From the IMG/VR virus record IMGVR_UViG_3300033475_000017: a stretch of DNA of 64,000 bases. One strand, 5' to 3'. Shown piece by piece: positions 1 through 64,000 of this stretch. The position numbers were made by a program, and so were the translations under genes. Below the pieces are notes generated by a model. The model was not told the DNA's origin, made no database searches, and saw only the letters and a program-made list of their open reading frames with translations. Origin of the DNA: an uncultured virus (IMG/VR IMGVR_UViG_3300033475_000017) (lineage: Duplodnaviria; Heunggongvirae; Uroviricota; Caudoviricetes). The number at the start of each line of letters is the position of its first letter. Position 1 is the stretch's first letter.

Positions 1-671
1 CGGCGTCCAACGTGGCCGCCAATGCGCTGATCGTCATCGCTTCGCCGCTGCCTGGCATCAACACCGTGACGAACCCAGCACCGATCACCAATGGCGTTGA
101 CGCCGAGACGGATGCGGCGTTCCGAGCCCGCTTCGTGCTCTATCTGGGCACGCTGGCCAAGGCGACCAAATCCGCGATCGTCGCCGCCGCGGCCGGCGTG
201 CAGCAGGGGCTGCTGATCAATCCGGTTGAGAACGAGAACCCGCAGGGCGTCACGGTCTCTGGCAGCTTCACGGTGTTCGTAGACGACGGCTCGGGCGACC
301 CGCCGACCAGCCTGATCGACAACGTTTTCACCGCGATTGACGCGGTACGCGCGTTCGGGGTCCAGGCGTTTGCCGCCGGCCCGAATGTGACGACGGCGAC
401 GATCGGGCTGCTGATTCGTGTGGCAGAGAATTTCGTGACAGCAACGGTGATCGCCGCCGTCCAGAATTCGATCGCGGCGTCGACAAACCAACTGGTCGCC
501 GGCGAGACGCTGTATGTCAGCGCGATCATCGAGGCCGCATTGTCGGTGCCAGGGTGCGCGGCGGTGAATGCCCCCACGGTGACGATCAACGGCACCGCTG
601 CTGACTTCACGCCATCCGCCGCATTTGAGATTCGCACGAGCGTGCCGAACATCGCCGTCGGCACATACTGA
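1..671 (+). CDS. Baseplate J-like (wedge) protein, C-terminal part; truncated by window start
   Basis: NG.DAETDAAFRARF motif and VRAFGV motif typical of baseplate J; followed by fibre genes. Confidence 0.85.
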   Translation, partial: ASNVAANALIVIASPLPGINTVTNPAPITNGVDAETDAAFRARFVLYLGTLAKATKSAIVAAAAGVQQGLLINPVENENPQGVTVSGSFTVFVDDGSGDPPTSLIDNVFTAIDAVRAFGVQAFAAGPNVTTATIGLLIRVAENFVTATVIAAVQNSIAASTNQLVAGETLYVSAIIEAALSVPGCAAVNAPTVTINGTAADFTPSAAFEIRTSVPNIAVGTY

Positions 672-687
672 TCCAGGGAGCCGATCG

Positions 688-1287
688 ATGACATCGCTGA
701 CCACGTACTTGGCTGACAAGCTCATTGATCATTCCAATGGCGTCACCGCATACGCGATGCCGACGGTGTGGATAGCACTGATCCGCGCCACAGCCGGCCA
801 GTCGCCGCGATCCGCCGCAGTGACATCCGGCCAGACCACGGTGCCGGCGACGCCCAACGGGCACATGTATCGCTGCTCGGCATCGACCGGCAACACCGGG
901 AGCGCGGAACCGACATGGCCGACCACACCCGGCGGTACGGTGACAGATGGCGGTGTGACCTGGACCGAAATGACGCCAGACTTTCAGGCGAACAACACCA
1001 ACATCACCAGCAATGAGGCGAACTATACCGGCTATGCGCGGGCGGCGCTCGCCGGCCTGATGGGCGCTGCGGCGAACGAGAGCGCGTCGAATTCCGCAGC
1101 GATCGGCTTCCCGGCCTGCACAGGTGGGACGAATGCCATGGGCGGTTGGGTGTCGTACGATGCTTCGACGGCTGGGAATGCGCTGAAGTGGGCAGTGGTC
1201 AACGCGCCGACCACAGCCCCGCTCGCCGTGTCCACCGGTATCACACCATCGTTCGCCGCCGGCGTGTTGACAACGCAGCAGTCGTAA
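688..1287 (+). CDS. Tail-associated protein with an inserted carbohydrate-binding-like module
   Basis: ATG at 688 after GGGAG; N-terminal 'YLADKLIDH..VWIAL' and 'E..YTGYAR' tail-protein pattern; insert 'HMYRC..TGSAEPTWPTTPGGTVTDGGVTW'. Confidence 0.65.
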   Translation: MTSLTTYLADKLIDHSNGVTAYAMPTVWIALIRATAGQSPRSAAVTSGQTTVPATPNGHMYRCSASTGNTGSAEPTWPTTPGGTVTDGGVTWTEMTPDFQANNTNITSNEANYTGYARAALAGLMGAAANESASNSAAIGFPACTGGTNAMGGWVSYDASTAGNALKWAVVNAPTTAPLAVSTGITPSFAAGVLTTQQS

Positions 1288-1300
1288 ACAGTCCGCGGCC

Positions 1301-2554
1301 GTGACGAACCTCGTCGCCAGTTACACACCGGGCGTAGAGCGGAATGACTTCGGCGAATATGCTGGGATGCAATTCAAGCCCAGCGTAGCAATGTTGGTGT
1401 CGCAGCTTGGTTGTCGAATGGCGACTGGCAATACCAGCATGACCGTCGTCTTGACCGACGTGACTGGTGCCACAATTCTAGCATCTGCTGTGGTCTCTTT
1501 CTTAGGCGGGACGGTCGGCAATTTCTACTATGCGCCGATTAGTCCGATCACCTTGGCATCTGGGACGGCGTATTGTCTTTTCGCCGAAGTGTCCATCGGC
1601 GGCCCGATGTGGGCGGACTCTGGCCCGGTCACGCTGAACAACGCTACCGCCGTGGCGGCTGCTGCCGAAGATAATCTTGGCGGGACTTTTTTACAAAATC
1701 CCAATGAGTCCTATGTGGGCGTCGATCTCGTCATCGGAAGCACTGGCAACCTAACCGGCACCGCCGTTGCCACATCCACCGCGACAGGCATCCTATCCGG
1801 TAAGGGCGCGCTGACCGGAACCGCGACCGCTACGTCAACGGCCGGCGGCGCACTGGCCGGGCGCGGCGCACTGGCCGGGACGTCGACAGCAACATCAACA
1901 GCCACAGGGGCCCTCACCGGCCGCGGCGCTATAGCTGGCACAGCCACCGGAGCATCCGCCGCCGCTGGCATCCTGACGGGGCGCGGCGCGCTATCCGGCA
2001 CGGCTGTTGCGGGCTCATCAGCAACCGGTGTGCTGACGGGATCGACTGGCACCAGGCCCCCTGTCATTCCGGCACCAGTTTCACCGATGTTGCGAGTGCT
2101 ATCCGTTTCGGACATGGTGCGGGTCGTAGCTGTGTCCTCGGTTGCGCGTGTGGTAGAGGCGCCTGTCATGTCAACAGTCACACCGATCCGCCTGCCCAGC
2201 ATGATCCAGGGGTCAAACGACACCCGCGGCATCGATACGTTCCCATCGCTCCGGATCGAGGGCGATACGGTGGTGTCGATCACGGGCATCACGGTGACCC
2301 GACGGGATGGCACAGCAACGGGCGACAACGATCTAAAGATCACACCCCAGGGCTTTGCAGCGCCATGGATCGCCGCCAGCCCGAACCCCAATGCCAACAG
2401 CGCGCTGACGGTGGTGAACTGGTGGCAGGGGGCCGGCGCGTCGATCGCGGCCGCGGGTGCGGTGGACTATGAGCTGCAGGTGTCGTTTCTGACCACGGCC
2501 GGGCGGCCGCTGATATACACCGCCTACCAGCTTGTTTCGCCAACGCTGGGATAA
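1301..2554 (+). CDS. Tail fibre/adaptor protein: DUF4082-like N-domain, 20-aa tandem repeats, C-terminal adaptor domain
   Basis: GMQF...PITLASGTAY pattern; about five G/A/T-rich repeats; location in baseplate cluster. Confidence 0.6.
   Translation: MTNLVASYTPGVERNDFGEYAGMQFKPSVAMLVSQLGCRMATGNTSMTVVLTDVTGATILASAVVSFLGGTVGNFYYAPISPITLASGTAYCLFAEVSIGGPMWADSGPVTLNNATAVAAAAEDNLGGTFLQNPNESYVGVDLVIGSTGNLTGTAVATSTATGILSGKGALTGTATATSTAGGALAGRGALAGTSTATSTATGALTGRGAIAGTATGASAAAGILTGRGALSGTAVAGSSATGVLTGSTGTRPPVIPAPVSPMLRVLSVSDMVRVVAVSSVARVVEAPVMSTVTPIRLPSMIQGSNDTRGIDTFPSLRIEGDTVVSITGITVTRRDGTATGDNDLKITPQGFAAPWIAASPNPNANSALTVVNWWQGAGASIAAAGAVDYELQVSFLTTAGRPLIYTAYQLVSPTLG
1741..2045 (+). repeat. ~60-bp (20-aa) coding tandem repeat, about 5 copies ((I/A)L(S/T/A)G(K/R)GAL.GT....S.A.G)
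   Basis: Visible in translation of 1301..2554. Confidence 0.85.
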
Positions 2555-2559
2555 GCGCC

Positions 2560-3330
2560 ATGGCATCGACGCCCACCATCATCCCGACACTGACGCCGGC
2601 ACAGTTCGCGCAGCGGCTGGGCGCGCTATTCCCAGACGGCTGGGCCAGTGCCGATGCTGTGAAAGGCGGCGCGGCGTTCGCGTTCCTGTTGGCTCTAAGC
2701 CAGGGCCTGACGGCTGTGCTCGGCCAGGTGCAGTATGCCGACCGGGCGGTTCTGGTGGGGACCGAGACGGCGCCAGAGCTGGACCTTGCGGCACAGGATT
2801 TCTATGGCAGCGGGATGCCGCGGCCGCCGGGCATGTCGGACGCCGCCTATGCCAACCAGATCCTGTCTGGCCTGTTCCGATCGGCGGCGACCCGAGCTGC
2901 CCTGTCGGCGGCGCTGGCGGCGCTGACCGGCAGCGTGCCGCGGATGATTGAGCCATGGAACCCGGGCGATACTGGCGCGACGGATGCGGTCAGTTTCCTG
3001 GACGTGGACACGATCAACAACCCGATGCTGGTGTCAGGCGAGGAACGATATACCGGGTTCATCGAGACGGCGCCCGCCGCCGGCATCGCGCCGCTGTCGG
3101 GCAACGCGGTCCCTACGCTGGATGATGGGCTGTGGATCGATGTCGCCGGCAGCCTTGTGGCCGACATCGAAAGCGGCTCTGCCAGCAGCATCTACGCCCT
3201 GATCAATCAGATCCGCGCATTCGGCATCACGATCGGCGTCAAGATCGTGGGCGCCAATTCGTTGCCAACACCAGCACAGGTAGCGATCTACGACGAGTCC
3301 CGATATAACACGGGCGTCGTTTACGGCTGA
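2560..3330 (+). CDS. Baseplate wedge protein (gpI/gp48-like)
   Basis: 'LDLAAQDFYG..MPR..GMSDAAYA..I' motif; lies between baseplate J and tail fibre. Confidence 0.7.
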   Translation: MASTPTIIPTLTPAQFAQRLGALFPDGWASADAVKGGAAFAFLLALSQGLTAVLGQVQYADRAVLVGTETAPELDLAAQDFYGSGMPRPPGMSDAAYANQILSGLFRSAATRAALSAALAALTGSVPRMIEPWNPGDTGATDAVSFLDVDTINNPMLVSGEERYTGFIETAPAAGIAPLSGNAVPTLDDGLWIDVAGSLVADIESGSASSIYALINQIRAFGITIGVKIVGANSLPTPAQVAIYDESRYNTGVVYG

Positions 3331-3349
3331 ACAACGTTCGGGGCCCACT

Positions 3350-4738
3350 ATGAACCGCAGCATATGGTACTCGCAGCAACAGTGGCGCTCGTTCGACATC
3401 ACGGCATTTGAACACGATGTGCTGATGGCGCTCGCTGCGACCACGCAAGAACTGCTGGGCAGCACAACGACAGTCATCGCCGGAATTTCAGCGACGCAGA
3501 CCAGCCCCGCGTCGCTGACCATCAATCTGTCCGGCGGGAATATCTACCAGTTGGCCGATGCCGATGCGGTCGCTGTGGGCACGATCCCACAAGACACCAC
3601 CACGATCATGCAACAGGGCGAGTACGACGGCGGCCAGCTCACATTCAGCGCGGCCAGCATTCCGGCGGGGCAAAGTCAGTATTTCCTCGTGCAAGCACAG
3701 TTCAGCCAGTCGGACGTGGTGCGAAGCGGTGACCCGAACGGAGGCGTGTCGCCGTTCTACAACACCGCGAACCCCGCCCAACCGCTGAACGGGCAGGGCG
3801 GTCTTGGGAATGTTTCGCCGAGTGAACGGCAGGGGAAGTGTATCGTCCAGGTCATTTCTGGCGTGGCTGCCACCACTGGGTCTGAGACGCCGCCCACGCC
3901 AACGGGCGGCTGGGTGCCGCTCTACCTGATCGTCCTGACCAACGGCCAGACACAGATCACCAACGCCGAGATCCTGACCGCCGGGCCGAGCGTCGGTGTC
4001 AATGTGCCAACCAACTATCCCTTTGCACCGTTTCTTGCCGGGCTGCTGAACAGCCACCACAGCGGCAATCCAGGGCAGGCACCGAAGATCAATCTGGCCA
4101 CCGAGGTACAGGGCGTGCTGCCGGCGGCGAACGTTGCCAAGTCGGGAGGTATGCAGGCATTCACATCGACGGGAAATTTAACCGTTCCGCCGAATATATT
4201 CGCGGTCGAATACGAAGTATGGGGCCCTGGCGGCGGTGGCGGCGGTTCGCTGGGATCGAACAGCGGCGGTGCAGGAGGCAGCGGCGGCGGATATTGCAGA
4301 GGCGTTGCATCAGTCACGCCGGGGCAGGTGATCCTCGTGACGATCGGCACACCAGGCGCGGGCGGCACAACCACCCCAACCAATGGCGGAAACGGCACCA
4401 CATCAAGTTTTGGACCGTTTGGCTCTGCGACTGGCGGCGGTGGCGGCGGGGCTGGAAATGGCGTCGTGTCGGTCTCGGTGGGCGCTCCCGGAAACGGCGC
4501 CGGAGGCGCGGTCACCATCCAGGGTTCTTTGGGCACATTCCCAACAGAACCAGTATCGGGCACGATCAGCGTCGGCCAGGGCGGGTCGGCATTTGGCACC
4601 CCGGCCAATTTGCAGAGCAACACGACGATTGTTAGCAATGGTGTGGCCGGGGTATTCCCGGGTGGCGGCGGCTGCGGCGGTGCTCTAGGTGGTGCTGGCG
4701 GCGCCGGCGCCGGCGGTCTGTGCGTGGTGAAGTGGTAG
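3350..4738 (+). CDS. Tail fibre protein with glycine-rich C-terminal domain
   Basis: 'GWVPLYLI.L.NGQT.I' anchor motif; 'FTSTG.LTVP...WGPGGGGGG' glycine-rich domain. Confidence 0.8.
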   Translation: MNRSIWYSQQQWRSFDITAFEHDVLMALAATTQELLGSTTTVIAGISATQTSPASLTINLSGGNIYQLADADAVAVGTIPQDTTTIMQQGEYDGGQLTFSAASIPAGQSQYFLVQAQFSQSDVVRSGDPNGGVSPFYNTANPAQPLNGQGGLGNVSPSERQGKCIVQVISGVAATTGSETPPTPTGGWVPLYLIVLTNGQTQITNAEILTAGPSVGVNVPTNYPFAPFLAGLLNSHHSGNPGQAPKINLATEVQGVLPAANVAKSGGMQAFTSTGNLTVPPNIFAVEYEVWGPGGGGGGSLGSNSGGAGGSGGGYCRGVASVTPGQVILVTIGTPGAGGTTTPTNGGNGTTSSFGPFGSATGGGGGGAGNGVVSVSVGAPGNGAGGAVTIQGSLGTFPTEPVSGTISVGQGGSAFGTPANLQSNTTIVSNGVAGVFPGGGGCGGALGGAGGAGAGGLCVVKW

Positions 4739-4790
4739 GCGTGGCTCTGGCCAGCACCTGACGCTGTTCCTTTCGCATAGGGGACGAAAC

Positions 4791-5219
4791 ATGTTGTCGC
4801 TTTTCAAATCCGTGGGTAATGGGCTTGGACCCTGGGAGACCCACCACATGACGCAGGAACGGGACCAATTCAACAGCCTGGCCGTCGCATGGGCCGGTGT
4901 TGGCCTTGCCGCTCTGGTGGCACTCGGCACACTGGCCAGCGCCTATTACGAGACCAAGACCAAAGTCGAAGTCACGGGCGTTGTCACGACGGATGACATC
5001 GCCAAGCTGGCCAAGCAGGGCGAGGATCTGACCAAATCGATCAACGCGCTCAACCTGCAGATCGCGCATATGCCGACTACAAGCGCGCTGGAGAATTTGG
5101 CGGCCCGCCTCGATCAGCACACCGGCCAGATTGCGGATCTCTACAATATCACGACCGGGCTCAGGCATGATCTCGACAACCGCGTGCCGTTACCGATGTA
5201 CCGGAACCCGCGGAATTGA
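4791..5219 (+). CDS. Membrane-anchored coiled-coil protein (possible i-spanin or holin)
   Basis: One hydrophobic segment followed by heptad-rich helix; overlaps downstream lipoprotein gene. Confidence 0.5.
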   Translation: MLSLFKSVGNGLGPWETHHMTQERDQFNSLAVAWAGVGLAALVALGTLASAYYETKTKVEVTGVVTTDDIAKLAKQGEDLTKSINALNLQIAHMPTTSALENLAARLDQHTGQIADLYNITTGLRHDLDNRVPLPMYRNPRN

Positions 5220-5458
5220 CCCGGGCGCTCGCCCTCGCGCTGCTGCTGGCGGGCTGTTCCGCGCCTGTGCCACCGGCGTTTCCCGACTGTCCGGCACCTG
5301 TTGCGACACCGGCGGGTGTCCCGAAGCATCCGACCCGGGCACAGACCGACGCGCTGGAGATACGGGTTGAGCTGTGGGCCGAATCTCTACTCCACCGCGG
5401 CAATGCGTGCGCTGATGCGGTTGATGCGCGCGATGCGTGGATCAGGACGCTGAAGTAA
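5216..5458 (+). CDS. Small lipoprotein (possible o-spanin, Rz1-like)
   Basis: Lipobox LAGC, Pro-rich mature region, TTG start overlapping previous stop. Confidence 0.6.
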   Translation: MTRALALALLLAGCSAPVPPAFPDCPAPVATPAGVPKHPTRAQTDALEIRVELWAESLLHRGNACADAVDARDAWIRTLK

Positions 5459-5542
5459 TCGCCCGCGGTTTTGTGTCGCGCTGTTGCGCACCAATGTCCA
5501 TTTCTGATACGTGCCCATGTGGGAACCGAAAGGATCACCCGC

Positions 5543-6070
5543 ATGGCGGCGATCAATTACCAGACCGCTCTGAATTTCGTCTGGCAGCCCGGCTTCGATG
5601 ACCCCAGGGATGGATACCATGTCACGCCAGGCGACGCCGGCGGCGGCACCAAGGGCGGTGTTATCGAGGCCACCTGGGCGGCGGCCGTCGCCAAAGGGCT
5701 TGTGACGGGCACGCTCGCGGACGCGACAAACGACCAGCTTGCGGCCGTCCTGCGTTACGACTGCTGGGGCACCGCATGCGACACGTTGCGTGCCGGCGTG
5801 GACCTGATGCTGTTCAACGGGCGCATGATGTCGGGCGGTTACCCGCGAATCTTCCAGAAATGCCTAGGCGTGTATGTGGACGGCGACATTGGCCCGATCA
5901 CGCTGGCCGTGGCGGCGAAAGCGAACCCCGCCAGCCTGGTTGAAGCGCTGACCACCGCGCACCTGGCATACCTGTCGCAGCTTTCATCTTGGCCCGAGTT
6001 CAAGAACGGCTGGACGCACCGCTGCGAAGCCGCACAGACCGCTGCGATCGCACTGATCGCGCACAAATAG
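5543..6070 (+). CDS. Endolysin, glycoside hydrolase 108-like with C-terminal peptidoglycan-binding region
   Basis: D.GG.T..GV motif, 'VDGDIGPITL', 'F.NGW..R'. Confidence 0.8.
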   Translation: MAAINYQTALNFVWQPGFDDPRDGYHVTPGDAGGGTKGGVIEATWAAAVAKGLVTGTLADATNDQLAAVLRYDCWGTACDTLRAGVDLMLFNGRMMSGGYPRIFQKCLGVYVDGDIGPITLAVAAKANPASLVEALTTAHLAYLSQLSSWPEFKNGWTHRCEAAQTAAIALIAHK

Positions 6071-6084
6071 GAGACACCCGTATC

Positions 6085-6396
6085 ATGAGCGAAACCACAC
6101 CCGTGCAGCCGGCCGCGCCGGTCGCCGTCACGACCACCGAGGGCTTCTGGGCCAAGCTGTACGAGAGCGCCGCCCGCGTGTGGCACACGCTGGTGCAGGC
6201 CGATGCCGAGATCGTCGCGGTCGACAAGGCGCACCCCGAGATCGCGGCCGCGGCGACTGCGCTGGAAGCGATGGCCCCCCCGAACGTGCGCATGGGCATC
6301 GAAACCGCCAATGAGGTCGCCGATGCGGTGAACAACATCATCGTGCATGCCACCGATGCCGGCGTGCCCGCGGCGATGGTTGCGGCCAAGACCTGA
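6085..6396 (+). CDS. Hypothetical protein (lysis region)
   Basis: ORF with AGGAG upstream, tight packing. Confidence 0.6.
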   Translation: MSETTPVQPAAPVAVTTTEGFWAKLYESAARVWHTLVQADAEIVAVDKAHPEIAAAATALEAMAPPNVRMGIETANEVADAVNNIIVHATDAGVPAAMVAAKT

Positions 6397-6448
6397 CCCC
6401 GTTTCTCCACCCCAACCAGACTACCAGCGCCTGAAAGGCACCCACACA

Positions 6449-6811
6449 ATGAAGAATCTTCGTCGCATCGGCATGCTTGTCGGCAGCGTCTCGCTTCTCG
6501 GCTTGGCCGGTTGCTTGGCCGGCTGCTCCAATTCGTCCATCACCAGCGCGCTGTCGTCCCCCGCGGGCCAACTGTTCTGCGCGATCCAGACCAACGGGGG
6601 CGGCACGGCGGTGGTCGGTCTGCTCGACGCCCAGGCGTCCGCAGCAGCGCCGACGTTGGCACCCGTCGCCATCATCGCCACCGGCGCAGCCAAGGCCCAG
6701 GTGGATGCGGACTGCGCCGCAGCGGGCACGGGCGGCATCGCGGTTTCCCCGCCGGCCAATCCCGCCACGGTGCCGCAGATCGCCATCGTCCCACCCAAGC
6801 CGGCGGCCTAA
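6449..6811 (+). CDS. Putative lipoprotein
   Basis: Basic N-terminus, hydrophobic core, tandem LAGC lipoboxes. Confidence 0.65.
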   Translation: MKNLRRIGMLVGSVSLLGLAGCLAGCSNSSITSALSSPAGQLFCAIQTNGGGTAVVGLLDAQASAAAPTLAPVAIIATGAAKAQVDADCAAAGTGGIAVSPPANPATVPQIAIVPPKPAA

Positions 6812-6818
6812 CGCCTAC

Positions 6819-7466
6819 ATGATCCCCACCGATGACGCGCTGATCCTTCTGTCGCAGGACAGCTACAGCGCGTCGCCGGCGGGGGAAGTCTATGACGTCG
6901 GGCCTGACCGGCTCGTCGTCACCAGGCTCCCCGGCGTCATCGTCCTGGCGATCCGTGGCACAGCCAATCTTGCGGGCTGGTGGTTGGACTTTCGGATTTC
7001 ACAGAAGACCATCAGGGCGCATCCCAAGCTCGGGCCGCTGGAAGCCGGGTTCGCCGCCGGTGCCGATGCCATCTATGGCATAGCCGCGCCGCTCGTTGCG
7101 GCCAGCCCTGGCTGCCTGATCGTCATTGTGGGCCATTCTCGCGGCGCCATCATCGCGCCGATCCTGGCCGCTCTATTCGCCGCCGATGGCGTGCGCGTGA
7201 CCTGGTGTTGCTGCATCGAAAAGCCGTGGGGAAACGGTGCCGTGATGCGCGCCCTGCTGGATCAAGCTGGTGTCCGCGGCGTCGAATGGTGGCATGGCGA
7301 TGATCCCGTGCCGCTTGTGCCCGCCGAACTCGGGTTCGTTATGGCCAACTTTCCGATCAAGCATTTCGGTCGGTGGACGCTGGACCCGTTCGACAGTCAC
7401 CTGATGGGTGGCATCGTGGCCGATCTGCATGAAGTCGCCGCACTGCAAGGTGTGCCGGTCGCTTAG
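6819..7466 (+). CDS. Lipase class 3-like alpha/beta hydrolase
   Basis: 'VLAIRGT', nucleophile elbow GHSRG, 'DPVPLVP', C-terminal His. Confidence 0.85.
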   Translation: MIPTDDALILLSQDSYSASPAGEVYDVGPDRLVVTRLPGVIVLAIRGTANLAGWWLDFRISQKTIRAHPKLGPLEAGFAAGADAIYGIAAPLVAASPGCLIVIVGHSRGAIIAPILAALFAADGVRVTWCCCIEKPWGNGAVMRALLDQAGVRGVEWWHGDDPVPLVPAELGFVMANFPIKHFGRWTLDPFDSHLMGGIVADLHEVAALQGVPVA

Positions 7467-7480
7467 GACCGGCCCACTGA

Positions 7481-7741
7481 TCAGCCGTGCCCTGCAGTCG
7501 ATGGACCCGGCATGGCGACGTCCGAAACCGCCTGATCCAGATTGACGATCGCCGTCTGCCGGGCAATGTCGCGCTCGTCCGGATAGCACATCGCAACGCA
7601 GTAGCCGGCGAGCCGCCCGAATACCGCTATGATTTCCATGGTGCGAATCGAAGGGTGCCGTTCGCATGCACGCTTCATCTCCGCAATCATCTCGTCCTTG
7701 AACGCCTCGTGTTCGGCGTTGGTCTTCATTGTGCGCGGCAT
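7481..7741 (-). CDS. Hypothetical protein
   Basis: Last ORF of the leftward operon, overlapping stop/start junction. Confidence 0.6.
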   Translation of the reverse strand: MPRTMKTNAEHEAFKDEMIAEMKRACERHPSIRTMEIIAVFGRLAGYCVAMCYPDERDIARQTAIVNLDQAVSDVAMPGPSTAGHG

Positions 7742-8169
7742 CAGCTTCCCACCTGCTCTTGTGTGCCTTCCCAGACAAATTCATCCAGCGGTCGGTGCTG
7801 GCCGCATGCGCAGCAGAACGTCCCGGTGTAGAACTCCGGACACCTGGCATACGTCTCAGCGATCGACTGCGACATTGTGGTGCGCGTCCCGCAGCCGTTC
7901 CTGCCGGGATTTACCAGAATGGCATAGCCCGATGATGTGGCGAGAAACGTCGCGCCAAGCCCAACATGTAAGTAGGACCGGCGCACCGGCCGCACGAAGC
8001 CCTTGGCCCGCTCGGCTTCGGTAAGAACGACGTATCCCTGTTGCTGCCCGTCCGGCCGCAGCTCGCGGTGAGCGGGCGTGACCGGCGAGCCATCGGTCAA
8101 TACCCGCTGATCGCGGTCCACGGGCGGCGGTAGTTGGTCCAGGCCGAACAGCCTTTTTAAGTTGAGCAC
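7741..8169 (-). CDS. Conserved phage hypothetical protein with Cys motifs
   Basis: 'YVVL.EAERAKGFVRPVRRSY.H..CGT.T...FYTGTFC..C'. Confidence 0.7.
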   Translation of the reverse strand: MLNLKRLFGLDQLPPPVDRDQRVLTDGSPVTPAHRELRPDGQQQGYVVLTEAERAKGFVRPVRRSYLHVGLGATFLATSSGYAILVNPGRNGCGTRTTMSQSIAETYARCPEFYTGTFCCACGQHRPLDEFVWEGTQEQVGS

Positions 8170-8729
8170 GCTTCCATTCCTCTCTTCACTTCGTCCCAGG
8201 ACTTCCAGCCGCGCTCGCGCAACCCGGCGGCATAGTCCACCGGCGGCCGGATCGGGTGCCAGTCCGGATCGCAGAACAACCGCCAGTGCATGACGGTCGC
8301 CTCGTCCTGATCCTCACGCAAAGCCGGCTCATACCACGCGCGATCGGCGTGCGGGTGGAACAGCGCATGCGCCCAGGTCAGCGCCAGCACGTGATCGAAT
8401 GGGGCTCGGGGGATGGCTATGCCAAGCCGCGCGAGGTTCGACAGTGAGCCGGTCAGCATGGGGTCCATGGCCGCTCTTGGCTCGCGGAACGACAGCGATA
8501 GCGCGACGTAGCGGCGCAACTCGAACGGCCGGGGCGTGCCGGTGCCGACGGTCTTCACACCGCACACACGCATCAGGCTGACCATGGTGCCCGTCTGCCA
8601 GTGGAAGACGGAGCACTGATCCTCGTATGCCTGGCGCGACGCGGACGGCTGGATGCCGCCCGACGTGCTGCCCAGCATGGCGTTGGCGCGCATGGTGGAT
8701 GTCACCATGCTGGGGATCGTGACGGTCAT
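8157..8729 (-). CDS. Hypothetical protein
   Basis: In-operon ORF, start coupled to upstream stop. Confidence 0.6.
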   Translation of the reverse strand: MTVTIPSMVTSTMRANAMLGSTSGGIQPSASRQAYEDQCSVFHWQTGTMVSLMRVCGVKTVGTGTPRPFELRRYVALSLSFREPRAAMDPMLTGSLSNLARLGIAIPRAPFDHVLALTWAHALFHPHADRAWYEPALREDQDEATVMHWRLFCDPDWHPIRPPVDYAAGLRERGWKSWDEVKRGMEACST

Positions 8730-9280
8730 CTCCGAGCCAGGACGCCCTGCCAGATCGACGCCAGCGCATCCACCTTCACCGCGCCCGCCAGGATCGGATC
8801 GCTCGGAATGCGCAGCTCGTTCCCGGTGCAGTAGCGGTAGCAGTCGGGGAACGTCTTGGGCGCGTTGGCGTGCACCAGCGCCTTCATTTCTTTCAGCGCA
8901 TCCATCACCCGCGGCGGTTCGATCCACTCCATGCCGGCATCGCGGAATGACCGGCGCAGCACCTTCAGCCAGAAGTCGGCGCTAAACAGCACCAGCGCAT
9001 CGCACTCGGCCAGCTTGGCGGCATAGTCCTCCATCACCGGCCGGATCAGCCTGCCGCGATCGGCGGCGATCTCGCGTGTGATGCCGTGTACCTGGATCGC
9101 CCCGGGCTCGAATGTCCAGTCGGGGTCTGGCCAGATCAAGTCAACCAGCGGGGATGTATCACCATCGGTGCTGATGGTCATCATGGCCATCCTGACCATG
9201 TGGGGCTGGGCCGGATCGTCCGGCTTCAGCTTGAATTGCCACATGCCAGCCGTCTCGGGCGTCACGCAAAGATACCGCAT
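8726..9280 (-). CDS. DnaQ/DEDDh 3'-5' exonuclease-like protein with degenerate active site
   Basis: 'ETAG', 'AIQVHGIT' and overall spacing of the DnaQ family; catalytic residues altered. Confidence 0.7.
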   Translation of the reverse strand: MRYLCVTPETAGMWQFKLKPDDPAQPHMVRMAMMTISTDGDTSPLVDLIWPDPDWTFEPGAIQVHGITREIAADRGRLIRPVMEDYAAKLAECDALVLFSADFWLKVLRRSFRDAGMEWIEPPRVMDALKEMKALVHANAPKTFPDCYRYCTGNELRIPSDPILAGAVKVDALASIWQGVLARR

Positions 9281-9281
9281 T

Positions 9282-11366
9282 TTACTTGCCTTTCAGCTCG
9301 GCCAGCTTGTTGAACACGAAGTCGTCAACCATCTTGAACAGGTCCGGACGATCGCGTTTGAAGCGCGCCATCAGGGTCTGGAACACGCCCATGCCGCATA
9401 CGGCACGAATCTCGTGCTCGTTCTTGCAGGCACCCACGTCCGCCATGCGGTCCATCGCCCGTTCGCGGTCGGCGTCACGCTCGGCAGGCTTGTCACCTGC
9501 AGCGGGCTGCTGCTGGGCCTGGTCGGCGGCCGGCTCGCCACCGGCGTCATCGGGCATGCCGATCTCAGTCTTGCGTGCCTGAATCGCCTGCTCGATCGCC
9601 ATCTTTGTGGCCCGCGGCATCGGCGCATAGGTCGGCTGGTTGATCGCGACCCAATCGATGATCTGCCCAGGCTTCGTGACGGAGGCCAGCGACATACGGA
9701 CGGCAGCGACATAGGCGGCCAGGCCGGGCCGGCCCTGCTCGTTCTGCGGCACATGGACCAGCCAGAACTTCGGGTTCGTCTCGCCGACACCTTCCGTGTG
9801 GTTTCCGCCATCCTCGGCAGACTCGGATTCGGCCGTGCCGTCATCGGCTTCGCCCGGCGTGTCCTGTTCGATCTCGGCCAGGATTGTGGTCGCTTCGCGC
9901 GACGCGGCGCGGGCGTCTTGGATGGGATCGGCGTTGCCCTCTTTCAGAGCATCAGGATTGGACGATTTCCGCCATTCATCGACAAACCGCTTGGCGAACG
10001 TCACGGGGTTGTCGAAGAAACCATCGTCAACCATCTCGCCGTATTCGTCGGAGAGGTAGAACACCACGGCGTCGGCGGGCAGCTGCTGGGCCTCGGCGGG
10101 CTTCGGCTGTTCATCCTGTGCGGGCGCCGCCGGCTTGGCCTGCTCGGGCTGCTTCTGGCTCTGCGTGGCGCCGCCGGGATAGTAGTCAGCGTCCGACGGC
10201 GGGGGTGGTTCGTCGCCGGCCGGCGGGCCGCCAGCATCAGCCTGTGGCTCGGCCCGCTGCGTGGCGTTCGCCGGCTTGCGCACGTCCGCCGCCCGCTTGG
10301 CCAGTGCCCTCTGCTCGGCCGCCAGCTTGGCTTTCTCGGCTTTCTGCGCCGCCGCCCGGTCGGCCGCAGCCCGATCCTGTTGCGTGGTGTCCGTCGTGGT
10401 GGTGGTGGTCTGCTGCTGTTGCTGCTGCGTCTGACCGGTGTCTGCCGGCCGGCGGTCACCATAGGCCGCGTCAGGCGGATCGGCATCGAAGTCAACGCCA
10501 TCCATGGCGGCGTCAAGGATATTGCCGGTCTCGTCAATCACCGTGCCGTAGTGGACGCCACCGCGATCGCCGCCCTGGTCCAGCACGATCGCCGCGCTCA
10601 ACTCCGGACTGGTCGGGATCCACTTCGACAACTGGTTGAACGCGGTCTTGGATGCCATCGGAATGACGTGCTTGACCCACGGCGCATCGGTGTAGCCGCG
10701 TGGCAGGGCATAGCCCTTCTTCTCGGCTTCCTCTTTGGCGTAGATCGCCGCCTGGTAGCCCTTGCTGCTGTTGCGGATCGCCAACACGTCATCCCACAGC
10801 ATGACCTCGAACGGCATGCCGCCGATCTTGGTGTTGGCCGTTGCATATGCGTGGGTCGGGGTGCCGGTCGCCTTTGCGACAAGCTGCTGGTAGCGCATCG
10901 AATGATGCGAGCCCTTTTCCCAGGCGAACTTGTCGCCCTGGCACACCACGTCCGCATCGACCTGGGTGATCTGGCCGGACCGGAACGACAGATCGACCAT
11001 GCCCTTGTAGCCGATGACAAGCTGGGCCTCGTAATTATCGACCCACGCATTGCCGACCTTCTTCCTGCCCTTGAACGGGATCAGGTAGGCGTGGCCGAGC
11101 GGGGTGTTGATCTCGAGGCCGAGTGCCGAGCACGTCAGCATCTGACCCAGCACACTGCGCATATCGCACTGCAACAGCAACGGCTGCTTGCCGGTGGCCT
11201 GCACGAACGTGCGCAGCAGGCGATCGGCGTTCATGTGCTTGGGCGTCGCCGCCTTCATACGCTCGATGAACTCGCCGCACTGGAAAGCCTGGGCCAGCGT
11301 CTTGCAATCCGCCAGTCGGATCGTCGTCGCCCGGGTGGGTGCCGGGACGTTCGATGTTTCGTTCAT
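9282..11366 (-). CDS. recT: RecT-family single-strand annealing protein with long C-terminal extension
   Basis: 'LGLE..TPLGHAYLIPF', 'QLVIGYKGMVDL..RSG', 'MASKTA...SKWIP.S.E'. Confidence 0.9.
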   Translation of the reverse strand: MNETSNVPAPTRATTIRLADCKTLAQAFQCGEFIERMKAATPKHMNADRLLRTFVQATGKQPLLLQCDMRSVLGQMLTCSALGLEINTPLGHAYLIPFKGRKKVGNAWVDNYEAQLVIGYKGMVDLSFRSGQITQVDADVVCQGDKFAWEKGSHHSMRYQQLVAKATGTPTHAYATANTKIGGMPFEVMLWDDVLAIRNSSKGYQAAIYAKEEAEKKGYALPRGYTDAPWVKHVIPMASKTAFNQLSKWIPTSPELSAAIVLDQGGDRGGVHYGTVIDETGNILDAAMDGVDFDADPPDAAYGDRRPADTGQTQQQQQQTTTTTTDTTQQDRAAADRAAAQKAEKAKLAAEQRALAKRAADVRKPANATQRAEPQADAGGPPAGDEPPPPSDADYYPGGATQSQKQPEQAKPAAPAQDEQPKPAEAQQLPADAVVFYLSDEYGEMVDDGFFDNPVTFAKRFVDEWRKSSNPDALKEGNADPIQDARAASREATTILAEIEQDTPGEADDGTAESESAEDGGNHTEGVGETNPKFWLVHVPQNEQGRPGLAAYVAAVRMSLASVTKPGQIIDWVAINQPTYAPMPRATKMAIEQAIQARKTEIGMPDDAGGEPAADQAQQQPAAGDKPAERDADRERAMDRMADVGACKNEHEIRAVCGMGVFQTLMARFKRDRPDLFKMVDDFVFNKLAELKGK

Positions 11367-11413
11367 AGGTTCTCGCTAGTTGGGGGTCAGAAAGGATCGC
11401 TGTTGTTGGGGCG

Positions 11414-11878
11414 CTAAAACGGAATGTCGGCCATATACCAGAGCGATTGGCCGCCCTCGGTGGTGAAGCGGTTGAACGTGGCGGTCTTCGGTTCCCGAAT
11501 GAACGCCCGCACGGCAGCCTTTGCATCATCGATCGAAGTGGCTTCGACCAAGCAACTCATGCCATGCGTCGGCTTTTCAGCCCACATACTCAGGTCTGCC
11601 GCGCAAGGAAGTTTCGCCGCGCCGAGCCCGTCCGACGTCACCTGATACAGCCGGTCCAGGATCGCATCGTGCGCGTAGATAGCGACCGGCGGCCTGGCGG
11701 GCTCGACCTCGGGAAATTCGGTGTCCATCTCGGGCGGCGGCGTGATGTCGACCAGCCGATAACCGTTGTCGTTCCAGTCATCCAGCACATCGATCAACTG
11801 GCCGGTGCTGACGTCGATGCCTACCCGCGCGAACAATTCGTTCAGGTAGCGCATTGCCTTCAATGTGGGTTTGTCCAT
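11414..11878 (-). CDS. Hypothetical protein ending in -DIPF
   Basis: In-operon ORF. Confidence 0.6.
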   Translation of the reverse strand: MDKPTLKAMRYLNELFARVGIDVSTGQLIDVLDDWNDNGYRLVDITPPPEMDTEFPEVEPARPPVAIYAHDAILDRLYQVTSDGLGAAKLPCAADLSMWAEKPTHGMSCLVEATSIDDAKAAVRAFIREPKTATFNRFTTEGGQSLWYMADIPF

Positions 11879-11880
11879 GT

Positions 11881-12741
11881 TCAGCGCCTTGTGCTTAGGT
11901 TTTCTTCGAACTCGAAGCGAACCCCGGGGATGGTGATGGTTGGCGAGCTGCCAGCCCCCTTGCCGCCGGGCGGGATGCTGGCCTTCATCGCGGCGTCGAT
12001 CAGCGCCTGGGACGGTACGCAGTGTTCGCGGGGAACGGCCCGCGGATCGACAATGACCGCCTTCCACTTGCCGCGCAGCGACGACATCGTGCCCAGATCG
12101 CCATAGACACGGCCGGCTTCTTTGGTGCTGGGCAGCTTGGTCCGGAACGGCGATGGCTCGTGCGGCGCGTTCAGTGCCGCCTCTTCCGCCGCGATCGCTG
12201 CGTCAAGGTCAGCCGCGCTCATCGTCTCGGCGGCTTGCGTGTTGGCCCGCTCCGCTTCTTCCTGCAGTTCGCGCTGCCGCTTCTGCTCGGCATCCTGCTG
12301 CTCGCGGATCAGCTTCTGGCGGGCCTCTTCAGCCTTGCGCCGCTGGTCCTGCGCGAACTTGGTCAGTGGCCCGTTCAGCTTCGCCGCGCCCGCGCGCAAC
12401 TGATCCGCCAGTTCGGTCTTGAAGATGCCATCGATGATGCGTGTGGCATCCAGGATCGGCTTCTTGATCTCGGCGCGCAGCCCGACCGACGAAGACTTGT
12501 CGATCGTGTCGATCTCGCGGAGCACTTGGCCCAGCGTGTCGGTGGCCTCTTTGGCGTCGTCTTCTGAGCCAACACCTTCGGCGTGGTCGGCGACCCAATC
12601 GGCGACCATCTTCAGCAGCTCGTCACGCCGAACAAACAGGTGGTGGTGATCCAGACGGAGCTGGTCGGCCAGGCCGGCCGTCTCCAACAAGGGGACCAGG
12701 CCGGGCGGGTTGTTGTGCCCGCGGGACAGGACTTCGCTCAA
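11881..12741 (-). CDS. Coiled-coil phage protein, common in recombination modules
   Basis: N-terminal GHNNPP motif, 'KKPILDA.R.IDG.F', C-terminal 'IPGV.F'. Confidence 0.7.
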   Translation of the reverse strand: MSEVLSRGHNNPPGLVPLLETAGLADQLRLDHHHLFVRRDELLKMVADWVADHAEGVGSEDDAKEATDTLGQVLREIDTIDKSSSVGLRAEIKKPILDATRIIDGIFKTELADQLRAGAAKLNGPLTKFAQDQRRKAEEARQKLIREQQDAEQKRQRELQEEAERANTQAAETMSAADLDAAIAAEEAALNAPHEPSPFRTKLPSTKEAGRVYGDLGTMSSLRGKWKAVIVDPRAVPREHCVPSQALIDAAMKASIPPGGKGAGSSPTITIPGVRFEFEENLSTRR

Positions 12742-13055
12742 GAACGTGTCTCCAGCTCTTCGCGAACGATCTTGCGAAGCAGCTCATCGATGGTCGGTTT
12801 CGGGGGATCTTCGGGCTTGGGCGGCGACAGGTTATCCAGTTTCGCAAGGCCCATTTCGGCGCAGCACCGGTCGCACCAGAGGACGGTTTTGACGAATGTG
12901 GTGTCGCGATCGCCGGAGCGGATACCGCCAGACGTCTGGTAACCGTCCCGCATGACGACATCGATCGTCTTCATCCACCTGTCAGTATCGCCGAATTTCC
13001 GGTCGCGATCCTGGGCGTGGCCGCACCGATCGCAGGTAAATGTCTCAGTCTTCAT
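12738..13055 (-). CDS. Small Cys-rich (zinc-ribbon-like) hypothetical protein
   Basis: CDRC...CDRC motifs; coupled junctions. Confidence 0.6.
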   Translation of the reverse strand: MKTETFTCDRCGHAQDRDRKFGDTDRWMKTIDVVMRDGYQTSGGIRSGDRDTTFVKTVLWCDRCCAEMGLAKLDNLSPPKPEDPPKPTIDELLRKIVREELETRS

Positions 13056-13311
13056 TGACTGCGGCCTCGCCTTCGCCGGGCGTGTAGACCGGCGCATCGG
13101 GGATCTCCACGTCGGCCGGCACGGCCGTGACCGTGTAGCCATGCCGGTGCAGTTCATCGAGGAACGACGGCACTTTCGCGCCCATCGCCTTGGTGCTGGC
13201 GGCCGCATCGAGGGCGGTACTGATCGCCCCCATCATCGCCATCGCGTCCATCGCCGAGAACGGCAGCGACTGCTGCTGTGCCGACGGTGGGTGGTGCAAG
13301 TGCAGGCTCAT
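13045..13311 (-). CDS. Hypothetical protein
   Basis: AGGAG RBS, overlapping junctions. Confidence 0.55.
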   Translation of the reverse strand: MSLHLHHPPSAQQQSLPFSAMDAMAMMGAISTALDAAASTKAMGAKVPSFLDELHRHGYTVTAVPADVEIPDAPVYTPGEGEAAVNED

Positions 13312-13664
13312 CGTGCGCTTCTCCTTTGATAGAGAGGGGACAGCAGTCGAAGATTGATCGGCTTCTTCGGATTTGCTGCAGGGTGATCTGGCTGGTGCTC
13401 GCGGGCGTGCTTCGCGACAGCCAAAAGGTAATTGTGTTCCGAGGGCGTGATCTTTTCGCCCCAAATTGCAATCCGATCCACCGCATCGAGTTGCCAGGAG
13501 TCGGTTCCGCCGACGGAAAGTTCCCCATCGATAAAGGCCGTAGCCTTTCCTTCCACGAACCGGATTTCCGCAGCCACCCAAACGCCTTTTCGGTTCAGTT
13601 TGACCCGATAAAAACCCTCAAAAGCGTAGTGTGGACCTCGGTATTCCGACTGTGGTTCGGCCAT
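13308..13664 (-). CDS. Hypothetical protein, first gene of the leftward operon
   Basis: 'GFYRVKL.RKG.WVAA.I' and 'P.ANP.KPINL' phage pattern. Confidence 0.65.
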   Translation of the reverse strand: MAEPQSEYRGPHYAFEGFYRVKLNRKGVWVAAEIRFVEGKATAFIDGELSVGGTDSWQLDAVDRIAIWGEKITPSEHNYLLAVAKHAREHQPDHPAANPKKPINLRLLSPLYQRRSAR

Positions 13665-13790
13665 GGGTGACGTGCCCTGTGCGTCGATCTGCATTCAGAT
13701 TGGCGCGCGAATGAAACGGTTGTCAACGCCGAATTGATGTGCCATCGTGAATAAATTCGGCGGGACAGACGCCCTCAGTTGGAGACGAAT

Positions 13791-14006
13791 ATGGCCGAGC
13801 GAAACCGTCTTAATATCAGTGTGCCAAAGGAACTATCTCGGGATCTTCGGGACGCATGCACGGACACCGGCCGGTCACCCGCTGAAATCTTGGCGTCGTC
13901 ATTCGCCCTCTGGAAAGCGGCACGAGATGCCCGCGCCCAAGGTAAATCGGTTGGATTTACATCTGACCCGTCCCGACTGGAAACCCAGTACGTCGGCGGC
14001 CTCTGA
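13791..14006 (+). CDS. Ribbon-helix-helix (CopG/Arc-like) regulator
   Basis: 'RLNISVPKEL..DL...C...G.S.AEIL' RHH pattern; GGAG RBS; at divergent control region. Confidence 0.7.
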   Translation: MAERNRLNISVPKELSRDLRDACTDTGRSPAEILASSFALWKAARDARAQGKSVGFTSDPSRLETQYVGGL

Positions 14007-14072
14007 CCGATTTCCTACAAGGGGCCGATTGGCCCTGCGATGTTTCGCGTCAACCTGAGTGGAGTGTAACAG

Positions 14073-14684
14073 ATGGCCGACCGCCTATCCTCACCCGAAG
14101 AATCACGCAAGTCGAACCTCACGCCGAATACTTTTCTGGATTTCTGGGAAAAGTGGCGTGCTGCAAAGCGCCAGCTCGGCGAGTCATCGTCCGAGGTCAT
14201 GCACATCAAGAAGGGCATGAAGGGCGCAGGCATTGATGCGCGTGCGTTTGACATGATGGTCAAGCTGAATGACCTGGATCCCGATGAAGCGTCGACCGTG
14301 ATCAAATCGGTGCTGCGCTATGCGACCTGGTGCGGGATGCCGTTCGCGACGCAGAGCGACCTGACCCGCGGCATGGCGATCGAGAAGCCCGACGACAGCG
14401 CCAAGGCCAAGCACGACCTGGCACGCGCGAAGGATGATGGATACTTTGCCGGAAAGGACGGCAGCAAGCGCCGCGACGAAAACCCGTTTGCCGGCGGCAG
14501 CGAGGGCCATGTCCAGTGGGACATGGGCTGGCTGGAAGGCCAGGAAGTCATTGCTCGCCGTATGGCGACCGGTGGCGGCGATGGCGGTGTGACACAGGCC
14601 CGGCCACGCGGGCGGCCGCTTGGGAGCGGCAAGAAGGCAGCGGCTGCCGCTGCTGAAACGAAGGCCGACGACACGGTACACTGA
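14073..14684 (+). CDS. GapR/DUF2312-like DNA-binding domain fused to an RMF-like motif and AT-hook
   Basis: 'K..MKGAGID.RAF..MVKL..LD...Y..WCGM'; 'GYFAG.DG...NPF...WD.GWLEG'; 'RPRGRP'. Confidence 0.6.
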   Translation: MADRLSSPEESRKSNLTPNTFLDFWEKWRAAKRQLGESSSEVMHIKKGMKGAGIDARAFDMMVKLNDLDPDEASTVIKSVLRYATWCGMPFATQSDLTRGMAIEKPDDSAKAKHDLARAKDDGYFAGKDGSKRRDENPFAGGSEGHVQWDMGWLEGQEVIARRMATGGGDGGVTQARPRGRPLGSGKKAAAAAAETKADDTVH

Positions 14685-14685
14685 G

Positions 14686-15489
14686 ATGCCGCAGGCCTCG
14701 GTGGATTGGACCGATCATACTCTGATTCAGAAGCTGATCGACCTCTGGAACTGGCGGGACGCGCAGACAGGGGCGAAGCACTCAACGGCGGCCATCGCCG
14801 ACAAGATGGGCGTCACCAAGAACGCTATCGTCGGCAAGGCCCATCGGCTTGGGCTAGAGCCGCGACCGTCGCCAATCCACCGTGTGCCTGGCGCTGCGCC
14901 TGTGCGGGACAGACCCCCGTCGCCGGCGTATGCGCCCACCACGACGCTCGCGCCTTTGGAAAGCACGCAGGCTGTTGTCTATCCGGCCTATGACGGGGCG
15001 CGGGACCGGTTCGGCAGGCCCCTGATCTGGGCAGCATGGTTCGAGAGCCTGCCCCAGCCGCGCCGGCATGCGCTGGTCAACTCGGAACACCAGCTCGCGT
15101 GCAAGACCATGCGCGATGCCAAATACAAGCGCCCATGGCACTGCACATGCGGTGTGACGCGCTATCCGGAAGGCTGGGAGCCACCGGCCAAGATGATGCC
15201 TGCAGCGCAGCCTGCACCGGCCCACGTGTCTGTTGCAGCGCCACCGACCCAGATCGTTGTGCGGCCGCCAGAGCCAGAACGCCGATCGCTGACACCTTCG
15301 ATCTTCCGGCAGCCCGAATCATGCTGCTGGCCGATCGGAAACCCTGGCACGCGGGCGTTCCGCTACTGCGATGGCGCCTCTGTGCCGGGCAAGCCCTACT
15401 GCGAAGATCATTGCAAGCTGGGCTACTCCAAGACCGAAACGGCACGGTTCGACAAGCGTGTAACGGCCAAGCTCGGGTCTCTTCGTTGA
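14686..15489 (+). CDS. gcrA: GcrA-family cell-cycle regulator homolog
   Basis: N-terminal 'WTD..IQKL..LW...STAAIA..MGVTKNAIVGKAHRLGL..RPSPI'; C-terminal 'CCWPIG.PG...FRYC....PGKPYC..HC..GY'. Confidence 0.92.
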   Translation: MPQASVDWTDHTLIQKLIDLWNWRDAQTGAKHSTAAIADKMGVTKNAIVGKAHRLGLEPRPSPIHRVPGAAPVRDRPPSPAYAPTTTLAPLESTQAVVYPAYDGARDRFGRPLIWAAWFESLPQPRRHALVNSEHQLACKTMRDAKYKRPWHCTCGVTRYPEGWEPPAKMMPAAQPAPAHVSVAAPPTQIVVRPPEPERRSLTPSIFRQPESCCWPIGNPGTRAFRYCDGASVPGKPYCEDHCKLGYSKTETARFDKRVTAKLGSLR

Positions 15490-15490
15490 C

Positions 15491-15676
15491 ATGGCGAGCA
15501 AGCGTCGCATCCGCCGCAAGTCGTGCACCAACAAGCGGCGGCATGCGACCCAGGGTGATGCGAAACGAGCTGTCGCGGTGATGATCCGCACCAAACCCGA
15601 TGGACGACGAATCGTGGCGTATTCTTGTGGTTTCTGCGGCGGCTGGCACATCGGGCACAATGGAGTGCCGCTTTGA
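15491..15676 (+). CDS. Small basic zinc-finger-like protein
   Basis: C..K.R...Y.C.FC.GWH motif. Confidence 0.65.
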   Translation: MASKRRIRRKSCTNKRRHATQGDAKRAVAVMIRTKPDGRRIVAYSCGFCGGWHIGHNGVPL

Positions 15677-16200
15677 TGCTGGTGCCCCCGATTGCTCTAC
15701 TTGAGGCCATAGATGTGGCCGACGCGAACGCAGCACTCGTTCGCTGGGGCCACAAGATGGGGCCGTGCAACCGACCGAACGGCCATATGTGGGCGCAAGG
15801 GCTATTTGCGCACGGTGAATTGGTTGGCGTGGCGATATCGTCGGCGCTCATCAGCGCCACGTGCGCCGGCCTGACCCGTCGCGACGCATTTGAACTAGCG
15901 CGGCTTTGTGCCGCCAAAACCGACCTGTGCCGGGTCATCCTGCGTCTCTGGAGGGAGTTCGCGTTCCCAGCACATTGTCGTCAGCACGGATTTGAATGGG
16001 CAGTCAGCTATCAGGATGAGTCCCTGCATAGCGGGGACACGTATCGTTTCGATGGCTGGGTGCGGTTGCGCGAGAATGCGCAGAGCGGCACCGATCAGCG
16101 CACCGGTCGCAAGGGGCGATCGAAAACTATTTGGGGCTGGCACGCTGATAGAGCGGTCAGGCGTGCGGCATCGTTGGACTATAAGGAAGCCGCGACATGA
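15676..16200 (+). CDS. Mom/XF1762-like GNAT-fold putative DNA-modification protein
   Basis: 'ANA....H', 'LVGVAI', 'ELARLC', 'VSY.D...HSG.TYR..GW'. Confidence 0.7.
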   Translation: MLVPPIALLEAIDVADANAALVRWGHKMGPCNRPNGHMWAQGLFAHGELVGVAISSALISATCAGLTRRDAFELARLCAAKTDLCRVILRLWREFAFPAHCRQHGFEWAVSYQDESLHSGDTYRFDGWVRLRENAQSGTDQRTGRKGRSKTIWGWHADRAVRRAASLDYKEAAT

Positions 16201-16814
16201 CCCGACCCGGCGGCATCCTGGCGCTGGACATCAGCCTGTCCACCGGATGGGCGCTGGGCCACCCGCACAGCAACGACAAGCCCGCCGGCGGCGTCTGGAA
16301 GCTCGGCACGATGAAGGACCGCGCGGGAAACCTACAGCTCGGCTACCTGGGCTCCTGCATGATGAACCAGGTCGAGACCGTCCTTTATTCGCACGCACCG
16401 GTTCGGGTGGTGTTTGAATCGCCGGTGTCGAAGGCGCAGACAACCGATCGCCTCCTGAAATACTTGTGCGGTGCGGTAGAGATCGCGTGTTTCGAGGCTG
16501 GTGTTCCATGCTTCGAGGTCGGTGCGCCGACAGCACGAGCGATGGTGCTGGGCCGCGGCACGTTCCCCCGCCCGTGGAAGGGTGAGGGCAAATGGGTCAT
16601 GCGCAAGGTCAGGGGCAGCAAGACCGACGAAAAGCAAAAGGTGCTGGTCGGCGACGCAAAACAGGAAGTCGGGATCTGGTGCCAAGAGCAAGGGCTGAAC
16701 CCGACCGACGACAATCACGCGGACGCTTTGTTGCTTCTGCGATACGCATGCATCATGGCAAAGTCGCGTGTGACGGCTGGCGCTGGCAGCGTCTGGCGAA
16801 GTGACAACTCGTAA
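16197..16814 (+). CDS. RuvC-like Holliday junction resolvase
   Basis: 'ILALD.S..TGWA', 'VVFE.P', 'DDN.ADA' acidic triad. Confidence 0.8.
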   Translation: MTRPGGILALDISLSTGWALGHPHSNDKPAGGVWKLGTMKDRAGNLQLGYLGSCMMNQVETVLYSHAPVRVVFESPVSKAQTTDRLLKYLCGAVEIACFEAGVPCFEVGAPTARAMVLGRGTFPRPWKGEGKWVMRKVRGSKTDEKQKVLVGDAKQEVGIWCQEQGLNPTDDNHADALLLLRYACIMAKSRVTAGAGSVWRSDNS

Positions 16815-16837
16815 TAGTTCCCAACGAGGTAATATCC

Positions 16838-17329
16838 ATGAGACAGAAGAAAGGCACCGTTGTCACTGGCCGGCAGGTGGGCCTGTTCGGCAATGAGCTG
16901 GTGGAGCAACGACACGCCGAGGCGTTCGACAGGGCGGAAGACATCCGTACTCGAGCTTGGCGCGAGGGCGCCCAGATCATCCGGACGCTGACGGGTAAGA
17001 GCGAAGGCCAGGCGCGCACAATGGTCCACCGGCTGCTGCGTGACGCGCGTGACGACTGTGCGCTGCTGCTGGCGTGCCTGCAGGAAGCGCTGGACCTGCG
17101 GCCGATCGAACCGATCGCGTGGCTGGTGAAAGCCATCCGTAGCCGTGCCAGCGACCGTGCGGCGGTGGAGCGGATCGCCGGCGACTGGGATCTGGTTGCA
17201 CCGGAGGATCTTGATGCGAATGCCGCCCGGCTGATGCAGCGCGAATCGTCGGGAGAACCGGCCCACAGAGCCAGCCAGCGTGTGCCCGAACCGCTGGCGC
17301 TGGAGTTTGCGAATCGGTGGGGTGACTGA
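16838..17329 (+). CDS. Hypothetical protein resembling the C-terminal part of alphaproteobacterial phage replication proteins
   Basis: 'RP.EPIAWL..AI' pattern; position in operon. Confidence 0.5.
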   Translation: MRQKKGTVVTGRQVGLFGNELVEQRHAEAFDRAEDIRTRAWREGAQIIRTLTGKSEGQARTMVHRLLRDARDDCALLLACLQEALDLRPIEPIAWLVKAIRSRASDRAAVERIAGDWDLVAPEDLDANAARLMQRESSGEPAHRASQRVPEPLALEFANRWGD

Positions 17330-17331
17330 CC

Positions 17332-18078
17332 ATGCTGAACCCCGATGCACAGACCCTGAAGCACATCACGAGCTGGGTGAAACAACTCCACGATGCCGTG
17401 CCGCGCCACGATGAGGGCGATCCGCCGACGAAAGAGAAATGGGCGGTGCTGGCCTCACTGCTGGGTAAGGACTATCCGAGCGGCGCGTTCACGATGGCGA
17501 GCCTCCACGCGACCGCACAGGGCCTGACGTACTTCCCCGGTTACGAGATCATCCGCCAGCGCGTGGGTTCCTGGTGGCAGGCCAATATGCCGGCGATCGC
17601 CCGGGGGATCGACAACGACTCCCGCTACATCGGGTTGAGCACCGTCGAGCGCCGGTGGATGGCGTTCTGGGACGATGCGACGGCACGCGGCTTCAAGGCC
17701 AAGCGCGAGGGCGACCCTCCGATGAACGCTGGCATCATCGACAGCATGATCCGCCGGTACGCACCACGGGTGTGGGACCGGCTGAACCCCGCCCAGTTTC
17801 CTGCATCGATCACAGGCGCGCAGAAGAGCCTGGCCGAAGATTGGGCCGATGATGAGGGCATCTATGAGCTGCGCCACAAGTATGCCGACGATCCGGCCGC
17901 GCTCGGCCTGCTGCGTGACCTGGTGACCAAGCACGCACCGCAGCACATGCACATGGTGCCTGAAAAGGTGGTGCCGTCAGCGACGGCCCAGAGCGGCGGC
18001 ATTGGCAAGCCGGTGATCAAGCCGGCGTTCCTGACGCCAGACCAGATCGCGGCGGCGAAGGAAAGGAAGGTGGCATGA
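17332..18078 (+). CDS. Hypothetical protein (possible replication accessory or helicase loader-like)
   Basis: 'F...SL....L.YFP.Y..I' pattern; operon position. Confidence 0.5.
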   Translation: MLNPDAQTLKHITSWVKQLHDAVPRHDEGDPPTKEKWAVLASLLGKDYPSGAFTMASLHATAQGLTYFPGYEIIRQRVGSWWQANMPAIARGIDNDSRYIGLSTVERRWMAFWDDATARGFKAKREGDPPMNAGIIDSMIRRYAPRVWDRLNPAQFPASITGAQKSLAEDWADDEGIYELRHKYADDPAALGLLRDLVTKHAPQHMHMVPEKVVPSATAQSGGIGKPVIKPAFLTPDQIAAAKERKVA

Positions 18079-18229
18079 CGCGCAAAATCACCCGTATTAT
18101 CTGCAAATTGGCGATTGGTTATATCGCCCAAGGGTGGGTTGCGGCGACGTTTCCGGCCGCACCTATCCTGTGTGAACTGGCAACGACCTTTGCTGTCATC
18201 GCGATCATCGACTGGGGCACTAGGGGCAC

Positions 18230-18415
18230 ATGAGCGACAAGCCGCTGTACCAGCCCTGGAAGCGTGGCGAGGACATGACCACCTGGGTCAACGTGCGCGT
18301 CTGGTCGGAACTGGACTGGCAGTATCACGACCTCCGATGGGCGATCCGGAATTGCGATACGCCCCCGGTATCAAACCCACCTTTCGCCTATGTCACGAGC
18401 GTCAAAATCTATTGA
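18230..18415 (+). CDS. Small hypothetical protein
   Basis: AGGGG RBS; ends at the promoter/operator. Confidence 0.5.
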   Translation: MSDKPLYQPWKRGEDMTTWVNVRVWSELDWQYHDLRWAIRNCDTPPVSNPPFAYVTSVKIY

Positions 18416-18427
18416 CGCATCGTGCGT
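18412..18427 (+). promoter_or_regulatory. TTGAC -35-like box overlapped by palindromic operator ACGCATCGTGCGT
   Basis: Sequence; the motif recurs at other intergenic sites. Confidence 0.6.
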
Positions 18428-18444
18428 GATAGTGTGATTGTTCC

Positions 18445-18534
18445 GACGCAGACACGGTTATCGTTCTGCTTTCTTGGACGTTTTCCTCCCTTAACTCGGG
18501 CGGCATGATCTCCGGATCTGCCGCCCTTCTTTTT
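18445..18534 (+). ncRNA. Candidate small RNA: 5' hairpin, U-rich linker with CCUCCC, intrinsic terminator
   Basis: GCAGA/TCTGC stem, TTTTCCTCCC linker, terminator hairpin. Confidence 0.45.
18498..18534 (+). terminator. Rho-independent terminator
   Basis: GGGCGGCA-T-GATC-TCCG-GATC-TGCCGCCC followed by TTCTTTTT. Confidence 0.85.
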
Positions 18535-18973
18535 GCCCTCGAAACCGGCTTGCCCCCGTAATCAATCCGTGCATGATGCGTGGCGTTGATCCGCAGCGCT
18601 TCCAGGCACTGGGCGGCATGTCGCAAAGCGGCATCATCAAGCCCGGGTTCTGGAGTGATCAGATTGCCCGAGGGGGATAGCTGCACCCGAAGGCGAATGA
18701 GTTGGGCAGGATACCCGGGGGCCGCGCCCCTACACCCAACACGCGGCAAGTGAGCGTACTAGTGACCGAAGCCTGGCGCCGGGAATAGGTTGCGCGAAAC
18801 CGAGGGGGTGGAAGGCCCCCACTCACCCCGGATCGGCTGCGACCGCCGCGTCAGCCTCCTGTAGCAGCTTGACGATCTCTTCTTCGCTTATGTCGTGCTC
18901 GCAGTGGATGGCGACGTGATCGAAGTAAGACGCCACCCGATGGCCGCATTGAGGGCACCTATCGGGTAGCTGG

Positions 18974-19273
18974 TCAGAATGCGTCATAGATCGCATCCTC
19001 CATCGCTTCAGCAATGAGAGCGTGGCTTTTGGGGAACTTACTGCGGTCGCCGGCCGTCCGCACGAACGGGTGCGCCTGGTGCCAGTCGCGCACCGTCCGC
19101 ATGTGCGCGGCGACGTCGGGCGGGACCGGCTTCATGTCCTTCAGCCAGCGCTGGATCGTGATCCGGTTGATGTCGGTCGCGCGGCTCATCGCCTCGGTGT
19201 TCCACGAGGCCGCTTCCATGCACTCTCGCAGCTCGGAACCTCCCATGGTCGGGGGCGTGATGCAGTCAGCCAT
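18974..19273 (-). CDS. HTH DNA-binding protein (XRE-like)
   Basis: 'M.GSELRE.M....W.TEAMSRA..INRITIQRWL....PVP..VA'. Confidence 0.65.
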   Translation of the reverse strand: MADCITPPTMGGSELRECMEAASWNTEAMSRATDINRITIQRWLKDMKPVPPDVAAHMRTVRDWHQAHPFVRTAGDRSKFPKSHALIAEAMEDAIYDAF

Positions 19274-19373
19274 TTTAGTATCCCTTTCAAATCGGTCAGA
19301 GCCACCAGGAGGGCGGTTCCGATCCATGCGCCAAGGTAAATCTCGGTGATTAGGCGCGTGAGTGCGTGACGTG

Positions 19374-19580
19374 TCATGTGCGGGCCAACAACCGCCAGAG
19401 GACACCGGCCGTCAGCACGATGTTCGTTCCCGCCATCCAGGTCAGGACGGACAGGCGGGTATCGATCGACGCGAGGCGATTTTCATATCCAGCCAGCTCT
19501 TCAGCCGCTTTATCCGCCTTGTCGGTGGTAGCGCCGGCGTCAATCAGCGCCTCCCGTAGTGCTCCTAGTTGAAGTGCCAT
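19374..19580 (-). CDS. Small protein with C-terminal transmembrane segment (DUF1640-like)
   Basis: 'L.EAL.DAGA...KA..AAEE.A' plus coiled coil and 'LTWM.G' TM. Confidence 0.65.
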   Translation of the reverse strand: MALQLGALREALIDAGATTDKADKAAEELAGYENRLASIDTRLSVLTWMAGTNIVLTAGVLWRLLART

Positions 19581-19619
19581 GTCCCTGCCTTGTGTTGTGG
19601 GGGCCGAAGCCCCCGGTTG

Positions 19620-20495
19620 TCAGATGGAAGCCCACCCGATTGCGTTGGCCTGGCGGGCGATCTCTTCCGCCGCCTGCCGCTCGGCCTCGATGCGCTCGTG
19701 CTCGGCCAGCGCCCGATCGCGGTTGACCTCCTGCGGGAAGCGCCACTGGCCATGGTGCAGCACGTACCCGTGGGCTTTGTGCCAGGCGTCATCGTGGGTG
19801 CTGACCGCGTGCAGCGGTGCGCCGATCTCGCGCAGCCGGCGGCGGGCGGCGATGGCGTGTTCAGCGGCCCGGCGAGCGTCAATGATGTAGCTGCCTTTCC
19901 AGCCCTGCCGTTGGGCCGTGCGCAGATCCGCGTTCGCTCGGTAGAAATCTTCCCGCGCCGCACAGAAGTCGGCCCGAGCCCGCATCGCTTCGGCATCAGC
20001 CGCCGACACCCGGGGGACGTCGGGCGTTACCTCGAGTACCGCCGGGATCTCGCCACCCGGCCAGAAGCGCGCCGCGGGCAGCCGGTGATCGGCGCGGTAG
20101 CGGATCGTGGTGCCCCGCTCGCTCTTGAAGCTGCGAAGGCGCGGCGGGACCGTCACCAGGATGGTTTCGCCGATCGGAGCGCGGACAGCCCAGTGCAGGC
20201 CGTATGCATCGATGATGGCACGCTGCGCGGCGCCAGCGGCTTGCCAGAAGCGTTCGGCGCCGACGGCCGGCGCGGTGGCCAGCGACCGCCTGGGAGCGGC
20301 CGGGACGCGCACGGGACGGCTGGTGACCAGTGCGGCATGCACCGACGCGGCGAGCTGGTCATACTGCTGCACCAGGCCGGCATAGCGGCCGCGCGTGTCC
20401 GGATCGTTGGCCCGATCGCGGGCGGCGGATGCGGCAGCGGCGAAGGCAGCAAGCCGTTCGGCGACGGCGGGCAGGGCGAGAATCTGTGGGGACAT
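19620..20495 (-). CDS. Hypothetical protein
   Basis: Long ORF after operator-containing promoter; GGGGGC-CGAA-GCCCCC hairpin downstream. Confidence 0.6.
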   Translation of the reverse strand: MSPQILALPAVAERLAAFAAAASAARDRANDPDTRGRYAGLVQQYDQLAASVHAALVTSRPVRVPAAPRRSLATAPAVGAERFWQAAGAAQRAIIDAYGLHWAVRAPIGETILVTVPPRLRSFKSERGTTIRYRADHRLPAARFWPGGEIPAVLEVTPDVPRVSAADAEAMRARADFCAAREDFYRANADLRTAQRQGWKGSYIIDARRAAEHAIAARRRLREIGAPLHAVSTHDDAWHKAHGYVLHHGQWRFPQEVNRDRALAEHERIEAERQAAEEIARQANAIGWASI

Positions 20496-20724
20496 GTGAG
20501 CCTCTATGCTCCGTGGCCGCTGCACCATGCTGCGGCCGATGGCGCACAATCGCGCACCATGCGTTGCTAGTCAACGATATCGATAGGGTGGAAAGTGAGG
20601 GGCCGGATTGCATATTGAACCCGGCGAAGTCATCGGCGCTTTGAGTGCAGACAGCGACGAAAACTGCGAGGTTTCAGCCATTAAGGGGCTGCGGAAACCT
20701 CAAAACCATTCCCCAAAACGAACA

Positions 20725-21075
20725 TTACACGCGCGGTGCGCTGATACCAGGATCTTGGTCGGGCGGAATGTTACCGGCCAGTGCACTTTCATGAACCGAA
20801 AAGCGAGGACGAAAGCACCCGCCGAGCTGGCCGGTCGTGCGATCCAGATGCCGGTGGATGCCGGATATGTCGTGCATGAAATTCACAGCGTCAGCCGCCA
20901 GAAGGTCATCCAGACGCAGTGGGTTGCCATTCAGATGGCACGCAGAGATGTCCATGTGCAGGGCAAGCCAGTCCTGTTTGACGCCGTGCTCTTCGTAGAG
21001 GGATTGAGCACGACGGAAGATTTTCTGGATCAGATCGCGATCGGGCGCGGGTGCATTCAATCTCACATGTGGCAT
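20725..21075 (-). CDS. Conserved phage protein (DUF6874-like)
   Basis: 'MDI.ACH....PLRLDDLL.AD..NF.HDI.GI.RHLDR.TG.L..CF.PRF'; GGAGG RBS. Confidence 0.65.
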   Translation of the reverse strand: MPHVRLNAPAPDRDLIQKIFRRAQSLYEEHGVKQDWLALHMDISACHLNGNPLRLDDLLAADAVNFMHDISGIHRHLDRTTGQLGGCFRPRFSVHESALAGNIPPDQDPGISAPRV

Positions 21076-21495
21076 GGGAACCTCCGTTTACGATGTCGAT
21101 TTGAGGATCTTGATCTCAGCGATGAGTGACCTCACGATCATCACCCAGTTGACCCCGCCAAGTTTCATGTGGGGAGCCTCCGCATCGGCCAGGACAGACC
21201 AAGCGGAGAGCAATTCATCCGTCACTATGATGGGGGCCGTCTGGTCTTCCATCATCGCCTCCGTTTATAATTTCACGGCCCCGGCATGGCATGCGCGGAC
21301 AACCACGTCGCCCGGCTCGGCCGAATAGTTGGACTGATGGGTGATCAGCGTCCGCACTTCGCGTGCCGCCTCGGTGGTGGTCATATCGGCCGGCACGGTC
21401 ACACGAACCGTAAGCGTGACCTCCTTTCGCTTTGCCATGGCTGTCTCCTATTGGACAACCAAAGCTGACACGGTAGACCGGCGCTTGCCACCATG

Positions 21496-22440
21496 TCAGT
21501 CGGGCGTCACGTAGCTTGCGCGCTGCCACGCATCGATCGAGGCGATCCGGAAGCGGGCGGGAAACACCGTCGTTTCGTCCGGTGCGCCTCCCCAACTGGT
21601 CGGCCCGCCCACCGCCAGGTTGGCGATCAGGTAAAACGGCTTGTGCATGTTCGCCGGCGTGGGCTGGCTGAACACCAGCTTGCGATCGAGGTAGAACCGG
21701 ATCGTGGTCGGGCCCCAATCCACACCGTACTGGTGAAAGCCTTCCGAGAGGTCCACACCGGCGGCCGTGGCGTAGCCGATCTGGGTGGATGCGCTCGTGT
21801 CCGTCTTGTAGCTCGGGTCGTGCAGCGTGGTGTTGAGCACGTCGGTCTGGCTGCCCAGGATCTCCATCACGTCGATCTCGGGGGGCCATGTCATGTCGAC
21901 CGGCATCAACCAGAACGCCGGCCAGAGTCCGTCCCCTTTCGGCGCCTGGCCGCGCAACTCGAAATAGCCGTATTGCTGGCTGAACGGGTATGTGCAGAGC
22001 GAGCCCGACGTATAGGCCGGCGAGTAGCCCGCCGGCAGCCACGGCAGCACCGACGCGGGCGTAGGCTCCGCGGTGATCGTCAGGATGCCGTCGGCCACGC
22101 TGAACGGGTTGTAGCCGTCCACCGCAATCTCATCGCCGTTGGGATAGGGGGCGAGCTCGGAACTCAGCCATGAGAACCCCGGGTATGGCTTGCCGGGTGG
22201 CACGTAATCCGGCTCGCTGGGCGACGGCGTGTTGTGGATATAGCCCGCGGTCAGGTAGCAGCCTGGGTCGGTCAGAGCGGGCGGGGTCGCGCCAGCGGCC
22301 AGCGGGTAGACCTTGCCCACGTGCCATTCGGGCAGCGTGGTGAAGTCGGTCGACCAGCCCGGCCGGATGAAGTCGGAATCGTCCAAGGGTGCACCGAGCA
22401 CATCGCCCGGGGTGTTGATGGCCGTGGATGCTTCGGTCAT
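21496..22440 (-). CDS. Glycoside hydrolase family 16 (beta-glucanase-like)
   Basis: 'YGYFE.R', 'GLWPAFWL', catalytic 'EIDVME', 'FH.YG.DW'. Confidence 0.92.
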   Translation of the reverse strand: MTEASTAINTPGDVLGAPLDDSDFIRPGWSTDFTTLPEWHVGKVYPLAAGATPPALTDPGCYLTAGYIHNTPSPSEPDYVPPGKPYPGFSWLSSELAPYPNGDEIAVDGYNPFSVADGILTITAEPTPASVLPWLPAGYSPAYTSGSLCTYPFSQQYGYFELRGQAPKGDGLWPAFWLMPVDMTWPPEIDVMEILGSQTDVLNTTLHDPSYKTDTSASTQIGYATAAGVDLSEGFHQYGVDWGPTTIRFYLDRKLVFSQPTPANMHKPFYLIANLAVGGPTSWGGAPDETTVFPARFRIASIDAWQRASYVTPD

Positions 22441-22603
22441 CTCGCTGCCTCCGATTGGGTTGCGGCGCAGCATTACAGCGTGTCCGGTGCCTGGGTTATG
22501 TCGGGTCGATTTCCGTTTGTGGCGCTGGTGAAACCTCTGTTGCGTGATTGGACACAGGCAAACTCAAGGGAAAACCTCGCGTGGCAAACCGGGAAGGAAA
22601 ACC

Positions 22604-23068
22604 ATGGCAGACGATGCAGCCTCATGGACGATCAAATCAATGCCGATCGAGACGCGGCAACGCGCGGTGAAGGCCGCACATGCCCAGGATCAGACCATGG
22701 CCGAATGGATGGTCGACGCGGTAAACCGACTGGCAGACCAGCAGGCAGGAAACCAGGTCATACCGCCTGGCAAACCGGATCCCCAGCGGCGCGCGGCCGA
22801 GCTGCCGGACATAGACCTGCAGGGCCTGGCGAACGCCATCAGCGCCACCGTGGGAGCGATCCAGGCGGCAGGTGGCAAGCCACCGCTATCACTCGGCCGT
22901 GACGCATCGGCGACGCTACGGCTCTACATGCGAGCTGCGCGCGGCCTCCCCGAAAAGGAAAAGGGTCAAGGTCGGCGCCCCGGCAAACTTATCGGCCAAA
23001 ATGGGCAAACCGACCTCGAAAACAGGCAAACCTGGAGGGGCGTGCTGGTCGAAGAAGGCCAGGAGTAG
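22604..23068 (+). CDS. Putative ribbon-helix-helix DNA-binding protein
   Basis: 'WTIKSMP.ETR..A..AA....QTM.EW...AV'. Confidence 0.6.
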   Translation: MADDAASWTIKSMPIETRQRAVKAAHAQDQTMAEWMVDAVNRLADQQAGNQVIPPGKPDPQRRAAELPDIDLQGLANAISATVGAIQAAGGKPPLSLGRDASATLRLYMRAARGLPEKEKGQGRRPGKLIGQNGQTDLENRQTWRGVLVEEGQE

Positions 23069-23144
23069 CCGATAGTTTCGACTGCGGAAATGCGAACGGC
23101 CGCCCTTGACTGGACGGCCGCCCTCATGCCCTCATCATGGTGAT

Positions 23145-23630
23145 GGCCGACTCGATCTGGAAAATCGACTCGGCCGGGACCGGATCTCCGTGCGGGCGGA
23201 TCGGTCCCAGATGGGTGACACCGAAGCTATACGCTCCGAGTCGCCCGTTCAATCCCCCCAAAGCCCCAGCCGTGCCTAACGATCGCGCGAGCGGTCGATC
23301 CCTCATGTCGTCTTGCGCATTGGCGGGGCAGGGGGGCGAGAAAACCGGGGAACCGTGTAAGCTGCTGGTTCTAGACCCCGGGCGCTGCGACTGAGCTGGG
23401 AACGGCTAGGCCCCACGGCGTGAACCACCGGACGCACGAGCTATCGCCTGGCGCCTGCCCGTAGCAGGCCGCGCCAGTACGCTCGCCGGTCATACCAGGG
23501 GGCTCAGGCACAGCCGGTGCGTCCGGCCAAGGCTCGACCGCAATGGGGCCCGGCTCGGCTTGGGGACTCACCGGTCAGTAGCCCGTAAGGCATTGGCGAA
23601 GGCCGTGCCCAATGCGGACTGCTGACCACT
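23145..23630 (+). ncRNA. Candidate large structured non-coding RNA (~490 nt)
   Basis: Consecutive and nested stems, G-U pairs on the + strand, GCGA tetraloop, no credible ORF between convergent genes. Confidence 0.6.
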
Positions 23631-23640
23631 CCGAAACCCT

Positions 23641-23745
23641 CTCAACTTGAAGACTGACTGTTTTTCTTCTTCCCTTAAAATTAATATATTTAATAAAGCG
23701 TCTTCTTAATCTCTTTAGCCCTCTGGATACTTACTTCAATCACTG
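23641..23745. other. AT-rich tract (candidate unwinding element or origin)
   Basis: TTTTTCTTCTTCCCTTAAAATTAATATATTTAATAAAG in a GC-rich genome. Confidence 0.5.
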
Positions 23746-23752
23746 ACCTTGG

Positions 23753-23777
23753 AAGCCTCCCTATTACGGGAGGCTTT
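23753..23777. terminator. Hairpin AAGCCTCCC-TATTAC-GGGAGGCTT, probable terminator
   Basis: 9-bp perfect stem just past the stop of the leftward operon. Confidence 0.65.
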
Positions 23778-23787
23778 CTCTGGCCGA

Positions 23788-23949
23788 TCAGCTTTTCAGC
23801 CTCTCGCAAATGCGATCCAACGCAGCCGCAATCGCGAAGCTCGCGGCAGCCTGGGCAAAACTGGCTGCAGCTTCTTCGGAGCCAGCCCGCTGCGACAGTG
23901 CGATCATGGCGTCTGCCATTTCGCTCAGTGTGGCAGTTTCTAATGCCAT
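23788..23949 (-). CDS. Small hypothetical protein (53 aa, not in ORF track)
   Basis: MALETATLSEMADAM...CERLKS; start coupled to upstream stop. Confidence 0.5.
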   Translation of the reverse strand: MALETATLSEMADAMIALSQRAGSEEAAASFAQAAASFAIAAALDRICERLKS

Positions 23950-24332
23950 CAGCTTTTCATCCTCACGCAGATGCGGATTGCCTCGCGCAACGGCGTGAGC
24001 GTGTCGGCCAGCTCCGCGGCCTCCACCAGGCAGCCGAGCGCTTCGTTTTCGGTCTCGGCCGTGTTTGCCGCCCTGGACGCATCGCTGATGCGCAGCCCGC
24101 GAACGGCAAACTCGGTGATCAGCAACCGAATGTGCGAGCGGATTGGATCGGGCTGTTTGGGCTGCACAGCATCGACGGCGCCGGCCTTAAACCTGGCATC
24201 GTCGTTAACGATTGCGCTCAACCGTTCCAATTCGTGGGCAGCTTTGATCAGCACGTGACGCTGTGGGCCGGGTGGATAATCTGCCCGCAATAAGGCAATC
24301 AGAGCCGTTGTTTGGTTTCCCTGGTCGCTCAT
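23949..24332 (-). CDS. Hypothetical protein
   Basis: In-operon ORF. Confidence 0.55.
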   Translation of the reverse strand: MSDQGNQTTALIALLRADYPPGPQRHVLIKAAHELERLSAIVNDDARFKAGAVDAVQPKQPDPIRSHIRLLITEFAVRGLRISDASRAANTAETENEALGCLVEAAELADTLTPLREAIRICVRMKS

Positions 24333-24336
24333 TCCA

Positions 24337-24564
24337 TCAGTCCTCCTCTATGGGTTCGTCCGCCTCGTAGGACGGGTCGGTGAAAATCTCGGCGCGGAAA
24401 TGCTTGCGCCGCGTGCCCTCGCAGCGGTCGCACACGTAGCAGCAGAAGATACCTCGGGCGTCGACCAGGGGGCGCTTGCCCCCCGGGTGGTCACACTGTG
24501 CTGCAGGTTCGGCCTGGGCCGCCGTTATGACGGTGTGATCATCGATCACGATAAAGCGTGCCAT
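24337..24564 (-). CDS. Small Cys-containing phage protein
   Basis: 'DARGIFCCYVCD.C...Y.ADEPIEED'. Confidence 0.65.
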   Translation of the reverse strand: MARFIVIDDHTVITAAQAEPAAQCDHPGGKRPLVDARGIFCCYVCDRCEGTRRKHFRAEIFTDPSYEADEPIEED

Positions 24565-24710
24565 GGGTCAGCCTCCGCTCGCATCGAGCTTGTTGAGGAC
24601 GGCGCGCAGCGGGCGGACGTCGCTCTTGGGCGCATTGACCAGCGCCTTGGTGATCGCCCGTGTGAGGGCGTCGATTTCGCGCCGGGTCAGCGGGATGTCG
24701 ATCGGCTCTT

Positions 24711-25520
24711 TCATGTCGCGTTCCTCGCGGTGTGGCTGGCGCCCAGCTTTTCGCCGTAGTGCTGGGCAATCAGCTTGTTGGCCCGCGTCACCAGATCCTG
24801 GCGCAGCGGGTAAAAGTGCGCGTTGCCATTGCCGTAGAACAACCGAACCCGGAAATATTCGGTCTCGGCCTGGTCGGCCTTCTGGCTCATGGCCGTGCGG
24901 ATCGCGGACAGGATGCCCTGCTGGTATTCAGGCGCGGGCTTGCCATCGAGCACGTGCATGCACCGGTCGATGTCCCGTACCGAGTCCTGGCGATGAAGGT
25001 TCAGGGAGGGCCACTTTTTGCCGCCAGTGACCAGTCCTCCGACCAGGAACCGCGGGCCGATCTTAAACCCGTCGTGGCTCTTGTAATCGGCACAGAACGT
25101 GCGGAAAGCGGTTGCCAGCCCGCGGCGGAAGATCATGTTCGCATCGCCAGCGAGGCGTTGCATCGTCGCAAGCACCGTGTCGGGCGTGATCTCCGGTGGC
25201 TCTTTCTGCAGCGATTCCTCGAAGGCCTTCCGCTCCTGGCCATCCATGAGCGAGCCCAGCGGGGTGGCATCGATGAAAAAGCGCCACATGTCGCGGTCGA
25301 CCTCTTCGCGGACGTCTTTGTCCTCGTAGGGCCGATACCGCATATCCCGCAGAAAGTCGTTGCTGACATGCTGCTTGCCAGCCACGGCCAGCCGGTGGGC
25401 GTCCTGTGCCGCCTTCAGCGTGTCGGCAGCCTGGCGGTAGAGCTGCAGAGCGCGGGCGCGATGCCCGCAAAGCTGCTCGATTGAGTCCTTGCGGACGATA
25501 TCAGTGCCGGGCGTGATCAT
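24711..25520 (-). CDS. DUF4942-domain protein
   Basis: 'VDR.MW', 'IFRRGL..F...YKSH..FKIG', 'LDGKP.P', 'EYF.VR.F..GNAH', 'DLV..AN..IA.HY'. Confidence 0.8.
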   Translation of the reverse strand: MITPGTDIVRKDSIEQLCGHRARALQLYRQAADTLKAAQDAHRLAVAGKQHVSNDFLRDMRYRPYEDKDVREEVDRDMWRFFIDATPLGSLMDGQERKAFEESLQKEPPEITPDTVLATMQRLAGDANMIFRRGLATAFRTFCADYKSHDGFKIGPRFLVGGLVTGGKKWPSLNLHRQDSVRDIDRCMHVLDGKPAPEYQQGILSAIRTAMSQKADQAETEYFRVRLFYGNGNAHFYPLRQDLVTRANKLIAQHYGEKLGASHTARNAT

Positions 25521-25523
25521 CGG

Positions 25524-25991
25524 TCAGCCCTCCGCTTTCGCCAGAGCGTCGGCGGCAGCGACCAGCAGCTTGTGCGGGCTGTTCGCATCGCGCGGGCTGG
25601 TGTGCTCCCGGCCCCAGTCCAGCAGCGCCCGCAGCGCCGGCACGCAATCCGCGAACGAACGATTGCGGTGGCGGGTGGGGACGCCTTCGACGCTCGCCAG
25701 CACGGCCGTGATACCCGCAGCCACGCTGGTTTCGCCGGCATCCAATCGCGCCAGCCAGGGCATCGCCTGCGGGCAGGATGCAACCGCCTTCAGCAGGTCG
25801 AACATCTCGGCCGCGGCCACTATCAGGTCGGCATTGGCCTTGTTCTCATCGAAGAACGGGCCGCGCGTCTCGCAAATGCCCGCATCGACGTGTGCGATCG
25901 CCGATTCGTAGCCGTGCCAGTTGGCCATGATCGACCAGCCGAACGAACCGGACTTCTTAACGGCCCAAGGCCCAGGTGTGTGCTTTGACAT
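25524..25991 (-). CDS. Hypothetical protein (HTPGPW family)
   Basis: 'MSKHTPGPW', 'ANA.LI.AA.EM..LL', 'ALAKAEG'. Confidence 0.7.
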   Translation of the reverse strand: MSKHTPGPWAVKKSGSFGWSIMANWHGYESAIAHVDAGICETRGPFFDENKANADLIVAAAEMFDLLKAVASCPQAMPWLARLDAGETSVAAGITAVLASVEGVPTRHRNRSFADCVPALRALLDWGREHTSPRDANSPHKLLVAAADALAKAEG

Positions 25992-25994
25992 GGT

Positions 25995-26192
25995 TCAGCC
26001 CTCCACTTTCTGGCAGTGCCAGTCGAATTGAAACGGATGCAGGTAGTACGGGCCGTTCGAGACGATCCAGCGCTCGCCGGCCGGGGTGCGGTGGTACTCG
26101 GTGTATCCGCCCTCGCCGGGGTTCCCGAACGAACAAGACCACTTCGCGTCCGCGGGCAGCGCCTTGAGGGCTTCGGTCAGGGACGTGGCCAT
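25995..26192 (-). CDS. Small hypothetical protein
   Basis: GGAGG RBS, in operon. Confidence 0.5.
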   Translation of the reverse strand: MATSLTEALKALPADAKWSCSFGNPGEGGYTEYHRTPAGERWIVSNGPYYLHPFQFDWHCQKVEG

Positions 26193-26194
26193 GG

Positions 26195-26671
26195 TCAGGC
26201 CTCCACCAGCTCGGGATCCGCATTGACCTGCCAGCCGAGGCCGACGCAGCCGTATTTCCATTTGTCGGGGGCATCGGGCCGGTTCCAGCGCACCAGGTAG
26301 TGGGCGCCGCGGCAGGGCACCGGCCGCTTGAACACGGGATCGTTGTCCCAGTCGACCACGCCGTAGCGCTCGGGCTGGGCGTCGATCTGGGCGCGGTGGC
26401 GATTGTATTCGGCGAGGCGCCAGGCGTTGAAGGCGTCGACCACATCCTGGGGAACAGGCTGCGCGGAAGCGGTCAGCAGGCCGATCGCGCCCACCACGTC
26501 GCGTTCCCAATCCGCATCACTGTATGAGCTGATCGACCGCTGGTATTCGGTGGCCTCATAGCGCACCCGAAGGGTGGACAACTCGCCGGCGCCAAAGACG
26601 GTATAGTAGGCCTCGCCGAGGCCGCTGCTATCCCAGCGGAATGTGTAACGGTTTGAACGCTGATCGGACAT
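26195..26671 (-). CDS. Hypothetical protein
   Basis: First ORF downstream of the operator/promoter at 26694-26753. Confidence 0.6.
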   Translation of the reverse strand: MSDQRSNRYTFRWDSSGLGEAYYTVFGAGELSTLRVRYEATEYQRSISSYSDADWERDVVGAIGLLTASAQPVPQDVVDAFNAWRLAEYNRHRAQIDAQPERYGVVDWDNDPVFKRPVPCRGAHYLVRWNRPDAPDKWKYGCVGLGWQVNADPELVEA

Positions 26672-26693
26672 CGGGCACCCCTGGGGCTCATTC

Positions 26694-26753
26694 GCCGCAC
26701 CATGCGGCTCGTTGACAATCCGAAGCTATCGCGCATCGTGCGTGACTGTCAAC
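26694..26753. promoter_or_regulatory. Two operator palindromes plus inverted GTTGACA/TGTCAAC boxes
   Basis: GCCGCACCATGCGGC, CGCATCGTGCG, GTTGACA...TGTCAAC. Confidence 0.7.
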
Positions 26754-26789
26754 GAAGCCGGTCGGGTGACCAGGGGGGCCGATAGCCCG

Positions 26790-27311
26790 TCAGTTATGCT
26801 CGGCGGCAGGCGTGGTGTCGGTTACGGCTTCAACGGGCGAGCGGAACGGCCGCAGCCTGCGGGCGTGCCAGGTGCGCTTGCTGACGTCGCTGGCGTCCCG
26901 CATCTCGATCACCACACCGAAGCTGCGCTGCATCTGCAGGATGTACTTCTGCGAGAACGTCCAGCCCGTCACGACGCGCATTTCCTCGAGCGTCGCACCC
27001 CGCTTGCGCATCATCAGCCGCACGGCCTGCCCGCTCTTGCTGTCCCAATCCACGTCGGTCTTCGCCGGCGGGTCGATGCAGGTGATTGCAGCGCCAGCGC
27101 CCGAGCTGATGATGATGCGGGCGCCGATGCTCTTGGCGTAAGGCCTGGCGAAAGACCGGGCGGCCTCGATGCTCTCGAAATGCCCGTCGATTTTGAGCGA
27201 GAAGCCGGGCGGCATCGTTGCTGCACCGGTCCCGTGGACCCAATCGGCGATTTCTGCGACCTGTGCTTTGCGACTCATGGTGTGGGTGCTCTCCTTAAGC
27301 GCGTTGGACAT
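26790..27311 (-). CDS. DUF3489-like winged-helix protein (paralog 1)
   Basis: 'SKSGQA..LMMR..GAT.EEM...TGW'. Confidence 0.65.
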   Translation of the reverse strand: MSNALKESTHTMSRKAQVAEIADWVHGTGAATMPPGFSLKIDGHFESIEAARSFARPYAKSIGARIIISSGAGAAITCIDPPAKTDVDWDSKSGQAVRLMMRKRGATLEEMRVVTGWTFSQKYILQMQRSFGVVIEMRDASDVSKRTWHARRLRPFRSPVEAVTDTTPAAEHN

Positions 27312-27350
27312 GCCATTGCCCCCGATAACCTGGTGCGGCCCGAGTGTGCT

Positions 27351-27398
27351 TGTTGACATTGCGTAAACAATTCACGCACTGTGCGTTGAAAGTCAACA
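27351..27398. promoter_or_regulatory. Divergent promoter region: TGTTGACA...ACGCACTGTGCGT...GTCAACA
   Basis: Same architecture as 26711-26753, located at a strand switch. Confidence 0.7.
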
Positions 27399-27417
27399 AT
27401 CGTGATAGGGCAATAAC

Positions 27418-28368
27418 ATGCGGGCCGATCCTGCGACCATATCGAGGGCCATCCGGAGGTTCGATGACGCCGCTGACAGCTACGCCCGCAGCGTCATGCA
27501 GGTGGCTGATTTGTTGGCGATCGAGGGCGCGAATATTCCGTCGGTCGCGCGGTTGGCCCGACAGCTCCGCTCGCAGACCGAACACTTTCGTGCCAGCGTC
27601 TGGCCAGAACGTGAAGGGGTCCAGTAATGACCACCGATGTCCGAGACACGCTGCGCGGCCTGCAGCTCGGCGGGTCAGCAACCATCCACCTGGCCGGGTC
27701 GCTGCGCCAGCAGGATCGGGCATACATGGCAGTCAACACGGCCGCCTACCGCATGCTGGGCAGCGGCAGGTACACGCTGCACCGGCTGTCTGACCCACCA
27801 CGGGTCATAATCACCCATGCCGTCCAGCCCCGTCACTATTCGGTCGACCGGGACCGCATCAACAACATGCTCGCCGAAGGAATGATCCCGTGAAGATTAT
27901 CGTGCCCAACGAACTGATCGTGACCACCTATGAAGAGGCGCACGCGAACATGCGCCGCTACATCATGGCCGGATACGATGCCGCCCGCCAGCTCGCCGAA
28001 GAGATGGCGACTCGCATCGAGCAGGGGCGAATCGCTCCGATCGACGGCGCCGGCGCGCTGCGCCTCATGGTCGAGGTCATGCAGATATCGGCCGAGCCCG
28101 TGCCCAACATGCCCGTCGTGGTGGTGGACTTCCCGAACGATAATGTTGCGAAATCGACCCACTGACAGGGACACCGACAATGATGAGCACCCGCCCTGAA
28201 GTAAATGTCGTCCCGCACCCCGAATGGCCCAACGTCTGGGTTGTTGAGCATGTCGACGCTGACGGAGACGGCGGAATAGCCGTTACAATATTCGAGGGAT
28301 GCGAGCCGAAAGAGCGCGCTGAGAATTATGCTGCGCTGCTGCGGGCGGCCCCGTTGCTTCCCACCTGA
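27418..28368 (+). other. Operon of four small hypothetical ORFs (27418-27627, 27627-27893, 27890-28165, 28180-28368)
   Basis: Coupled stop/start junctions. Confidence 0.6.
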
Positions 28369-28373
28369 AACAA

Positions 28374-28533
28374 GTCGGCCCCCGGATTGACTCCGAGGGC
28401 CGACAAGTGCCAGTCTCCTGGCGTTGCGCAATCCCCGGTTCCCGTCGGGGTTAGAGCGCGGATCAGGGTCTCACGTGCGAGGAAAGCCCCGATCGATCGA
28501 TGGACTGGACCGTAACTGATCCATTTCATCGAT
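28374..28533 (+). ncRNA. Candidate structured intergenic RNA (five consecutive hairpins)
   Basis: GTCGGCCC/GGGCCGAC, GCCA/TGGC, GCGC-AATCCCC/GGGGTT-GCGC, GATC/GATC, ATCGATG/CATCGAT stems. Confidence 0.4.
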
Positions 28534-28783
28534 GCAACACCCCACCATTCCGCGCACAGTGCGAGGTCGTGAATGCTGGGTGACATGATTTTATGGGTTC
28601 GGCGATGAAACAAGCGACCAAGCCCCATCTCTTGGTGATGGCTGGTGTGCTGTTCGGCCTCGCTTGTGGTGCGATACTGGCATCGCTCATCGGCCCACCG
28701 GCATCCCCGGTTGGCACGCCCATGTGTTTGTTCTTCAGCAGTGCGGTCACGTTGGCCTATGCGCGTCCATGGAGGCGTCGCAT

Positions 28784-30825
28784 ATGAAGCAGGCCGTTCG
28801 CACCAGGCGCACATCAGCCGCAGCCGCCGAGCTGGTGGCCCGCATTCATGCCGATCGCCGGCTCACACTCGGGCCCGCCGACATCAAATGGTTCCTGCGC
28901 AAGCACGAGCCCCACACCATGCCAGTCGAGACGATCGAAGGCCCGCCGTGCATGATCATCGTCCGATCTGCTATGCCCGTGTCACGTGCCGCCCAGGCGC
29001 TGTTCGAGCGCGTCGCGCCCATCGGCATGAGGCTCTGTTTCGTTAGGGGGAAGCATGTCTGACGAAATCACCGGCCGGCCGTTGGTGGATATCATCGCCG
29101 AAGCGCGGCAGATGCAGGTGACGGGTCAATATATCAACGGCGGCATATTCCACGCGATGGCCGACGAAATCACCCGCTTGCGCGCGTGGATCACCGCGAT
29201 CGGAGAGCTGCCCGACGTCGACGCCGATAATCGCGACTGGATGGCGCGCTGTGCCCTCGATGGAGATCCCGCACCATGAAGGCGCCCCCCGATTATTACG
29301 GCGAAGGCCTGCGCCTCTTCGTCGGCCATCCCTCCTGCACCAACCCAGAGCTGGCCGCCGCCATCTATGCCCAGATCGTGGAGCGGATCGCCGACAGGCT
29401 GAACCGGAGCCACATCGACCAAGTGCTGTACCGCTCCGATATCGTGGACCAGGTTAACCGGACCATGCGCGACATCGAACGGGACCGGATGGCATGAGCG
29501 GCACCCTGCCCATCCGCTCCTGCCGTCGGTGCGGCTGCACCGATGACGATTGCTCCATGTGCATCGCGCGCACCGGCCGGGCCTGTTACTGGGTCGAGCA
29601 GGATCTGTGCAGCGCCTGCCAACAGGATCGCCAAACAGGCTGGAATATTCTGCGCCAGCGCATGGCCCAAGGTCGGATCGAGTTCCCGTCGAACGATGCC
29701 CTGCGCACCAGCCTGATCGGCAGAGGCGACGTCGTGTCGGTCGATGAATTCGACACATTCACCCCAGAGCAGTTGCGCGCCGTCATGCGCCGGGACAAGA
29801 CCTGATGCCCAGCAAATGGCACCACGGCACCCAGAAGGGCCAGCCCTGCATGACGTGCGGCAGCAAGCGCGAGCGGGTCACCATCGTTGACGGCCTCCTG
29901 CCGGATGGCGCACCCAACGTGAAATTCTTCTGCGGCAATAAATGCGCAGCCGCCGGCGGGTATCCATGGGCTGGCCTGCCCTCACGCTATCAGCCACAGA
30001 AGGCGGATGCAGCATGATCTGGACAGAGCAGGATGACACACTGCTGATTTTCTACGGGCACTGCCTCAATCAGGCGTTCGGCGGCGCACCAAAGGGCTAC
30101 GAGCACGTTGCGCAGTATGATCTGCACTGCCCTGCGGATGAGGCTATCGCGCGAGTGGCCTTATTGCGGCAGGAACGTCCTGGCTGGGTCAAAGCGCTTG
30201 AGTGGGAGGCCGATCAGGAGCCAGAAGAGAGGCCCCAGCGGCGCCGGAAGAAGGGCTTGCATTAGATGTCCAACCGAAATTGGGACAAAGCCCGCGCCAT
30301 CGATCGAGCACGTAAGCCCTCGTCGGAACCCGTTGTGCATTTCGCTGCACCGGATCCCGACAGGACGCCGTTCCCGATCGTCTATGCCCGCTATGCCAAT
30401 GCGGAAAAGCGCGCCGGCCGCAAGCCGCTACCGCCCAGGCAATGGATCGCATCGTTGAAGCAGAACAACACGAGGCGCACCTGATGCCAGAGGTCAACCC
30501 GATCACCGGCAAGCCGTTTCAGTTCCAGCCCCGCAAGCGCAAGCGCGGGAAATCGCCTGGCGGCACACAGGTCATTCGCCCGCACGTTCGCGAGATCAAA
30601 CCCGGCTCCGTCAAACCTCCAGCCAATCTCGTTGCCCAGGTCGCGCGGCATATCGCTGGCGACACATCCGGCTTTCGCACAGATTGGCCCCCGCAACTCA
30701 TAGCAACCGCCGCAAGCCATATGCGGGCCTCCCATTACGTTGGTCTCGAAAATCGTGGCAGCGCCTGGGTCAAGCGCACCATCGAGCGGATCGACAAGAT
30801 ATCGAAGCAGTCAGCCAAACCCTGA
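28784..30825 (+). other. Operon of eight small hypothetical ORFs (28784-29062, 29055-29279, 29276-29497, 29494-29805, 29805-30017, 30014-30265, 30266-30484, 30484-30825)
   Basis: Overlapping ATGA/TGATG junctions; 29494 ORF carries 'CRRCGCTD..C...C.WV..DLCSAC'. Confidence 0.65.
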
Positions 30826-31166
30826 CCGCGATCCCGTGTGCGCGCCTACCAAAGCGCACCGGCCGGGCTTTCTAAACGCAGCAACCGCCCGGTGGTAACA
30901 CCCGCCGTGCACCGATGCTCCGACCAGCCTGCGTGACGGGCAACTGCAAACCGGGGAGAGAAACCGCCGGTGAAGACCCGCCACACCATGCGACCGCATG
31001 GCCGAAAATCCACCAAACGACCAGCTTATTCCAACCACGCCCAAATTCTGGGGAACCATTTAAGGAGGGGCGCACATAGACCTGTGCGCAGCACGCCGTA
31101 TCGCCTCCATCCAGCGCGTCAGCGCGTGGCGATCTCTTCCAACCTCAACGCCACCACCATCTAGCC

Positions 31167-31579
31167 AACCCTCCCACCAGACCGACCAGCCACACACAGG
31201 CGCGCACGCGCGCTCGCCGACAACAACCCGCATCAGCCGATACAGGCCGATCCACGATCGAAACCCTCCACAAACCAGGGCAGACGATCGAATTTATCAA
31301 TCGAAAACCTCCCACACCACGCAATCGCGGACGCCAGTTCGCGAGTGCCGCGAGGTCCAGCGGCGCGGTAGCCGCTGGTCGGCGTCAGCCGAAACCCTCC
31401 AGCAGAAACACATGCGCAGCATCCGAAAACCTCCCGCAATATCAGCGCGCAAACCCTCCCCGAAAACCTCCACGATCAGCGCTGAACCCTCCCCAGCGCT
31501 TCAAACCCTCCAGCTTGCGAATTTGCGCAATTACGCAAACTCAACCCTCCATGATCAGCCATTCAATCAAAACCTCCCC
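31167..31579 (+). repeat. Eleven dispersed direct repeats AA(A/C)CCTCC in a C/A-rich non-coding tract
   Basis: Copies near 31167, 31261, 31304, 31392, 31426, 31451, 31463, 31485, 31503, 31543, 31569. Confidence 0.8.
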
Positions 31580-31884
31580 AATCAATCGGAATTTCCGATC
31601 AACGATCGATCGACCCGCTCTATCAGCTATCCCCAATTCAACATCGGAGAAACCAATCAATCGACCAACACTGATCGGAAATGTGAATTGGTCCCGTGGC
31701 TTCTCTCTCATCCCATGAGGCAATCCAAAAACACGCTCGTCATCACCGGGACGCTGAGACGGCAAACCGCGGGCAAACCAGCCGCCGAAACGGGCAAACC
31801 TGACCGTGAAGCAGCCGACTGGCACGGTACCCACGTGCGCGGGCGCGAAATCGCGGCGGATCGCAGCGCCGGCGTCGGGCGCGG

Positions 31885-32526
31885 CTATGTCGGGCGGCAG
31901 ATGCGGCTGATCGCGTCCAGCGAAAGGTTCAGCTTCAGAGCGGCCTTGATCGCGCGCAGCGACTCGCCTGAGGCGTGGCGCATCCTTATGCGCTCGCACA
32001 TGGCTTGCTGCTGATCATCGGGGTGCAGCATGCCAGCGACCACGCGATAGCCGAACGGAACCTTGCCACCCAGATAGGCCCCCCGCGCTCGCTGGTCTGC
32101 TTTGACGTCAAGTATGCGCTCGCGTGTCCGATCGCGCTCGGCTTCAGCCACGGCTGCCAGGATGGCGAATACCAGCTTGCCTATGCCGTTCCCCGTCACG
32201 TCGCCGCCGAGATCGATCATGTGCAGCGCTATGCCAGCGGTCTGCAGGTCCGACAGGACTGCGAGTGCGTCCAGCGAAGATCGAAACATGCGGTCTAGTT
32301 TTGCGGTCAGGATGATGTCGCCACGTCGCACGCAAGCTAGGAGGCTGGCACCTTCGGGCCGCTGGCCAAGTGGGACGGATCCCGATACGCCACGGTCAAC
32401 GAAATCGGTGTCGACCTTCCATCCTTTCATCAGCGCATAGCCTGCCATCATGCGGTGCTGAACATCCAGGCTTTCACCATCGTCAGCCTGGCGTGCGGTG
32501 CTGACGCGAGCATACGTGTAAATCAT
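31885..32526 (-). CDS. Serine recombinase (resolvase/invertase family)
   Basis: 'YARVST..Q', 'D.GVSG', 'RP', 'KLDRMFRS', 'AEAER...RER'. Confidence 0.92.
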   Translation of the reverse strand: MIYTYARVSTARQADDGESLDVQHRMMAGYALMKGWKVDTDFVDRGVSGSVPLGQRPEGASLLACVRRGDIILTAKLDRMFRSSLDALAVLSDLQTAGIALHMIDLGGDVTGNGIGKLVFAILAAVAEAERDRTRERILDVKADQRARGAYLGGKVPFGYRVVAGMLHPDDQQQAMCERIRMRHASGESLRAIKAALKLNLSLDAISRICRPT

Positions 32527-32668
32527 GAGCAAAATCCTATCTGTATGGTTGCTCGCAAGTGTCGTGTTGTAAGTGGCCCTAATGCAAGCAGACAGATCGG
32601 GCGACAGACACGAAAAAGCCGGCTCGGTGTGAACCGGCCGGCTTGTCCGTAGAACCGCTTGGGAGCGG

Positions 32669-33817
32669 TCAGGCCATGGCTTGCGCCATGATCTTCGCAC
32701 CAGCTTGCTCATAGGCGATACGCACGTCCTGGTGCGGTATGGACCGCGCCACGCTGGTGATGCCTTGCACGTAGTCAAATGGCGTTTCGGCCGCGTGGCC
32801 CTCTTCCGCCACGATGCGGGCCAGGATCTTGTTTGACTCGGCCGGGCCGAAACCCTGCAGTCCCATGAACCGGAACCGATCTTCGTCAGAGCTGGTGATG
32901 CGCGCCTGCTTCATGGCCTTGAGATCGTGTTCCAGACCAGCGGCAGAGCTATCCACAAAGCCGGTAAGCGCGGGGATCAGGTCACTGGCGAACCGGCCAG
33001 CCGCATGCTTCGTGTGCTTGATCGAAAAGCGGGAGAAGCCTTTCTGACCCCAAATGTTGCGGTTCTGGCAGACATAGCGGTAGAGGAACGTAGCCACGCC
33101 ATTGGAAACGCCACCACATTCCCCATTCCATGCGTAGAAGCCGCGATAGAAGAGGTCGGGCGAACCGTCCGGAAGAAAGCCAGCTTGCACGGGGTTTTGC
33201 TCGTCCACCAGGAACAAGAACACATCCCGATCCGATGCATACAGCGTGGTGGTTTCCGTTGTCGGGTCGACCGTCGGATAAATATCCGGACGGTTCGCCT
33301 CACGGAACGCGGTCGGGACGGTCCAACGGCCGTTGCCAGCGTCGACAACCGATTTGATGGCTTGCACCAGCTCTACATCCCAAATGCGGCCGTAGTTTTC
33401 GCCAGTGATGCCGCGCAACTCATGGCCAGCGGTCAGGGCCTGTATGCGGCCTGGTGCACGCTGCAAGCCATGGTCAAGGCAATCCGCGGCGAGGCTGGCC
33501 GGGAGCGTCCGGATGAAGGATGCGGGGGCTTGGATGGACTGGCAAAGCTGCTGAAACGCATAGTTTGTCGGGATCCATTCTTCCACGCGGCCGTTGTCGC
33601 GGGTGGCAAATGTCAGCTCGCCACCGTCATTGAGTGCGCGCAAGCTGCGCAGGTCCATAACCGTATCGGTCGACCGGTCACGCCGATCGAGGACGGCCGA
33701 CATGAGATCGTCAATGCTGGTATAGCGCTGGTCATTCGGCCGCGTGGCCCACTGGCGGGACGCCGTGCTGTCGACATTACGCTCGGCGATGGACTGAACG
33801 AGATTCAAGGCAACCAT
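32669..33817 (-). CDS. DUF932-family protein
   Basis: 'QW..RP.DQRY.S', 'PT..AF.QLC', 'YGRIWD.ELV', 'LYASDRDVFLFLVD', 'Y..VCQNRNIWG'. Confidence 0.8.
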   Translation of the reverse strand: MVALNLVQSIAERNVDSTASRQWATRPNDQRYTSIDDLMSAVLDRRDRSTDTVMDLRSLRALNDGGELTFATRDNGRVEEWIPTNYAFQQLCQSIQAPASFIRTLPASLAADCLDHGLQRAPGRIQALTAGHELRGITGENYGRIWDVELVQAIKSVVDAGNGRWTVPTAFREANRPDIYPTVDPTTETTTLYASDRDVFLFLVDEQNPVQAGFLPDGSPDLFYRGFYAWNGECGGVSNGVATFLYRYVCQNRNIWGQKGFSRFSIKHTKHAAGRFASDLIPALTGFVDSSAAGLEHDLKAMKQARITSSDEDRFRFMGLQGFGPAESNKILARIVAEEGHAAETPFDYVQGITSVARSIPHQDVRIAYEQAGAKIMAQAMA

Positions 33818-33902
33818 GGTCATAACTCCGGTAACGCACACCACCCACTGGTGTGCATGAGATGGGGCACCCGCGGGCCGCCCCATTTCACGCACGTCAG
33901 TA

Positions 33903-34607
33903 TCAGGCGGCTTGCGCGGCTTCCTCGCGTTCGGCGGCTTCCTCCGCTTCGGCATCGTCCACATGCGCCACCGTATCGGCGATCGTGGCATGCCATGTGC
34001 GCTTTGTGCGCGCGGTGGCTTCATGCGTGGTAATGGCCACGCCAAAGGACCGCATGAGCTGGGCGACGTATTTCTTGCCGAAGGTCCACCCCGTGATCTC
34101 TTTCATCTCATCCATGGTGGCGCCCTCTTCCCTCATCATGAGTTTGATGGCTTGGCCAGACTTTGATCCCCAATCAGCGCCACGCGGGCCGTTGGACACT
34201 GCAGCCGATTTGTCGCCACCGCGCCCGCGCTTGGCAGGGGGATCAAAGCAACGCACGGGTGCGCCGCTGGCATCAATGATGCAGACCTGCATCCCCAACG
34301 CTTTGGCGAATGTGCCAGCGAACATGCCAGCGGCGAGCAACGAGTCATACTGGCCAGCAATGGCCAGCGTGTAGGACTCGGGGAGTTGCTGCAGGACGTC
34401 CTGATCAGCTTCGGCGCGCAGCTCGGCGAGCGATGGCACACGCGGCGCAGGTGGCGCAGGTGGCGCGGCATCGGCCGGCGCTGCGGGGGCCAGTGCGTCA
34501 ACCATGGCAGCAACGTCAATGGACGTGTCCACCAGCGTGGTCAGGTCGACCGTTTCAACAACGGGTGTGGGAACGACTGTCAGCTTGGGAGCGGCTTTGC
34601 GGGCCAT
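33903..34607 (-). CDS. DUF3489-like winged-helix protein (paralog 2)
   Basis: 'WGSKSGQAIKLMMREEGATMDEMKEITGWTF'. Confidence 0.65.
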   Translation of the reverse strand: MARKAAPKLTVVPTPVVETVDLTTLVDTSIDVAAMVDALAPAAPADAAPPAPPAPRVPSLAELRAEADQDVLQQLPESYTLAIAGQYDSLLAAGMFAGTFAKALGMQVCIIDASGAPVRCFDPPAKRGRGGDKSAAVSNGPRGADWGSKSGQAIKLMMREEGATMDEMKEITGWTFGKKYVAQLMRSFGVAITTHEATARTKRTWHATIADTVAHVDDAEAEEAAEREEAAQAA

Positions 34608-35046
34608 GTGTAAGCATCCTCTTGCTTGTCCGGCGCTGCACAACGCTGCGCCTGACGAAACAACTAGCGCACCGTGCGTGACGATGCAAGGGTGAAATGC
34701 TGACAATCTGCATTTTCTTTTCCGGCCGGTCGGGCTGGCACGATGCACCAGGCAATGTCAGCCACTACACGAGGCGATGCCAGCATAGAGGTCGAGCATG
34801 GTCACCATGCATGATCGCACGCGATGGGGGGGCACCTTTGCTGGGAGGAAACCCGCCCGCTCACTCTCCGATCCCCAATCTGTAGCGCCAAAAAAATCGG
34901 CGAAAATTTAATATGCGGGAATTTATTTTCCGAGAAGAAGAGTGATTGAGTTCTATCGAAGGGCGATTTAGCCCGCGCGGCGGTGATGCAGGTAATGGTT
35001 TGGATTGTTACCCGAATTTGGCCCGCACGATGCTTGACGGGAACTG

Positions 35047-35718
35047 TTGCGCGTCGGTGATGTGTCGTGCATGGTGCGTGGAATGATTGGTTTCGGGGAA
35101 GTTTTGATGTTGAGCTTCAAAGCGATGACTGCGGCGAAATTGCTGATCCACGCTGGCGCGGCGCGATCGATTGTGGGGGACGGACATGGACAGGGGCATG
35201 TCGTGGCTGCTGCGGCTGCTGGTGCGCCGGTTTCTGTTGCGCCGGGGGTTCCTGGGGCGTCGGATGAGGTTCGGGGTTCGGCGCCGGCTGACGCGGGCGG
35301 CGGTTCGGCGGTGGTGGCCGAAGTGACTATGCGCTGCCCGCGCTGCCGTGGCGCTGGGCGCCTGCCGGTCGATGAGCCTGAATGCAACGGAATGGCCACT
35401 TCGGCCGAGTGCGAGCGATGCGGCGGGTCTGGCGTGGAGAAGCGCACGGCGGCTGATCCGGAGCTGGAAGCGGTGCTGAAATCGACGTCGCTGGATCTGC
35501 TGCGCAGTGTCGGCGCGGCGCGGGGCATCACGGTGCAGCGGACGGGCGACGGCTCCGACGGTGACGTTCTGGCGCTGCAGTGGGCGAGCGAGTGGACGGC
35601 GACCATCCGGCATGATGACCAGGCCACCGAGTTGCAGTTCGGGCCATATGTCTCCGAAGACATGGCGTGGCGTGTGGCGCTGGCCCACACGAACAGGCTG
35701 CGTCAGGGCCTGGTCTGA
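35047..35718 (+). CDS. Hypothetical protein with a DnaJ-like CxxCxGxG pair (true start uncertain, likely downstream)
   Basis: CPRCRGAG and CERCGGSG. Confidence 0.55.
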   Translation: MRVGDVSCMVRGMIGFGEVLMLSFKAMTAAKLLIHAGAARSIVGDGHGQGHVVAAAAAGAPVSVAPGVPGASDEVRGSAPADAGGGSAVVAEVTMRCPRCRGAGRLPVDEPECNGMATSAECERCGGSGVEKRTAADPELEAVLKSTSLDLLRSVGAARGITVQRTGDGSDGDVLALQWASEWTATIRHDDQATELQFGPYVSEDMAWRVALAHTNRLRQGLV

Positions 35719-35894
35719 TGCCCGCTGCCGCGCCCGACCAGCTCTACCGCTGGTATTGGCGTTCGCGCATGCCGGAACGGCACGGGTCGCTGTGCCATGT
35801 TCTGGCGCGGGGCGCGCTCAATTCTGTTCTGGTCCGGTTTGTCGATGATGGGTGGACCGTCGTGACTTCGCGCTATGCGGTGAGGAAAGCATGA
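35718..35894 (+). CDS. Small conserved phage protein
   Basis: 'PER.G..C.VLARG.LNS.LV.F.DG..VVTSR.AVR'. Confidence 0.65.
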   Translation: MPAAAPDQLYRWYWRSRMPERHGSLCHVLARGALNSVLVRFVDDGWTVVTSRYAVRKA

Positions 35895-36763
35895 CCCTGC
35901 CAGAAATCACTGCGGCGATGCCGCTTCTGCCTGTCGGGCGTATCGGCAAGCTGTCGACCAGCCTGCGGCGGGACCGGATGAATTCGGACGGCACGTATGA
36001 GCCGACCCCGTATGATGTAACCTGCGCCGAAACGAAGCTGGAAGACCTGTGGAAGCAGGATCAGGCTGACCATGCCGCGAACGCGGCGGCGATCGAGCAC
36101 AACAGAGCGCTGAGGGCTACGTTGACCGAGATCATGAAGGCCGCGGGCATACCGGACAGTTACAGCGAGCGGGACCACAAGAGCCGGTCGCGGTTTCCGA
36201 AGTCGATCCGTCGCGATGCGGGCTACCTGGGAGACTTGCAGCGGCATATTCCGATCAGCGACGGGTTTTCTGGCCTGTCGTTGACGTATGATCGGCTGAA
36301 AGCGGCTTACGCGGAGCACCGGAAGGTGGCCGACGCGCGCCAAGCGGCTCAGAAACGGAAAGCGGATGCCGCGATCGAGCGGCGCAAGGCCGACATGGAA
36401 CTGGCCATCCTGCTGGTGCGCTACGAGCTGCCGCCGGAAAGCGACTGGTCGGACGTGCTGGGCGTGGTTCGCAAGCGGAACCAGTATCTGGATCTCGCCA
36501 TCGCGATGGAAGACTGCCGCGGCGACTGGTCCGAAGGCTGTTACATGGTCGAAGCGGCGCTGGATCGGTTCACGATCACTGACGACAGAGACAAAGAGAT
36601 CGCGACCGACGCTGCAAGCGGTATCGCCAGTTTCGGTGATGGTTGCGGCGATGGGCGCGTGTTCCGCGATACTCGTTGGAGCTACGACGCGCTGTATGCG
36701 CTGATCGTTGACCAACAGCTTGTGGCCGATGCTCGGCGCGCACGGGAAGGGGCTCGCCGATGA
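35891..36763 (+). CDS. Hypothetical protein
   Basis: Long ORF with RBS and coupled junctions. Confidence 0.7.
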   Translation: MTLPEITAAMPLLPVGRIGKLSTSLRRDRMNSDGTYEPTPYDVTCAETKLEDLWKQDQADHAANAAAIEHNRALRATLTEIMKAAGIPDSYSERDHKSRSRFPKSIRRDAGYLGDLQRHIPISDGFSGLSLTYDRLKAAYAEHRKVADARQAAQKRKADAAIERRKADMELAILLVRYELPPESDWSDVLGVVRKRNQYLDLAIAMEDCRGDWSEGCYMVEAALDRFTITDDRDKEIATDAASGIASFGDGCGDGRVFRDTRWSYDALYALIVDQQLVADARRAREGARR

Positions 36764-37708
36764 CCGACCGCGGTGTTGAGATCGTGCTTGGGCTGCTGTG
36801 CCTGCTGGGGCCGCTGCTGCAGATCATGCGGGAATACGGCACGGCATCTGACCCTGGTGAGGCGATGGTTGACTGGCTGACACGGCAGTCGGCGCAGACG
36901 CTGGCCATGTGGCAGGTGATGGGCGTCTTCGGCTGGGTGCTGCTGCTGATCGGAGTTGCGCCGAAATGATCATTATCACATGCTCATGCGGTCGGTCTTG
37001 GGCGAAGCGCGATCATGCGGGCGCCGACCTGACGCAAGCGCTGATGGCTGATCCGTGCCCGCAGTGCGGGGTCAGTGCAGCCAAAGCCAATGGCACCGGC
37101 ACGCGCACGGCAGAGACGTGTCCGGATCCCCGGATCGGCGAAGTGTTGGCTGGGCTGACCGCGTGGAAGGAAGCACCGGCGCGCTTCCTGCGCTGGAACG
37201 TCATGGTGTCGCGCGAGAACCCGAACGAGGCGACGGTCACGGTGCTGATCGGCGCGGCCAGGAGCGTGGGCGAATGGTGCGCGAAATCTGTTCTGGTCTG
37301 CGAGGTCGACCGCACCGCGGCGCGGATCACTCGGGTCTCAACAGCCGAACAATATCCGCGCAAGACGGCATTGCGCCCCCTGAAAGATGGCATAGCGCTT
37401 CGTGGTGTGATCGCCGACCTGGTGTTGACGATCGGGCTGGATCTGCAGCCGGTGACAGACTGGCAGCGCTTGGCGGCCAACGCCGGTTCTCGTAACTGAA
37501 AGGGTTTTTGATGACGTATGCGACGTGGGGAATAGGGCTCGCGCTGATGCTGCTGGCGCTGGGTGCGCTGGTATCAATAGCCGCGCATAACGCGGATGGC
37601 GAGCACTGGGATAACGCCCATGCGGACGCGACCATGATCGGTCTCATGATCGTGGGTGGAGCGCTTCTGATGGCTGCGGCGACGGTGGCGCACGCGCTAT
37701 GGCACTGA
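36760..37708 (+). other. Three small ORFs (36760-36969 membrane, 36966-37499 Zn-ribbon, ~37510-37708 membrane)
   Basis: Coupled junctions, hydrophobic segments. Confidence 0.55.
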
Positions 37709-38007
37709 AGCCAGCACATATCCCAGATCTGGCCATGTGCACGATCCGTCCGGCGGATAGCGCCGACACGATGAGCGGGGCTGAGTACCTCGCTTGCCTC
37801 GCGGCCTGCCGCCTGTCGAACCGGCAGGTTGCGGCGCTGCTGGGGCACACCGGCGATTACACGGTGCGGAACTGGACCGGGCAGACGAAGTGGTATTGCC
37901 CGCCGCCGGCACCGGTGCAGGCATGGCTGCGGCGCCTGGCGCTGGGGCATCTCGAGGTCGACGCGGCGAACCCGCCGCCGGTGATGGGGGGTTCCGACAA
38001 TGGCTGA
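37699..38007 (+). CDS. HTH DNA-binding protein
   Basis: 'MSGAEY..CL....LSNRQVAALLG....TVRNW'. Confidence 0.6.
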   Translation: MALKPAHIPDLAMCTIRPADSADTMSGAEYLACLAACRLSNRQVAALLGHTGDYTVRNWTGQTKWYCPPPAPVQAWLRRLALGHLEVDAANPPPVMGGSDNG

Positions 38008-38329
38008 CAGGAAACTGCTGCGCCAGAAAAAGGACTATTTCAGAGAGGCGCACGACACCGTGCGTGCCATGTCGCCGGAAGCCAAAGAGTTCTTTGTGGG
38101 CCTGACCAACCAGGTGTGCGACTTCGCCGAGCGGGAACAGATGTCACCGCGCGAGGTCGCGGCCGGTGTGGCGAGCATAATGGGACTTCTGGTGATGACC
38201 GAGGTCGGCGGAAACCCCCACGCCGACGAACCGATCGAAGACTTTATCGATTTCTCTACCGATGCGATGCAGGTCGCCATCGCGACGGCACGGATCATAG
38301 CGGGCTGGACACCGAAGGGACCGAACTGA
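38000..38329 (+). CDS. Hypothetical protein
   Basis: In-operon ORF. Confidence 0.55.
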   Translation: MADRKLLRQKKDYFREAHDTVRAMSPEAKEFFVGLTNQVCDFAEREQMSPREVAAGVASIMGLLVMTEVGGNPHADEPIEDFIDFSTDAMQVAIATARIIAGWTPKGPN

Positions 38330-39378
38330 TGGCCGAGACCACGAACATCGAGTGGACCGGGGCAACATGGAACCCGATCACGGGCTGCAGCGTGTGCAGC
38401 CCTGGGTGCAAGCACTGCTATGCGATGACGCTCGCCGGCACCCGGCTGCAGCATCACCCTTCGCGCGCTGGCCTGACCCAGATGACCAAGGCTGGACCGG
38501 TTTGGACGGGCGAAGTCCGGTTCAACGAAGCGTGGCTGGATCAGCCGATCCGGTGGAGCAAACCGCGCGACATCTTCGTTTGCGCGCATTCCGACCTGTT
38601 TCACGAATCTGTGCCGGACGAATGGATCGATCGTGTGTTCGCCGTGATGGCGCTGGCGCGGCAGCATCGTTTCCAAGTGCTGACGAAGCGCACCGATCGG
38701 ATGCGCGATTACATGACGGAACGCTGGCAGCCAGCGGCGGCGCAGGTGATAGCCGGGCTTTCGATACCGGCTGAAACGGTCGGCGAGGGGCGCTGTTCGC
38801 AGATTAGGCGCGAATGCCTGCCACTGCTTGTGAAATACGGGCTGTGCGATCCGGACAAAGGTAAGCTATGGACGCCGGAGGGGCGGTGCAAGGCGGAACA
38901 GTGGAAGTGGCCACTGTCCAATGTCTGGCTCGGCACGTCCGTCGAGGACCAGACGCGGGCCGACGAACGCCGTCGCGCATTATTCCAGATAGCCGCTGAG
39001 GGCTGGAACACCTGGGTCAGCTACGAACCCGCGCTCGGCTTGGTGGACTGGATCGGCTGGGAGTTCATTCGCTGGCTGGTCTCGGGCGGCGAAAGCGGCA
39101 CGGGCGCGCGGCCGTCGAACCCCGACTGGCACCGGGCGGCTCGTGACTTCTGCTGTCTGAACCGGATCCCGTTTTTCTTCAAGCAGTGGGGGAGCTGGGC
39201 AGCGGCAGAGCCATACGGCGATAGATGCGGCCACGTCGTTCCCGCTGTTGCGCTGGGCTGGCCCGAGGGACCGAGCGATCGCTATGCGTGGTTCGATAAC
39301 TGCGCATTCTACAAGGTCGGCAAAAAAGCCGCTGGCGCCGCGCTGGACGGCCGCGAGTGGAAGCAGATGCCGGAATGA
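38329..39378 (+). CDS. Phage Gp37/Gp68 (DUF5131) radical-SAM-like protein
   Basis: 'IEWT.ATWNP.TGC..CSPGC.HCYA', 'SDLFH', 'FQVLTKR', 'GGESG..ARP', 'PFFFKQWG'. Confidence 0.92.
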   Translation: MAETTNIEWTGATWNPITGCSVCSPGCKHCYAMTLAGTRLQHHPSRAGLTQMTKAGPVWTGEVRFNEAWLDQPIRWSKPRDIFVCAHSDLFHESVPDEWIDRVFAVMALARQHRFQVLTKRTDRMRDYMTERWQPAAAQVIAGLSIPAETVGEGRCSQIRRECLPLLVKYGLCDPDKGKLWTPEGRCKAEQWKWPLSNVWLGTSVEDQTRADERRRALFQIAAEGWNTWVSYEPALGLVDWIGWEFIRWLVSGGESGTGARPSNPDWHRAARDFCCLNRIPFFFKQWGSWAAAEPYGDRCGHVVPAVALGWPEGPSDRYAWFDNCAFYKVGKKAAGAALDGREWKQMPE

Positions 39379-39599
39379 GCGTCAGCGTCGTGCCACGCCA
39401 GGTTTTTATCGATGGCCATCGCACCAGCATGCGCCTGGAACCGATATTCTGGACGATGCTAGACGATATATCCGAGCGCGAAGGTAAATCGGTCGGTGCG
39501 CTGATCAGCGACATCATCCGCACAGCATCAAGGGGTAATGCGTCAAGCATTGTCCGCGTCTTCTGTGCCGACTATTTCCACCAGAGAGCCGCGATCTGA
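39375..39599 (+). CDS. Ribbon-helix-helix protein (RHH_4-like)
   Basis: 'IDGHRTSMRLE..FW..L..I...EG.SV..LI..I...SS.VRV'. Confidence 0.85.
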   Translation: MSVSVVPRQVFIDGHRTSMRLEPIFWTMLDDISEREGKSVGALISDIIRTASRGNASSIVRVFCADYFHQRAAI

Positions 39600-40113
39600 T
39601 GGCTGACACCGACGTCATCAAGGGCGAAGAAGCCAAGCTGCGCAATGCGCAGTGGGACAAGCTGACGAAGGCGATCCTGCAGGAGTGGACGCGCGAGGGC
39701 TATGACCAGTACGCGCACTTGGATGGCCTGACGGGCTGCGGCGACATGATCGTGATCACCAATTTCTGGCTCCTGGAACGCCACCGGCCGAAGCCCATGA
39801 CGCTGGCGAGCATGCTGGCGATGATGGACATGACCGAGATCGGGCATACCATCCGCATCCGGCAGAGGCCGCCGGCCGCGTGACGCTGCCGGTCCACCCC
39901 GAAGCGACCGCGGATGAGGTCTGGATCTGCAACATGTTCACCTGCGACTTCGTGCATGTGGGCTGGTCGACCAAGCGCCTGGGCAAGCAGAGCTACGAGC
40001 GGAGCGGCAAACCCATCACTACGGCGGGGTTCCGGCCGGTGTTCGTCGCGCGGGCTGAACTGGAAGCCGCGGCCGCCGATCTGTCCACATGGCCGGTCGA
40101 TCATCGTTGGTAA
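39599..40113 (+). other. Two small hypothetical ORFs (39599-39883, 39880-40113)
   Basis: Coupled junctions. Confidence 0.55.
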
Positions 40114-40160
40114 TCCAGATCGCTTGACCTTCGCATCGTTCCACGGGCATGTAACGCACC

Positions 40161-41504
40161 ATGCTCAATATCGTGTATCGGCCCATCGGCGAGCTGAAGC
40201 CCTACCCGAAGAACGCGCGGACGCATTCGCCCGCCCAGGTCGAACAGATCGCCGCGTCAATCACCGAGTTCGGCTTTACCAACCCGGTGCTGACCGATGA
40301 TACCGACGGCATCATAGCCGGCCACGGCAGGCTCATGGCGGCCAAGCTGCTGGGCCTGGCCGAAGTGCCGACCATCCCCCTGGTCGGTCTGTCGGACGAA
40401 CAGAAGCGCGCTTTGATCCTGGCCGACAACAAGCTGGCGATGACCGCCGGCTGGGATGCTGACCTGCTGCGCATCGAGCTGGGCGAGCTGAAAACCATGT
40501 CGTTCGACCTGGCGGTGACTGGCTTCAGCCTGGGTGAGCTGGATCAGATATTCGCGCAGCCGCGCGCCGGCCATGGCGATCCGGACGATCTGCCGGACCC
40601 GCCCGCCGGCGAGCCGGTGTCCACCCGGGGCACGGTGTGGGTGCTCGGCGAACACCGGTTGTGCTGCGGCGATTCGACCGACCAGGACGACATCGACCGC
40701 CTGATGCTGGGCGATGAGGCCGATCTGTGCGTGACGTCGCCGCCCTATCAAGGCCAGCGCCGGTACGGTGGCACCGACATCGATGACTGGGACGCGCTCA
40801 TGCAGGGCGTGTTTGCCCACATGCCGATGCGCGAGACCGCCCAGGTGCTGGTCAACCTCGGGCTGATCCACCGCGACCATGAGTGGCAACCATACTGGGA
40901 TGGCTGGATCGAATGGATGCGCGCGGCCGGCTGGCGCCGGTTCGGCTTCTACGTGTGGGACCAGGGGCCCGGCCTGGCCGGTGACTTCCGCGGCCGCCTG
41001 GCACCGGCGCACGAATTCATCTTCCACTTCAACCGGGCACCAGCTCGAGTACGTAAAACCCACAAGTCGAAGCACGCCGGCGAGATGAGCAAGGGCATGC
41101 TGCGCAGCGGGGAGGCCACATACACCGGCCTGCGCGCGAAAGGCGCCACCGAGATCCAGGCGACCAAGAAGCCCGATTCGGTGATCCGCGTCACCAGGCA
41201 CAAGGGCGCGCTCGGGAAGGGGATCGACCACCCCGCGGTGTTCCCGATCGGCCTGCCCGCCGAGCTGATCGCCGCATACACCGACCCGGGCGACGTCGTG
41301 TATGAGCCGTTCGGCGGCAGCGGCACCACGATCCTGGCGGCCGAGCAGCTTGGCCGTGCGGCGCGTGCGATGGAGCTGCAGCCGCGGTACACCGATGTGG
41401 CCTGCATCCGCTGGCAGCGCCACACAGGCCGCCAGGCGCTGCGCGAGAGCGACGGCAAGCCGTTCGACGTGCTGGCGGCGACGGCCGTGGCCAAGGCCGC
41501 ATAG
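40161..41504 (+). CDS. ParB/Srx N-terminal domain fused to N4/N6 DNA methyltransferase
   Basis: 'PYPKNARTH...QIAASI.EFGF.NP...IAGHGR', 'TSPPY', 'HPAVFP', 'EPFGGSGTT'. Confidence 0.92.
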   Translation: MLNIVYRPIGELKPYPKNARTHSPAQVEQIAASITEFGFTNPVLTDDTDGIIAGHGRLMAAKLLGLAEVPTIPLVGLSDEQKRALILADNKLAMTAGWDADLLRIELGELKTMSFDLAVTGFSLGELDQIFAQPRAGHGDPDDLPDPPAGEPVSTRGTVWVLGEHRLCCGDSTDQDDIDRLMLGDEADLCVTSPPYQGQRRYGGTDIDDWDALMQGVFAHMPMRETAQVLVNLGLIHRDHEWQPYWDGWIEWMRAAGWRRFGFYVWDQGPGLAGDFRGRLAPAHEFIFHFNRAPARVRKTHKSKHAGEMSKGMLRSGEATYTGLRAKGATEIQATKKPDSVIRVTRHKGALGKGIDHPAVFPIGLPAELIAAYTDPGDVVYEPFGGSGTTILAAEQLGRAARAMELQPRYTDVACIRWQRHTGRQALRESDGKPFDVLAATAVAKAA

Positions 41505-41506
41505 CC

Positions 41507-41974
41507 GTGACAGCGAAGGGTGCGCCCAAAGAGGCGAAACAGCGGTGGCGAGCATCAGCCAAGAAGCGGATGGCCGAGCACCAGCCGACCGCCGAGACGC
41601 GGAATTCCGTCAAGGCGCTCTGCTACCTGAAAACCGATCCCGCGATCATCGCCAAGCTGCTGAACATCAGCAAAATGGTTCTCGAAAAGAAATACCGGGA
41701 TGAGCTGAAGTACGGCGCGGCACTGGTCGCGGCCGCACTCGGAATGAAGATCGTTGAATCTGCCGTCAAGGGCGACAAGGGCGCGCTCGGCCAGATCGCA
41801 AGAGCCCAAGGCATCGGCCGCCAGGAACCGGCACCACCACCGAGGGCGAAAGACGATGAAAAAGAACCCCCGCCCCTCGATCTCGCGAACGCCAGCGATG
41901 ACGATCTCGCTCGAATCCTTGCAGCGCTGGCCAGCGGAACGCCGAGCGGCACTGATCGGGGTCATAAAGGCTGA
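41507..41974 (+). CDS. Probable terminase small subunit
   Basis: HTH 'IAKLLNIS...L.KKYR.EL..G'; directly upstream of the large terminase. Confidence 0.7.
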   Translation: MTAKGAPKEAKQRWRASAKKRMAEHQPTAETRNSVKALCYLKTDPAIIAKLLNISKMVLEKKYRDELKYGAALVAAALGMKIVESAVKGDKGALGQIARAQGIGRQEPAPPPRAKDDEKEPPPLDLANASDDDLARILAALASGTPSGTDRGHKG

Positions 41975-43547
41975 GGTCGACCGGCGGCGCACCGGTGTCC
42001 TGTGGGTGCCATTTCCGGATCCCGAACCAGGCCGGATGCACCCCCAACGGATGGCGCTGGAAAGCGAAGCGGACATTCTGTTTTACGGCGGTGCCGCCGG
42101 CGGCGGAAAATCGGATCTGCTGATCGGCTGCGCACTGACCCGCCACCGCACCGCGCTGATCTTCCGCCGGCAAGATCCGCAGCTCGCCGGCCTGCAGGAG
42201 CGCGCGGAACACATCATCGGCGAGGGCAAGGGCCGGTTCAACCAGAAGCACAACCGCTGGCGCATGAACGACGGCAAGATCCTTCGATTTGGCTCGATGG
42301 ACAAAGAGCAGGACTGGAAGAAATACCAGGGCCGCGCCCACGATTACATGGGCTTTGACGAAATCACCCACTTCACCGAAGAGCAATTCCGTTCGGTGTC
42401 CGGCTGGGCGCGTCCGGCCAACGGATCGCTGAATGACCGCCAGCGGGTGCGCGTCATCTGTGCCGGGAACCCGCCGACGGACGCGATAGGTTTCTGGGTC
42501 ATCGAGTTCTGGGCACCGTGGCTGGACGACAAGCACCCGAACCCCGCCAAGGATGGCGAGCTGCGCTGGTACGTGACGATCGACGGAAAGGACATCGAGG
42601 TTCCGGACAGCACACCATACGCGCACTTCGACCAGCGGCTTGGCCGGGAAGAGATGATCCAGCCCAAGAGCCGGACATTCATTCGCTCACTGGTGACCGA
42701 CAACCCGATTCTGATGGCGAACGGCTACATGGCGACGCTGCAGGGCATGCAGGAGCCGTTGCGCAGCCAGATGCTGTATGGGGACTTTAGAATCGGCCAG
42801 AACGACGCCGAAGACCAGATCATCCCGTCAGCGTGGGTAGAGGCCGCCATGGCGCGCTGGCACGACCCGATGAGCAACGAGCCGCCGAAGCCTGGCCAGA
42901 TCAGCCCTCGCGATGAGGAAAGCGGCAAGATAGATCCGCTGGATGCTATCGGGGTGGACGTCGCCCGCGGCGGCAAAGACAAGACCGTGCTCACGCCGCG
43001 GCACGGCACCTGGTTCGGCCGGCAGAAGACATATCCTGGAACGGCCACGCCAGATGGCCCGAAAGTCGTGGGCTTCATCGTCGGGATGATCCCGACCGGC
43101 GATGACCCACAGGTCAAGATCGACATCATCGGCGTCGGCAGCAGCCCGTTCGACTTCGCCAAGGCCAACGCCCTGGACGCTTACGCGATGAACGGCAAGC
43201 GGCGCTCGCTCGCGCGGACCAAGGGCGGCAAGCTGAAGTTCGCGAACATGCGGGCGCAATGGTGGTGGCAGCTACGCGAAGGCCTGGACCCGGCCGTGCC
43301 GCCGGAAGAGGCGTTGGCGATCCCCCCCGACCGCGAATTGCTCGCTGACCTGACGTCGGCCCGGTACCAGGTGCTGGTGCAGGGCATCCAGGTCGAAGAT
43401 AAGGCCGACATCATCGAGCGGATCGGCCGTTCGCCAGACAAGGGCGAATCGTTAGTGTATGCACACGGTCAGCCGCGCAAGCCGACCGCGCTGCATCCTG
43501 AGATGCCGAATACCTATTCACCACCGATCGCGATCTATCAGAGGTAG
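41898..43547 (+). CDS. terL: Terminase large subunit
   Basis: Walker A 'YGGAAGGGKS', Walker B 'GFDE', 'GNP', nuclease 'GVDVARGG.D', 'SPD.G'. Confidence 0.93.
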   Translation: MTISLESLQRWPAERRAALIGVIKAEVDRRRTGVLWVPFPDPEPGRMHPQRMALESEADILFYGGAAGGGKSDLLIGCALTRHRTALIFRRQDPQLAGLQERAEHIIGEGKGRFNQKHNRWRMNDGKILRFGSMDKEQDWKKYQGRAHDYMGFDEITHFTEEQFRSVSGWARPANGSLNDRQRVRVICAGNPPTDAIGFWVIEFWAPWLDDKHPNPAKDGELRWYVTIDGKDIEVPDSTPYAHFDQRLGREEMIQPKSRTFIRSLVTDNPILMANGYMATLQGMQEPLRSQMLYGDFRIGQNDAEDQIIPSAWVEAAMARWHDPMSNEPPKPGQISPRDEESGKIDPLDAIGVDVARGGKDKTVLTPRHGTWFGRQKTYPGTATPDGPKVVGFIVGMIPTGDDPQVKIDIIGVGSSPFDFAKANALDAYAMNGKRRSLARTKGGKLKFANMRAQWWWQLREGLDPAVPPEEALAIPPDRELLADLTSARYQVLVQGIQVEDKADIIERIGRSPDKGESLVYAHGQPRKPTALHPEMPNTYSPPIAIYQR

Positions 43548-43551
43548 GGCG

Positions 43552-45216
43552 ATGTTCGAGAAGATCAGTTCAAAGCTGAAATACCCAGCATGGGTAGCAA
43601 AATGCCCGCGCTACCGGACGCTTGATCTGTTCGACAAGATGTTGGACGGCCAGTTTTACAGCCATCTGGCGAGTGCATTCTACGACGAAACGGACCCACA
43701 GGGCCGCACCATCCTGCTGGACGAGCGGCGCCCGAGCGCACAGTTCCGATTCGCAACCCAGGTCGCAACATATTGTGCGCGCAAACTTTTCGCTGGAAAC
43801 CATGCACCGCGCGTGGTGCACGATGATCCCGCTGCCCGCAAGACGATCTTGAAGCTGCTGCGCAAGGCGAAGTTCTTGCCCAAGATGATCGAAGCCGCAA
43901 AGCTGGGATCGGTCGGATCGGTCGCGGTGACATTTCGCATCGATGGCGAGGGCGATGACATGCACATTGGGCTGCATGTCTGGCGGGCGAAATACTGTGA
44001 GCCGAGCTTTGACGGCGCCGGCAATCTGACAGCGTTGCGCCTGCAGTATGTCACGACCGGGGCAGCACTGGCCGCGCTGGGTGCGCCGGACCCGCGCCCA
44101 TCCGAAAAGCTGGACCGCGGGCGCCGCTACTGGCTGGTGCGTGACTATCTGCCGGATCAGGAAATCACGTACGCACCGATCCAGGAGGCGGACTGGAACC
44201 CGGTCGACCATTTCTTGGATGACGGCAGGACTTTCGGTGCGTGGGAAACCATCGATCACAAACTAGGCTTTGTCCCCGGGTGGTGGTTCACGAACCTGGT
44301 GGGGGGCGCCGCGCCTGATGGTGCGTGCACGTTCGAGCCTGGCGTTCAGAACAGCATCGAGATCGACTACACGTTGAGCCAGATCGGCCGCGGGGTGCGA
44401 TACAACGCCGCGCCGCAGCCCGTCATCAAGGGTGATATCGTCAACGGCCCATCCGACGGCAGCATAACCCGCGGAGCTGCCAGCTATATCCACCTGAAGG
44501 GCGATTACAAAGACGAGGAAGGCGGAAGCTGGAGCGGCGCGGACGCCAAGCTCTTGGAGATGAGCGGGGCCGGCACCGAGGCCGCTCTGAAGCTGGTCGA
44601 CAAGCTGCGTGACATCGCGCTCGAGGCGGTGGCCGCGGCGCGCAAAGATCCGAGCACCATGAAGGGGCCGATGTCCGGCCGGGCGATGGAGTTCATCGAT
44701 CAGGAGTTTTACGACCTGATCATGGAGCTGCGGACCCAGTACGGCGAGTTCGGCGCGCTGGAGCTGGCCCGCCGGATCGTCCAGGCGGTTGATCCGTCCA
44801 TCGACCTGTCGAGCTTCACGTTCCGCTGGCCGCGCCTGTTCCAACCGACCCCGACCGACCTTGCCCAGGTCATTCCGGCGTTGGCGATCGCGATTGACCC
44901 GCTGAAGGCCGGCCCTGCTATGCCAGCCGTGCCGGGCGCTACCGGCGCCGATGGGCAGACCAAGCCGGGCACGCCGGCCACCACCGGGCCGGATCCCAAA
45001 TTCATGTTGCTGACGGTCGAAGAGGCCCGTTCCTGGCTGCTGCTGCAGATGGACATGAACCTGCCCAACGACGACGACGAAGACCCGGAAGAGCCGCACG
45101 AGGATACCCGCGGTGCGGCGCCCGAGCATACGCCAGAGCCTGTCGATATCAGCGAGCCAGCGCCCAACCTGGACGGTGGCATACCGCGGCCAACGGATGT
45201 GAATGTAGACGCATGA
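43552..45216 (+). CDS. Portal protein
   Basis: Position after terL, size, 'H.LGFVP', 'SGRAM' SPP1-like portal pattern, acidic tail. Confidence 0.8.
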   Translation: MFEKISSKLKYPAWVAKCPRYRTLDLFDKMLDGQFYSHLASAFYDETDPQGRTILLDERRPSAQFRFATQVATYCARKLFAGNHAPRVVHDDPAARKTILKLLRKAKFLPKMIEAAKLGSVGSVAVTFRIDGEGDDMHIGLHVWRAKYCEPSFDGAGNLTALRLQYVTTGAALAALGAPDPRPSEKLDRGRRYWLVRDYLPDQEITYAPIQEADWNPVDHFLDDGRTFGAWETIDHKLGFVPGWWFTNLVGGAAPDGACTFEPGVQNSIEIDYTLSQIGRGVRYNAAPQPVIKGDIVNGPSDGSITRGAASYIHLKGDYKDEEGGSWSGADAKLLEMSGAGTEAALKLVDKLRDIALEAVAAARKDPSTMKGPMSGRAMEFIDQEFYDLIMELRTQYGEFGALELARRIVQAVDPSIDLSSFTFRWPRLFQPTPTDLAQVIPALAIAIDPLKAGPAMPAVPGATGADGQTKPGTPATTGPDPKFMLLTVEEARSWLLLQMDMNLPNDDDEDPEEPHEDTRGAAPEHTPEPVDISEPAPNLDGGIPRPTDVNVDA

Positions 45217-45701
45217 GATACAAACCGCAGATCATCGATATCCCGCTGCCCTCGATGGGGGGCAAATGCTGGCTGCTGGAGGCCAAGGGCATGTTCGTGC
45301 TGGAGCCTGGGCCCGGCACCATGCGGACGTTCGCCTGCACCCACGCGGGCAGCGGCACGGTCGAGTTCATCGACGGCATCCCGAACGAGCTTGGTTTTTT
45401 CCCTGACGACGATATGCCCGAGCCGCCGGCGTTCACCGAGGACGAGTTGCAGATCCTGGAGGTCAGCCACCGAACGACATTCGACCCGCCGGCTGGCATC
45501 AAGGAAAAGATGGACCTGCACAAAGCGTGGGGCGCCAGGCGCGGTCGGTCTTTCTACCGGGCCAGCCCTGCCGTCATGGGGTCGTGGATGCTGGATGCCG
45601 GTTTCATCCACGGGCTGACTGTGCGGGCGACCGGCGAGCACAGCAGCGTCAACACCATGGGGTCCATCGTGTGGATGCCCTTCAAAGCGAGAACGAAATG
45701 A
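45213..45701 (+). CDS. Hypothetical beta-rich protein
   Basis: Coupled to portal stop. Confidence 0.6.
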   Translation: MRYKPQIIDIPLPSMGGKCWLLEAKGMFVLEPGPGTMRTFACTHAGSGTVEFIDGIPNELGFFPDDDMPEPPAFTEDELQILEVSHRTTFDPPAGIKEKMDLHKAWGARRGRSFYRASPAVMGSWMLDAGFIHGLTVRATGEHSSVNTMGSIVWMPFKARTK

Positions 45702-46733
45702 CGATCCTGGATCGCCTCATTGCCGAGGCTGGCGTCCTGGCTGGGGGCGCCCATCCCTGCAACGTTCTGGGCCATAAGTGGGAGCATATTGGCGGCCGTT
45801 GGTGTGGGTGCGATGACAGTGGATCGCGCGGGTGTTCCGTCCCAGTCCACGAATGCGCGTCCTGCGGCGACTGCGACTACGGTGATAATGATGATGCTCG
45901 GGATATCAGGGCCGAGTGTGAGCGGGAGTATGCAGAAAGTGTCTAACCAAATCCCAACGCCGACCAGCACAGGCCCGAAAATTTCGGCCGCGTACTCATT
46001 CGAACATGGCAGCCTGACCGTGCGTCGAAGCGGCTACGGTGCGGAGAATGGCGACGGCTGGTTCTGTTTCGACGCAGACAATCTCGATTGGGAGCCATAC
46101 GAGGAACGAAGCGGACAAGCTGCGATCGTCAAGGTCGGTCGAGCCGATCTGATCGAACTGCGCAATTGGCTCAATCAAGAGTTCCCACCGGAGGTGCTAC
46201 CATGAACCAAACCACCACCGAGGCACAGTGGCCGTTGCCTGTGAACTGGTACGCGGTGGCACGCGGCTTTTTGTTTGCTGCCGCGTATCTCGTGGCGCTG
46301 TGCGCCTTGGGTGAACTTCTTCGGGAGGCTGCAAATGGGTTCCGTTGAGTTCCAAACCACCAAGGACATCGAGCGGGCGATGCTCGCGACCAACACCAAG
46401 CGCGCGAGCCGGCGCTTCTGCCTGCGGGCCGAAACGAAGATCAGCGCTGCGCTTGGCGCGATCCAGTGGCTGGAACTGTTCATGATGCAGGGCATCCGCA
46501 ACAAGGATTGGAACACCGGCGTCGCGGCGCACTGGCTGATCAACAACCCGCACCCGATGTTCTACCAGGTCAAGCGGACGTATGACGGCCAGGTGGAGAT
46601 CGCCTGCAACCCCAACATGGTCGGCACCAAGCTCCGGATCGGCAGGGCGCCGCCGCGTCCCCCTGTGGTGTCTGACGCAGCGGTTACCTATTACGGCGGT
46701 GCTGCTGGCGGAACGATATCGACTGCGGTATAG
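45698..46733 (+). other. Four small hypothetical ORFs (45698-45946, ~45939-46205, 46202-46348, 46335-46733)
   Basis: Overlapping junctions. Confidence 0.5.
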
Positions 46734-46739
46734 CCGCGC

Positions 46740-47072
46740 ATGATGCGCAATTTGATTGACCTGTACGCGCCGAGCGCACCTGGATCGCTGATGCGGTCCA
46801 TCCAGGTGGTGCGCCCGGGCCGGTTCCGGATCAGCCGCCGCGATTCGGAATTGTATTCGGTCCAGATCGTCAGCAGCGGATCATGGGCGCGGGCTCGCGC
46901 GCTGGACGCGGCAGGCAACGTCCTGTGGGAACAGCCGTCGACGTTCACCGGATCGTTCTGGCTGGGTGGTTCGGCACCGGGCGGGATCATCGTTGAGATC
47001 GCGTCCGATCGCGAGCACGAGGCCGCGAACCTGACTATAAACTGGCGAGAGAAGGGGCGGGACATTGCCTGA
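46740..47072 (+). CDS. Hypothetical beta-rich protein
   Basis: Shares 'GS(F/W).L..' and C-terminal 'I.W' layout with 45213 ORF. Confidence 0.55.
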   Translation: MMRNLIDLYAPSAPGSLMRSIQVVRPGRFRISRRDSELYSVQIVSSGSWARARALDAAGNVLWEQPSTFTGSFWLGGSAPGGIIVEIASDREHEAANLTINWREKGRDIA

Positions 47073-47224
47073 TCTTGCCACACATCTGGACGCGACTTGC
47101 GGCTACTGTGGGGCGCTGGAAGGCGCGGATTGTTTGGCCGCTGAGCGGTGCCGCTGGGCAGATGACGCACACGATTCATCGTGCCCTGGTTGCGACGCCT
47201 GTCGCCCGAAGAAAGGCACCACAT

Positions 47225-47452
47225 ATGTCCGATGCGACCGTTGACGTCTTCCCGCCGACCGTCGCCAGCCTGTGCGAATGGTTGGTCGATGACGGCGCCA
47301 CGGTCGAAGAGGGCGAGCACATCGCGACCGTCGAAAGCATGAAGACCATGTTCCCGGTCTACGCCCCCGCGTCAGGCACCTTGCGTTATAAGATCGATCT
47401 GGGCGAAATAGTCGGGCAAGAAGATCCAATCGCGGTCATCGAGGTGCCCTAA
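47225..47452 (+). CDS. Stand-alone biotinyl/lipoyl carrier domain protein (BCCP-like)
   Basis: 'WLV.DG..V.EG..I..VESMKT..PV.AP.SG.L....G..V....PI..I'. Confidence 0.85.
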   Translation: MSDATVDVFPPTVASLCEWLVDDGATVEEGEHIATVESMKTMFPVYAPASGTLRYKIDLGEIVGQEDPIAVIEVP

Positions 47453-48171
47453 TGGCTGACCCAGCAGTAGCGTTCGTCGCAGGTAAGTTCGGGAGCCCGT
47501 TCGATATTGGGCTGCAACTGCTCGATAACGCATCGGTCGCCACGACCGAGGGCCTGTGGTTGCCCAGCCGATTCGCGAAGACCGCATCGGTGGAGGTCTC
47601 CGGGTCCATGTCCACCATGTCGGTCAGCCTGCTGGGGACCAATCAGCTCGCCGAGCCGCTGAACCAGATGACGCTGACGATCGGCGGCACGATCACCGCT
47701 GGTGACGTGGTGACGGCGAAGGCCAGCAACGGCAACCTGCCTGGCGGGTCCGCATCGGTTTCCTACACCGTGGCGGCGGGCGACACGACCACCACGATCG
47801 GTGCCGCGCTGTCCGCGCTGATGAATGCATCGCAGGGCATGACCGCAATCGGCCTGACGGCACAGGCCGCCGCCGGCGTGATCACCGCATCGTTCCCGTC
47901 GATCTTCGCGAATGACGGCACCAACGCATCCGGCTACGCGACGGGCATGGGGCCGGCCAACATCACCACGTTCTCGGGCAGCGTCAGTGGCGCGGCGACC
48001 GAAACGGTGACCGTGGCCGGCGTCACCACGATCGGTTCGGCGGTCGGCTCCGCGATCACCGCGCTGGGCCTGACCCAGCTCACTGTTCTGCCGCGCTGGA
48101 TACGCGCCAGGCTGACGACACTCACTGGCGCCGCTGCGTTCATCAACGCCACGCTCTGCGGCGCCGCCTAA
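47452..48171 (+). CDS. Putative virion (head-associated) protein with inserted repeat module
   Basis: A/G/T-rich; 'RWIRARLT' C-terminus; head-module position. Confidence 0.65.
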   Translation: MADPAVAFVAGKFGSPFDIGLQLLDNASVATTEGLWLPSRFAKTASVEVSGSMSTMSVSLLGTNQLAEPLNQMTLTIGGTITAGDVVTAKASNGNLPGGSASVSYTVAAGDTTTTIGAALSALMNASQGMTAIGLTAQAAAGVITASFPSIFANDGTNASGYATGMGPANITTFSGSVSGAATETVTVAGVTTIGSAVGSAITALGLTQLTVLPRWIRARLTTLTGAAAFINATLCGAA

Positions 48172-48189
48172 ACCTGACAGGGGTCCACC

Positions 48190-48957
48190 ATGTTCATCCG
48201 CTACCGTTTCCGCGACATGATCCTTCGTGATGCCGACGATGGGGGCGGCAGCGGCGGCGGTGGCACCACGGTGGCTGGTGGCGGCAGCACTGTCGCCGGC
48301 GGCGGCCAGCAGCACCAGCAGCACCAGCAGCAGCCGAACAATGGTGGTGGCGGCGATGGCGGCCGAGCACAGCAGACACTGGCCGAGGTCAGGGCCGAAG
48401 CCGCGGCACAGCGCGTCGCTCGCCAGCAGGCACAGGAGCGGGCCGACACGTTGGCGCGTGACCTGGAAACGACCAGGGCCGATGTGCCCCGGCTGATCGC
48501 CGAGGAAGCGGCCAAGCACACGCCCAAGATCACCAAGCTGCAGGGCACGCTGATCAATGCGGAGCTGAAGGCCGCCGCGGTCGGTGCGGGCTTGGCCGAT
48601 CTGGATCTGCTGCACCTGCCCGCTCTGGACCGGTCCAAGATCAAGGTGGACGACGACGGCAACGTGACCGGCGTGGAAGAAGCGCTGACAGAATTCAAGG
48701 CGAAGAAGCCCGAGTATTTCAAGGGTGCATCGACCGTTGCGGGCGGCGGTTCCACGGTGGCCGGCGGTGGCGGCACGGTCACTGGTGCTGGCGGCAGCAC
48801 TGTCGTCGGCGGCGGGTCCGGCCGGCCGACTGTAACTGGATCAGCCGCGAACCCACCGCCGGCCACCGGCACGGGGGCGGTCGATGTCAAGGGCATGACC
48901 AAAGAGCAGTATGCCCAATACAAGGCGGGAATGGATCGTCGTCTGAGAGGGCGATAA
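48190..48957 (+). CDS. Capsid scaffolding protein
   Basis: Low-complexity N-terminus, 'R.EAA..R' coiled coil, 'K.KKPEYF'; upstream of major capsid gene; STVAGGG repeats. Confidence 0.8.
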   Translation: MFIRYRFRDMILRDADDGGGSGGGGTTVAGGGSTVAGGGQQHQQHQQQPNNGGGGDGGRAQQTLAEVRAEAAAQRVARQQAQERADTLARDLETTRADVPRLIAEEAAKHTPKITKLQGTLINAELKAAAVGAGLADLDLLHLPALDRSKIKVDDDGNVTGVEEALTEFKAKKPEYFKGASTVAGGGSTVAGGGGTVTGAGGSTVVGGGSGRPTVTGSAANPPPATGTGAVDVKGMTKEQYAQYKAGMDRRLRGR

Positions 48958-49218
48958 TCTCACATTCATATTGATCCGTCCGCTTTTTTACACTAGTGGG
49001 CGGATTGAGACAGGTTCTCCGCGCTGCTAAGTCGGTCTACGGCGAAGTGCAGATGGGTAGATCCCCGGCGCCCGCGACGGCCACCAAGAGCCGAATGTGC
49101 GGGCCGCGACTTGGATGGCCGCGATAATTCATCCCTCTGAGGCAGGTTCCTCCGCTGTCCCGCGGCTCGCAGCCGACGTCGGGAAAATTCTCCCCTTCAG
49201 CGGATGGAGCCCAGCCCG

Positions 49219-50592
49219 ATGGCCGGTCAGTTCACGAGTTTTCCCGCGGCATTGCAGGCCGAACTGCAGACCGGCTTCCTGGAGCGCGAGTTTGAAGAGG
49301 GCTTGGACTCGGTCCTAGCCTATCGCCGCGAATCCCTGATGGAGACGGTGCCGGCCCGAATCGGTGAAACGCTGACCCGCACCCGCACGGGCCGCAAGGC
49401 GCCGAACACGAACACCATCAATCCGAGCACCAACACCGGCCTCGACAACGGCATGACGCCGAGCGATGCCACGTTGGAGCAATACCAGCTCTCGCTGTTC
49501 CAGTATGGCGACAGCTCCGACGTCGACCTGATGGGCGACCTGGCCACCATCGCCAACAACCTGACCCGCATCGCGCGCAATAACGGTGTGCAGGCGGCGC
49601 AGTCGATGGAGCGGTTGGCCCGCAAGGCGCTGTTCAGCGCCTACATGGGCGGCAACTCGCGCGTCCGCACCGACCTGGGTGCGTCGACCACGACAAGCTG
49701 CCATGTGGACGACATTCGCGGCTTCCAGCAGGTGCTGGTCAACGGTGTCCCAACCCCGGTGTCCGGAGTCGCCACGCTGACGGTCTTCGAGACCGCGATC
49801 GGCGCCGGCGGTGTCGGCCAGACGCTGACGGTGACCGGCGCGGCGGCCGATGGGACCGACAACTCTTCGGTGCCCGACGGCATCAGCGGCGTGCTGACGT
49901 TCCAGGCGGCGACGGCACCGGTGAACGGCGATGCGCTGATCGCCATCAACGCGCCGAAGATGCTGCGGCCCTACAGCAAATCCACCACGGCGCAGCTCAC
50001 CGGCAGCGACATCCTGACCATGGGCATCCTGCTGGATGGGGTCAGCTACCTGCGCGACAACGCGGTGCCCACCATGCCGGACGGCACCTATCACGTCGCC
50101 CTGGACAACACTTCGCTGCGGCAGCTCTACGCCGATCAGGACTTCAAGGTGCTGTTCGCCGGCCGGTCGCAGTCTGGCGAATACCGGGATGCGGACATTG
50201 CCGATCTGCTGGGTGTGAAGTTCATTCCCACCACGGAAACGTATGTGCAGCAGGCTGGTTCCTCGGGTGCGACGGGCGTCAGCGCCAACAATGTGCGCGT
50301 GCGCCGGATCATCATCATGGGGTCCGAGCATCTGATCCAGGGCAACTTCGAGGGCCTGTCCATGTGGCTGGAGCGCCAGGGCGTGAACGCCTTCGGCGAA
50401 GTGTTCCTGGTCAACAACGTGGCGCACATCATCCGGCCGCCCCTCGATCGGCTGCAGCAGTTCGCCAGCTTGTCGTGGACCTGGATCGGGTGCTTTGCGG
50501 CGCCGACCGATGCGACCGCCACCACAACGATCATCCCCACGGCGAGCAATTCGCTGTATAAGCGCAGCCTGGTCATCGAGACGGCCGGCTAA
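49219..50592 (+). CDS. Major capsid protein (N4-gp56-like HK97 fold)
   Basis: Follows scaffold; 'GETLT.TR.G', 'QYG', 'DRLQQ....W' motifs; size. Confidence 0.8.
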   Translation: MAGQFTSFPAALQAELQTGFLEREFEEGLDSVLAYRRESLMETVPARIGETLTRTRTGRKAPNTNTINPSTNTGLDNGMTPSDATLEQYQLSLFQYGDSSDVDLMGDLATIANNLTRIARNNGVQAAQSMERLARKALFSAYMGGNSRVRTDLGASTTTSCHVDDIRGFQQVLVNGVPTPVSGVATLTVFETAIGAGGVGQTLTVTGAAADGTDNSSVPDGISGVLTFQAATAPVNGDALIAINAPKMLRPYSKSTTAQLTGSDILTMGILLDGVSYLRDNAVPTMPDGTYHVALDNTSLRQLYADQDFKVLFAGRSQSGEYRDADIADLLGVKFIPTTETYVQQAGSSGATGVSANNVRVRRIIIMGSEHLIQGNFEGLSMWLERQGVNAFGEVFLVNNVAHIIRPPLDRLQQFASLSWTWIGCFAAPTDATATTTIIPTASNSLYKRSLVIETAG

Positions 50593-50636
50593 ACCCGGTC
50601 GTAACTGTGGCGTGCAGCATCAGAGAGGGCCGAGCA

Positions 50637-51079
50637 ATGAAGGCGCCGAGCAAGAACATTTCCAACAGTCTGCGTGGCCAGTCCCCGCCCGGCCGCGGTG
50701 CCGAGTCGGTGCAGGTCGGCAAGCTGAAGGGCTATTCCCCGAGCATGACGCTGCCAGGCGAGGGCAAGACGTCGATGGCCCCGGGCACGCACGCGCGGGA
50801 CGACGGCCGCCAGGAGCGCAGCGCGTCGGTCTATGCCGGCGTGGTGGGCAGCAAGGTCGGCGGCTGAAGCCAATGGCCCGCGGCCGCATCACGAAGGTCA
50901 CTCCGACCACGAAGACATGCGCGTCCAACTCCGAGACGCGCAGCGCGGCCGCAATGTTCCCCCGCAATTTGGACAGGGGCGTTGGCGCTGACCAGGCGCT
51001 GGTGCGCGTCGATGCCCGTGCTGCCCAAGGCCAGAAGAAGACGCCCATTGGCGCGGGCAAGCTGACGAGAGGAAGGTAA
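50637..51079 (+). other. Two small basic ORFs (50637-50867, 50873-51079)
   Basis: K/R-rich, downstream of the capsid gene. Confidence 0.55.
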
Positions 51080-51083
51080 GCCT

Positions 51084-51719
51084 ATGCCGTATCTCCCGCC
51101 CCAGGGCACGCCCGGCATTCTCAATCAGGCGAACCCGACGCTTATCCCGAACTTCGATCGCTCAGTTGCGGGCGCCGGCGGCACGGTCGATCACCAGAGC
51201 CCCGCGGCATTTCTGCAGAACAATCCGCGAGTCGATGCGTTGGGCACGATCACGGTGGGCGGCTCGATCACCAACGGCGACACGGTGACGCTGACCACGA
51301 CGCTGCCCACGCTGGCAGGCGGATCGGCCGCGGTGACCTATCCGGTGGTGACCGCCGACACGACCACGACCGTGGCGGAAGGCATCCTGGACGCGATCAA
51401 CAACAGCGCGGCTTTGCAGGCGGCCGGGATCTTCGCCGAAATGAGCGGAACCGGTGCGCCGACCGCTGTCGTGGTGCACGCCAACGGGCCGATCGGCAAC
51501 ATGGTCACCCTGTCGGCATCGGTCAGCGGTGGCAACACCGAGACGTTGACCTTCAGCAACGGCGGCACGCTGGCCGGCGGCAGCGGCCCGGTATTCGCCA
51601 CCAACAACTTCAATTGGGGTTCCGGCGGTGAAGTGCTGTCGTTCTTCTACGGGCAGCCGTATCAATTGGGCTACGATGTCTTGACCCAAATGATCAATCA
51701 GGGCATGCCAATCGAGTGA
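51084..51719 (+). CDS. Putative head decoration protein with inserted repeat module
   Basis: Composition and position; GAGGAAGG RBS. Confidence 0.6.
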   Translation: MPYLPPQGTPGILNQANPTLIPNFDRSVAGAGGTVDHQSPAAFLQNNPRVDALGTITVGGSITNGDTVTLTTTLPTLAGGSAAVTYPVVTADTTTTVAEGILDAINNSAALQAAGIFAEMSGTGAPTAVVVHANGPIGNMVTLSASVSGGNTETLTFSNGGTLAGGSGPVFATNNFNWGSGGEVLSFFYGQPYQLGYDVLTQMINQGMPIE

Positions 51720-51735
51720 TTCGATCGGGGTTCTC

Positions 51736-52401
51736 ATGAGCGACGCCACGGCATTACTTGACCCGCGTGCAATTGGCCGAAGCGCCGCGGACTGGTACAC
51801 GAAGAAATGCCAGAACGATGCTTGCGGCGAAATGAACCACGCCCGGCGGAACAACTGCAAGACGTGCGGCACGCCGCTGCCAGTGCCCGCGCCGAAGCCG
51901 GGAAAGCCGGCAAAGAGCAAGGCCAAGCCGCCGAGCGGCCCACCCCGTGCGGCATACACCGGCGTCCTGACCAAGGCCACCAAGGCATCGCTTACGCGGA
52001 AGGCCAACCAGCAGTCAGTGCTGCAAGATCCCGTTGCGACAAGCCTGGTGGCCAATACCTGCGAAGATCCCCCCATCCTGACGGACATCAAGATCGCCGA
52101 AGCGGCATTCATTCCGCCGGCCCCGCCGCCGCCGCCCGCGCCGCCCGTCGTGGCAGCTCCGGAACCAGTCGGCCCGACCGGGCCATACTTCACGGTGCGC
52201 GAATGCCGGGTCATGCTCCCCAACGGCACGCTGGCACTCTTCCCGGCGAACAAGGTCATCGATGACCTCCATATGATCCGGGTGCTGCTGGCCGAAGACA
52301 TGCCGATCGTGCCGGTGTCGGAAGTCGCCAACATCGTGTGCTGCCCGAACTGCAAGCACGTGTTCAAGCGCGAGCAGCCGCCGGTTCTGGGCAAGGAATG
52401 A
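51736..52401 (+). CDS. Protein with N-terminal RanBP2-type zinc finger and Pro-rich linker
   Basis: C-x4-C-x3-N-x6-C-x2-C; C-terminal CPNC. Confidence 0.65.
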   Translation: MSDATALLDPRAIGRSAADWYTKKCQNDACGEMNHARRNNCKTCGTPLPVPAPKPGKPAKSKAKPPSGPPRAAYTGVLTKATKASLTRKANQQSVLQDPVATSLVANTCEDPPILTDIKIAEAAFIPPAPPPPPAPPVVAAPEPVGPTGPYFTVRECRVMLPNGTLALFPANKVIDDLHMIRVLLAEDMPIVPVSEVANIVCCPNCKHVFKREQPPVLGKE

Positions 52402-52411
52402 GGATCGCCCC

Positions 52412-52624
52412 ATGGCAAAGGGTAAGAGCAGCGGCGGGTCGCGTGGACTTCCGGTATCACCGAAAACGGATGCGGCGCGGCAACGGATGTGGGCGGCAGA
52501 ATCTGCGCTGGGCACGCTACGCCGAGCTGGTGAAATTCAGCGCGATCCGAAACTGATGGCAGACGCCCGGGCGCTGGCGGCACGCGAGCAGGCCGCGCTG
52601 GCGAAGATCACCAAGGCGAAATAG
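52412..52624 (+). CDS. Small basic phage protein
   Basis: 'W.AES.L.TL.RA.EI..DPKLM..A'. Confidence 0.65.
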   Translation: MAKGKSSGGSRGLPVSPKTDAARQRMWAAESALGTLRRAGEIQRDPKLMADARALAAREQAALAKITKAK

Positions 52625-52667
52625 ATCGGCGCTTGCAATCGTCAGCGCACAGTGCTTGGAAAGGTGC

Positions 52668-53180
52668 ATGATCAGCACCGAACGCTTTGAAGAGATCGCC
52701 GCCATCATGGCGGATAAGCTGCCCCTGGAAACCCACGGCAGCAACGCTTTCGACGCGGTGACCCGCATCACGGTGGGCGATATCCACGGGATGATCGAGC
52801 GCATCCGTTCGCTCTCGGACCTGCTGGAAACGCTGTCGAAGCCCGCTGATCCGACCAATACCGAGGCGCAGACCCAGGCCGAAGGGCAGGCTGCGCCAGG
52901 CGTCAGCCAGGAGCGTGACGCCAACGCCCAGGGTTCGAGTGACCCTGGGCAGATTCCGACGTCGCATGAAGCCGACACCCATGGTGCGGTAGGCGACGAA
53001 ACTGCCAGCGGTAAAGGGGCCCTTGAAGCCACCGATGGCACGGCCGGCGAACCTGCGGCATCGACCGCGGGCGCTGGCACCGATACCCCCCCCGAGAGCA
53101 ATGGCGACGGGGCCGGAACGGAAGCCGATGGGTCCGTTCCGGCCGCTGCCGAGGGGACGCAAGAGACGCCAACCGCGTGA
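52668..53180 (+). CDS. Hypothetical protein with acidic disordered tail
   Basis: ORF coupled to next gene. Confidence 0.55.
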   Translation: MISTERFEEIAAIMADKLPLETHGSNAFDAVTRITVGDIHGMIERIRSLSDLLETLSKPADPTNTEAQTQAEGQAAPGVSQERDANAQGSSDPGQIPTSHEADTHGAVGDETASGKGALEATDGTAGEPAASTAGAGTDTPPESNGDGAGTEADGSVPAAAEGTQETPTA

Positions 53181-53647
53181 CCATCATCGTCGCGCACAAC
53201 GGCACAATGGTTGCTGACAGCGCGGCAGTGGCGAGCGGTCGGATATTCCCGTGCGGTAGCCCGAAGATCAAACGGACGCGCAACGGCGGCCTTGTGGCCT
53301 GCTGCGGCAGTGAAGACGACTGCTTTGTCTTTGCGGAATGGGCGGTGGCTGGCTTCCCGGAAGACGCCAAGCCAACTTTGACCGCCGGCCCTGACGGGTT
53401 CATGGCGCTTCACATGCGACCTGATGGCTCGGTGTGGAATTTCTACAGCGTGCACCGATCAGCGCCGACCCAGCAACCTGCCTACATTGGCGAAACGACG
53501 GCATGCAGCGTCGTATGTGGTGCAATGGCGGCCGGCGCATCGGCTGAAGAAGCGGTAGCGATCGCGATCAAGCACACGGTCTGGATAGGCGGGCCAATCC
53601 AGGTCGAACGCCTTTCCGCCAACGAACTTGCTGCGCAGTCGCAATAG
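53177..53647 (+). CDS. Ntn-hydrolase (HslV/proteasome-beta-like) protein
   Basis: N-terminal Thr 'MTII.....MVADS', 'KI', 'GAM.AGASAEEAV.IA....GG.I'. Confidence 0.7.
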   Translation: MTIIVAHNGTMVADSAAVASGRIFPCGSPKIKRTRNGGLVACCGSEDDCFVFAEWAVAGFPEDAKPTLTAGPDGFMALHMRPDGSVWNFYSVHRSAPTQQPAYIGETTACSVVCGAMAAGASAEEAVAIAIKHTVWIGGPIQVERLSANELAAQSQ

Positions 53648-53683
53648 GCGATAGACATAGCTGCCCAACAGGACGAGGTAGCA

Positions 53684-53968
53684 ATGAAAGTCATCAGCAT
53701 GGCGGTTGCCAAGCGCCAAGTCGAAGCGGCGCGCAACGTCATCAAGCGCCCGCGCGGCGACACGGACAAAGAAATCGCCGAGCATCGCCGTTTGCTGCGC
53801 GCCCACATCAAGCGCCTGGAAAGGCGTGCGCTGAAGGGCCCGGCGGATGATCTCGATCGGATCGCGGCGGTAAAGAACCTGGGCGCCATTGTCCTGGCCA
53901 TGTATGTGGCCGAGCACAACTTGCGCCAGGACATGCACCGGGCGATCGAGGCCACGCTGACGGCCTAA
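53684..53968 (+). CDS. Hypothetical protein
   Basis: GAGG RBS. Confidence 0.55.
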   Translation: MKVISMAVAKRQVEAARNVIKRPRGDTDKEIAEHRRLLRAHIKRLERRALKGPADDLDRIAAVKNLGAIVLAMYVAEHNLRQDMHRAIEATLTA

Positions 53969-53995
53969 CACCGGCAGCAACGTTCCGAGGCAGCC

Positions 53996-54820
53996 ATGGC
54001 CCTAACCGTTACTCAAAAGAGCGCCGTTCGGCGGCACCTGGGCTATCCCGCCATCGGCCTGCTGCGTGTCAGCCCGGGCGGCGGCACGCTGGGCGCGGCA
54101 TCGGCCGGGTATCGCTACAATGATGCATACGGCTTCCTCGAGTACAGGCTGAACAACCTCAACCCGGATGAGGAAGCGCGCCTGATGGGCGTGGCCTATG
54201 GCGCGGTGATCCTGACCGGCCCGCAGCCTGCCGCCGGCGACGAGTTCTCGGTGACGTTCTCGGGTGGCCCATTGACGGCGCCGGTGACGGTGACGGTGAC
54301 CGCCCAGGCGCCGAACGGCAGCTACGACAACCGGATCAACGTGGTGAACGCCCTGGCGGGCGCGATCTCAACGAACGCCACGCTGCAGGCCAACGGCTTC
54401 CTGGCCACGGCCCCCTATGGCACAGGCCCGTTCAGCCAGAACGCGGTGGCCATCCCTGAGGTCGGGTTCACCAACGCGCAGACCTTCGGCATCACGTGCA
54501 GCGGGACCGGATCGTCGGCGCCCCAGGTCAGCGCGCCCGGGCAGCTCCTTCCGCCATCGGCGCAACTGACCGGGATCAACGGCCCGACCACGTACGGCTA
54601 TATCCCGATCCTGGATGGTCTCGAGGCTGCTTATGGCGGCGCAAGCGACAACCTCGATACCGCACAGGCTGACGTCTGGCGTGGCCGCTCGAACGAGTTG
54701 GGTCAACGCATGTCGCTGTATCAGGTCTGGGTCGATAAGCTCGTTGACTTCATGGGTGTCCCGAGAAACGACAAGCGCAAGGGGTTCCCGGAGCGGCGCG
54801 GCGCGATGCGGTATGCCTGA
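53996..54820 (+). CDS. Head-tail adaptor (neck 1) protein with inserted module
   Basis: 'LT..QK..VRRHLGYP...YG.LEYRLNNL...EE' and 'NLDT.QA.VW....E...R..L...W...L..F.GV'. Confidence 0.7.
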   Translation: MALTVTQKSAVRRHLGYPAIGLLRVSPGGGTLGAASAGYRYNDAYGFLEYRLNNLNPDEEARLMGVAYGAVILTGPQPAAGDEFSVTFSGGPLTAPVTVTVTAQAPNGSYDNRINVVNALAGAISTNATLQANGFLATAPYGTGPFSQNAVAIPEVGFTNAQTFGITCSGTGSSAPQVSAPGQLLPPSAQLTGINGPTTYGYIPILDGLEAAYGGASDNLDTAQADVWRGRSNELGQRMSLYQVWVDKLVDFMGVPRNDKRKGFPERRGAMRYA

Positions 54821-55632
54821 TGGTCTCCTACGCCAGCATCCAGGCCAAGATCGATTACGGCAAAGGCAAAGCCGGCCAGAAGCTGGGGCAGCCGTACAGC
54901 GCCTACCGGATCACCGCGGCCGCATCCGGTGACTTCCCGAGCGGATGGGAATCGGCCGGCACGGGCATCCCGATCCTGCGCCGGCGGATCAACGAGCGGC
55001 TGATTGAGTCGGCGCTCGAGTACGCGGGCACGCTCTGGTACAACATCACCGCCGACATGACGGACTTCCTGTTGGGCGATGTGTTCGTGTGCACGGACCC
55101 GGCCTATTCGCCCGGCATCAGCTACGGCACGGGCGCGACGGCAGTTCCAGGCGGCAGCGAATACGAGATCGATGCTTTCGCTCTGGCCTGGCACATGCCG
55201 ATCAACAAGGCTGTCGGGGCCCGCATCGATCGCCGGTGCCAGATATTCCGGCCGCTCGATGCGCCTGGGAAGATGGCGGATGGCACGTATGCGTGGCGCC
55301 AGGCCAATGACCAGAGCACGCCGCTGGTGCTGACGGGTGGCGTCTATAACTTCGACCAGCCCGGCGCTGCTGGCTCGTTCATCCCGATCGGCCTGTCATC
55401 GACCGCGCGCCCGGGTCGCGGCGAAATGTTCCCCCCTGGCATCCCCGCCATGCCTGGAGTGACCCGCTATTACGGCTATGTGCCATTCCTGCCTGGATAC
55501 GAAGCGGCCGAGGGTGACCGGATCATCACCGAGGACGGCGCGCGGTATGTGGTGGCGAACCCGTACCGGCAGGAACAGGGTGTGGTGGGTCAGCAGCTCG
55601 CGCTGGAACGCATGATCTCTCAGGTGGCGTGA
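54820..55632 (+). CDS. Head-closure (neck 2)-like protein
   Basis: 'IQAKI..G.GKA...LG..Y..YR', 'GD.I..EDG.RY.V'; position. Confidence 0.65.
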   Translation: MVSYASIQAKIDYGKGKAGQKLGQPYSAYRITAAASGDFPSGWESAGTGIPILRRRINERLIESALEYAGTLWYNITADMTDFLLGDVFVCTDPAYSPGISYGTGATAVPGGSEYEIDAFALAWHMPINKAVGARIDRRCQIFRPLDAPGKMADGTYAWRQANDQSTPLVLTGGVYNFDQPGAAGSFIPIGLSSTARPGRGEMFPPGIPAMPGVTRYYGYVPFLPGYEAAEGDRIITEDGARYVVANPYRQEQGVVGQQLALERMISQVA

Positions 55633-56552
55633 TGGCGACGGTGCACCAGATCCTGGGCGCGATGCAGCAGCAGATATCGCTGGTGACCGCCGGGCTCGGC
55701 CTGCAGGTAGCCGTCGGCATGGACTTCCCGCCCCCCAAGGTGCTGTCAACCATGGTGCAGCAGGGCAAGGCGGTGGTGTCGGTGATGGACCGCAAGCTGT
55801 CGCGGAACACGACCAGGTGGGCGCCCACGCCGATCGGCGGCACGGTGACACCGGCCACGCTGGTCAGCACGGTGTCAGGCGCCATCATCCCGGCCGGCGG
55901 CGCGGCCACGATCACGCTGTCGGGCCCGGTAACGCCCGGTGATGCCGTGTCATGCGTGCTGGCCAATGGCGCTGCGGCAGCCGCGTCGACGGGAGTGCAG
56001 ACGACGCTGTGGGCTGTCACCGCATCAGGCACGGCGACCAGCACGCCGGCGACCATTGCCGCGGCGCTGGCGGCGGCCGTGAACGCCGATAGCATCATGT
56101 CGACCTGGGTGACCGCGACATGCACGGGGGCAGTCGTCACGCTGACGTCGCTGGTGCAGGGGGTGCTGGGCCTGCAATCGCTCACTGGCAATGGCGGCAC
56201 CACGATCACCGAGATCGGCCGGCGCAGCCGCGAGCTGCAGATCATCACCTGGGCCAATTCGATCGAGAACCGAGACCTGGTGGGCGATGCAATCTCGGGC
56301 GTGGTCGAGCAGATGGAGGTCTATTACGGCACGTACACCAATGGCCTACCCCTGCCGGACGGTACCGGTGGTCGGGTGATCGTCGGCAACGATTACCTGT
56401 TGGACGAGGGCACGCCATCGGACACGTATCGGCGGGACATCCTGCTGTCGATTGATTACCCGGTCACTACGACTGACGCGCTCTACGCCGTGCTGATGCC
56501 GCCTCTGGTGCAGTTCCAGTCTGGGTTTTTCGCGCCGCAATCGATACCATAA
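55632..56552 (+). CDS. Tail terminator-like protein with inserted module
   Basis: 'E..R...LQI..WA....RD', 'YRRD...IDY..T'; position. Confidence 0.65.
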   Translation: MATVHQILGAMQQQISLVTAGLGLQVAVGMDFPPPKVLSTMVQQGKAVVSVMDRKLSRNTTRWAPTPIGGTVTPATLVSTVSGAIIPAGGAATITLSGPVTPGDAVSCVLANGAAAAASTGVQTTLWAVTASGTATSTPATIAAALAAAVNADSIMSTWVTATCTGAVVTLTSLVQGVLGLQSLTGNGGTTITEIGRRSRELQIITWANSIENRDLVGDAISGVVEQMEVYYGTYTNGLPLPDGTGGRVIVGNDYLLDEGTPSDTYRRDILLSIDYPVTTTDALYAVLMPPLVQFQSGFFAPQSIP

Positions 56553-56580
56553 TGCCCGCGGCACGAGAGGGCGACGGCAC

Positions 56581-57027
56581 ATGACGATTGCACCGTTTGA
56601 TGATGTCCTGGCGGCGGACATCCTGGCGATCAAAGCCACGGCGCAGCAAGCAGTAACGGCGGCAGCAGCGGCAGCAGCAGCGGCAGCAGCGGCTTTGCAG
56701 GGATCCGCTGCGGCGAACGAGCTGCTGATCGGGCTCACATCGGGAAGCGCCGGGCCGCTGGCCAATGGCACAGCCGGATTTGTGCTGGTCAGCAATGGTC
56801 CGACCGCCGCGCCATCGTTCCAGCCGTTCTCTGCAACATCATTCCAATTCAACCAGGAGACGCCCAAGGCAACGTGGGTCATCACCCACAATCTCAACCG
56901 CTTTCCGTCTGTAACGATTGTGGACAGCGCCAATACTGTTGTAGAGGGCGACGTTCAATATGTCTCGAACGCTGAGATCACGGTGAGCTTTTCAAGCGCC
57001 TTTGCTGGAACCGCGTATCTGAACTGA
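56581..57027 (+). CDS. Fibre-associated protein with poly-Ala linker
   Basis: 'TW.ITHNL.RFPSVTIVDS....G.V.Y......V.FS..F.G.AYL'. Confidence 0.7.
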   Translation: MTIAPFDDVLAADILAIKATAQQAVTAAAAAAAAAAAALQGSAAANELLIGLTSGSAGPLANGTAGFVLVSNGPTAAPSFQPFSATSFQFNQETPKATWVITHNLNRFPSVTIVDSANTVVEGDVQYVSNAEITVSFSSAFAGTAYLN

Positions 57028-57041
57028 GAGGGTGATCCGCC

Positions 57042-58340
57042 ATGGCGAAAAGTTATCTTGTCCCGCTCAACCTGAACCAGAACGAACTTCAGAACGCCAG
57101 GGTTCAGAACCTTGCCACGGCGCCAGCGTCGCCGGTCACCGGGCAGGGGTATTACAGCACATCAACCAACGCGGTTTATTTCTGGAATGGCACCGCTTGG
57201 GTGCCAGCGGATGCCACCAAGGCGACGGGCATCCCGACCACGGCTATCGCCAATTTCCAGAGCACGATCCAGGCGTATCCGCTTTCGTCGTTCGCGGCGC
57301 CCACCGCGAACATTGCGATGGCGGGCTTCACCTTGACTGGCTTGGCCACGCCGACCGCATCTGGTCAGGCGGCCGAATATAGCTGGGTGATCGGCCGCAA
57401 CCTCAACACGATCGCCAACGCGACCGCCACTACCGCCAATGTGCCGATGGGCGGCTTCACGTTCACCGGCTTGGCGACGCCCACCGCGAACGGGCAAGCC
57501 GCCGAATATTCGTGGGTGCTCAGTCGCGCGCTGAGTTCGTTCACCGGCGCGAACACGGCCAACGTTCCGATGAACGGCTTCACGCTGACTGGCCTTCCGG
57601 CCCCCACGGTTGCTGGGCAGGCGGCCGAGTATTCGTGGGTCATCGGCCAGGTGCAGTCGGCCGCAGCCGGCATCAGCTCGAAGCCGCCGGTGCAGTGCAT
57701 CGCGACGTCGAACATAACCCTGTCCGGCCTGCAGACGATCGACGGCTACACCACGGTTGCTGGTGATCGCGTGCTGGTGGTGGGTCAGACGACGGCCTCG
57801 GCCAATGGCGTCTACAACGCGGCCAGCGGCGCGTGGACACGCACAACCGTCGACGGCTCTGCCCCGGGCGAGCTTGAAACCGGCGCTCTGTGGTTGGTGA
57901 ACCTCGGCACGGTCAACCAGGGCTCGCAATGGCGGTTGACCACCACCGGCACCATCGTGGTCGGCACGACGTCGCTGACGTTCGTCCAGTTCGGTGCCGC
58001 GGCCGTCTACACCGCCGGCAATGGCCTGTCCCTGTCGGGCGGCCAGTTCTCCGTTAATCCGGTCTCGGGCGGTGGCATCCTGGTCGGTCCCAGCGGCGTG
58101 TCGGTCGATCCGACCGTGGTGCCGCACAAATTCTCACAGACCATCGGGGACGGAACGACCACCAGTTTCACGATCACCCACAGCCTCGGTACACAGGATG
58201 TGCACATGCAGGTGCGCCAGGCCGCATCACCGTTCGGCGTCGTGGAATGCGACATGTCGGCCACGTCAACCACCACCGCTACGATTGCATTCGCCCAGGC
58301 ACCCGCGACGAATGCCTATCGCGTGGTGATCATGGGCTAA
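57042..58340 (+). CDS. Head/neck fibre (whisker-like) protein with three ~40-aa repeats
   Basis: 'TAN..M.GFT.TGL..PT..GQAAEYSWV' x3; 'LSGLQTIDG...GDRVLV..QT...NGVY....AW.R'. Confidence 0.8.
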   Translation: MAKSYLVPLNLNQNELQNARVQNLATAPASPVTGQGYYSTSTNAVYFWNGTAWVPADATKATGIPTTAIANFQSTIQAYPLSSFAAPTANIAMAGFTLTGLATPTASGQAAEYSWVIGRNLNTIANATATTANVPMGGFTFTGLATPTANGQAAEYSWVLSRALSSFTGANTANVPMNGFTLTGLPAPTVAGQAAEYSWVIGQVQSAAAGISSKPPVQCIATSNITLSGLQTIDGYTTVAGDRVLVVGQTTASANGVYNAASGAWTRTTVDGSAPGELETGALWLVNLGTVNQGSQWRLTTTGTIVVGTTSLTFVQFGAAAVYTAGNGLSLSGGQFSVNPVSGGGILVGPSGVSVDPTVVPHKFSQTIGDGTTTSFTITHSLGTQDVHMQVRQAASPFGVVECDMSATSTTTATIAFAQAPATNAYRVVIMG

Positions 58341-58346
58341 TAGGCC

Positions 58347-59489
58347 ATGGTGCTTCGTCTTTCGACGTTCCCGAGCGACGTCCGCGGGGTCGGGCTCGCC
58401 GGGCTTAGTACATCGACCAATGCGGCCATAACCGCAGCCGACAACGTGCTGTCGGCATTTGGAAAGTTGCAGGCACAGATCACGGCGGTATCTGCCACTG
58501 CCGCCGCTGCGCTACCAAAGTCTGGCGGCACGATGACGGGTGCGATCACGCTATCGGCAGATCCGGCATCGGCTCTACAACCGGCGACAAAGCAATACGT
58601 TGACGCACGCATAGCCACGACGATAGCGGCCAACAACACATTTGCGAACACCACATATACCAACATATTCCCTGGACAGACTTTTAACGACGGCCTCCAG
58701 GGAACAAATATAATAACCTCTAGTTCTCCCGTATTGGGGCAATACACTGGATTAGCCGGCTATGTCCGGAGTCAACAGTCACAATCTAGCGGGAACCAAA
58801 ACGGCGTAGCGCTATTCGGCGCCGCATCTGCGGAAGTCAACGGAGCGGCAGTTTGGGGTGTCAATACACTTCTGCAAGATAGTGCATCGAGAGCGATCGG
58901 GTCCGGTACTGGGCGCATTCTTATCGGATATGAGGTCGATATAAATGTTATGTGCCCAGGCACGCAGATAATCGGATGTAGCGTCGGTGGTAATGGTTTA
59001 TCTCAGCCAGGTAGCTCCAACGGCTACATTGTCAACTCACTAGGTAGCGGCATCAAATGGGGTGGCGGATTCGTGACGGAAGATGGCGCAGCGAATTACG
59101 CCCTCGCTATCGGTGCATCGTCGGCTGTAGCGGGGGCAAACTACTCCTCGCAGATCGTCGCCTTTAGCTTCTACGACAAGAACAGCGCCAAACAGTCTGC
59201 TACCATCCAGATGACCAGTGTTCCTGGGACGGCTGAAGGTGATTTTCTTATTGGTGGATCGGTACCGGTTGCGCTGACGATGCTCAACGGCAACATCAAC
59301 ATCACCAACGCTGGATTCCTCACGATCGGAGGCAACACCGTTGTCGGTCCCCGCGTCACGGGCATGGGAGCCGTCACAGGAGGTTCCAACCTTGCCTTCA
59401 ATGCGGCCACTGCCACGCTTCAGCAAACGGCAGGAGCAGCAGCCTACGCCCTACAGGTTTTGATCAATCATGGACTGCTAGGACCATAG
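58347..59489 (+). CDS. Fibre or receptor-binding protein, lower GC
   Basis: 'D.VL.AFGKLQ.QI', 'LPKSGGTMTG.I.L..DP.....ATKQYVD' trimeric fibre motifs. Confidence 0.75.
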   Translation: MVLRLSTFPSDVRGVGLAGLSTSTNAAITAADNVLSAFGKLQAQITAVSATAAAALPKSGGTMTGAITLSADPASALQPATKQYVDARIATTIAANNTFANTTYTNIFPGQTFNDGLQGTNIITSSSPVLGQYTGLAGYVRSQQSQSSGNQNGVALFGAASAEVNGAAVWGVNTLLQDSASRAIGSGTGRILIGYEVDINVMCPGTQIIGCSVGGNGLSQPGSSNGYIVNSLGSGIKWGGGFVTEDGAANYALAIGASSAVAGANYSSQIVAFSFYDKNSAKQSATIQMTSVPGTAEGDFLIGGSVPVALTMLNGNINITNAGFLTIGGNTVVGPRVTGMGAVTGGSNLAFNAATATLQQTAGAAAYALQVLINHGLLGP

Positions 59490-59490
59490 A

Positions 59491-59733
59491 ATGGATAAGA
59501 ACACTGCTGCCAACGCGCTGAACTTTCTTCAACGCGCACAACTAACTGGTAACGAGGTGGCGGCCTTTGTGGAGGTCACCCAAGCACTACATGCTATCGC
59601 CACCGGTCTAGTGGCGGTCAGCAAGCCTGTCCCGCAGGAACTGGCAGAAGAGCACCCGGCGTTGCACAACCAGCGCAGCCCTCGCAAAACGAGATCGGAT
59701 GCGACGTCGGAGCCCGCAGCAGTAGCATCGTAG
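59491..59733 (+). CDS. Small protein, possible fibre chaperone
   Basis: 'L.FL.R..L.G.EV.AF.EV'; follows fibre gene. Confidence 0.55.
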   Translation: MDKNTAANALNFLQRAQLTGNEVAAFVEVTQALHAIATGLVAVSKPVPQELAEEHPALHNQRSPRKTRSDATSEPAAVAS

Positions 59734-59831
59734 GCAACTCAGCGAAGCTCACCCGCGATCCATTGGGCTTTGCACGGGCGAATGGATTGCTGCTATAGGG
59801 CAATTGTTACCCTTTGCAGCGAGGCGCGGGC

Positions 59832-61805
59832 ATGGCTTCCATTATTCCAGCGGGCCAATTCAACCCGGCATCGCTTCAGGCTTCTGGCTTCTACATCACG
59901 ATCACGAACCCGCCGAGCTACATCACGGGCGTTCCGACTGATGTGGTGGGCATGGTGGGCACCGCGAGTTGGGGTCCGGTCAACACGCCGGTAAGCCTGG
60001 GTAGCGGGCAGGCCGCACAACAGGCGTTTGGTCCCATGTCGGCCGCGTCTCTGACCGATCCATTCGACCTCGCGACGGACCTTTCGTTGGCGTTCCAGCA
60101 GAGCGTCAGCCAGGCATCGCTGCAGGCATGGGCCGTGCGCGTGACCGACGGCACGGACACCGCCGCATCGGCTTCGCTGGCCGGCGCCGCGTCCGCAGCC
60201 GCCGCCACCGCCACGATCGCCGGCACGATCACCGCCGGCAACACCGTCAGCCTGACCGCCACCAGCACCGCCATAACCGGCAGCCCGATCACGGTCACCT
60301 ATACCGTCCAGTCGACGGACACGATCAGCACCATCGCCGCCGCGCTCGGGAAACTGGTCAACAACAACGCCGCGCTGGCCGCCGCCAGGATCAGTGCTGT
60401 CGTGGCCGCTGCCGTCATCTCGCTGTACGCACCGACCACGCTGACCCCGGCGGTTGTCTGGACCGGCGCGGCGGGCGGCACGTCGCCGACCGAAACGGTG
60501 ACCATCGGCACCGGGACGGCAACCACCGTCGGCGCCGTCGTGGCGATGCGCTACACGGGCACCGGCGGCAACTCGGCGTCCGGCAGCGCGCAGATGACGG
60601 TCGCGGCTGGCGTCGCCGCCAACACGTTCAATGTCGCGATCGTTCCCCCGTTCGGCGGCAATTCCGAAATCTACCTGGGCCTGCCGAGCGCTGGCTTCTG
60701 GCCGGCACTCAAGGCAGCGTTGAACCGCGGCATGTCGCCGGCACGTGGCCCGTCGGCCATCGTCTCGATCCCGGGCACCGCGAATGCCGCGGTTGGCGCT
60801 CCGACACCCGGCACGTTCACGTTCGCCGGCGGTACGGACGGCCGCAGCGGCGTTACCACCGCCACCCTGATTGGCAGCAACACCGCCCAGCCGATGACGG
60901 GCCTGTGGTCACTGAGCAACCTGAACCCGGGCGTTGGCATCGCATGGATCGTCGGCTGCACGGACCCGAGCAGCTTCCAGTCGTTGCTGCAGTTCGGGCA
61001 GTCGAATTCGGCGAGCGTCCTGGCATCCATGCCGTCCGGCACGAGCACCGCCGCCGCGCAAGCCGCGGTGCAGACCAACGGCATCGCCGATCCGGCGTTC
61101 AACTATGTCAAAGACTGGATCTACTTCTTTGACACGGCGAACAAGCAGCAGCGCCTGGTGCCCCCGACTGCTGTGATCGGCGGCATGTGGGCAACATACG
61201 CACCGCAGAACAGCCCCGACAACAAGGCGGTTCTTGGCGTCGTCGGCACCGAGCGGAACAACCCGCAGACCGGCAATCAGCCCTACACGCTGGCCGAGAT
61301 CGGGCAGCTTCAGAGCGCCGGCATCACGATCGTCACGAACCCGATCAATGCCGGCAGCTTCTGGGGCACCTGGGGCGGCCGGTCGACCTCGCAAGACCCC
61401 GCGACGCAGCCCAGCGAATACTGGCGCATGACATCGTTCATCGCGCGGTCCCTCGCGGGCTTCGGTGGGAAATATGTCGGCCAACTCCAGAGCCAGCAGC
61501 TTTCCGATCCGCTGCGCCGCCAGGTGAAGGCCGAGCTGAACCAGTTCTTCAACACGCTGTTCGGGCTGGGGATGATCGACACGCTGGCGAGCGGCGGCGG
61601 CCCGGCTGCGGTGGTGCTGTGTGAGTTGAACACCGCGCCCAACGCATCGCCCGGCTACGGCATGAACACGCCGAGTTCGATCAGCCAGCACTTCATGTTT
61701 TCCATGTGCCAGGTGCTCTACCTGTCCAGCGTATGGTACTTCGTGCTGGCGCTGCAGGGCGGAACAACCGTCACGGTGAACGTGATCCAGGGGCAATCGG
61801 CGTAA
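59832..61805 (+). CDS. Contractile tail sheath protein
   Basis: 'G.VGTASWGPVN.P', 'VRVTDG', 'F.GG.DG', 'SP.NK', 'L..AGI..I'. Confidence 0.9.
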   Translation: MASIIPAGQFNPASLQASGFYITITNPPSYITGVPTDVVGMVGTASWGPVNTPVSLGSGQAAQQAFGPMSAASLTDPFDLATDLSLAFQQSVSQASLQAWAVRVTDGTDTAASASLAGAASAAAATATIAGTITAGNTVSLTATSTAITGSPITVTYTVQSTDTISTIAAALGKLVNNNAALAAARISAVVAAAVISLYAPTTLTPAVVWTGAAGGTSPTETVTIGTGTATTVGAVVAMRYTGTGGNSASGSAQMTVAAGVAANTFNVAIVPPFGGNSEIYLGLPSAGFWPALKAALNRGMSPARGPSAIVSIPGTANAAVGAPTPGTFTFAGGTDGRSGVTTATLIGSNTAQPMTGLWSLSNLNPGVGIAWIVGCTDPSSFQSLLQFGQSNSASVLASMPSGTSTAAAQAAVQTNGIADPAFNYVKDWIYFFDTANKQQRLVPPTAVIGGMWATYAPQNSPDNKAVLGVVGTERNNPQTGNQPYTLAEIGQLQSAGITIVTNPINAGSFWGTWGGRSTSQDPATQPSEYWRMTSFIARSLAGFGGKYVGQLQSQQLSDPLRRQVKAELNQFFNTLFGLGMIDTLASGGGPAAVVLCELNTAPNASPGYGMNTPSSISQHFMFSMCQVLYLSSVWYFVLALQGGTTVTVNVIQGQSA

Positions 61806-61828
61806 GCGCCTGACAGGGGACAACGACT

Positions 61829-62320
61829 ATGGCAATCTCGATCCAGGGGTTCAATGTCGGAACCGATGCGTCGTTCGTGATCACCGATAATTTCGGTGAC
61901 ATCATCATGGACAGCGACATGGGCTACCTCGATGACTTTTCCACCGAGAGCACCGACATCGATCTGAAGGTCACACCGATCACCACCGGCGGCGTCCCGA
62001 TCTACCAGACGATTTGGAATGGCGGCACTGGCAGCGCGACCTATACGCGGTTCGGGCCCACCTTCCAGCAAATCTTCATGGACCTGATGGCGAGCTATTA
62101 CGGCTCGGGCACCATCCCGCAGTTCGCGCTGCAACTGGACGTGCGGAACCGGAACGGCCAGGTCGACAGCTACCAGTATTCCGGGATGCAGTTCACCCGG
62201 CCGCGCTTCGGCAACTTCCGTGCCACACGCGAGGTCGATATGCGTTTCGGCATCAACTGGGCGACATGCACCGGCACCGGGGCGCTGCAGGCGTTCCTGA
62301 ATGCCGTGGCGGCCGTCTGA
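61829..62320 (+). CDS. Tail tube protein
   Basis: Follows sheath; size; beta-rich with 'W.G...Y.R'. Confidence 0.8.
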   Translation: MAISIQGFNVGTDASFVITDNFGDIIMDSDMGYLDDFSTESTDIDLKVTPITTGGVPIYQTIWNGGTGSATYTRFGPTFQQIFMDLMASYYGSGTIPQFALQLDVRNRNGQVDSYQYSGMQFTRPRFGNFRATREVDMRFGINWATCTGTGALQAFLNAVAAV

Positions 62321-62335
62321 TAATCTGGAGTCCTT

Positions 62336-62887
62336 ATGGCCGTCCAACCGAAGATCACCATCAACACCGATCCGGCTGCCGCCGCCGCTGCCATTGCTGC
62401 AGCCGCCCCAGGCGCCGCGCAGCAGGGGCAGTCAGCGGCCGGTCGCGCCGCTCGCCGTGCGATGGCCGAGCAGGCCCGCAAGGAAGCGCGAAGTGGCAAG
62501 GTGGCAGGCCAGGCTGAAGCTGATCAGGAGAAAGCCGAGGACCAGACGCTTGAACCGCGTGAGCCAATCGACAGCCTGACGTTCGAGCTGCCGAACGGGT
62601 GCATCGTGGAGTTCGGCCCGCCGGTGGGCGAGAGCCTGACCGTGAAGATGCTGCAAATCTACGGCAACCGGGATTTCAGCCGCGCCGAAGAAGACATCAC
62701 CTGGACCATGTGCTGCCTCCGGACTGTGGACGAGAAGCCCGTGCGGATCGGGAACACGATCGACCGGGACAAATGGATCACGGTCATCGGCGATGAAGGC
62801 CTGGGCATCTTGCGAACGACGCTCAATCGTTACTGGCCGCCTCTGCGCCGTTACGATCTGAAGATCATCGAAAAAAAAATGCGCTGA
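62336..62887 (+). CDS. Tail assembly chaperone (G-like)
   Basis: Lies between tube and tape measure; ends at an A9 slippery run. Confidence 0.75.
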   Translation: MAVQPKITINTDPAAAAAAIAAAAPGAAQQGQSAAGRAARRAMAEQARKEARSGKVAGQAEADQEKAEDQTLEPREPIDSLTFELPNGCIVEFGPPVGESLTVKMLQIYGNRDFSRAEEDITWTMCCLRTVDEKPVRIGNTIDRDKWITVIGDEGLGILRTTLNRYWPPLRRYDLKIIEKKMR

Positions 62888-63053
62888 CCCGCGAACCGGG
62901 CGCACGCTGGATCTGCTGAGGGCCGGGTTCCAGTTCGCCGATACTTTGGCGATGGACGAAGAAACGTTGATCTTTTGGTGGTATGCGGCAATGAAGCATG
63001 CCGGTATGCAGATCGACTGGTCCACCGGTGAGGTCAAGGCGCCAAAGACATGA
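62871..63053 (+). CDS. Frameshift extension of tail chaperone (GT-like), +1/-2 frame
   Basis: Open frame KKCADPRTG...IDWSTGEVKAPKT after GAAAAAAAAAT. Confidence 0.65.
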   Translation, partial: KKKCADPRTGRTLDLLRAGFQFADTLAMDEETLIFWWYAAMKHAGMQIDWSTGEVKAPKT

Positions 63054-63526
63054 TGACGTTCCGCCAGTTCGCTGAACACATGGAGCGGGCTGCGGATGCC
63101 GTTCCCGAGGCGATTGCCGGCGTCGTTGTGGAAGTGACCGCCCTGGCCGTGGTCCGCGCCAAAGACATGATTGGCACCTATCAGCCCGGTTGGGATCCGC
63201 TACACGAAGCCACGCTGATGGGCTTCTGGCATAAGCGAGGCCCCTACATCCCCGGCAAGAACGAGTTGGGATTTGCGCCACCGGATAACCCGCTGCTGCG
63301 TGACGGCGGCATGCGCGACTCGATCGAAGGCGAAGCGATCGACAATACCGGCGTGATCGGATCTCCCGAGAAAAAGATGCTCTGGCAGGAGATGGGCACG
63401 CCCAATGCGGACTATCCGATTGAGCCCCGGCCTGTGCTGGCCAAGGCGGTGATGGACTCGATCCCCGACATTGAACGGCTGTGTGGCGAGGCGATGGTCC
63501 GGCTGCTGACCCCGGAGGGCATCTGA
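63050..63526 (+). CDS. HK97 gp10-like / virion morphogenesis protein
   Basis: 'W.PL..AT', 'PLLR.G.MRDSI', 'QE.GT', 'PRP.L'. Confidence 0.75.
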   Translation: MMTFRQFAEHMERAADAVPEAIAGVVVEVTALAVVRAKDMIGTYQPGWDPLHEATLMGFWHKRGPYIPGKNELGFAPPDNPLLRDGGMRDSIEGEAIDNTGVIGSPEKKMLWQEMGTPNADYPIEPRPVLAKAVMDSIPDIERLCGEAMVRLLTPEGI

Positions 63527-63527
63527 C

Positions 63528-64000
63528 ATGCCCATCATGAGCTACGAGGTTGGCGCATCGTTCTCGATCCAGGATGAAGCCAGCGGCCCGCTGATGCGGA
63601 TGTCCGAGGCCGCCACCGGCCTGGCCGAACGGGCGGAAGCGGTCACCAGCGCGTTCGAGAACCTTGGGCGCGTGTCGTTCGCGCGCATGACCAGGCAGCT
63701 CGGCGAGCTTGGCGCGACGGCCGAGAAATCCATTCCGGGCGTGGTGCGCAGCGTGGGCGTGCTGACGGCGGCGCTGGCGGATGCCAACGCTGCGGCGGTG
63801 CGGCTGTCGGACACGATGCTTTCACTGCGCGGCGGCCGCGGCGGCTTGGGCGGCGGTGGAGGCGGGGGCCGCGGCGGCGGCGGTGGAGGCGGCGACGGAG
63901 AGGGCGCTTTCTCCCCGCGCGACGGCTGGAACGAGGCTGCCCGCGAGGCCTATCCGAACGCTCGCTATTGGGACCATGATTACAACCAAGTCGAGCGGCG
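63528..64000 (+). CDS. Probable tape measure protein, N-terminus; truncated by window end
   Basis: 'YEVG..F.I.D.AS..L' start, Ala-rich helices, open to window end. Confidence 0.7.
   Translation, partial: MPIMSYEVGASFSIQDEASGPLMRMSEAATGLAERAEAVTSAFENLGRVSFARMTRQLGELGATAEKSIPGVVRSVGVLTAALADANAAAVRLSDTMLSLRGGRGGLGGGGGGGRGGGGGGGDGEGAFSPRDGWNEAAREAYPNARYWDHDYNQVER

What the first reader, a model, noticed from the sequence alone, without database searches (positions are those of the whole stretch)
23097..23745. ~490-nt densely structured non-coding element followed by an AT-rich tract: candidate novel large phage ncRNA or RNA-primed origin
Seen: about 700 bp without a credible ORF between convergent genes. 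On the + strand it folds into back-to-back stems: 23145-23175, 23176-23208, 23210-23249, a long C6/G6-closed stem 23254-23336 holding a GCGA tetraloop hairpin (23280-23297), and 23345-23381. A nested multiloop follows (CTGAGCTGGG/CCCGGCTCGG, GGCCCCA/TGGGGCC, CCGGACGCAC/GTGCGTCCGG, CTGGCG/CGCCAG), then 23573-23627. Mismatches are mostly G-U on the + strand, which suggests selection at RNA level. A TTGACT box (23106) lies upstream and a U-rich/AT-rich tract downstream. Known: phages carry large ncRNAs of unclear function (ROOL, GOLLD), and ColE1 replicates from a ~550-nt folded primer RNA. Inference: since no initiator, primase or helicase is recognisable in the window, this could be a new ncRNA class or a Rep-independent, RNA-primed origin.
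Basis: partly seen in the sequence, partly recalled or inferred. Interest (0 to 1): 0.85.

Follow-up and report, generated by a model that had tools for sequence, protein, structure and literature searches.

The report
Conserved noncoding hairpin block in phage
A gene-free, hairpin-rich stretch in an uncultured soil phage is kept almost unchanged over about 450 bases in one related phage, so it probably has a function, but whether it acts as an RNA or as a DNA site is still open.

Summary
Window 23069-23787 is gene-free between convergent genes of a complete ~70-kb myovirus-like phage genome. It folds better than shuffles on both strands (z -4.6 and -4.2). It is followed by the most AT-rich 100 nt of the window (31% GC). 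No Rfam family, tRNA or tmRNA matches.

New here: a related phage in two soil metagenome runs keeps only 23272-23724. That block has about 4% substitutions and no indels in its GC-rich part, while third codon positions of the neighbouring gene differ by 29%. The 5' hairpins (23097-23271) are replaced there by other sequence.

The RNA-specific claims fail or stay open. G-U pairs are equal on both strands (23 vs 23). None of the 13 known substitutions is compensatory, and they do not spare predicted pairs. No promoter candidate is conserved. No expression data were available.

The origin reading is weakened. The block has no iterons or DnaA boxes, and a clear iteron array lies 8 kb away (31167-31577).

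Verdict: a genuine, conserved, orphan noncoding module. Odds: noncoding RNA about 0.35, recently exchanged spacer 0.30, DNA-level site including an R-loop origin about 0.25. Moderate interest.

The parts
22604..23068 (+). Upstream gene. It encodes a 154-aa protein whose N-terminus looks ribbon-helix-helix-like (my reading of the sequence; no family hit).
   Evidence: ATG at 22604 follows a GGAAGGA ribosome-binding site. A 51%-identical homolog is in IMG/VR contig L004. In the Logan relative, 17 of 23 listed differences fall at third codon positions. No Pfam or PHROG hit.
23069..23787 (.). The whole gene-free gap between convergent genes.
   Evidence: ORF lists. No codon-phase GC signal. No protein matches for the three longest ORF translations at E<=1, apart from one hit at E 0.9.
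23097..23271 (.). Variable 5' hairpin array: 23097-23120, 23145-23175, 23176-23208, 23210-23249, and the 5' arm of 23254-23336.
   Evidence: Fold z -3.85 (+) and -3.58 (-) for 23097-23340, 0 of 200 shuffles as stable. Not kept in the related phage, where 23031-23272 is replaced by 587 other letters.
23272..23640 (.). Conserved GC-rich core. It holds hairpin 23280-23297 (GCGA loop), hairpin 23345-23381, the long imperfect hairpin about 23391-23564 with a faster-evolving tip 23444-23538, and hairpin 23573-23627.
   Evidence: Logan contigs of runs X1 and X2 cover 23272-23724 with 24 other letters and no indel before 23669. That is 13-20 substitutions per 369 nt, against 17 of 58 third codon positions in the neighbouring gene (Fisher p 6e-9 to 4e-7). 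Substitution phases are 5/4/4, so the block is not coding. Fold z for 23385-23630 is -3.27 (+) and -3.56 (-). For the whole core it is only -1.99 and -1.55.
23641..23740 (.). AT-rich tract, conserved up to 23724 but with small indels.
   Evidence: Lowest-GC 100 nt of the window, at 31%. The relative has deletions of 8-9 nt at 23669, 1-nt indels at 23680-23710, and 4 substitutions. The only promoter-like match, CTGACT-16-TAAAAT at 23654-23681 (+), is broken by those indels.
23752..23785 (+). 9-bp GC-rich hairpin (AAGCCTCCC / GGGAGGCTT) followed by TTTCTCT. It is terminator-like for plus-strand transcripts only.
   Evidence: Inverted repeat I18. It aligns to the terminator hairpin of an unrelated sRNA model at E 3.1, which is not significant. 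It did not pass the terminator scan's T-run rule. It lies outside the block shared with the relative.
23788..24332 (-). Two small downstream genes (53 aa and 127 aa) ending the minus-strand operon 27359-23788.
   Evidence: Translations. GC3 is 0.73 for 23949-24332. The two share a 28-nt repeat at their 3' ends. No family hits.

Best explanation
Window 23272-23724 is a discrete, selectively kept or recently exchanged non-coding module of an uncultured ~70-kb soil phage. My most likely reading is that it specifies a non-coding RNA.

On that reading, the plus strand is transcribed downstream of the small ribbon-helix-helix-like regulator gene. The transcript would be either its long 3' extension or a separate transcript. 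It would run through the GC-rich hairpins (23280-23297, 23345-23381, about 23391-23564, 23573-23627) and the AT-rich tract, and end at the terminator-like hairpin 23752-23785. The RNA would act in trans or as a processed 3'-UTR fragment.

Shown here:
- The stretch is non-coding.
- It folds better than shuffles.
- It has no known RNA family.
- It has sharp block-wise conservation, much higher than that of the adjacent gene.

Inferred only:
- That it is transcribed.
- Which strand is transcribed.
- That the fold matters.
- Any target.
For: - Non-coding: no codon-phase signal; substitution phases 5/4/4; no protein similarity for its three longest ORF translations.
- GC content is 63-73%, as high as coding DNA. 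That is unlike ordinary promoter or operator spacers.
- Folding: z -4.55 for 23097-23640, and -3.27 for 23385-23630, with 0 of 100 and 0 of 200 shuffles as stable.
- Conservation: in the related phage, 23272-23640 has 13-20 differences per 369 nt and no indel. The neighbouring gene has 28 per 195 nt, with 17 of 58 third positions changed. The flanks on both sides are replaced.
- The gene order regulator gene then block is kept in the relative.
- Plus-strand hints: a GCGA tetraloop at 23287-23290; the loop GAAG at 23598-23601 becomes GAAA in the relative; both changes in hairpin 23573-23627 fall in unpaired plus-strand positions; the only terminator-like hairpin nearby is oriented for the plus strand.
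- No rival DNA-site hallmark was found in the block.
Against: - There is no direct evidence of a transcript.
- The minus strand folds as well as the plus strand, and G-U pairs are equal at 23 vs 23.
- With the one homolog, 0 of 13 known substitutions is compensatory.
- On the plus strand 5 of the 13 break predicted pairs, 2 keep them by wobble and 5-6 are unpaired. The minus strand gives the same picture.
- The relative's core folds 10 kcal/mol worse. 77% (+) and 80% (-) of random same-type substitution sets are at least as stable.
- Three transitions in stems (23444, 23473, 23518) are tolerated only on the minus strand.
- The conserved core taken alone has weak z, -1.99 and -1.55.
- The strongest hairpins (23097-23271) are not conserved.
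- Promoter-like sites on either strand of the AT tract are broken in the relative (minus-strand sites by my reading).
- The terminator-like hairpin failed the scan's rule and lies outside the shared block.
- High identity could simply reflect recent recombination.
Confidence: 0.35

Rival explanations
1. Mosaic spacer without a function of its own. A piece of DNA was recently exchanged between two phages by recombination. It sits where two transcription units converge, and its hairpins are incidental or serve only as generic 3'-end or termination barriers.
For: - The substitutions are indifferent to the predicted structure on both strands.
- G-U pairs are symmetric.
- The block has sharp boundaries with unrelated flanks, as in phage mosaicism.
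- No homolog was found anywhere else: 0 of 60 relatives, and only chance-length hits in 400 family genomes and 400 class genomes.
- No match in 50,697 phage and 72,556 plasmid records.
- Only the identical contig was found in IMG/VR.
- Three of 92 other windows of this phage fold with z <= -3.5.
Against: - Phage genomes rarely keep 700 nt of useless DNA.
- The GC-rich part has no indel at all, while the AT tract next to it has several.
- Substitutions are clustered: 9 of 13 lie in 95 nt, scan-statistic p 0.02. That leaves 274 nt with 4 changes, which looks like uneven constraint.
- Folding exceeds all 100 shuffles over 544 nt. The phage's other convergent junction (18420-18840) reaches only z -1.7.
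Confidence: 0.3
2. DNA-level replication element. The genome's most AT-rich tract would serve as the unwinding element, and the GC-rich block upstream would be transcribed into it. An RNA-DNA hybrid would prime replication, as with ColE1 RNA II or T4 oriF/oriG. This would give a phage with no recognisable initiator a Rep-independent origin.
For: - The AT tract is the lowest-GC 100 nt of the window.
- The tract is conserved in composition but tolerates indels, as expected for an unwinding element.
- Strand-symmetric hairpins fit a DNA-level role.
- HMM scans of 110 ORFs found RecT, exonucleases and a RuvC-like protein, but no initiator, primase, helicase or polymerase.
- R-loop origins are known in T4 and ColE1 (passage read in PMC12599619).
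- In another phage (L004), the homolog of the upstream gene sits about 1.1 kb before direct repeats (my reading) and an O-like initiator gene.
Against: - The block has no iterons.
- It has no DnaA box with one mismatch or fewer, no CtrA or IHF consensus site, and only background-level two-mismatch DnaA hits.
- No conserved promoter feeds the tract.
- A textbook-looking iteron array is a better origin or centromere candidate. Eleven of the window's 12 AAMCCTCC sites lie in 31167-31577, where 1.9 are expected in the whole window.
- ColE1-type origins are known from enterobacterial plasmids (recalled).
- No RNA family matched.
Confidence: 0.12
3. Another cis-acting DNA site, such as a recombinase, packaging or regulator-binding site built from imperfect palindromes.
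For: - Conservation of primary sequence without structure-sparing substitutions.
- Many inverted repeats.
- The phage carries a small serine recombinase gene at 31885-32778.
- A candidate DNA-binding protein is encoded next door, and GGCAAAC heptads cluster around that gene.
Against: - The GGCAAAC heptads stop at 23031; none lies in the block.
- The recombinase gene and the terminase gene are 8 and 18 kb away.
- There is no tyrosine integrase on the contig: 8 matches in the genome, none on C222.
- No part of the block matches the host-bin genome, so there is no attB-like identity.
- 370 nt is far larger than known recombinase or operator sites (recalled).
Confidence: 0.13
4. A decayed gene or a patchwork of gene fragments.
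For: - GC content is coding-like.
- One 21-27-nt match on the minus strand corresponds to a conserved RWFTPWG motif of a glycosyltransferase-like phage protein family.
- One 37-nt match on the plus strand corresponds to an ALAKAVP motif inside a 380-aa ORF of an unrelated genome.
Against: - A profile of 13 family members matches only 16 residues (E 0.011). That match was pre-selected by my 16-mer search.
- The two matches are on opposite strands.
- There is no codon-phase signal.
- A pseudogene should diverge at least as fast as synonymous sites, but the block is about 7-fold slower.
- No protein hits.
Confidence: 0.05

Closest known systems
ROOL and GOLLD, large ornate RNAs often found in prophages
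   Same: A large, heavily paired non-coding stretch in a phage genome with no known function. It matches the size class of several hundred nucleotides. ROOL averages 581 nt and is often found in prophages (passages read in PMC5737381).
   Different: - No match to any Rfam model, even at E<=10.
[quoted passage not shown] Here the fold is a row of simple hairpins, the window has no tRNA, and there is no covariation.
- The host group is Alphaproteobacteria-like: a GcrA homolog is present. ROOL/GOLLD are known mainly from Firmicutes and relatives (recalled).
RNA-primed origins: ColE1 RNA II, and T4 oriF/oriG promoter-plus-unwinding-element origins
   Same: A GC-rich foldable stretch of a few hundred nt is followed by a strongly AT-rich tract, in a genome without a recognisable initiator. 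R-loops initiate replication at T4 origins and ColE1 (passage read in PMC12599619).
   Different: - No conserved promoter was found upstream of or in the tract.
- No antisense RNA I-like family or any other family matched.
- A separate iteron array exists at 31167-31577.
- Function is untested.
Phage 'morons' and 3'-UTR-derived or island-encoded small RNAs
   Same: A self-contained block sits between two transcription units, moves between related phages as a unit with different flanks, and lies directly after a small regulator gene.
   Different: Classical morons carry a protein gene with its own promoter and terminator (recalled). Here there is no ORF, and neither a conserved promoter nor a canonical terminator could be shown.
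Single-strand origins (sso) of rolling-circle plasmids and minus-strand origins of ssDNA phages
   Same: Long imperfect hairpins of 150-200 nt in non-coding DNA that act as folded single strands and are primed by RNA (recalled).
   Different: Those elements are strand-specific and belong to small rolling-circle replicons with a Rep nickase. No Rep was found among 110 ORFs scanned. The hairpins here are strand-symmetric. This is resemblance from recall only and was not tested.

Membership tests
Any Rfam family (including ROOL, GOLLD, RNAI, tmRNA, introns, riboswitches) | Covariance-model score at or above the curated gathering score | tested here: not met
   There were 0 matches at gathering in the whole window. 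In 22900-23900, 5 matches had E 0.52-8.7 and scored 12-21 bits against cut-offs of 42-75. All lie at 23537-23874, and four of the five lie outside the GC-rich core.
ROOL/GOLLD-like large ornate RNA | Multistem junctions and pseudoknots supported by covariation | tested here: inconclusive
   Only one homolog is known, at about 95% identity. It shows 0 compensatory changes among 13 known substitutions. The predicted fold is a row of hairpins.
ROOL/GOLLD-like large ornate RNA | Frequent location near tRNA genes in prophages | tested here: not met
   No tRNA or tmRNA was found in the 64-kb window.
Structured functional RNA in general | Substitutions spare or compensate base pairs; strand-specific G-U excess | tested here: not met
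   The relative's core folds at -169.7 against -179.7 kcal/mol here. 77% (+) and 80% (-) of random same-type substitution sets are at least as stable. G-U pairs number 23 vs 23. Power is low: one homolog, and up to 7 of its differences were not listed.
Structured functional RNA in general | Folding energy below dinucleotide shuffles | tested here: met
   z -4.55 and -4.22 for 23097-23640. z -3.27 and -3.56 for 23385-23630. For the conserved core 23272-23640 as a whole, only -1.99 and -1.55.
ColE1-type RNA-primed origin | Promoter about 500-600 nt upstream of the origin driving the primer RNA, plus an antisense RNA I | tested here: not met
   TTGACT at 23106 has no -10 partner in the promoter scan and lies in the non-conserved part. 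No RNAI-like match.
T4 oriF/oriG-type origin (promoter plus downstream unwinding element) | AT-rich unwinding element directly downstream of an active promoter | tested here: inconclusive
   The AT-rich tract is present and extreme. The only promoter-like site (23654-23681) lies inside it and is disrupted by an 8-9-nt deletion in the relative. Promoter activity is not testable here.
Iteron/DnaA-type origin | Direct repeats (iterons) and/or DnaA boxes next to the AT-rich tract | tested here: not met
   No direct-repeat family lies inside 23272-23740. No DnaA box with one mismatch or fewer; 2 two-mismatch hits against 1.2 per kb background. An iteron array lies elsewhere, at 31167-31577.
attP of a temperate phage | Adjacent integrase and a core identical to host DNA | tested here: not met
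   No tyrosine integrase on contig C222; all 8 genome matches are on other contigs. The serine recombinase gene is 8 kb away. There is no second match of the region in the 6.2-Mb bin.
Protein-coding gene or pseudogene | Open frame, codon periodicity, third-position bias of substitutions, protein homologs | tested here: not met
   Longest ORF is 85 aa. Phase spread is 0.03-0.13. Substitution phases are 5/4/4. No tblastn match at E<=1 except one at E 0.9.
Intrinsic terminator cluster | GC-rich hairpin followed by a T run | tested here: not met
   The scan found 0 terminator-like sites in 22400-24400, against a shuffle mean of 1.8. The hairpin 23752-23778 has only a weak TTTCTCT tail.

The most novel reading that the evidence does not exclude
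The conserved GC-rich block is transcribed into the genome's most AT-rich tract and leaves a persistent RNA-DNA hybrid that primes DNA synthesis. That would give a 70-kb tailed phage with no recognisable initiator, primase, helicase or polymerase a Rep-independent, ColE1/T4-oriF-like origin that travels between phages as a 450-bp module.
Probability: 0.1. Interest if true: 0.75.

Novelty: new member of a known kind. Interest (0 to 1): 0.35.

Why it matters
If the block is a functional RNA, it would add an orphan class of about 370-450 nt to the short list of large phage-borne non-coding RNAs, this time from soil Alphaproteobacteria-type phages. Its exchange as a unit between phages would mark it as a non-coding 'moron'.

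If it is a DNA-level replication element, it would show how a large phage without recognisable replication genes starts copying its DNA.

At present it is a well-delimited target: 453 nt with known boundaries and a known variable tip, suitable for a simple deletion and RNA-mapping experiment. It is not a demonstrated new mechanism.

Tried and rejected
Homolog searches that found nothing useful:
- blastn against phages and plasmids: no match.
- Own genome: only the element itself.
- 60 relatives, including 34 of the same genus: 0 matches.
- 400 same-family genomes: 27 with 23-49-nt hits scattered over different parts of the query, which I judge to be chance.
- 400 class genomes: one 37-nt hit inside an unrelated 380-aa ORF.
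- GTDB genome-contig scan with an 18-mer: 7 loci, all limited to 18-20 nt.
- IMG/VR scans with one 20-mer and two 16-mers: apart from the identical contig, nothing aligned beyond 27 nt in 108 loci.
- Protein-anchored scans with the upstream gene, the downstream genes, the DUF4942 gene and the terminase returned only the identical IMG/VR contigs. The exceptions were L004, which has the gene homolog but not the element, and a 1.5-kb metagenome contig that ends inside the gene.
- The whole L004 record (69.6 kb) has no match to the element and shares only three gene regions with this phage.
- Closest cultured phages have terminase identity of 44.6% or less. The upstream protein has none.

Expression: the run search listed no RNA holder, only two DNA soil runs of one study. 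Nothing can be said on transcription.

Pseudogene idea: the RWFTPWG and ALAKAVP matches are rejected as chance.

Type I toxin idea: none of the 16 ORFs of 20 aa or more looks hydrophobic by my reading.

Mobile-element idea: I saw no terminal inverted repeats or target duplications at 23272 and 23724. The boundaries are only as exact as an 80%-identity alignment allows.

Other:
- Scan notebook: nothing for this genome or sequence. A word search returned only unrelated genomes.
- The 458-aa protein next to the iteron array resembles DUF932 clusters, not a known initiator.

Full report
**Context**

The window is a circular permutation of one contig of a 6.2-Mb, 86%-complete metagenome bin. Places 11583-64000 equal C222:70929-18512, and places 1-6000 equal C222:12351-6352. 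By my arithmetic this implies a 70.9-kb contig whose ends overlap by about 770 nt, so it is a complete phage genome of about 70.2 kb.

The phage encodes:
- terminase, portal, scaffold, major head, tail sheath, baseplate J and endolysin;
- RecT, two exonucleases and a RuvC-like protein;
- a GcrA homolog and several DNA methyltransferases;
- a small serine recombinase.

Across 110 distinct ORFs scanned against PHROGs, most of them also against Pfam, no initiator, primase, helicase or DNA polymerase was recognised. No tyrosine integrase lies on the contig. The closest cultured phages share 44.6% or less terminase identity.

**The observation**

Window 23069-23787 (719 nt) lies between the stop of a plus-strand gene (22604-23068) and the stop of the last gene of a minus-strand operon (27359-23788).
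- It has no ORF above 85 aa.
- It has no codon-phase GC signal: spread 0.03-0.13, against 0.3-0.45 in neighbouring genes.
- It is nevertheless as GC-rich as coding DNA (63-73%).

Folding results:

| Stretch | z (+) | z (-) | Shuffles as stable |
|---|---|---|---|
| 23097-23640 | -4.55 | -4.22 | 0 of 100 each |
| 23097-23340 | -3.85 | -3.58 | 0 of 200 each |
| 23385-23630 | -3.27 | -3.56 | 0 of 200 each |

Against this phage's own background, 3 of 92 other 240-nt windows reach z <= -3.5. The other convergent junction (18420-18840) reaches only -1.7. The AT-rich tract 23641-23740 is the lowest-GC 100 nt of the window, at 31% against 39% for the next lowest.

Two details of the observation fail:
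- G-U pairs are equally frequent on both strands, 23 vs 23.
- The TTGACT at 23106 has no -10 partner.

**Known families**

No Rfam family reaches its threshold anywhere in the window. With permissive settings on 22900-23900, only five chance-level hits appear (E 0.52-8.7). There is no tRNA or tmRNA.

**Homologs**

DNA searches found nothing beyond chance in:
- phage and plasmid collections;
- the bin itself;
- 60 relatives;
- 400 family genomes;
- 400 class genomes;
- the GTDB contig scan;
- IMG/VR, which holds only an identical contig.

A phage carrying a 51% homolog of the upstream gene (L004) lacks the element. It is otherwise barely related.

**The one informative relative**

It came from laying Logan contigs of two soil runs from one study. 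A 13.5-kb contig and a 17.7-kb contig carry the following:

| Window stretch | State in the relative |
|---|---|
| 22584-22778 (first half of the upstream gene) | 28 differences in 195 nt |
| 23006-23031 | 26-nt piece retained |
| 23031-23272 | replaced by 587 unrelated letters |
| 23272-23724 | 24 differences; indels only from 23669 onward |
| beyond 23724 | unrelated sequence |

- In the gene, 17 of 23 listed differences are at third codon positions. That is 17 of 58 third positions, or 29%.
- In the GC-rich core 23272-23640, 13 differences are listed. At most 20 are possible, because 3 were not shown and 4 more may be counted around gaps. This gives 3.5-5.4%, with Fisher p between 6e-9 and 4e-7 against third positions.
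- The core differences show no codon phase: 5/4/4.
- Nine of the 13 lie in 23444-23538, the tip of the long hairpin (scan-statistic p 0.02). The remaining 274 nt carry 4.

The neatest hairpins (23097-23271) are lineage-specific.

**Is the fold what is conserved?**

Mapping the 13 substitutions on the predicted folds gives no compensatory pair on either strand.
- On the plus strand, 5 break pairs, 2 keep them by wobble and 5-6 are unpaired. The minus strand is equivalent.
- The relative's core folds at -169.7 kcal/mol against -179.7 here.
- 77% (+) and 80% (-) of random same-type substitution sets are at least as stable.
- Both changes in hairpin 23573-23627 fall in unpaired plus-strand positions, and one turns its loop GAAG into GAAA.
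- However, three stem transitions are tolerated only on the minus strand.

With one 95%-identical homolog the test has little power. It nonetheless gives no support for selection on RNA structure.

**Signals**

The only promoter-like site (CTGACT-16-TAAAAT, 23654-23681, plus strand) is broken in the relative by an 8-9-nt deletion. By my reading of the sequence, a possible minus-strand TTAAGA-17-TATTAA site is hit by a substitution and two 1-nt indels. The hairpin 23752-23778 followed by TTTCTCT is oriented for plus-strand termination. It fails the scan's T-run rule and lies outside the shared block.

**Origin reading**

- The block has no iterons.
- It has no DnaA box with one mismatch or fewer, and no CtrA or IHF consensus site.
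- Eight kb away, 11 of the window's 12 AAMCCTCC sites lie on one strand in 31167-31577. Only 1.9 are expected in the whole window, and 0 of 100 shuffles reach 12. The sites sit inside a C-rich, ORF-poor stretch next to the serine recombinase gene. This is a much more conventional origin or centromere candidate.
- R-loop origins do exist in T4 and ColE1 (PMC12599619, passage read).

**Coding-remnant reading**

Two short matches to protein motifs turned up: RWFTPWG on the minus strand and ALAKAVP on the plus strand. A profile of 13 family members extends the first match to only 16 residues, and that match was pre-selected by my own 16-mer. The second lies in an unrelated ORF. The three longest ORF translations have no phage protein match. 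A pseudogene would also not evolve about 7-fold slower than synonymous sites.

**Verdict**

This is a real, sharply bounded, conserved, non-coding module with no known family and no detectable relatives outside one soil phage lineage.

My odds are:
- non-coding RNA, plus strand slightly favoured: 0.35;
- recently exchanged spacer without its own function: 0.30;
- RNA-primed or other origin: 0.12;
- other DNA site: 0.13;
- gene remnant: 0.05;
- the remaining 0.05 unassigned.

ROOL/GOLLD membership is rejected. ROOL properties were read in PMC5737381; there is no model match and no tRNA. ColE1-type and iteron-type origin membership tests are not met.

Interest is moderate. The conservation contrast is a solid lead with clear next experiments, but no mechanism is shown.

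Noticed in passing
window 31167-31577 (within the ORF-poor stretch 30826-31700): Iteron array. Eleven of the window's 12 AAMCCTCC sites lie here, all on the plus strand; 1.9 are expected in the whole window. Several 12-20-nt direct-repeat families and ATCAATCG/GATCGA motifs are also present. The stretch is C-rich (GC skew -0.21) and lies beside the small serine recombinase gene. It is a likely origin, centromere or resolution region of the phage.
   Followed up: partly
window 22557-23031 and 31761-31799: GGCAAAC heptads cluster. Six of the window's 16 lie on the plus strand around the 154-aa gene: two before its start, and three at its 3' end spaced 22 and 21 nt. Three more lie next to the iteron array. 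The 26-nt piece holding two heptads (23006-23031) is kept in the related phage although the surrounding coding sequence has diverged. These may be binding sites of the ribbon-helix-helix-like protein.
   Followed up: partly
window 18404-18535: TTGACG...TAGTGT promoter-like sequence followed about 80 nt later by a clean intrinsic terminator (GGGCGGCA...TGCCGCCC plus TTCTTTTT). This is a possible ~100-nt small RNA or leader at the phage's other convergent junction. Windows 18241-18720 gave z -3.7 and -4.2 with 25 shuffles, but 18420-18840 as a whole gave only -1.7.
   Followed up: partly
whole window / contig C222: The window wraps around the ends of contig C222 (70,929 nt, with ends overlapping by about 770 nt by my arithmetic). 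It therefore represents a complete circular or circularly permuted phage genome of about 70.2 kb binned with an alphaproteobacterial MAG, not an integrated prophage with host flanks.
   Followed up: partly
window 23787-23814 and 23948-23975: The two small minus-strand genes downstream of the element (53 aa and 127 aa) share an 89%-identical 28-nt repeat at their 3' ends. Their protein tails are ...RICERLKS and ...RICVRMKS, which suggests a partial duplication.
   Followed up: no
L004 5170-6338 (IMG/VR contig, 69.6 kb with terminal repeats): In this otherwise unrelated phage, the homolog of the 154-aa gene lies about 1.1 kb upstream of a non-coding stretch with direct repeats (CTAGAAAGA.TTT, ACGGAGACGACCC; my reading of the sequence). 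A gene weakly matching replication initiation O-like PHROGs follows (E 1.9e-5). This hints that the gene family travels with replication modules.
   Followed up: partly
window 23145-23175: This hairpin carries GACTC (a GANTC methylation-type site) in both arms on the same strand, which produces a central C-C mismatch. Four GANTC sites lie in 23149-23569.
   Followed up: no

What the first reader, a model, noticed from the sequence alone, without database searches (positions are those of the whole stretch)
31100..31700. Eleven-copy AA(A/C)CCTCC array in a strand-skewed non-coding tract
Seen: about 11 same-strand, irregularly spaced copies in a C/A-rich, G-poor stretch between convergent operons, with AATCAATCG/CGATC motifs interspersed. 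On + the core is CCUCC (anti-Shine-Dalgarno); on - it is GGAGG. Known: alphaproteobacterial 'cuckoo' sRNAs use repeated CCUCC motifs, and CsrB-type sponges use repeated GGA. Iterons and terminase-binding sites are also short direct repeats. Inference: a multivalent RNA sponge for RBSs, ribosomes or a protein, or a DNA iteron/packaging array.
Basis: partly seen in the sequence, partly recalled or inferred. Interest (0 to 1): 0.7.

Follow-up and report, generated by a model that had tools for sequence, protein, structure and literature searches.

The report
Orphan CCUCC-motif array in a phage
A roughly 70-kb phage of an alphaproteobacterium carries, in a 1-kb gene-free gap, eleven same-strand copies of a short word containing the ribosome's mRNA-docking sequence; the array is far beyond chance and looks built to be displayed on a single-stranded RNA, but no relative or transcript could be found to show what it does.

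Summary
AAMCCTCC occurs 11 times on the + strand at 31167-31577, against 0.07 expected from local composition. Conservation is confined to CGA-AAMCCTCC; flanks and spacings (12-95 bp) vary.

The array lies in a 1.06-kb non-coding gap between convergent operons of a circular ~70-kb myophage contig. It is the most C-over-G-skewed stretch of that genome.

My best reading (0.35) is a + strand untranslated RNA tail that shows its CCUCC cores single-stranded. Predicted unpaired probability is 0.64-0.72 on +, against 0.07 for GGAGG on -, and 0.49 for spacer shuffles of the same composition. It would act as a multivalent anti-Shine-Dalgarno mimic, and probably also as a Rho loading zone.

It is not a cuckoo/CcsR RNA:
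- no CCUCCUCCC word;
- only one motif in a hairpin loop;
- no Rfam hit.

It is not a CsrB-type sponge: CsrA was found in 0 of 21 genomes of the host genus.

A DNA-level binding array (0.25) is not excluded. It has an AT-rich neighbour, but no helical phasing, no initiator or partition gene, and no DnaA box.

No homologous array, relative or sequencing run was found. The scan has flagged other anti-SD-like arrays on unrelated DNA before.

The parts
30826..31884 (.). 1.06-kb non-coding gap between convergent operons
   Evidence: The + ORF chain ends at 30825 and the - strand recombinase ORF ends at 31885. No codon-position GC periodicity at about 30700-31850. No ORF in the gap passes the GC3/GC1>GC2 filter.
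31167..31577 (+). Array of 11 AAMCCTCC words (7 AACCCTCC, 4 AAACCTCC); starts 31167, 31262, 31305, 31393, 31427, 31452, 31464, 31485, 31504, 31543, 31570
   Evidence: Information content is confined to about 11 positions. Spacings are 95, 43, 88, 34, 25, 12, 21, 19, 39 and 27.
31064..31108 (+). 5' boundary structure: GGAGG (31064-68) predicted to pair with CCUCC (31104-08) around hairpin 31070-31089
   Evidence: Fold of 31040-31110. Its z-score is only -1.4, so this is a prediction, not a finding.
31330..31386 (+). GC-rich structured island (outer stem plus two hairpins) inside the array
   Evidence: Present in both the MFE and the centroid of the + strand fold.
31478..31500 (+). 7-bp hairpin with the motif (AACCCUCCC) as its 9-nt loop; the only copy displayed cuckoo-style
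31521..31700 (.). AT-rich tract overlapping and following the last two copies; holds palindrome 31585-31599, inverted repeat 31591-31601/31672-31682 and CCAATCAATCG twice
   Evidence: GC 0.45-0.47, the second- to fourth-lowest GC of the 70-kb genome depending on window size. Repeats.
31761..31800 (+). Three GGCAAACC words (spacing 11 and 21) between the array and the recombinase stop
   Evidence: 9 of the window's 16 GGCAAAC copies fall in two clusters, this one and 22557-23031.
31724..31764 (-). Possible weak intrinsic terminator of the leftward operon (hairpin then U5)
   Evidence: Fold of 31715-31800 on the - strand. The consensus scanner did not call it.
30442..30825 (+). Last ORF of the rightward small-gene operon (27418-30825), 127 aa, no family
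   Evidence: Moderate coding periodicity.
31885..32526 (-). Small serine recombinase (about 213 aa from the internal Met), last gene of the leftward operon
   Evidence: Pfam Resolvase 3.4e-29; PHROG integrase/invertase.

Best explanation
The array is a functional, sequence-specific and strand-specific element of a ~70-kb alphaproteobacterial myophage, and it most likely works as RNA on the + strand.

Proposed mechanism. Transcription of the rightward operon of small genes (27418-30825) runs into a ~1-kb untranslated, C/A-rich tail. In that tail, eleven AAMCCUCC words (plus a twelfth CCUCC) are held single-stranded between a few GC-rich hairpins. Each word carries the anti-Shine-Dalgarno core. 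The RNA would therefore be a multivalent mimic of the mRNA-docking end of 16S rRNA.

It could pair with GGAGG-type ribosome-binding sites. In this phage those concentrate in the leftward gene cluster at 16-26 kb, and they are also expected on host mRNAs. Alternatively it could soak up a factor that reads this sequence, and so tune translation during infection. The same naked C-rich RNA should also load Rho and stop rightward transcription before it meets the convergent recombinase operon.

Shown: the motif statistics, the strand, the lack of coding, the compositional extreme and the predicted accessibility. Inferred: that the tract is transcribed, that it pairs or binds, and any effect.
For: 1. 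11 copies against 0.066 expected locally.
2. Information is confined to about 11 positions while flanks are random and spacing runs from 12 to 95 bp. This argues for selection on the word itself, not decay of a tandem duplication.
3. Spacings are not multiples of 3 and codon periodicity is absent.
4. All copies lie on one strand, in the most C-over-G-skewed 400 bp of the genome.
5. CCUCC cores on + have a predicted mean unpaired probability of 0.64 (all 5-mers of the tract: 0.30). GGAGG on - scores 0.07.
6. With motifs fixed and spacers shuffled at the same composition, the mean is 0.49 +/- 0.09 against 0.715 observed (1 of 100 shuffles reaches it). Embedded in other window DNA the mean is 0.33 (0 of 100).
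7. A hairpin plus U5 at about 31724-31764 on the - strand could end leftward transcripts before the array.
8. Of 18 RBS-like GGAGG sites outside the array, 12 serve - strand genes between 16.4 and 26.2 kb. These give concrete candidate targets. By my start calls, no gene of the array-bearing operon has GGAGG in the 21 nt before its start. The two + strand RBS-like GGAGG sites that one search lists inside that operon (27455, 28771) precede other, possibly internal, ORFs.
9. The Rho RNA-binding domain is present in 19 of 20 other genomes of the host genus.
10. Phage-encoded RNA sponges have precedent: AsxR and AgvB, as cited in PMC12559287 (passages read).
Against: - There is no evidence of transcription. 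No sigma-70-like promoter was found upstream, even with relaxed rules. No terminator follows the array on +.
- A naked C-rich RNA may be cut short by Rho before or inside the array.
- No related array exists to show conservation.
- The invariant AA and the preferred CGA prefix are not needed for SD pairing and point to some other reader.
- No GGAGGKTT complement occurs elsewhere in the window.
- Accessibility is a thermodynamic prediction with a modest margin (about 2.7 sd).
- Windows were flagged because they contain CCTCC, so the anti-SD identity may be a selection effect. Earlier scan notes include look-alike arrays judged to be plain minisatellites.
Confidence: 0.35

Rival explanations
1. 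DNA-level binding array: the words are sites for a sequence-specific DNA-binding protein (replication initiator, segregation or silencing protein, or transcription roadblock), with the adjacent AT-rich tract as the region that melts or bends.
For: Short same-orientation direct repeats are the classic form of iterons and centromere-like sites (textbook knowledge). The AT-rich tract at 31521-31700, overlapping the last two copies and running on past the array, is among the 2-4 lowest-GC stretches of the genome. It carries palindromes and GATC clusters. The conserved word is about 11 bp, one helical turn. A second word, GGCAAACC, occurs three times at helical-turn spacings (11 and 21) next to the array and again around an RHH-like ORF at 22605-23068. 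Two DUF3489-like proteins (a domain I recall as winged-helix; weak, below Pfam cut-off) sit at both divergent promoters.
Against: There is no helical phasing (Rayleigh p 0.16-0.28) and spacing runs from 12 to 95 bp. No initiator, helicase loader, ParA/ParM-type or other partition gene was recognised among the 76 different ORFs scanned with PHROGs and/or Pfam. There is no DnaA box with up to 1 mismatch in the gap. Nothing in this reading explains the 1-kb strand skew, the better-than-shuffle exposure of the cores on one strand, or why the word should contain CCTCC. TerL is 10 kb away, which argues against a pac site.
Confidence: 0.25
2. Purely a Rho-dependent termination and insulation zone: the C-rich, G-poor untranslated tract loads Rho on rightward transcripts at the convergent junction, and the repeated word is just an efficient YC-rich unit.
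For: It has the most negative GC skew of the genome. It is untranslated. No intrinsic terminator was detected on +. The + strand is predicted to be weakly structured. Rho is present in 19 of 20 other genomes of the genus. The position at a convergent junction fits.
Against: As far as I recall, Rho needs no fixed word. This does not explain an invariant 8-11-nt motif with invariant As in 11 copies against 0.07 expected, nor a tract five to ten times longer than a rut site. Rho was not found in this MAG itself (85.8% complete).
Confidence: 0.15
3. The - strand is the active one: a G/U-rich RNA with eleven GGAGG(K)UUU Shine-Dalgarno-like sites that traps 30S subunits or C-rich-seed sRNAs, or that drives a set of tiny ORFs.
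For: GGAGG followed by a U run resembles a strong ribosome-binding site. The leftward recombinase operon points into the array. 6 of 11 sites have ATG/GTG/TTG 4-10 nt downstream.
Against: 6 of 11 is close to the roughly 4.8 expected from composition (own estimate). The ORFs overlap in different frames and show no codon periodicity. The GGAGG cores have a predicted unpaired probability of 0.07. A possible terminator lies before the array. No CsrA was found in the host genus, 0 of 21. No clustered CCUCCUCC sRNA-like loci were found in the host MAG.
Confidence: 0.07
4. No function: a chance or mutational by-product (slippage or duplication) in junk DNA between operons.
For: It is an orphan. There is no conservation data. 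Other anti-SD-like arrays in this scan were judged to be minisatellites.
Against: Spacing is irregular, flanks are unrelated and the core is perfectly kept. That is the opposite of a decaying tandem repeat. 0 of 5000 local shuffles exceed 2 copies.
Confidence: 0.08

Closest known systems
Cuckoo / CcsR1-4 / alpha-r14 sRNAs of Alphaproteobacteria (PMC4615179, passages read)
   Same: The host is alphaproteobacterial. Multiple copies of a C-rich, anti-SD-like word lie on one transcript strand, and the word would be expected to occlude ribosome-binding sites.
   Different: Cuckoo RNAs have 2-4 adjacent 24-50-nt hairpins with CCUCCUCCC in each loop. Here there are 11 copies of AAMCCUCC, no CCUCCUCCC, mostly in unstructured linkers over 410 nt, on a phage, with no Rfam hit.
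CsrB/RsmZ-type multivalent protein sponges
   Same: Many copies of a short word spaced irregularly between hairpins; a multivalent titration logic.
   Different: These sponges bind CsrA through GGA. No CsrA was found in the host genus (0 of 21 genomes, which include this MAG and with it the phage contig), and the GGA-bearing strand is predicted to be folded.
Iteron-type replication origins and repeat-type centromeres of plasmids and phages (own knowledge)
   Same: Same-orientation short direct repeats beside an AT-rich tract in a mobile element.
   Different: The word is shorter, and there is no regular spacing or phasing. No cognate Rep or Par gene was recognised nearby. The strong strand skew is unexplained.
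Rho utilisation (rut) regions (own knowledge)
   Same: A long C>G, poorly structured, untranslated RNA downstream of an operon.
   Different: As I recall, rut sites have no fixed repeated word and are about 80 nt long, not 400-1000.
Phage-encoded anti-sRNA sponges AsxR/AgvB (cited in PMC12559287; the original paper was not read)
   Same: A phage non-coding RNA acting by base-pair titration.
   Different: By recall, those are short RNAs with a single site aimed at particular sRNAs, not an 11-valent array.

Membership tests
Cuckoo / CcsR / alpha-r14 RNA | Loop motif CCUCCUCCC | tested here: not met
   0 occurrences of CCTCCTCCC on either strand of the window.
Cuckoo / CcsR / alpha-r14 RNA | 2-4 adjacent hairpins of 24-50 nt, each showing the motif in its loop | tested here: not met
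   Only 1 of 11 copies (31485) is the loop of a hairpin. The rest lie in predicted unpaired linkers.
Cuckoo / CcsR / alpha-r14 RNA | Match to the curated covariance model | tested here: not met
   No Rfam hit at gathering score in the window. At E<=10 over 30700-32000 there were only two unrelated chance hits.
CsrB/RsmZ-type sponge | Cognate CsrA/RsmA protein in host or element | tested here: not met
   PF02599 was found in 0 of 21 genomes of the genus, including this MAG with the phage contig. 11 of those genomes are of high quality, and the control genomes gave hits.
CsrB/RsmZ-type sponge | GGA motifs exposed in loops or linkers | tested here: not met
   - strand GGAGG cores have a mean unpaired probability of 0.07. 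This is a prediction only.
Iteron origin | Regularly spaced, helically phased direct repeats | tested here: not met
   Spacings are 12-95 bp. Vector strength is 0.34-0.41, Rayleigh p 0.16-0.28.
Iteron origin | Adjacent AT-rich unwinding region | tested here: met
   31521-31700 has GC 0.45-0.47, among the 2-4 lowest of the 70-kb genome.
Iteron origin | Neighbouring initiator gene / DnaA boxes | tested here: inconclusive
   No Rep-like family was found in the flanking ORFs, many of which have no family at all. No DnaA box with up to 1 mismatch lies in the gap.
Partition centromere | Adjacent ParA/ParM/TubZ NTPase with a centromere-binding protein | tested here: not met
   None was found among the 76 different ORFs scanned. 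The only ParB-like domain is fused to a DNA methylase beside the terminase gene. 6.2 kb of the genome lies outside the window and was not scanned.
pac/cos terminase site | Lies at or beside the terminase genes; DNA ends map there | tested here: inconclusive
   TerL at 41754-43547 is 10 kb away. Termini are not testable because no sequencing run was listed.
Rho-dependent terminator (rut) | C>G, unstructured, untranslated RNA of at least about 80 nt; Rho present | tested here: met
   Skew is -0.35, the genome minimum. There is no coding periodicity. Rho is present in 19 of 20 other genomes of the genus, though not found in this 85.8%-complete MAG. Actual termination is not testable here.
Type III antitoxin (ToxI-like) RNA | Regular tandem repeats of about 34-36 nt next to an endoribonuclease toxin gene (recalled) | tested here: not met
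   Spacing is irregular and there is no longer repeat unit. No such toxin family was found in the neighbours.

The most novel reading that the evidence does not exclude
A phage makes a long, deliberately unstructured RNA that carries eleven copies of the 16S rRNA docking sequence. This would be a multivalent 'ribosome-tail decoy'. It could capture strong Shine-Dalgarno sites of host mRNAs and of the phage's own leftward operon to reprogramme translation. Or it could soak up a host factor or defence nuclease that recognises the anti-SD tail. No such phage RNA is described in the papers my searches returned.
Probability: 0.15. Interest if true: 0.85.

Novelty: new variant of a known kind. Interest (0 to 1): 0.55.

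Why it matters
If the + strand RNA reading is right, this would be a phage-borne, high-valency anti-Shine-Dalgarno RNA. It would be built on a different plan (naked linkers, 11 sites) from the hairpin-loop sRNAs known in Alphaproteobacteria. It would also give a directly testable handle on how a phage might bias translation between weak-SD and strong-SD genes, or blunt factors aimed at the ribosome's 3' tail.

If the DNA reading is right, it defines the site of an unrecognised DNA-binding protein, and possibly the origin, of a phage lineage with no cultured relatives.

Either way the element is a clean, statistically extreme, orphan motif array. One RNA-seq or pull-down experiment would settle which reading applies.

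Tried and rejected
**Similar DNA**
- Phages, plasmids and 40 related genomes gave only chance 25-30-nt hits.

**Pattern scan for three motif copies**
- All I inspected were unrelated:
  - regular tandem or coding repeats;
  - a dispersed 40-nt repeat of an Actinomycetota MAG;
  - 42-nt hairpin modules in a Rhodobacter genome, where the word is in the stem;
  - a viral contig where the word encodes a protein linker.
- These hits were selected by the motif, so they say nothing about homology.

**Relatives by protein**
- DUF932-like neighbour: 6 viral loci at 35-39% identity (5 different contigs after one near-duplicate), and 34 of 300 family genomes at about 45%. No array was found.
- ORF 35852-36763: 5 viral contigs at 44-51%. 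Their skewed regions are coding.
- TerL: only an identical 8.9-kb fragment, 0 of 34 genus genomes, and cultured phages at 44% or less.
- MCP: about 45% identity to a gene found, mostly as one copy, in half of the family's genomes, probably GTA-like.
- Last upstream ORF: nothing in viral contigs, and one weak 38-residue hit in metagenome contigs. An Atlas look-up was uninformative.

**Sequencing runs**
- None was listed and no RNA holder was listed.

**Ideas rejected**
- Chi-like site: the word is under-represented in the host. There are 136 copies on both strands in 6.2 Mb, against about 380 by my base-composition estimate.
- Mirrored array or invertible segment: the opposite-skew tract at 34880-35330 holds no inverted copies. 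The 26-nt inverted repeat 31640-65/35078-103 scores within shuffles.
- GATC cluster as a special feature: GATC is frequent genome-wide.
- tRNA or tmRNA: none found.
- 16S 3' end of the host: not assembled in the MAG.

Full report
**What is there**

The 8-mer AAMCCTCC has 12 exact matches in the window on both strands. Eleven of them lie on the + strand within 411 bp (31167-31577). Window-wide shuffles expect 1.9. Dinucleotide-preserving shuffles of 31100-31700 alone expect 0.066, with a maximum of 2 in 5000. So the C/A-rich composition does not create the array.

I aligned the copies on the motif. Information content is high only for about 11 positions, CGA-AAMCCTCC-(C/A), and near zero in the flanks. 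Start-to-start spacings are 95, 43, 88, 34, 25, 12, 21, 19, 39 and 27. They are neither regular, nor multiples of 3, nor helically phased (Rayleigh p 0.16-0.28).

A perfectly kept core with unrelated flanks is what selection on the word itself produces. It is not what a decaying tandem duplication looks like. A twelfth CCTCC sits at 31104, and one inverted copy (GGAGG on +) at 31064.

**Context**

The window is a rotation of a single contig of a MAG. The first 769 bases of that contig repeat its last 762 at 92.6% identity. The element is therefore a circular or terminally redundant genome of about 70.16 kb with strain variation.

It is a myophage:
- tail sheath and baseplate;
- major capsid and large terminase;
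- RecT/exonuclease and RuvC;
- a GcrA-like protein, which points to an alphaproteobacterial host.

The array lies in a 1.06-kb gap (30826-31884) with no codon periodicity. On its left is a rightward operon of about a dozen small ORFs without known families (27418-30825). On its right is a leftward operon that ends with a small serine recombinase (31885-32526), preceded by a DUF932-like and a DUF3489-like protein.

The array is the most negative GC-skew region of the whole genome (-0.35 over 400 bp). The 31521-31700 tract, which overlaps the last two copies and runs on past the array, is among the two to four lowest-GC stretches.

**Which strand, and DNA or RNA?**

On the + strand the region folds weakly. 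A few GC-rich hairpins (31330-31386, 31478-31500, 31514-31538) are separated by long unpaired linkers that carry the motifs.

| Measure | Value |
|---|---|
| Mean unpaired probability, CCUCC cores on + | 0.64 |
| All 5-mers of the + tract | 0.30 |
| GGAGG cores on the - strand | 0.07 |
| Observed, motifs fixed (31130-31620) | 0.715 |
| Spacers shuffled at the same composition | 0.49 +/- 0.09 (1 of 100 reach observed) |
| Motifs embedded in other DNA of the window | 0.33 +/- 0.10 (0 of 100) |

So both the composition and the arrangement of the spacers keep the cores exposed on the + strand. I weight this as modest evidence for a single-stranded, + sense role. It is a prediction, not a measurement.

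On the - strand, 6 of 11 GGAGG sites have a start codon 4-10 nt downstream, against about 4.8 expected from composition. The resulting ORFs overlap in different frames without periodicity. The sites are therefore not real ribosome-binding sites. A hairpin followed by U5 at about 31724-31764 on the - strand could end the leftward operon before the array.

**What speaks against the RNA reading**

- No promoter-like site precedes the array and no terminator follows it.
- No sequencing run could be listed (see Tried and rejected).
- A naked C-rich RNA is an ideal Rho substrate. Rho is present in 19 of 20 other genomes of the genus, though it was not found in this 85.8%-complete MAG. The transcript might therefore be cut short.
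- I fold this into the model: the tail would double as a Rho loading zone at the convergent junction. Rho alone does not explain an invariant 8-11-nt word.

**The DNA rival**

Same-orientation repeats beside an AT-rich tract with palindromes recall origins and centromere-like sites. A second word, GGCAAACC, occurs three times at 11- and 21-bp spacing at 31761-31800. It occurs six more times around an RHH-like ORF at 22605-23068.

Against this rival:
- There is no phasing.
- No initiator or partition gene was recognised among the 76 different ORFs scanned.
- No DnaA box with up to 1 mismatch lies in the gap.
- The terminase is 10 kb away.
- Nothing in this reading explains the 1-kb skew or the CCTCC core.
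- The word is under-represented in the host: 136 copies on both strands in 6.2 Mb. It is not Chi-like.

**Comparison with known families**

*Cuckoo/CcsR RNAs.* These are defined by 2-4 hairpins of 24-50 nt with CCUCCUCCC in each loop (PMC4615179, passages read). Here that word is absent. One of 11 motifs is in a hairpin loop. Rfam gives no hit at gathering score, and none of relevance at E<=10. The array works like them in principle, but it is not a member.

*CsrB-type sponges.* These need CsrA. PF02599 was found in 0 of 21 genomes of the genus, including this MAG and with it the phage contig.

*Type III antitoxin arrays.* These are regular tandem repeats; this array is not.

**Relatives**

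None carries the array. Details are under Tried and rejected.
- DNA searches, protein-anchored searches in viral, genome and metagenome collections, and a direct pattern scan found only unrelated repeats that share the word by construction.

**Candidate targets**

Of 18 RBS-like GGAGG sites outside the array, 12 serve - strand genes between 16.4 and 26.2 kb. Several share the form GGAGG(G)CTGAMC. By my start calls, the array-bearing operon uses weaker AGGG-type sites, with no GGAGG in the 21 nt before any of its starts. The two + strand GGAGG sites that one search lists inside it (27455, 28771) precede other, possibly internal, ORFs. This makes a testable prediction, but my start-site calls are crude.

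**Verdict**

This is a real, statistically extreme, strand-specific orphan motif array.

| Reading | Confidence |
|---|---|
| + strand untranslated RNA showing a multivalent anti-SD-like word, doubling as a Rho zone | 0.35 |
| DNA-binding array | 0.25 |
| Rho zone only | 0.15 |
| No function | 0.08 |
| - strand RNA | 0.07 |
| Something else | remainder |

Earlier notes of this scan describe other anti-SD-like arrays on unrelated DNA. Some were judged RNA modules and some plain minisatellites. I used them only as a caution about selection bias.

My literature searches returned no description of such a phage array. I saw listings only. I read passages of PMC4615179 and PMC12559287.

Noticed in passing
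window 1-64000 (junction at 11582/11583): The window is a rotation of one MAG contig. The contig's first 769 bases repeat its last 762 at 92.6% identity, so it is a circular or terminally redundant phage genome of about 70.16 kb assembled across two strain variants.
   Followed up: yes
window 22557-23031 and 31761-31800: A second word, GGCAAAC(C), clusters at two places: 9 of the window's 16 copies, all on +. Six lie around an RHH-like ORF (22605-23068), including three at 21-22-bp spacing in its 3' end. Three lie next to the CCTCC array at 11- and 21-bp spacing. It may be an operator of that small protein.
   Followed up: partly
window 34880-35330: This is the most positive GC skew of the genome (+0.33, T over A). 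It lies at the far end of the leftward recombinase operon and mirrors the array's skew. The first ~90 codons of ORF 35047-35718 may be non-coding; the Q-like zinc-finger match starts near residue 91. No inverted copies of the motif were found there.
   Followed up: partly
window 31640-31665 / 35078-35103: A 26-nt imperfect inverted repeat (77%) brackets the 3.4-kb segment that holds the serine recombinase operon and its promoter region. The best local alignment scores within composition shuffles, so it may be chance.
   Followed up: yes
window 18859, 24576, 25533, 26004, 26204 (- strand): Several consecutive leftward genes share an extended ribosome-binding word, GGAGG(G/C)CTGAMC, 7-8 nt before the start. 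This recalls the start-associated sequences of some mycobacteriophages (recalled).
   Followed up: no
window 26790-27359 (-) and 33903-34748 (-): Two ORFs have weak DUF3489 matches below the Pfam cut-off. Each is the first gene leftward of a divergent promoter region.
   Followed up: no
window 23616-23790: This is the lowest-GC stretch of the phage (0.31 over 100 bp). It is followed by a textbook hairpin-plus-T-run terminator whose stem is GGGAGGC/GCCTCCC.
   Followed up: no
window 49204-50592: The major capsid protein is about 45% identical to a gene found, mostly as one copy per genome, in 203 of 400 other genomes of the host family. That pattern is expected of a gene-transfer-agent capsid gene.
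   Followed up: no
L146 and L174 (Rhodobacter sp. KR11): Two loci carry four tandem 42-nt modules. Each is a hairpin with GGGAGGG paired to CCCUCCC, upstream of genes. They look like an unclassified hairpin-module RNA or REP-like element.
   Followed up: no
L057-L135, L150 and others (an uncultured Actinomycetota MAG); L110, L111, L155 (a Streptosporangiaceae MAG): Dozens of dispersed arrays of a ~40-nt unit contain AACCCTCC twice (18/22-nt spacing), sometimes preceded by inverted GGAGGGTTT copies. This is a genome-wide repeat family of unknown nature.
   Followed up: no
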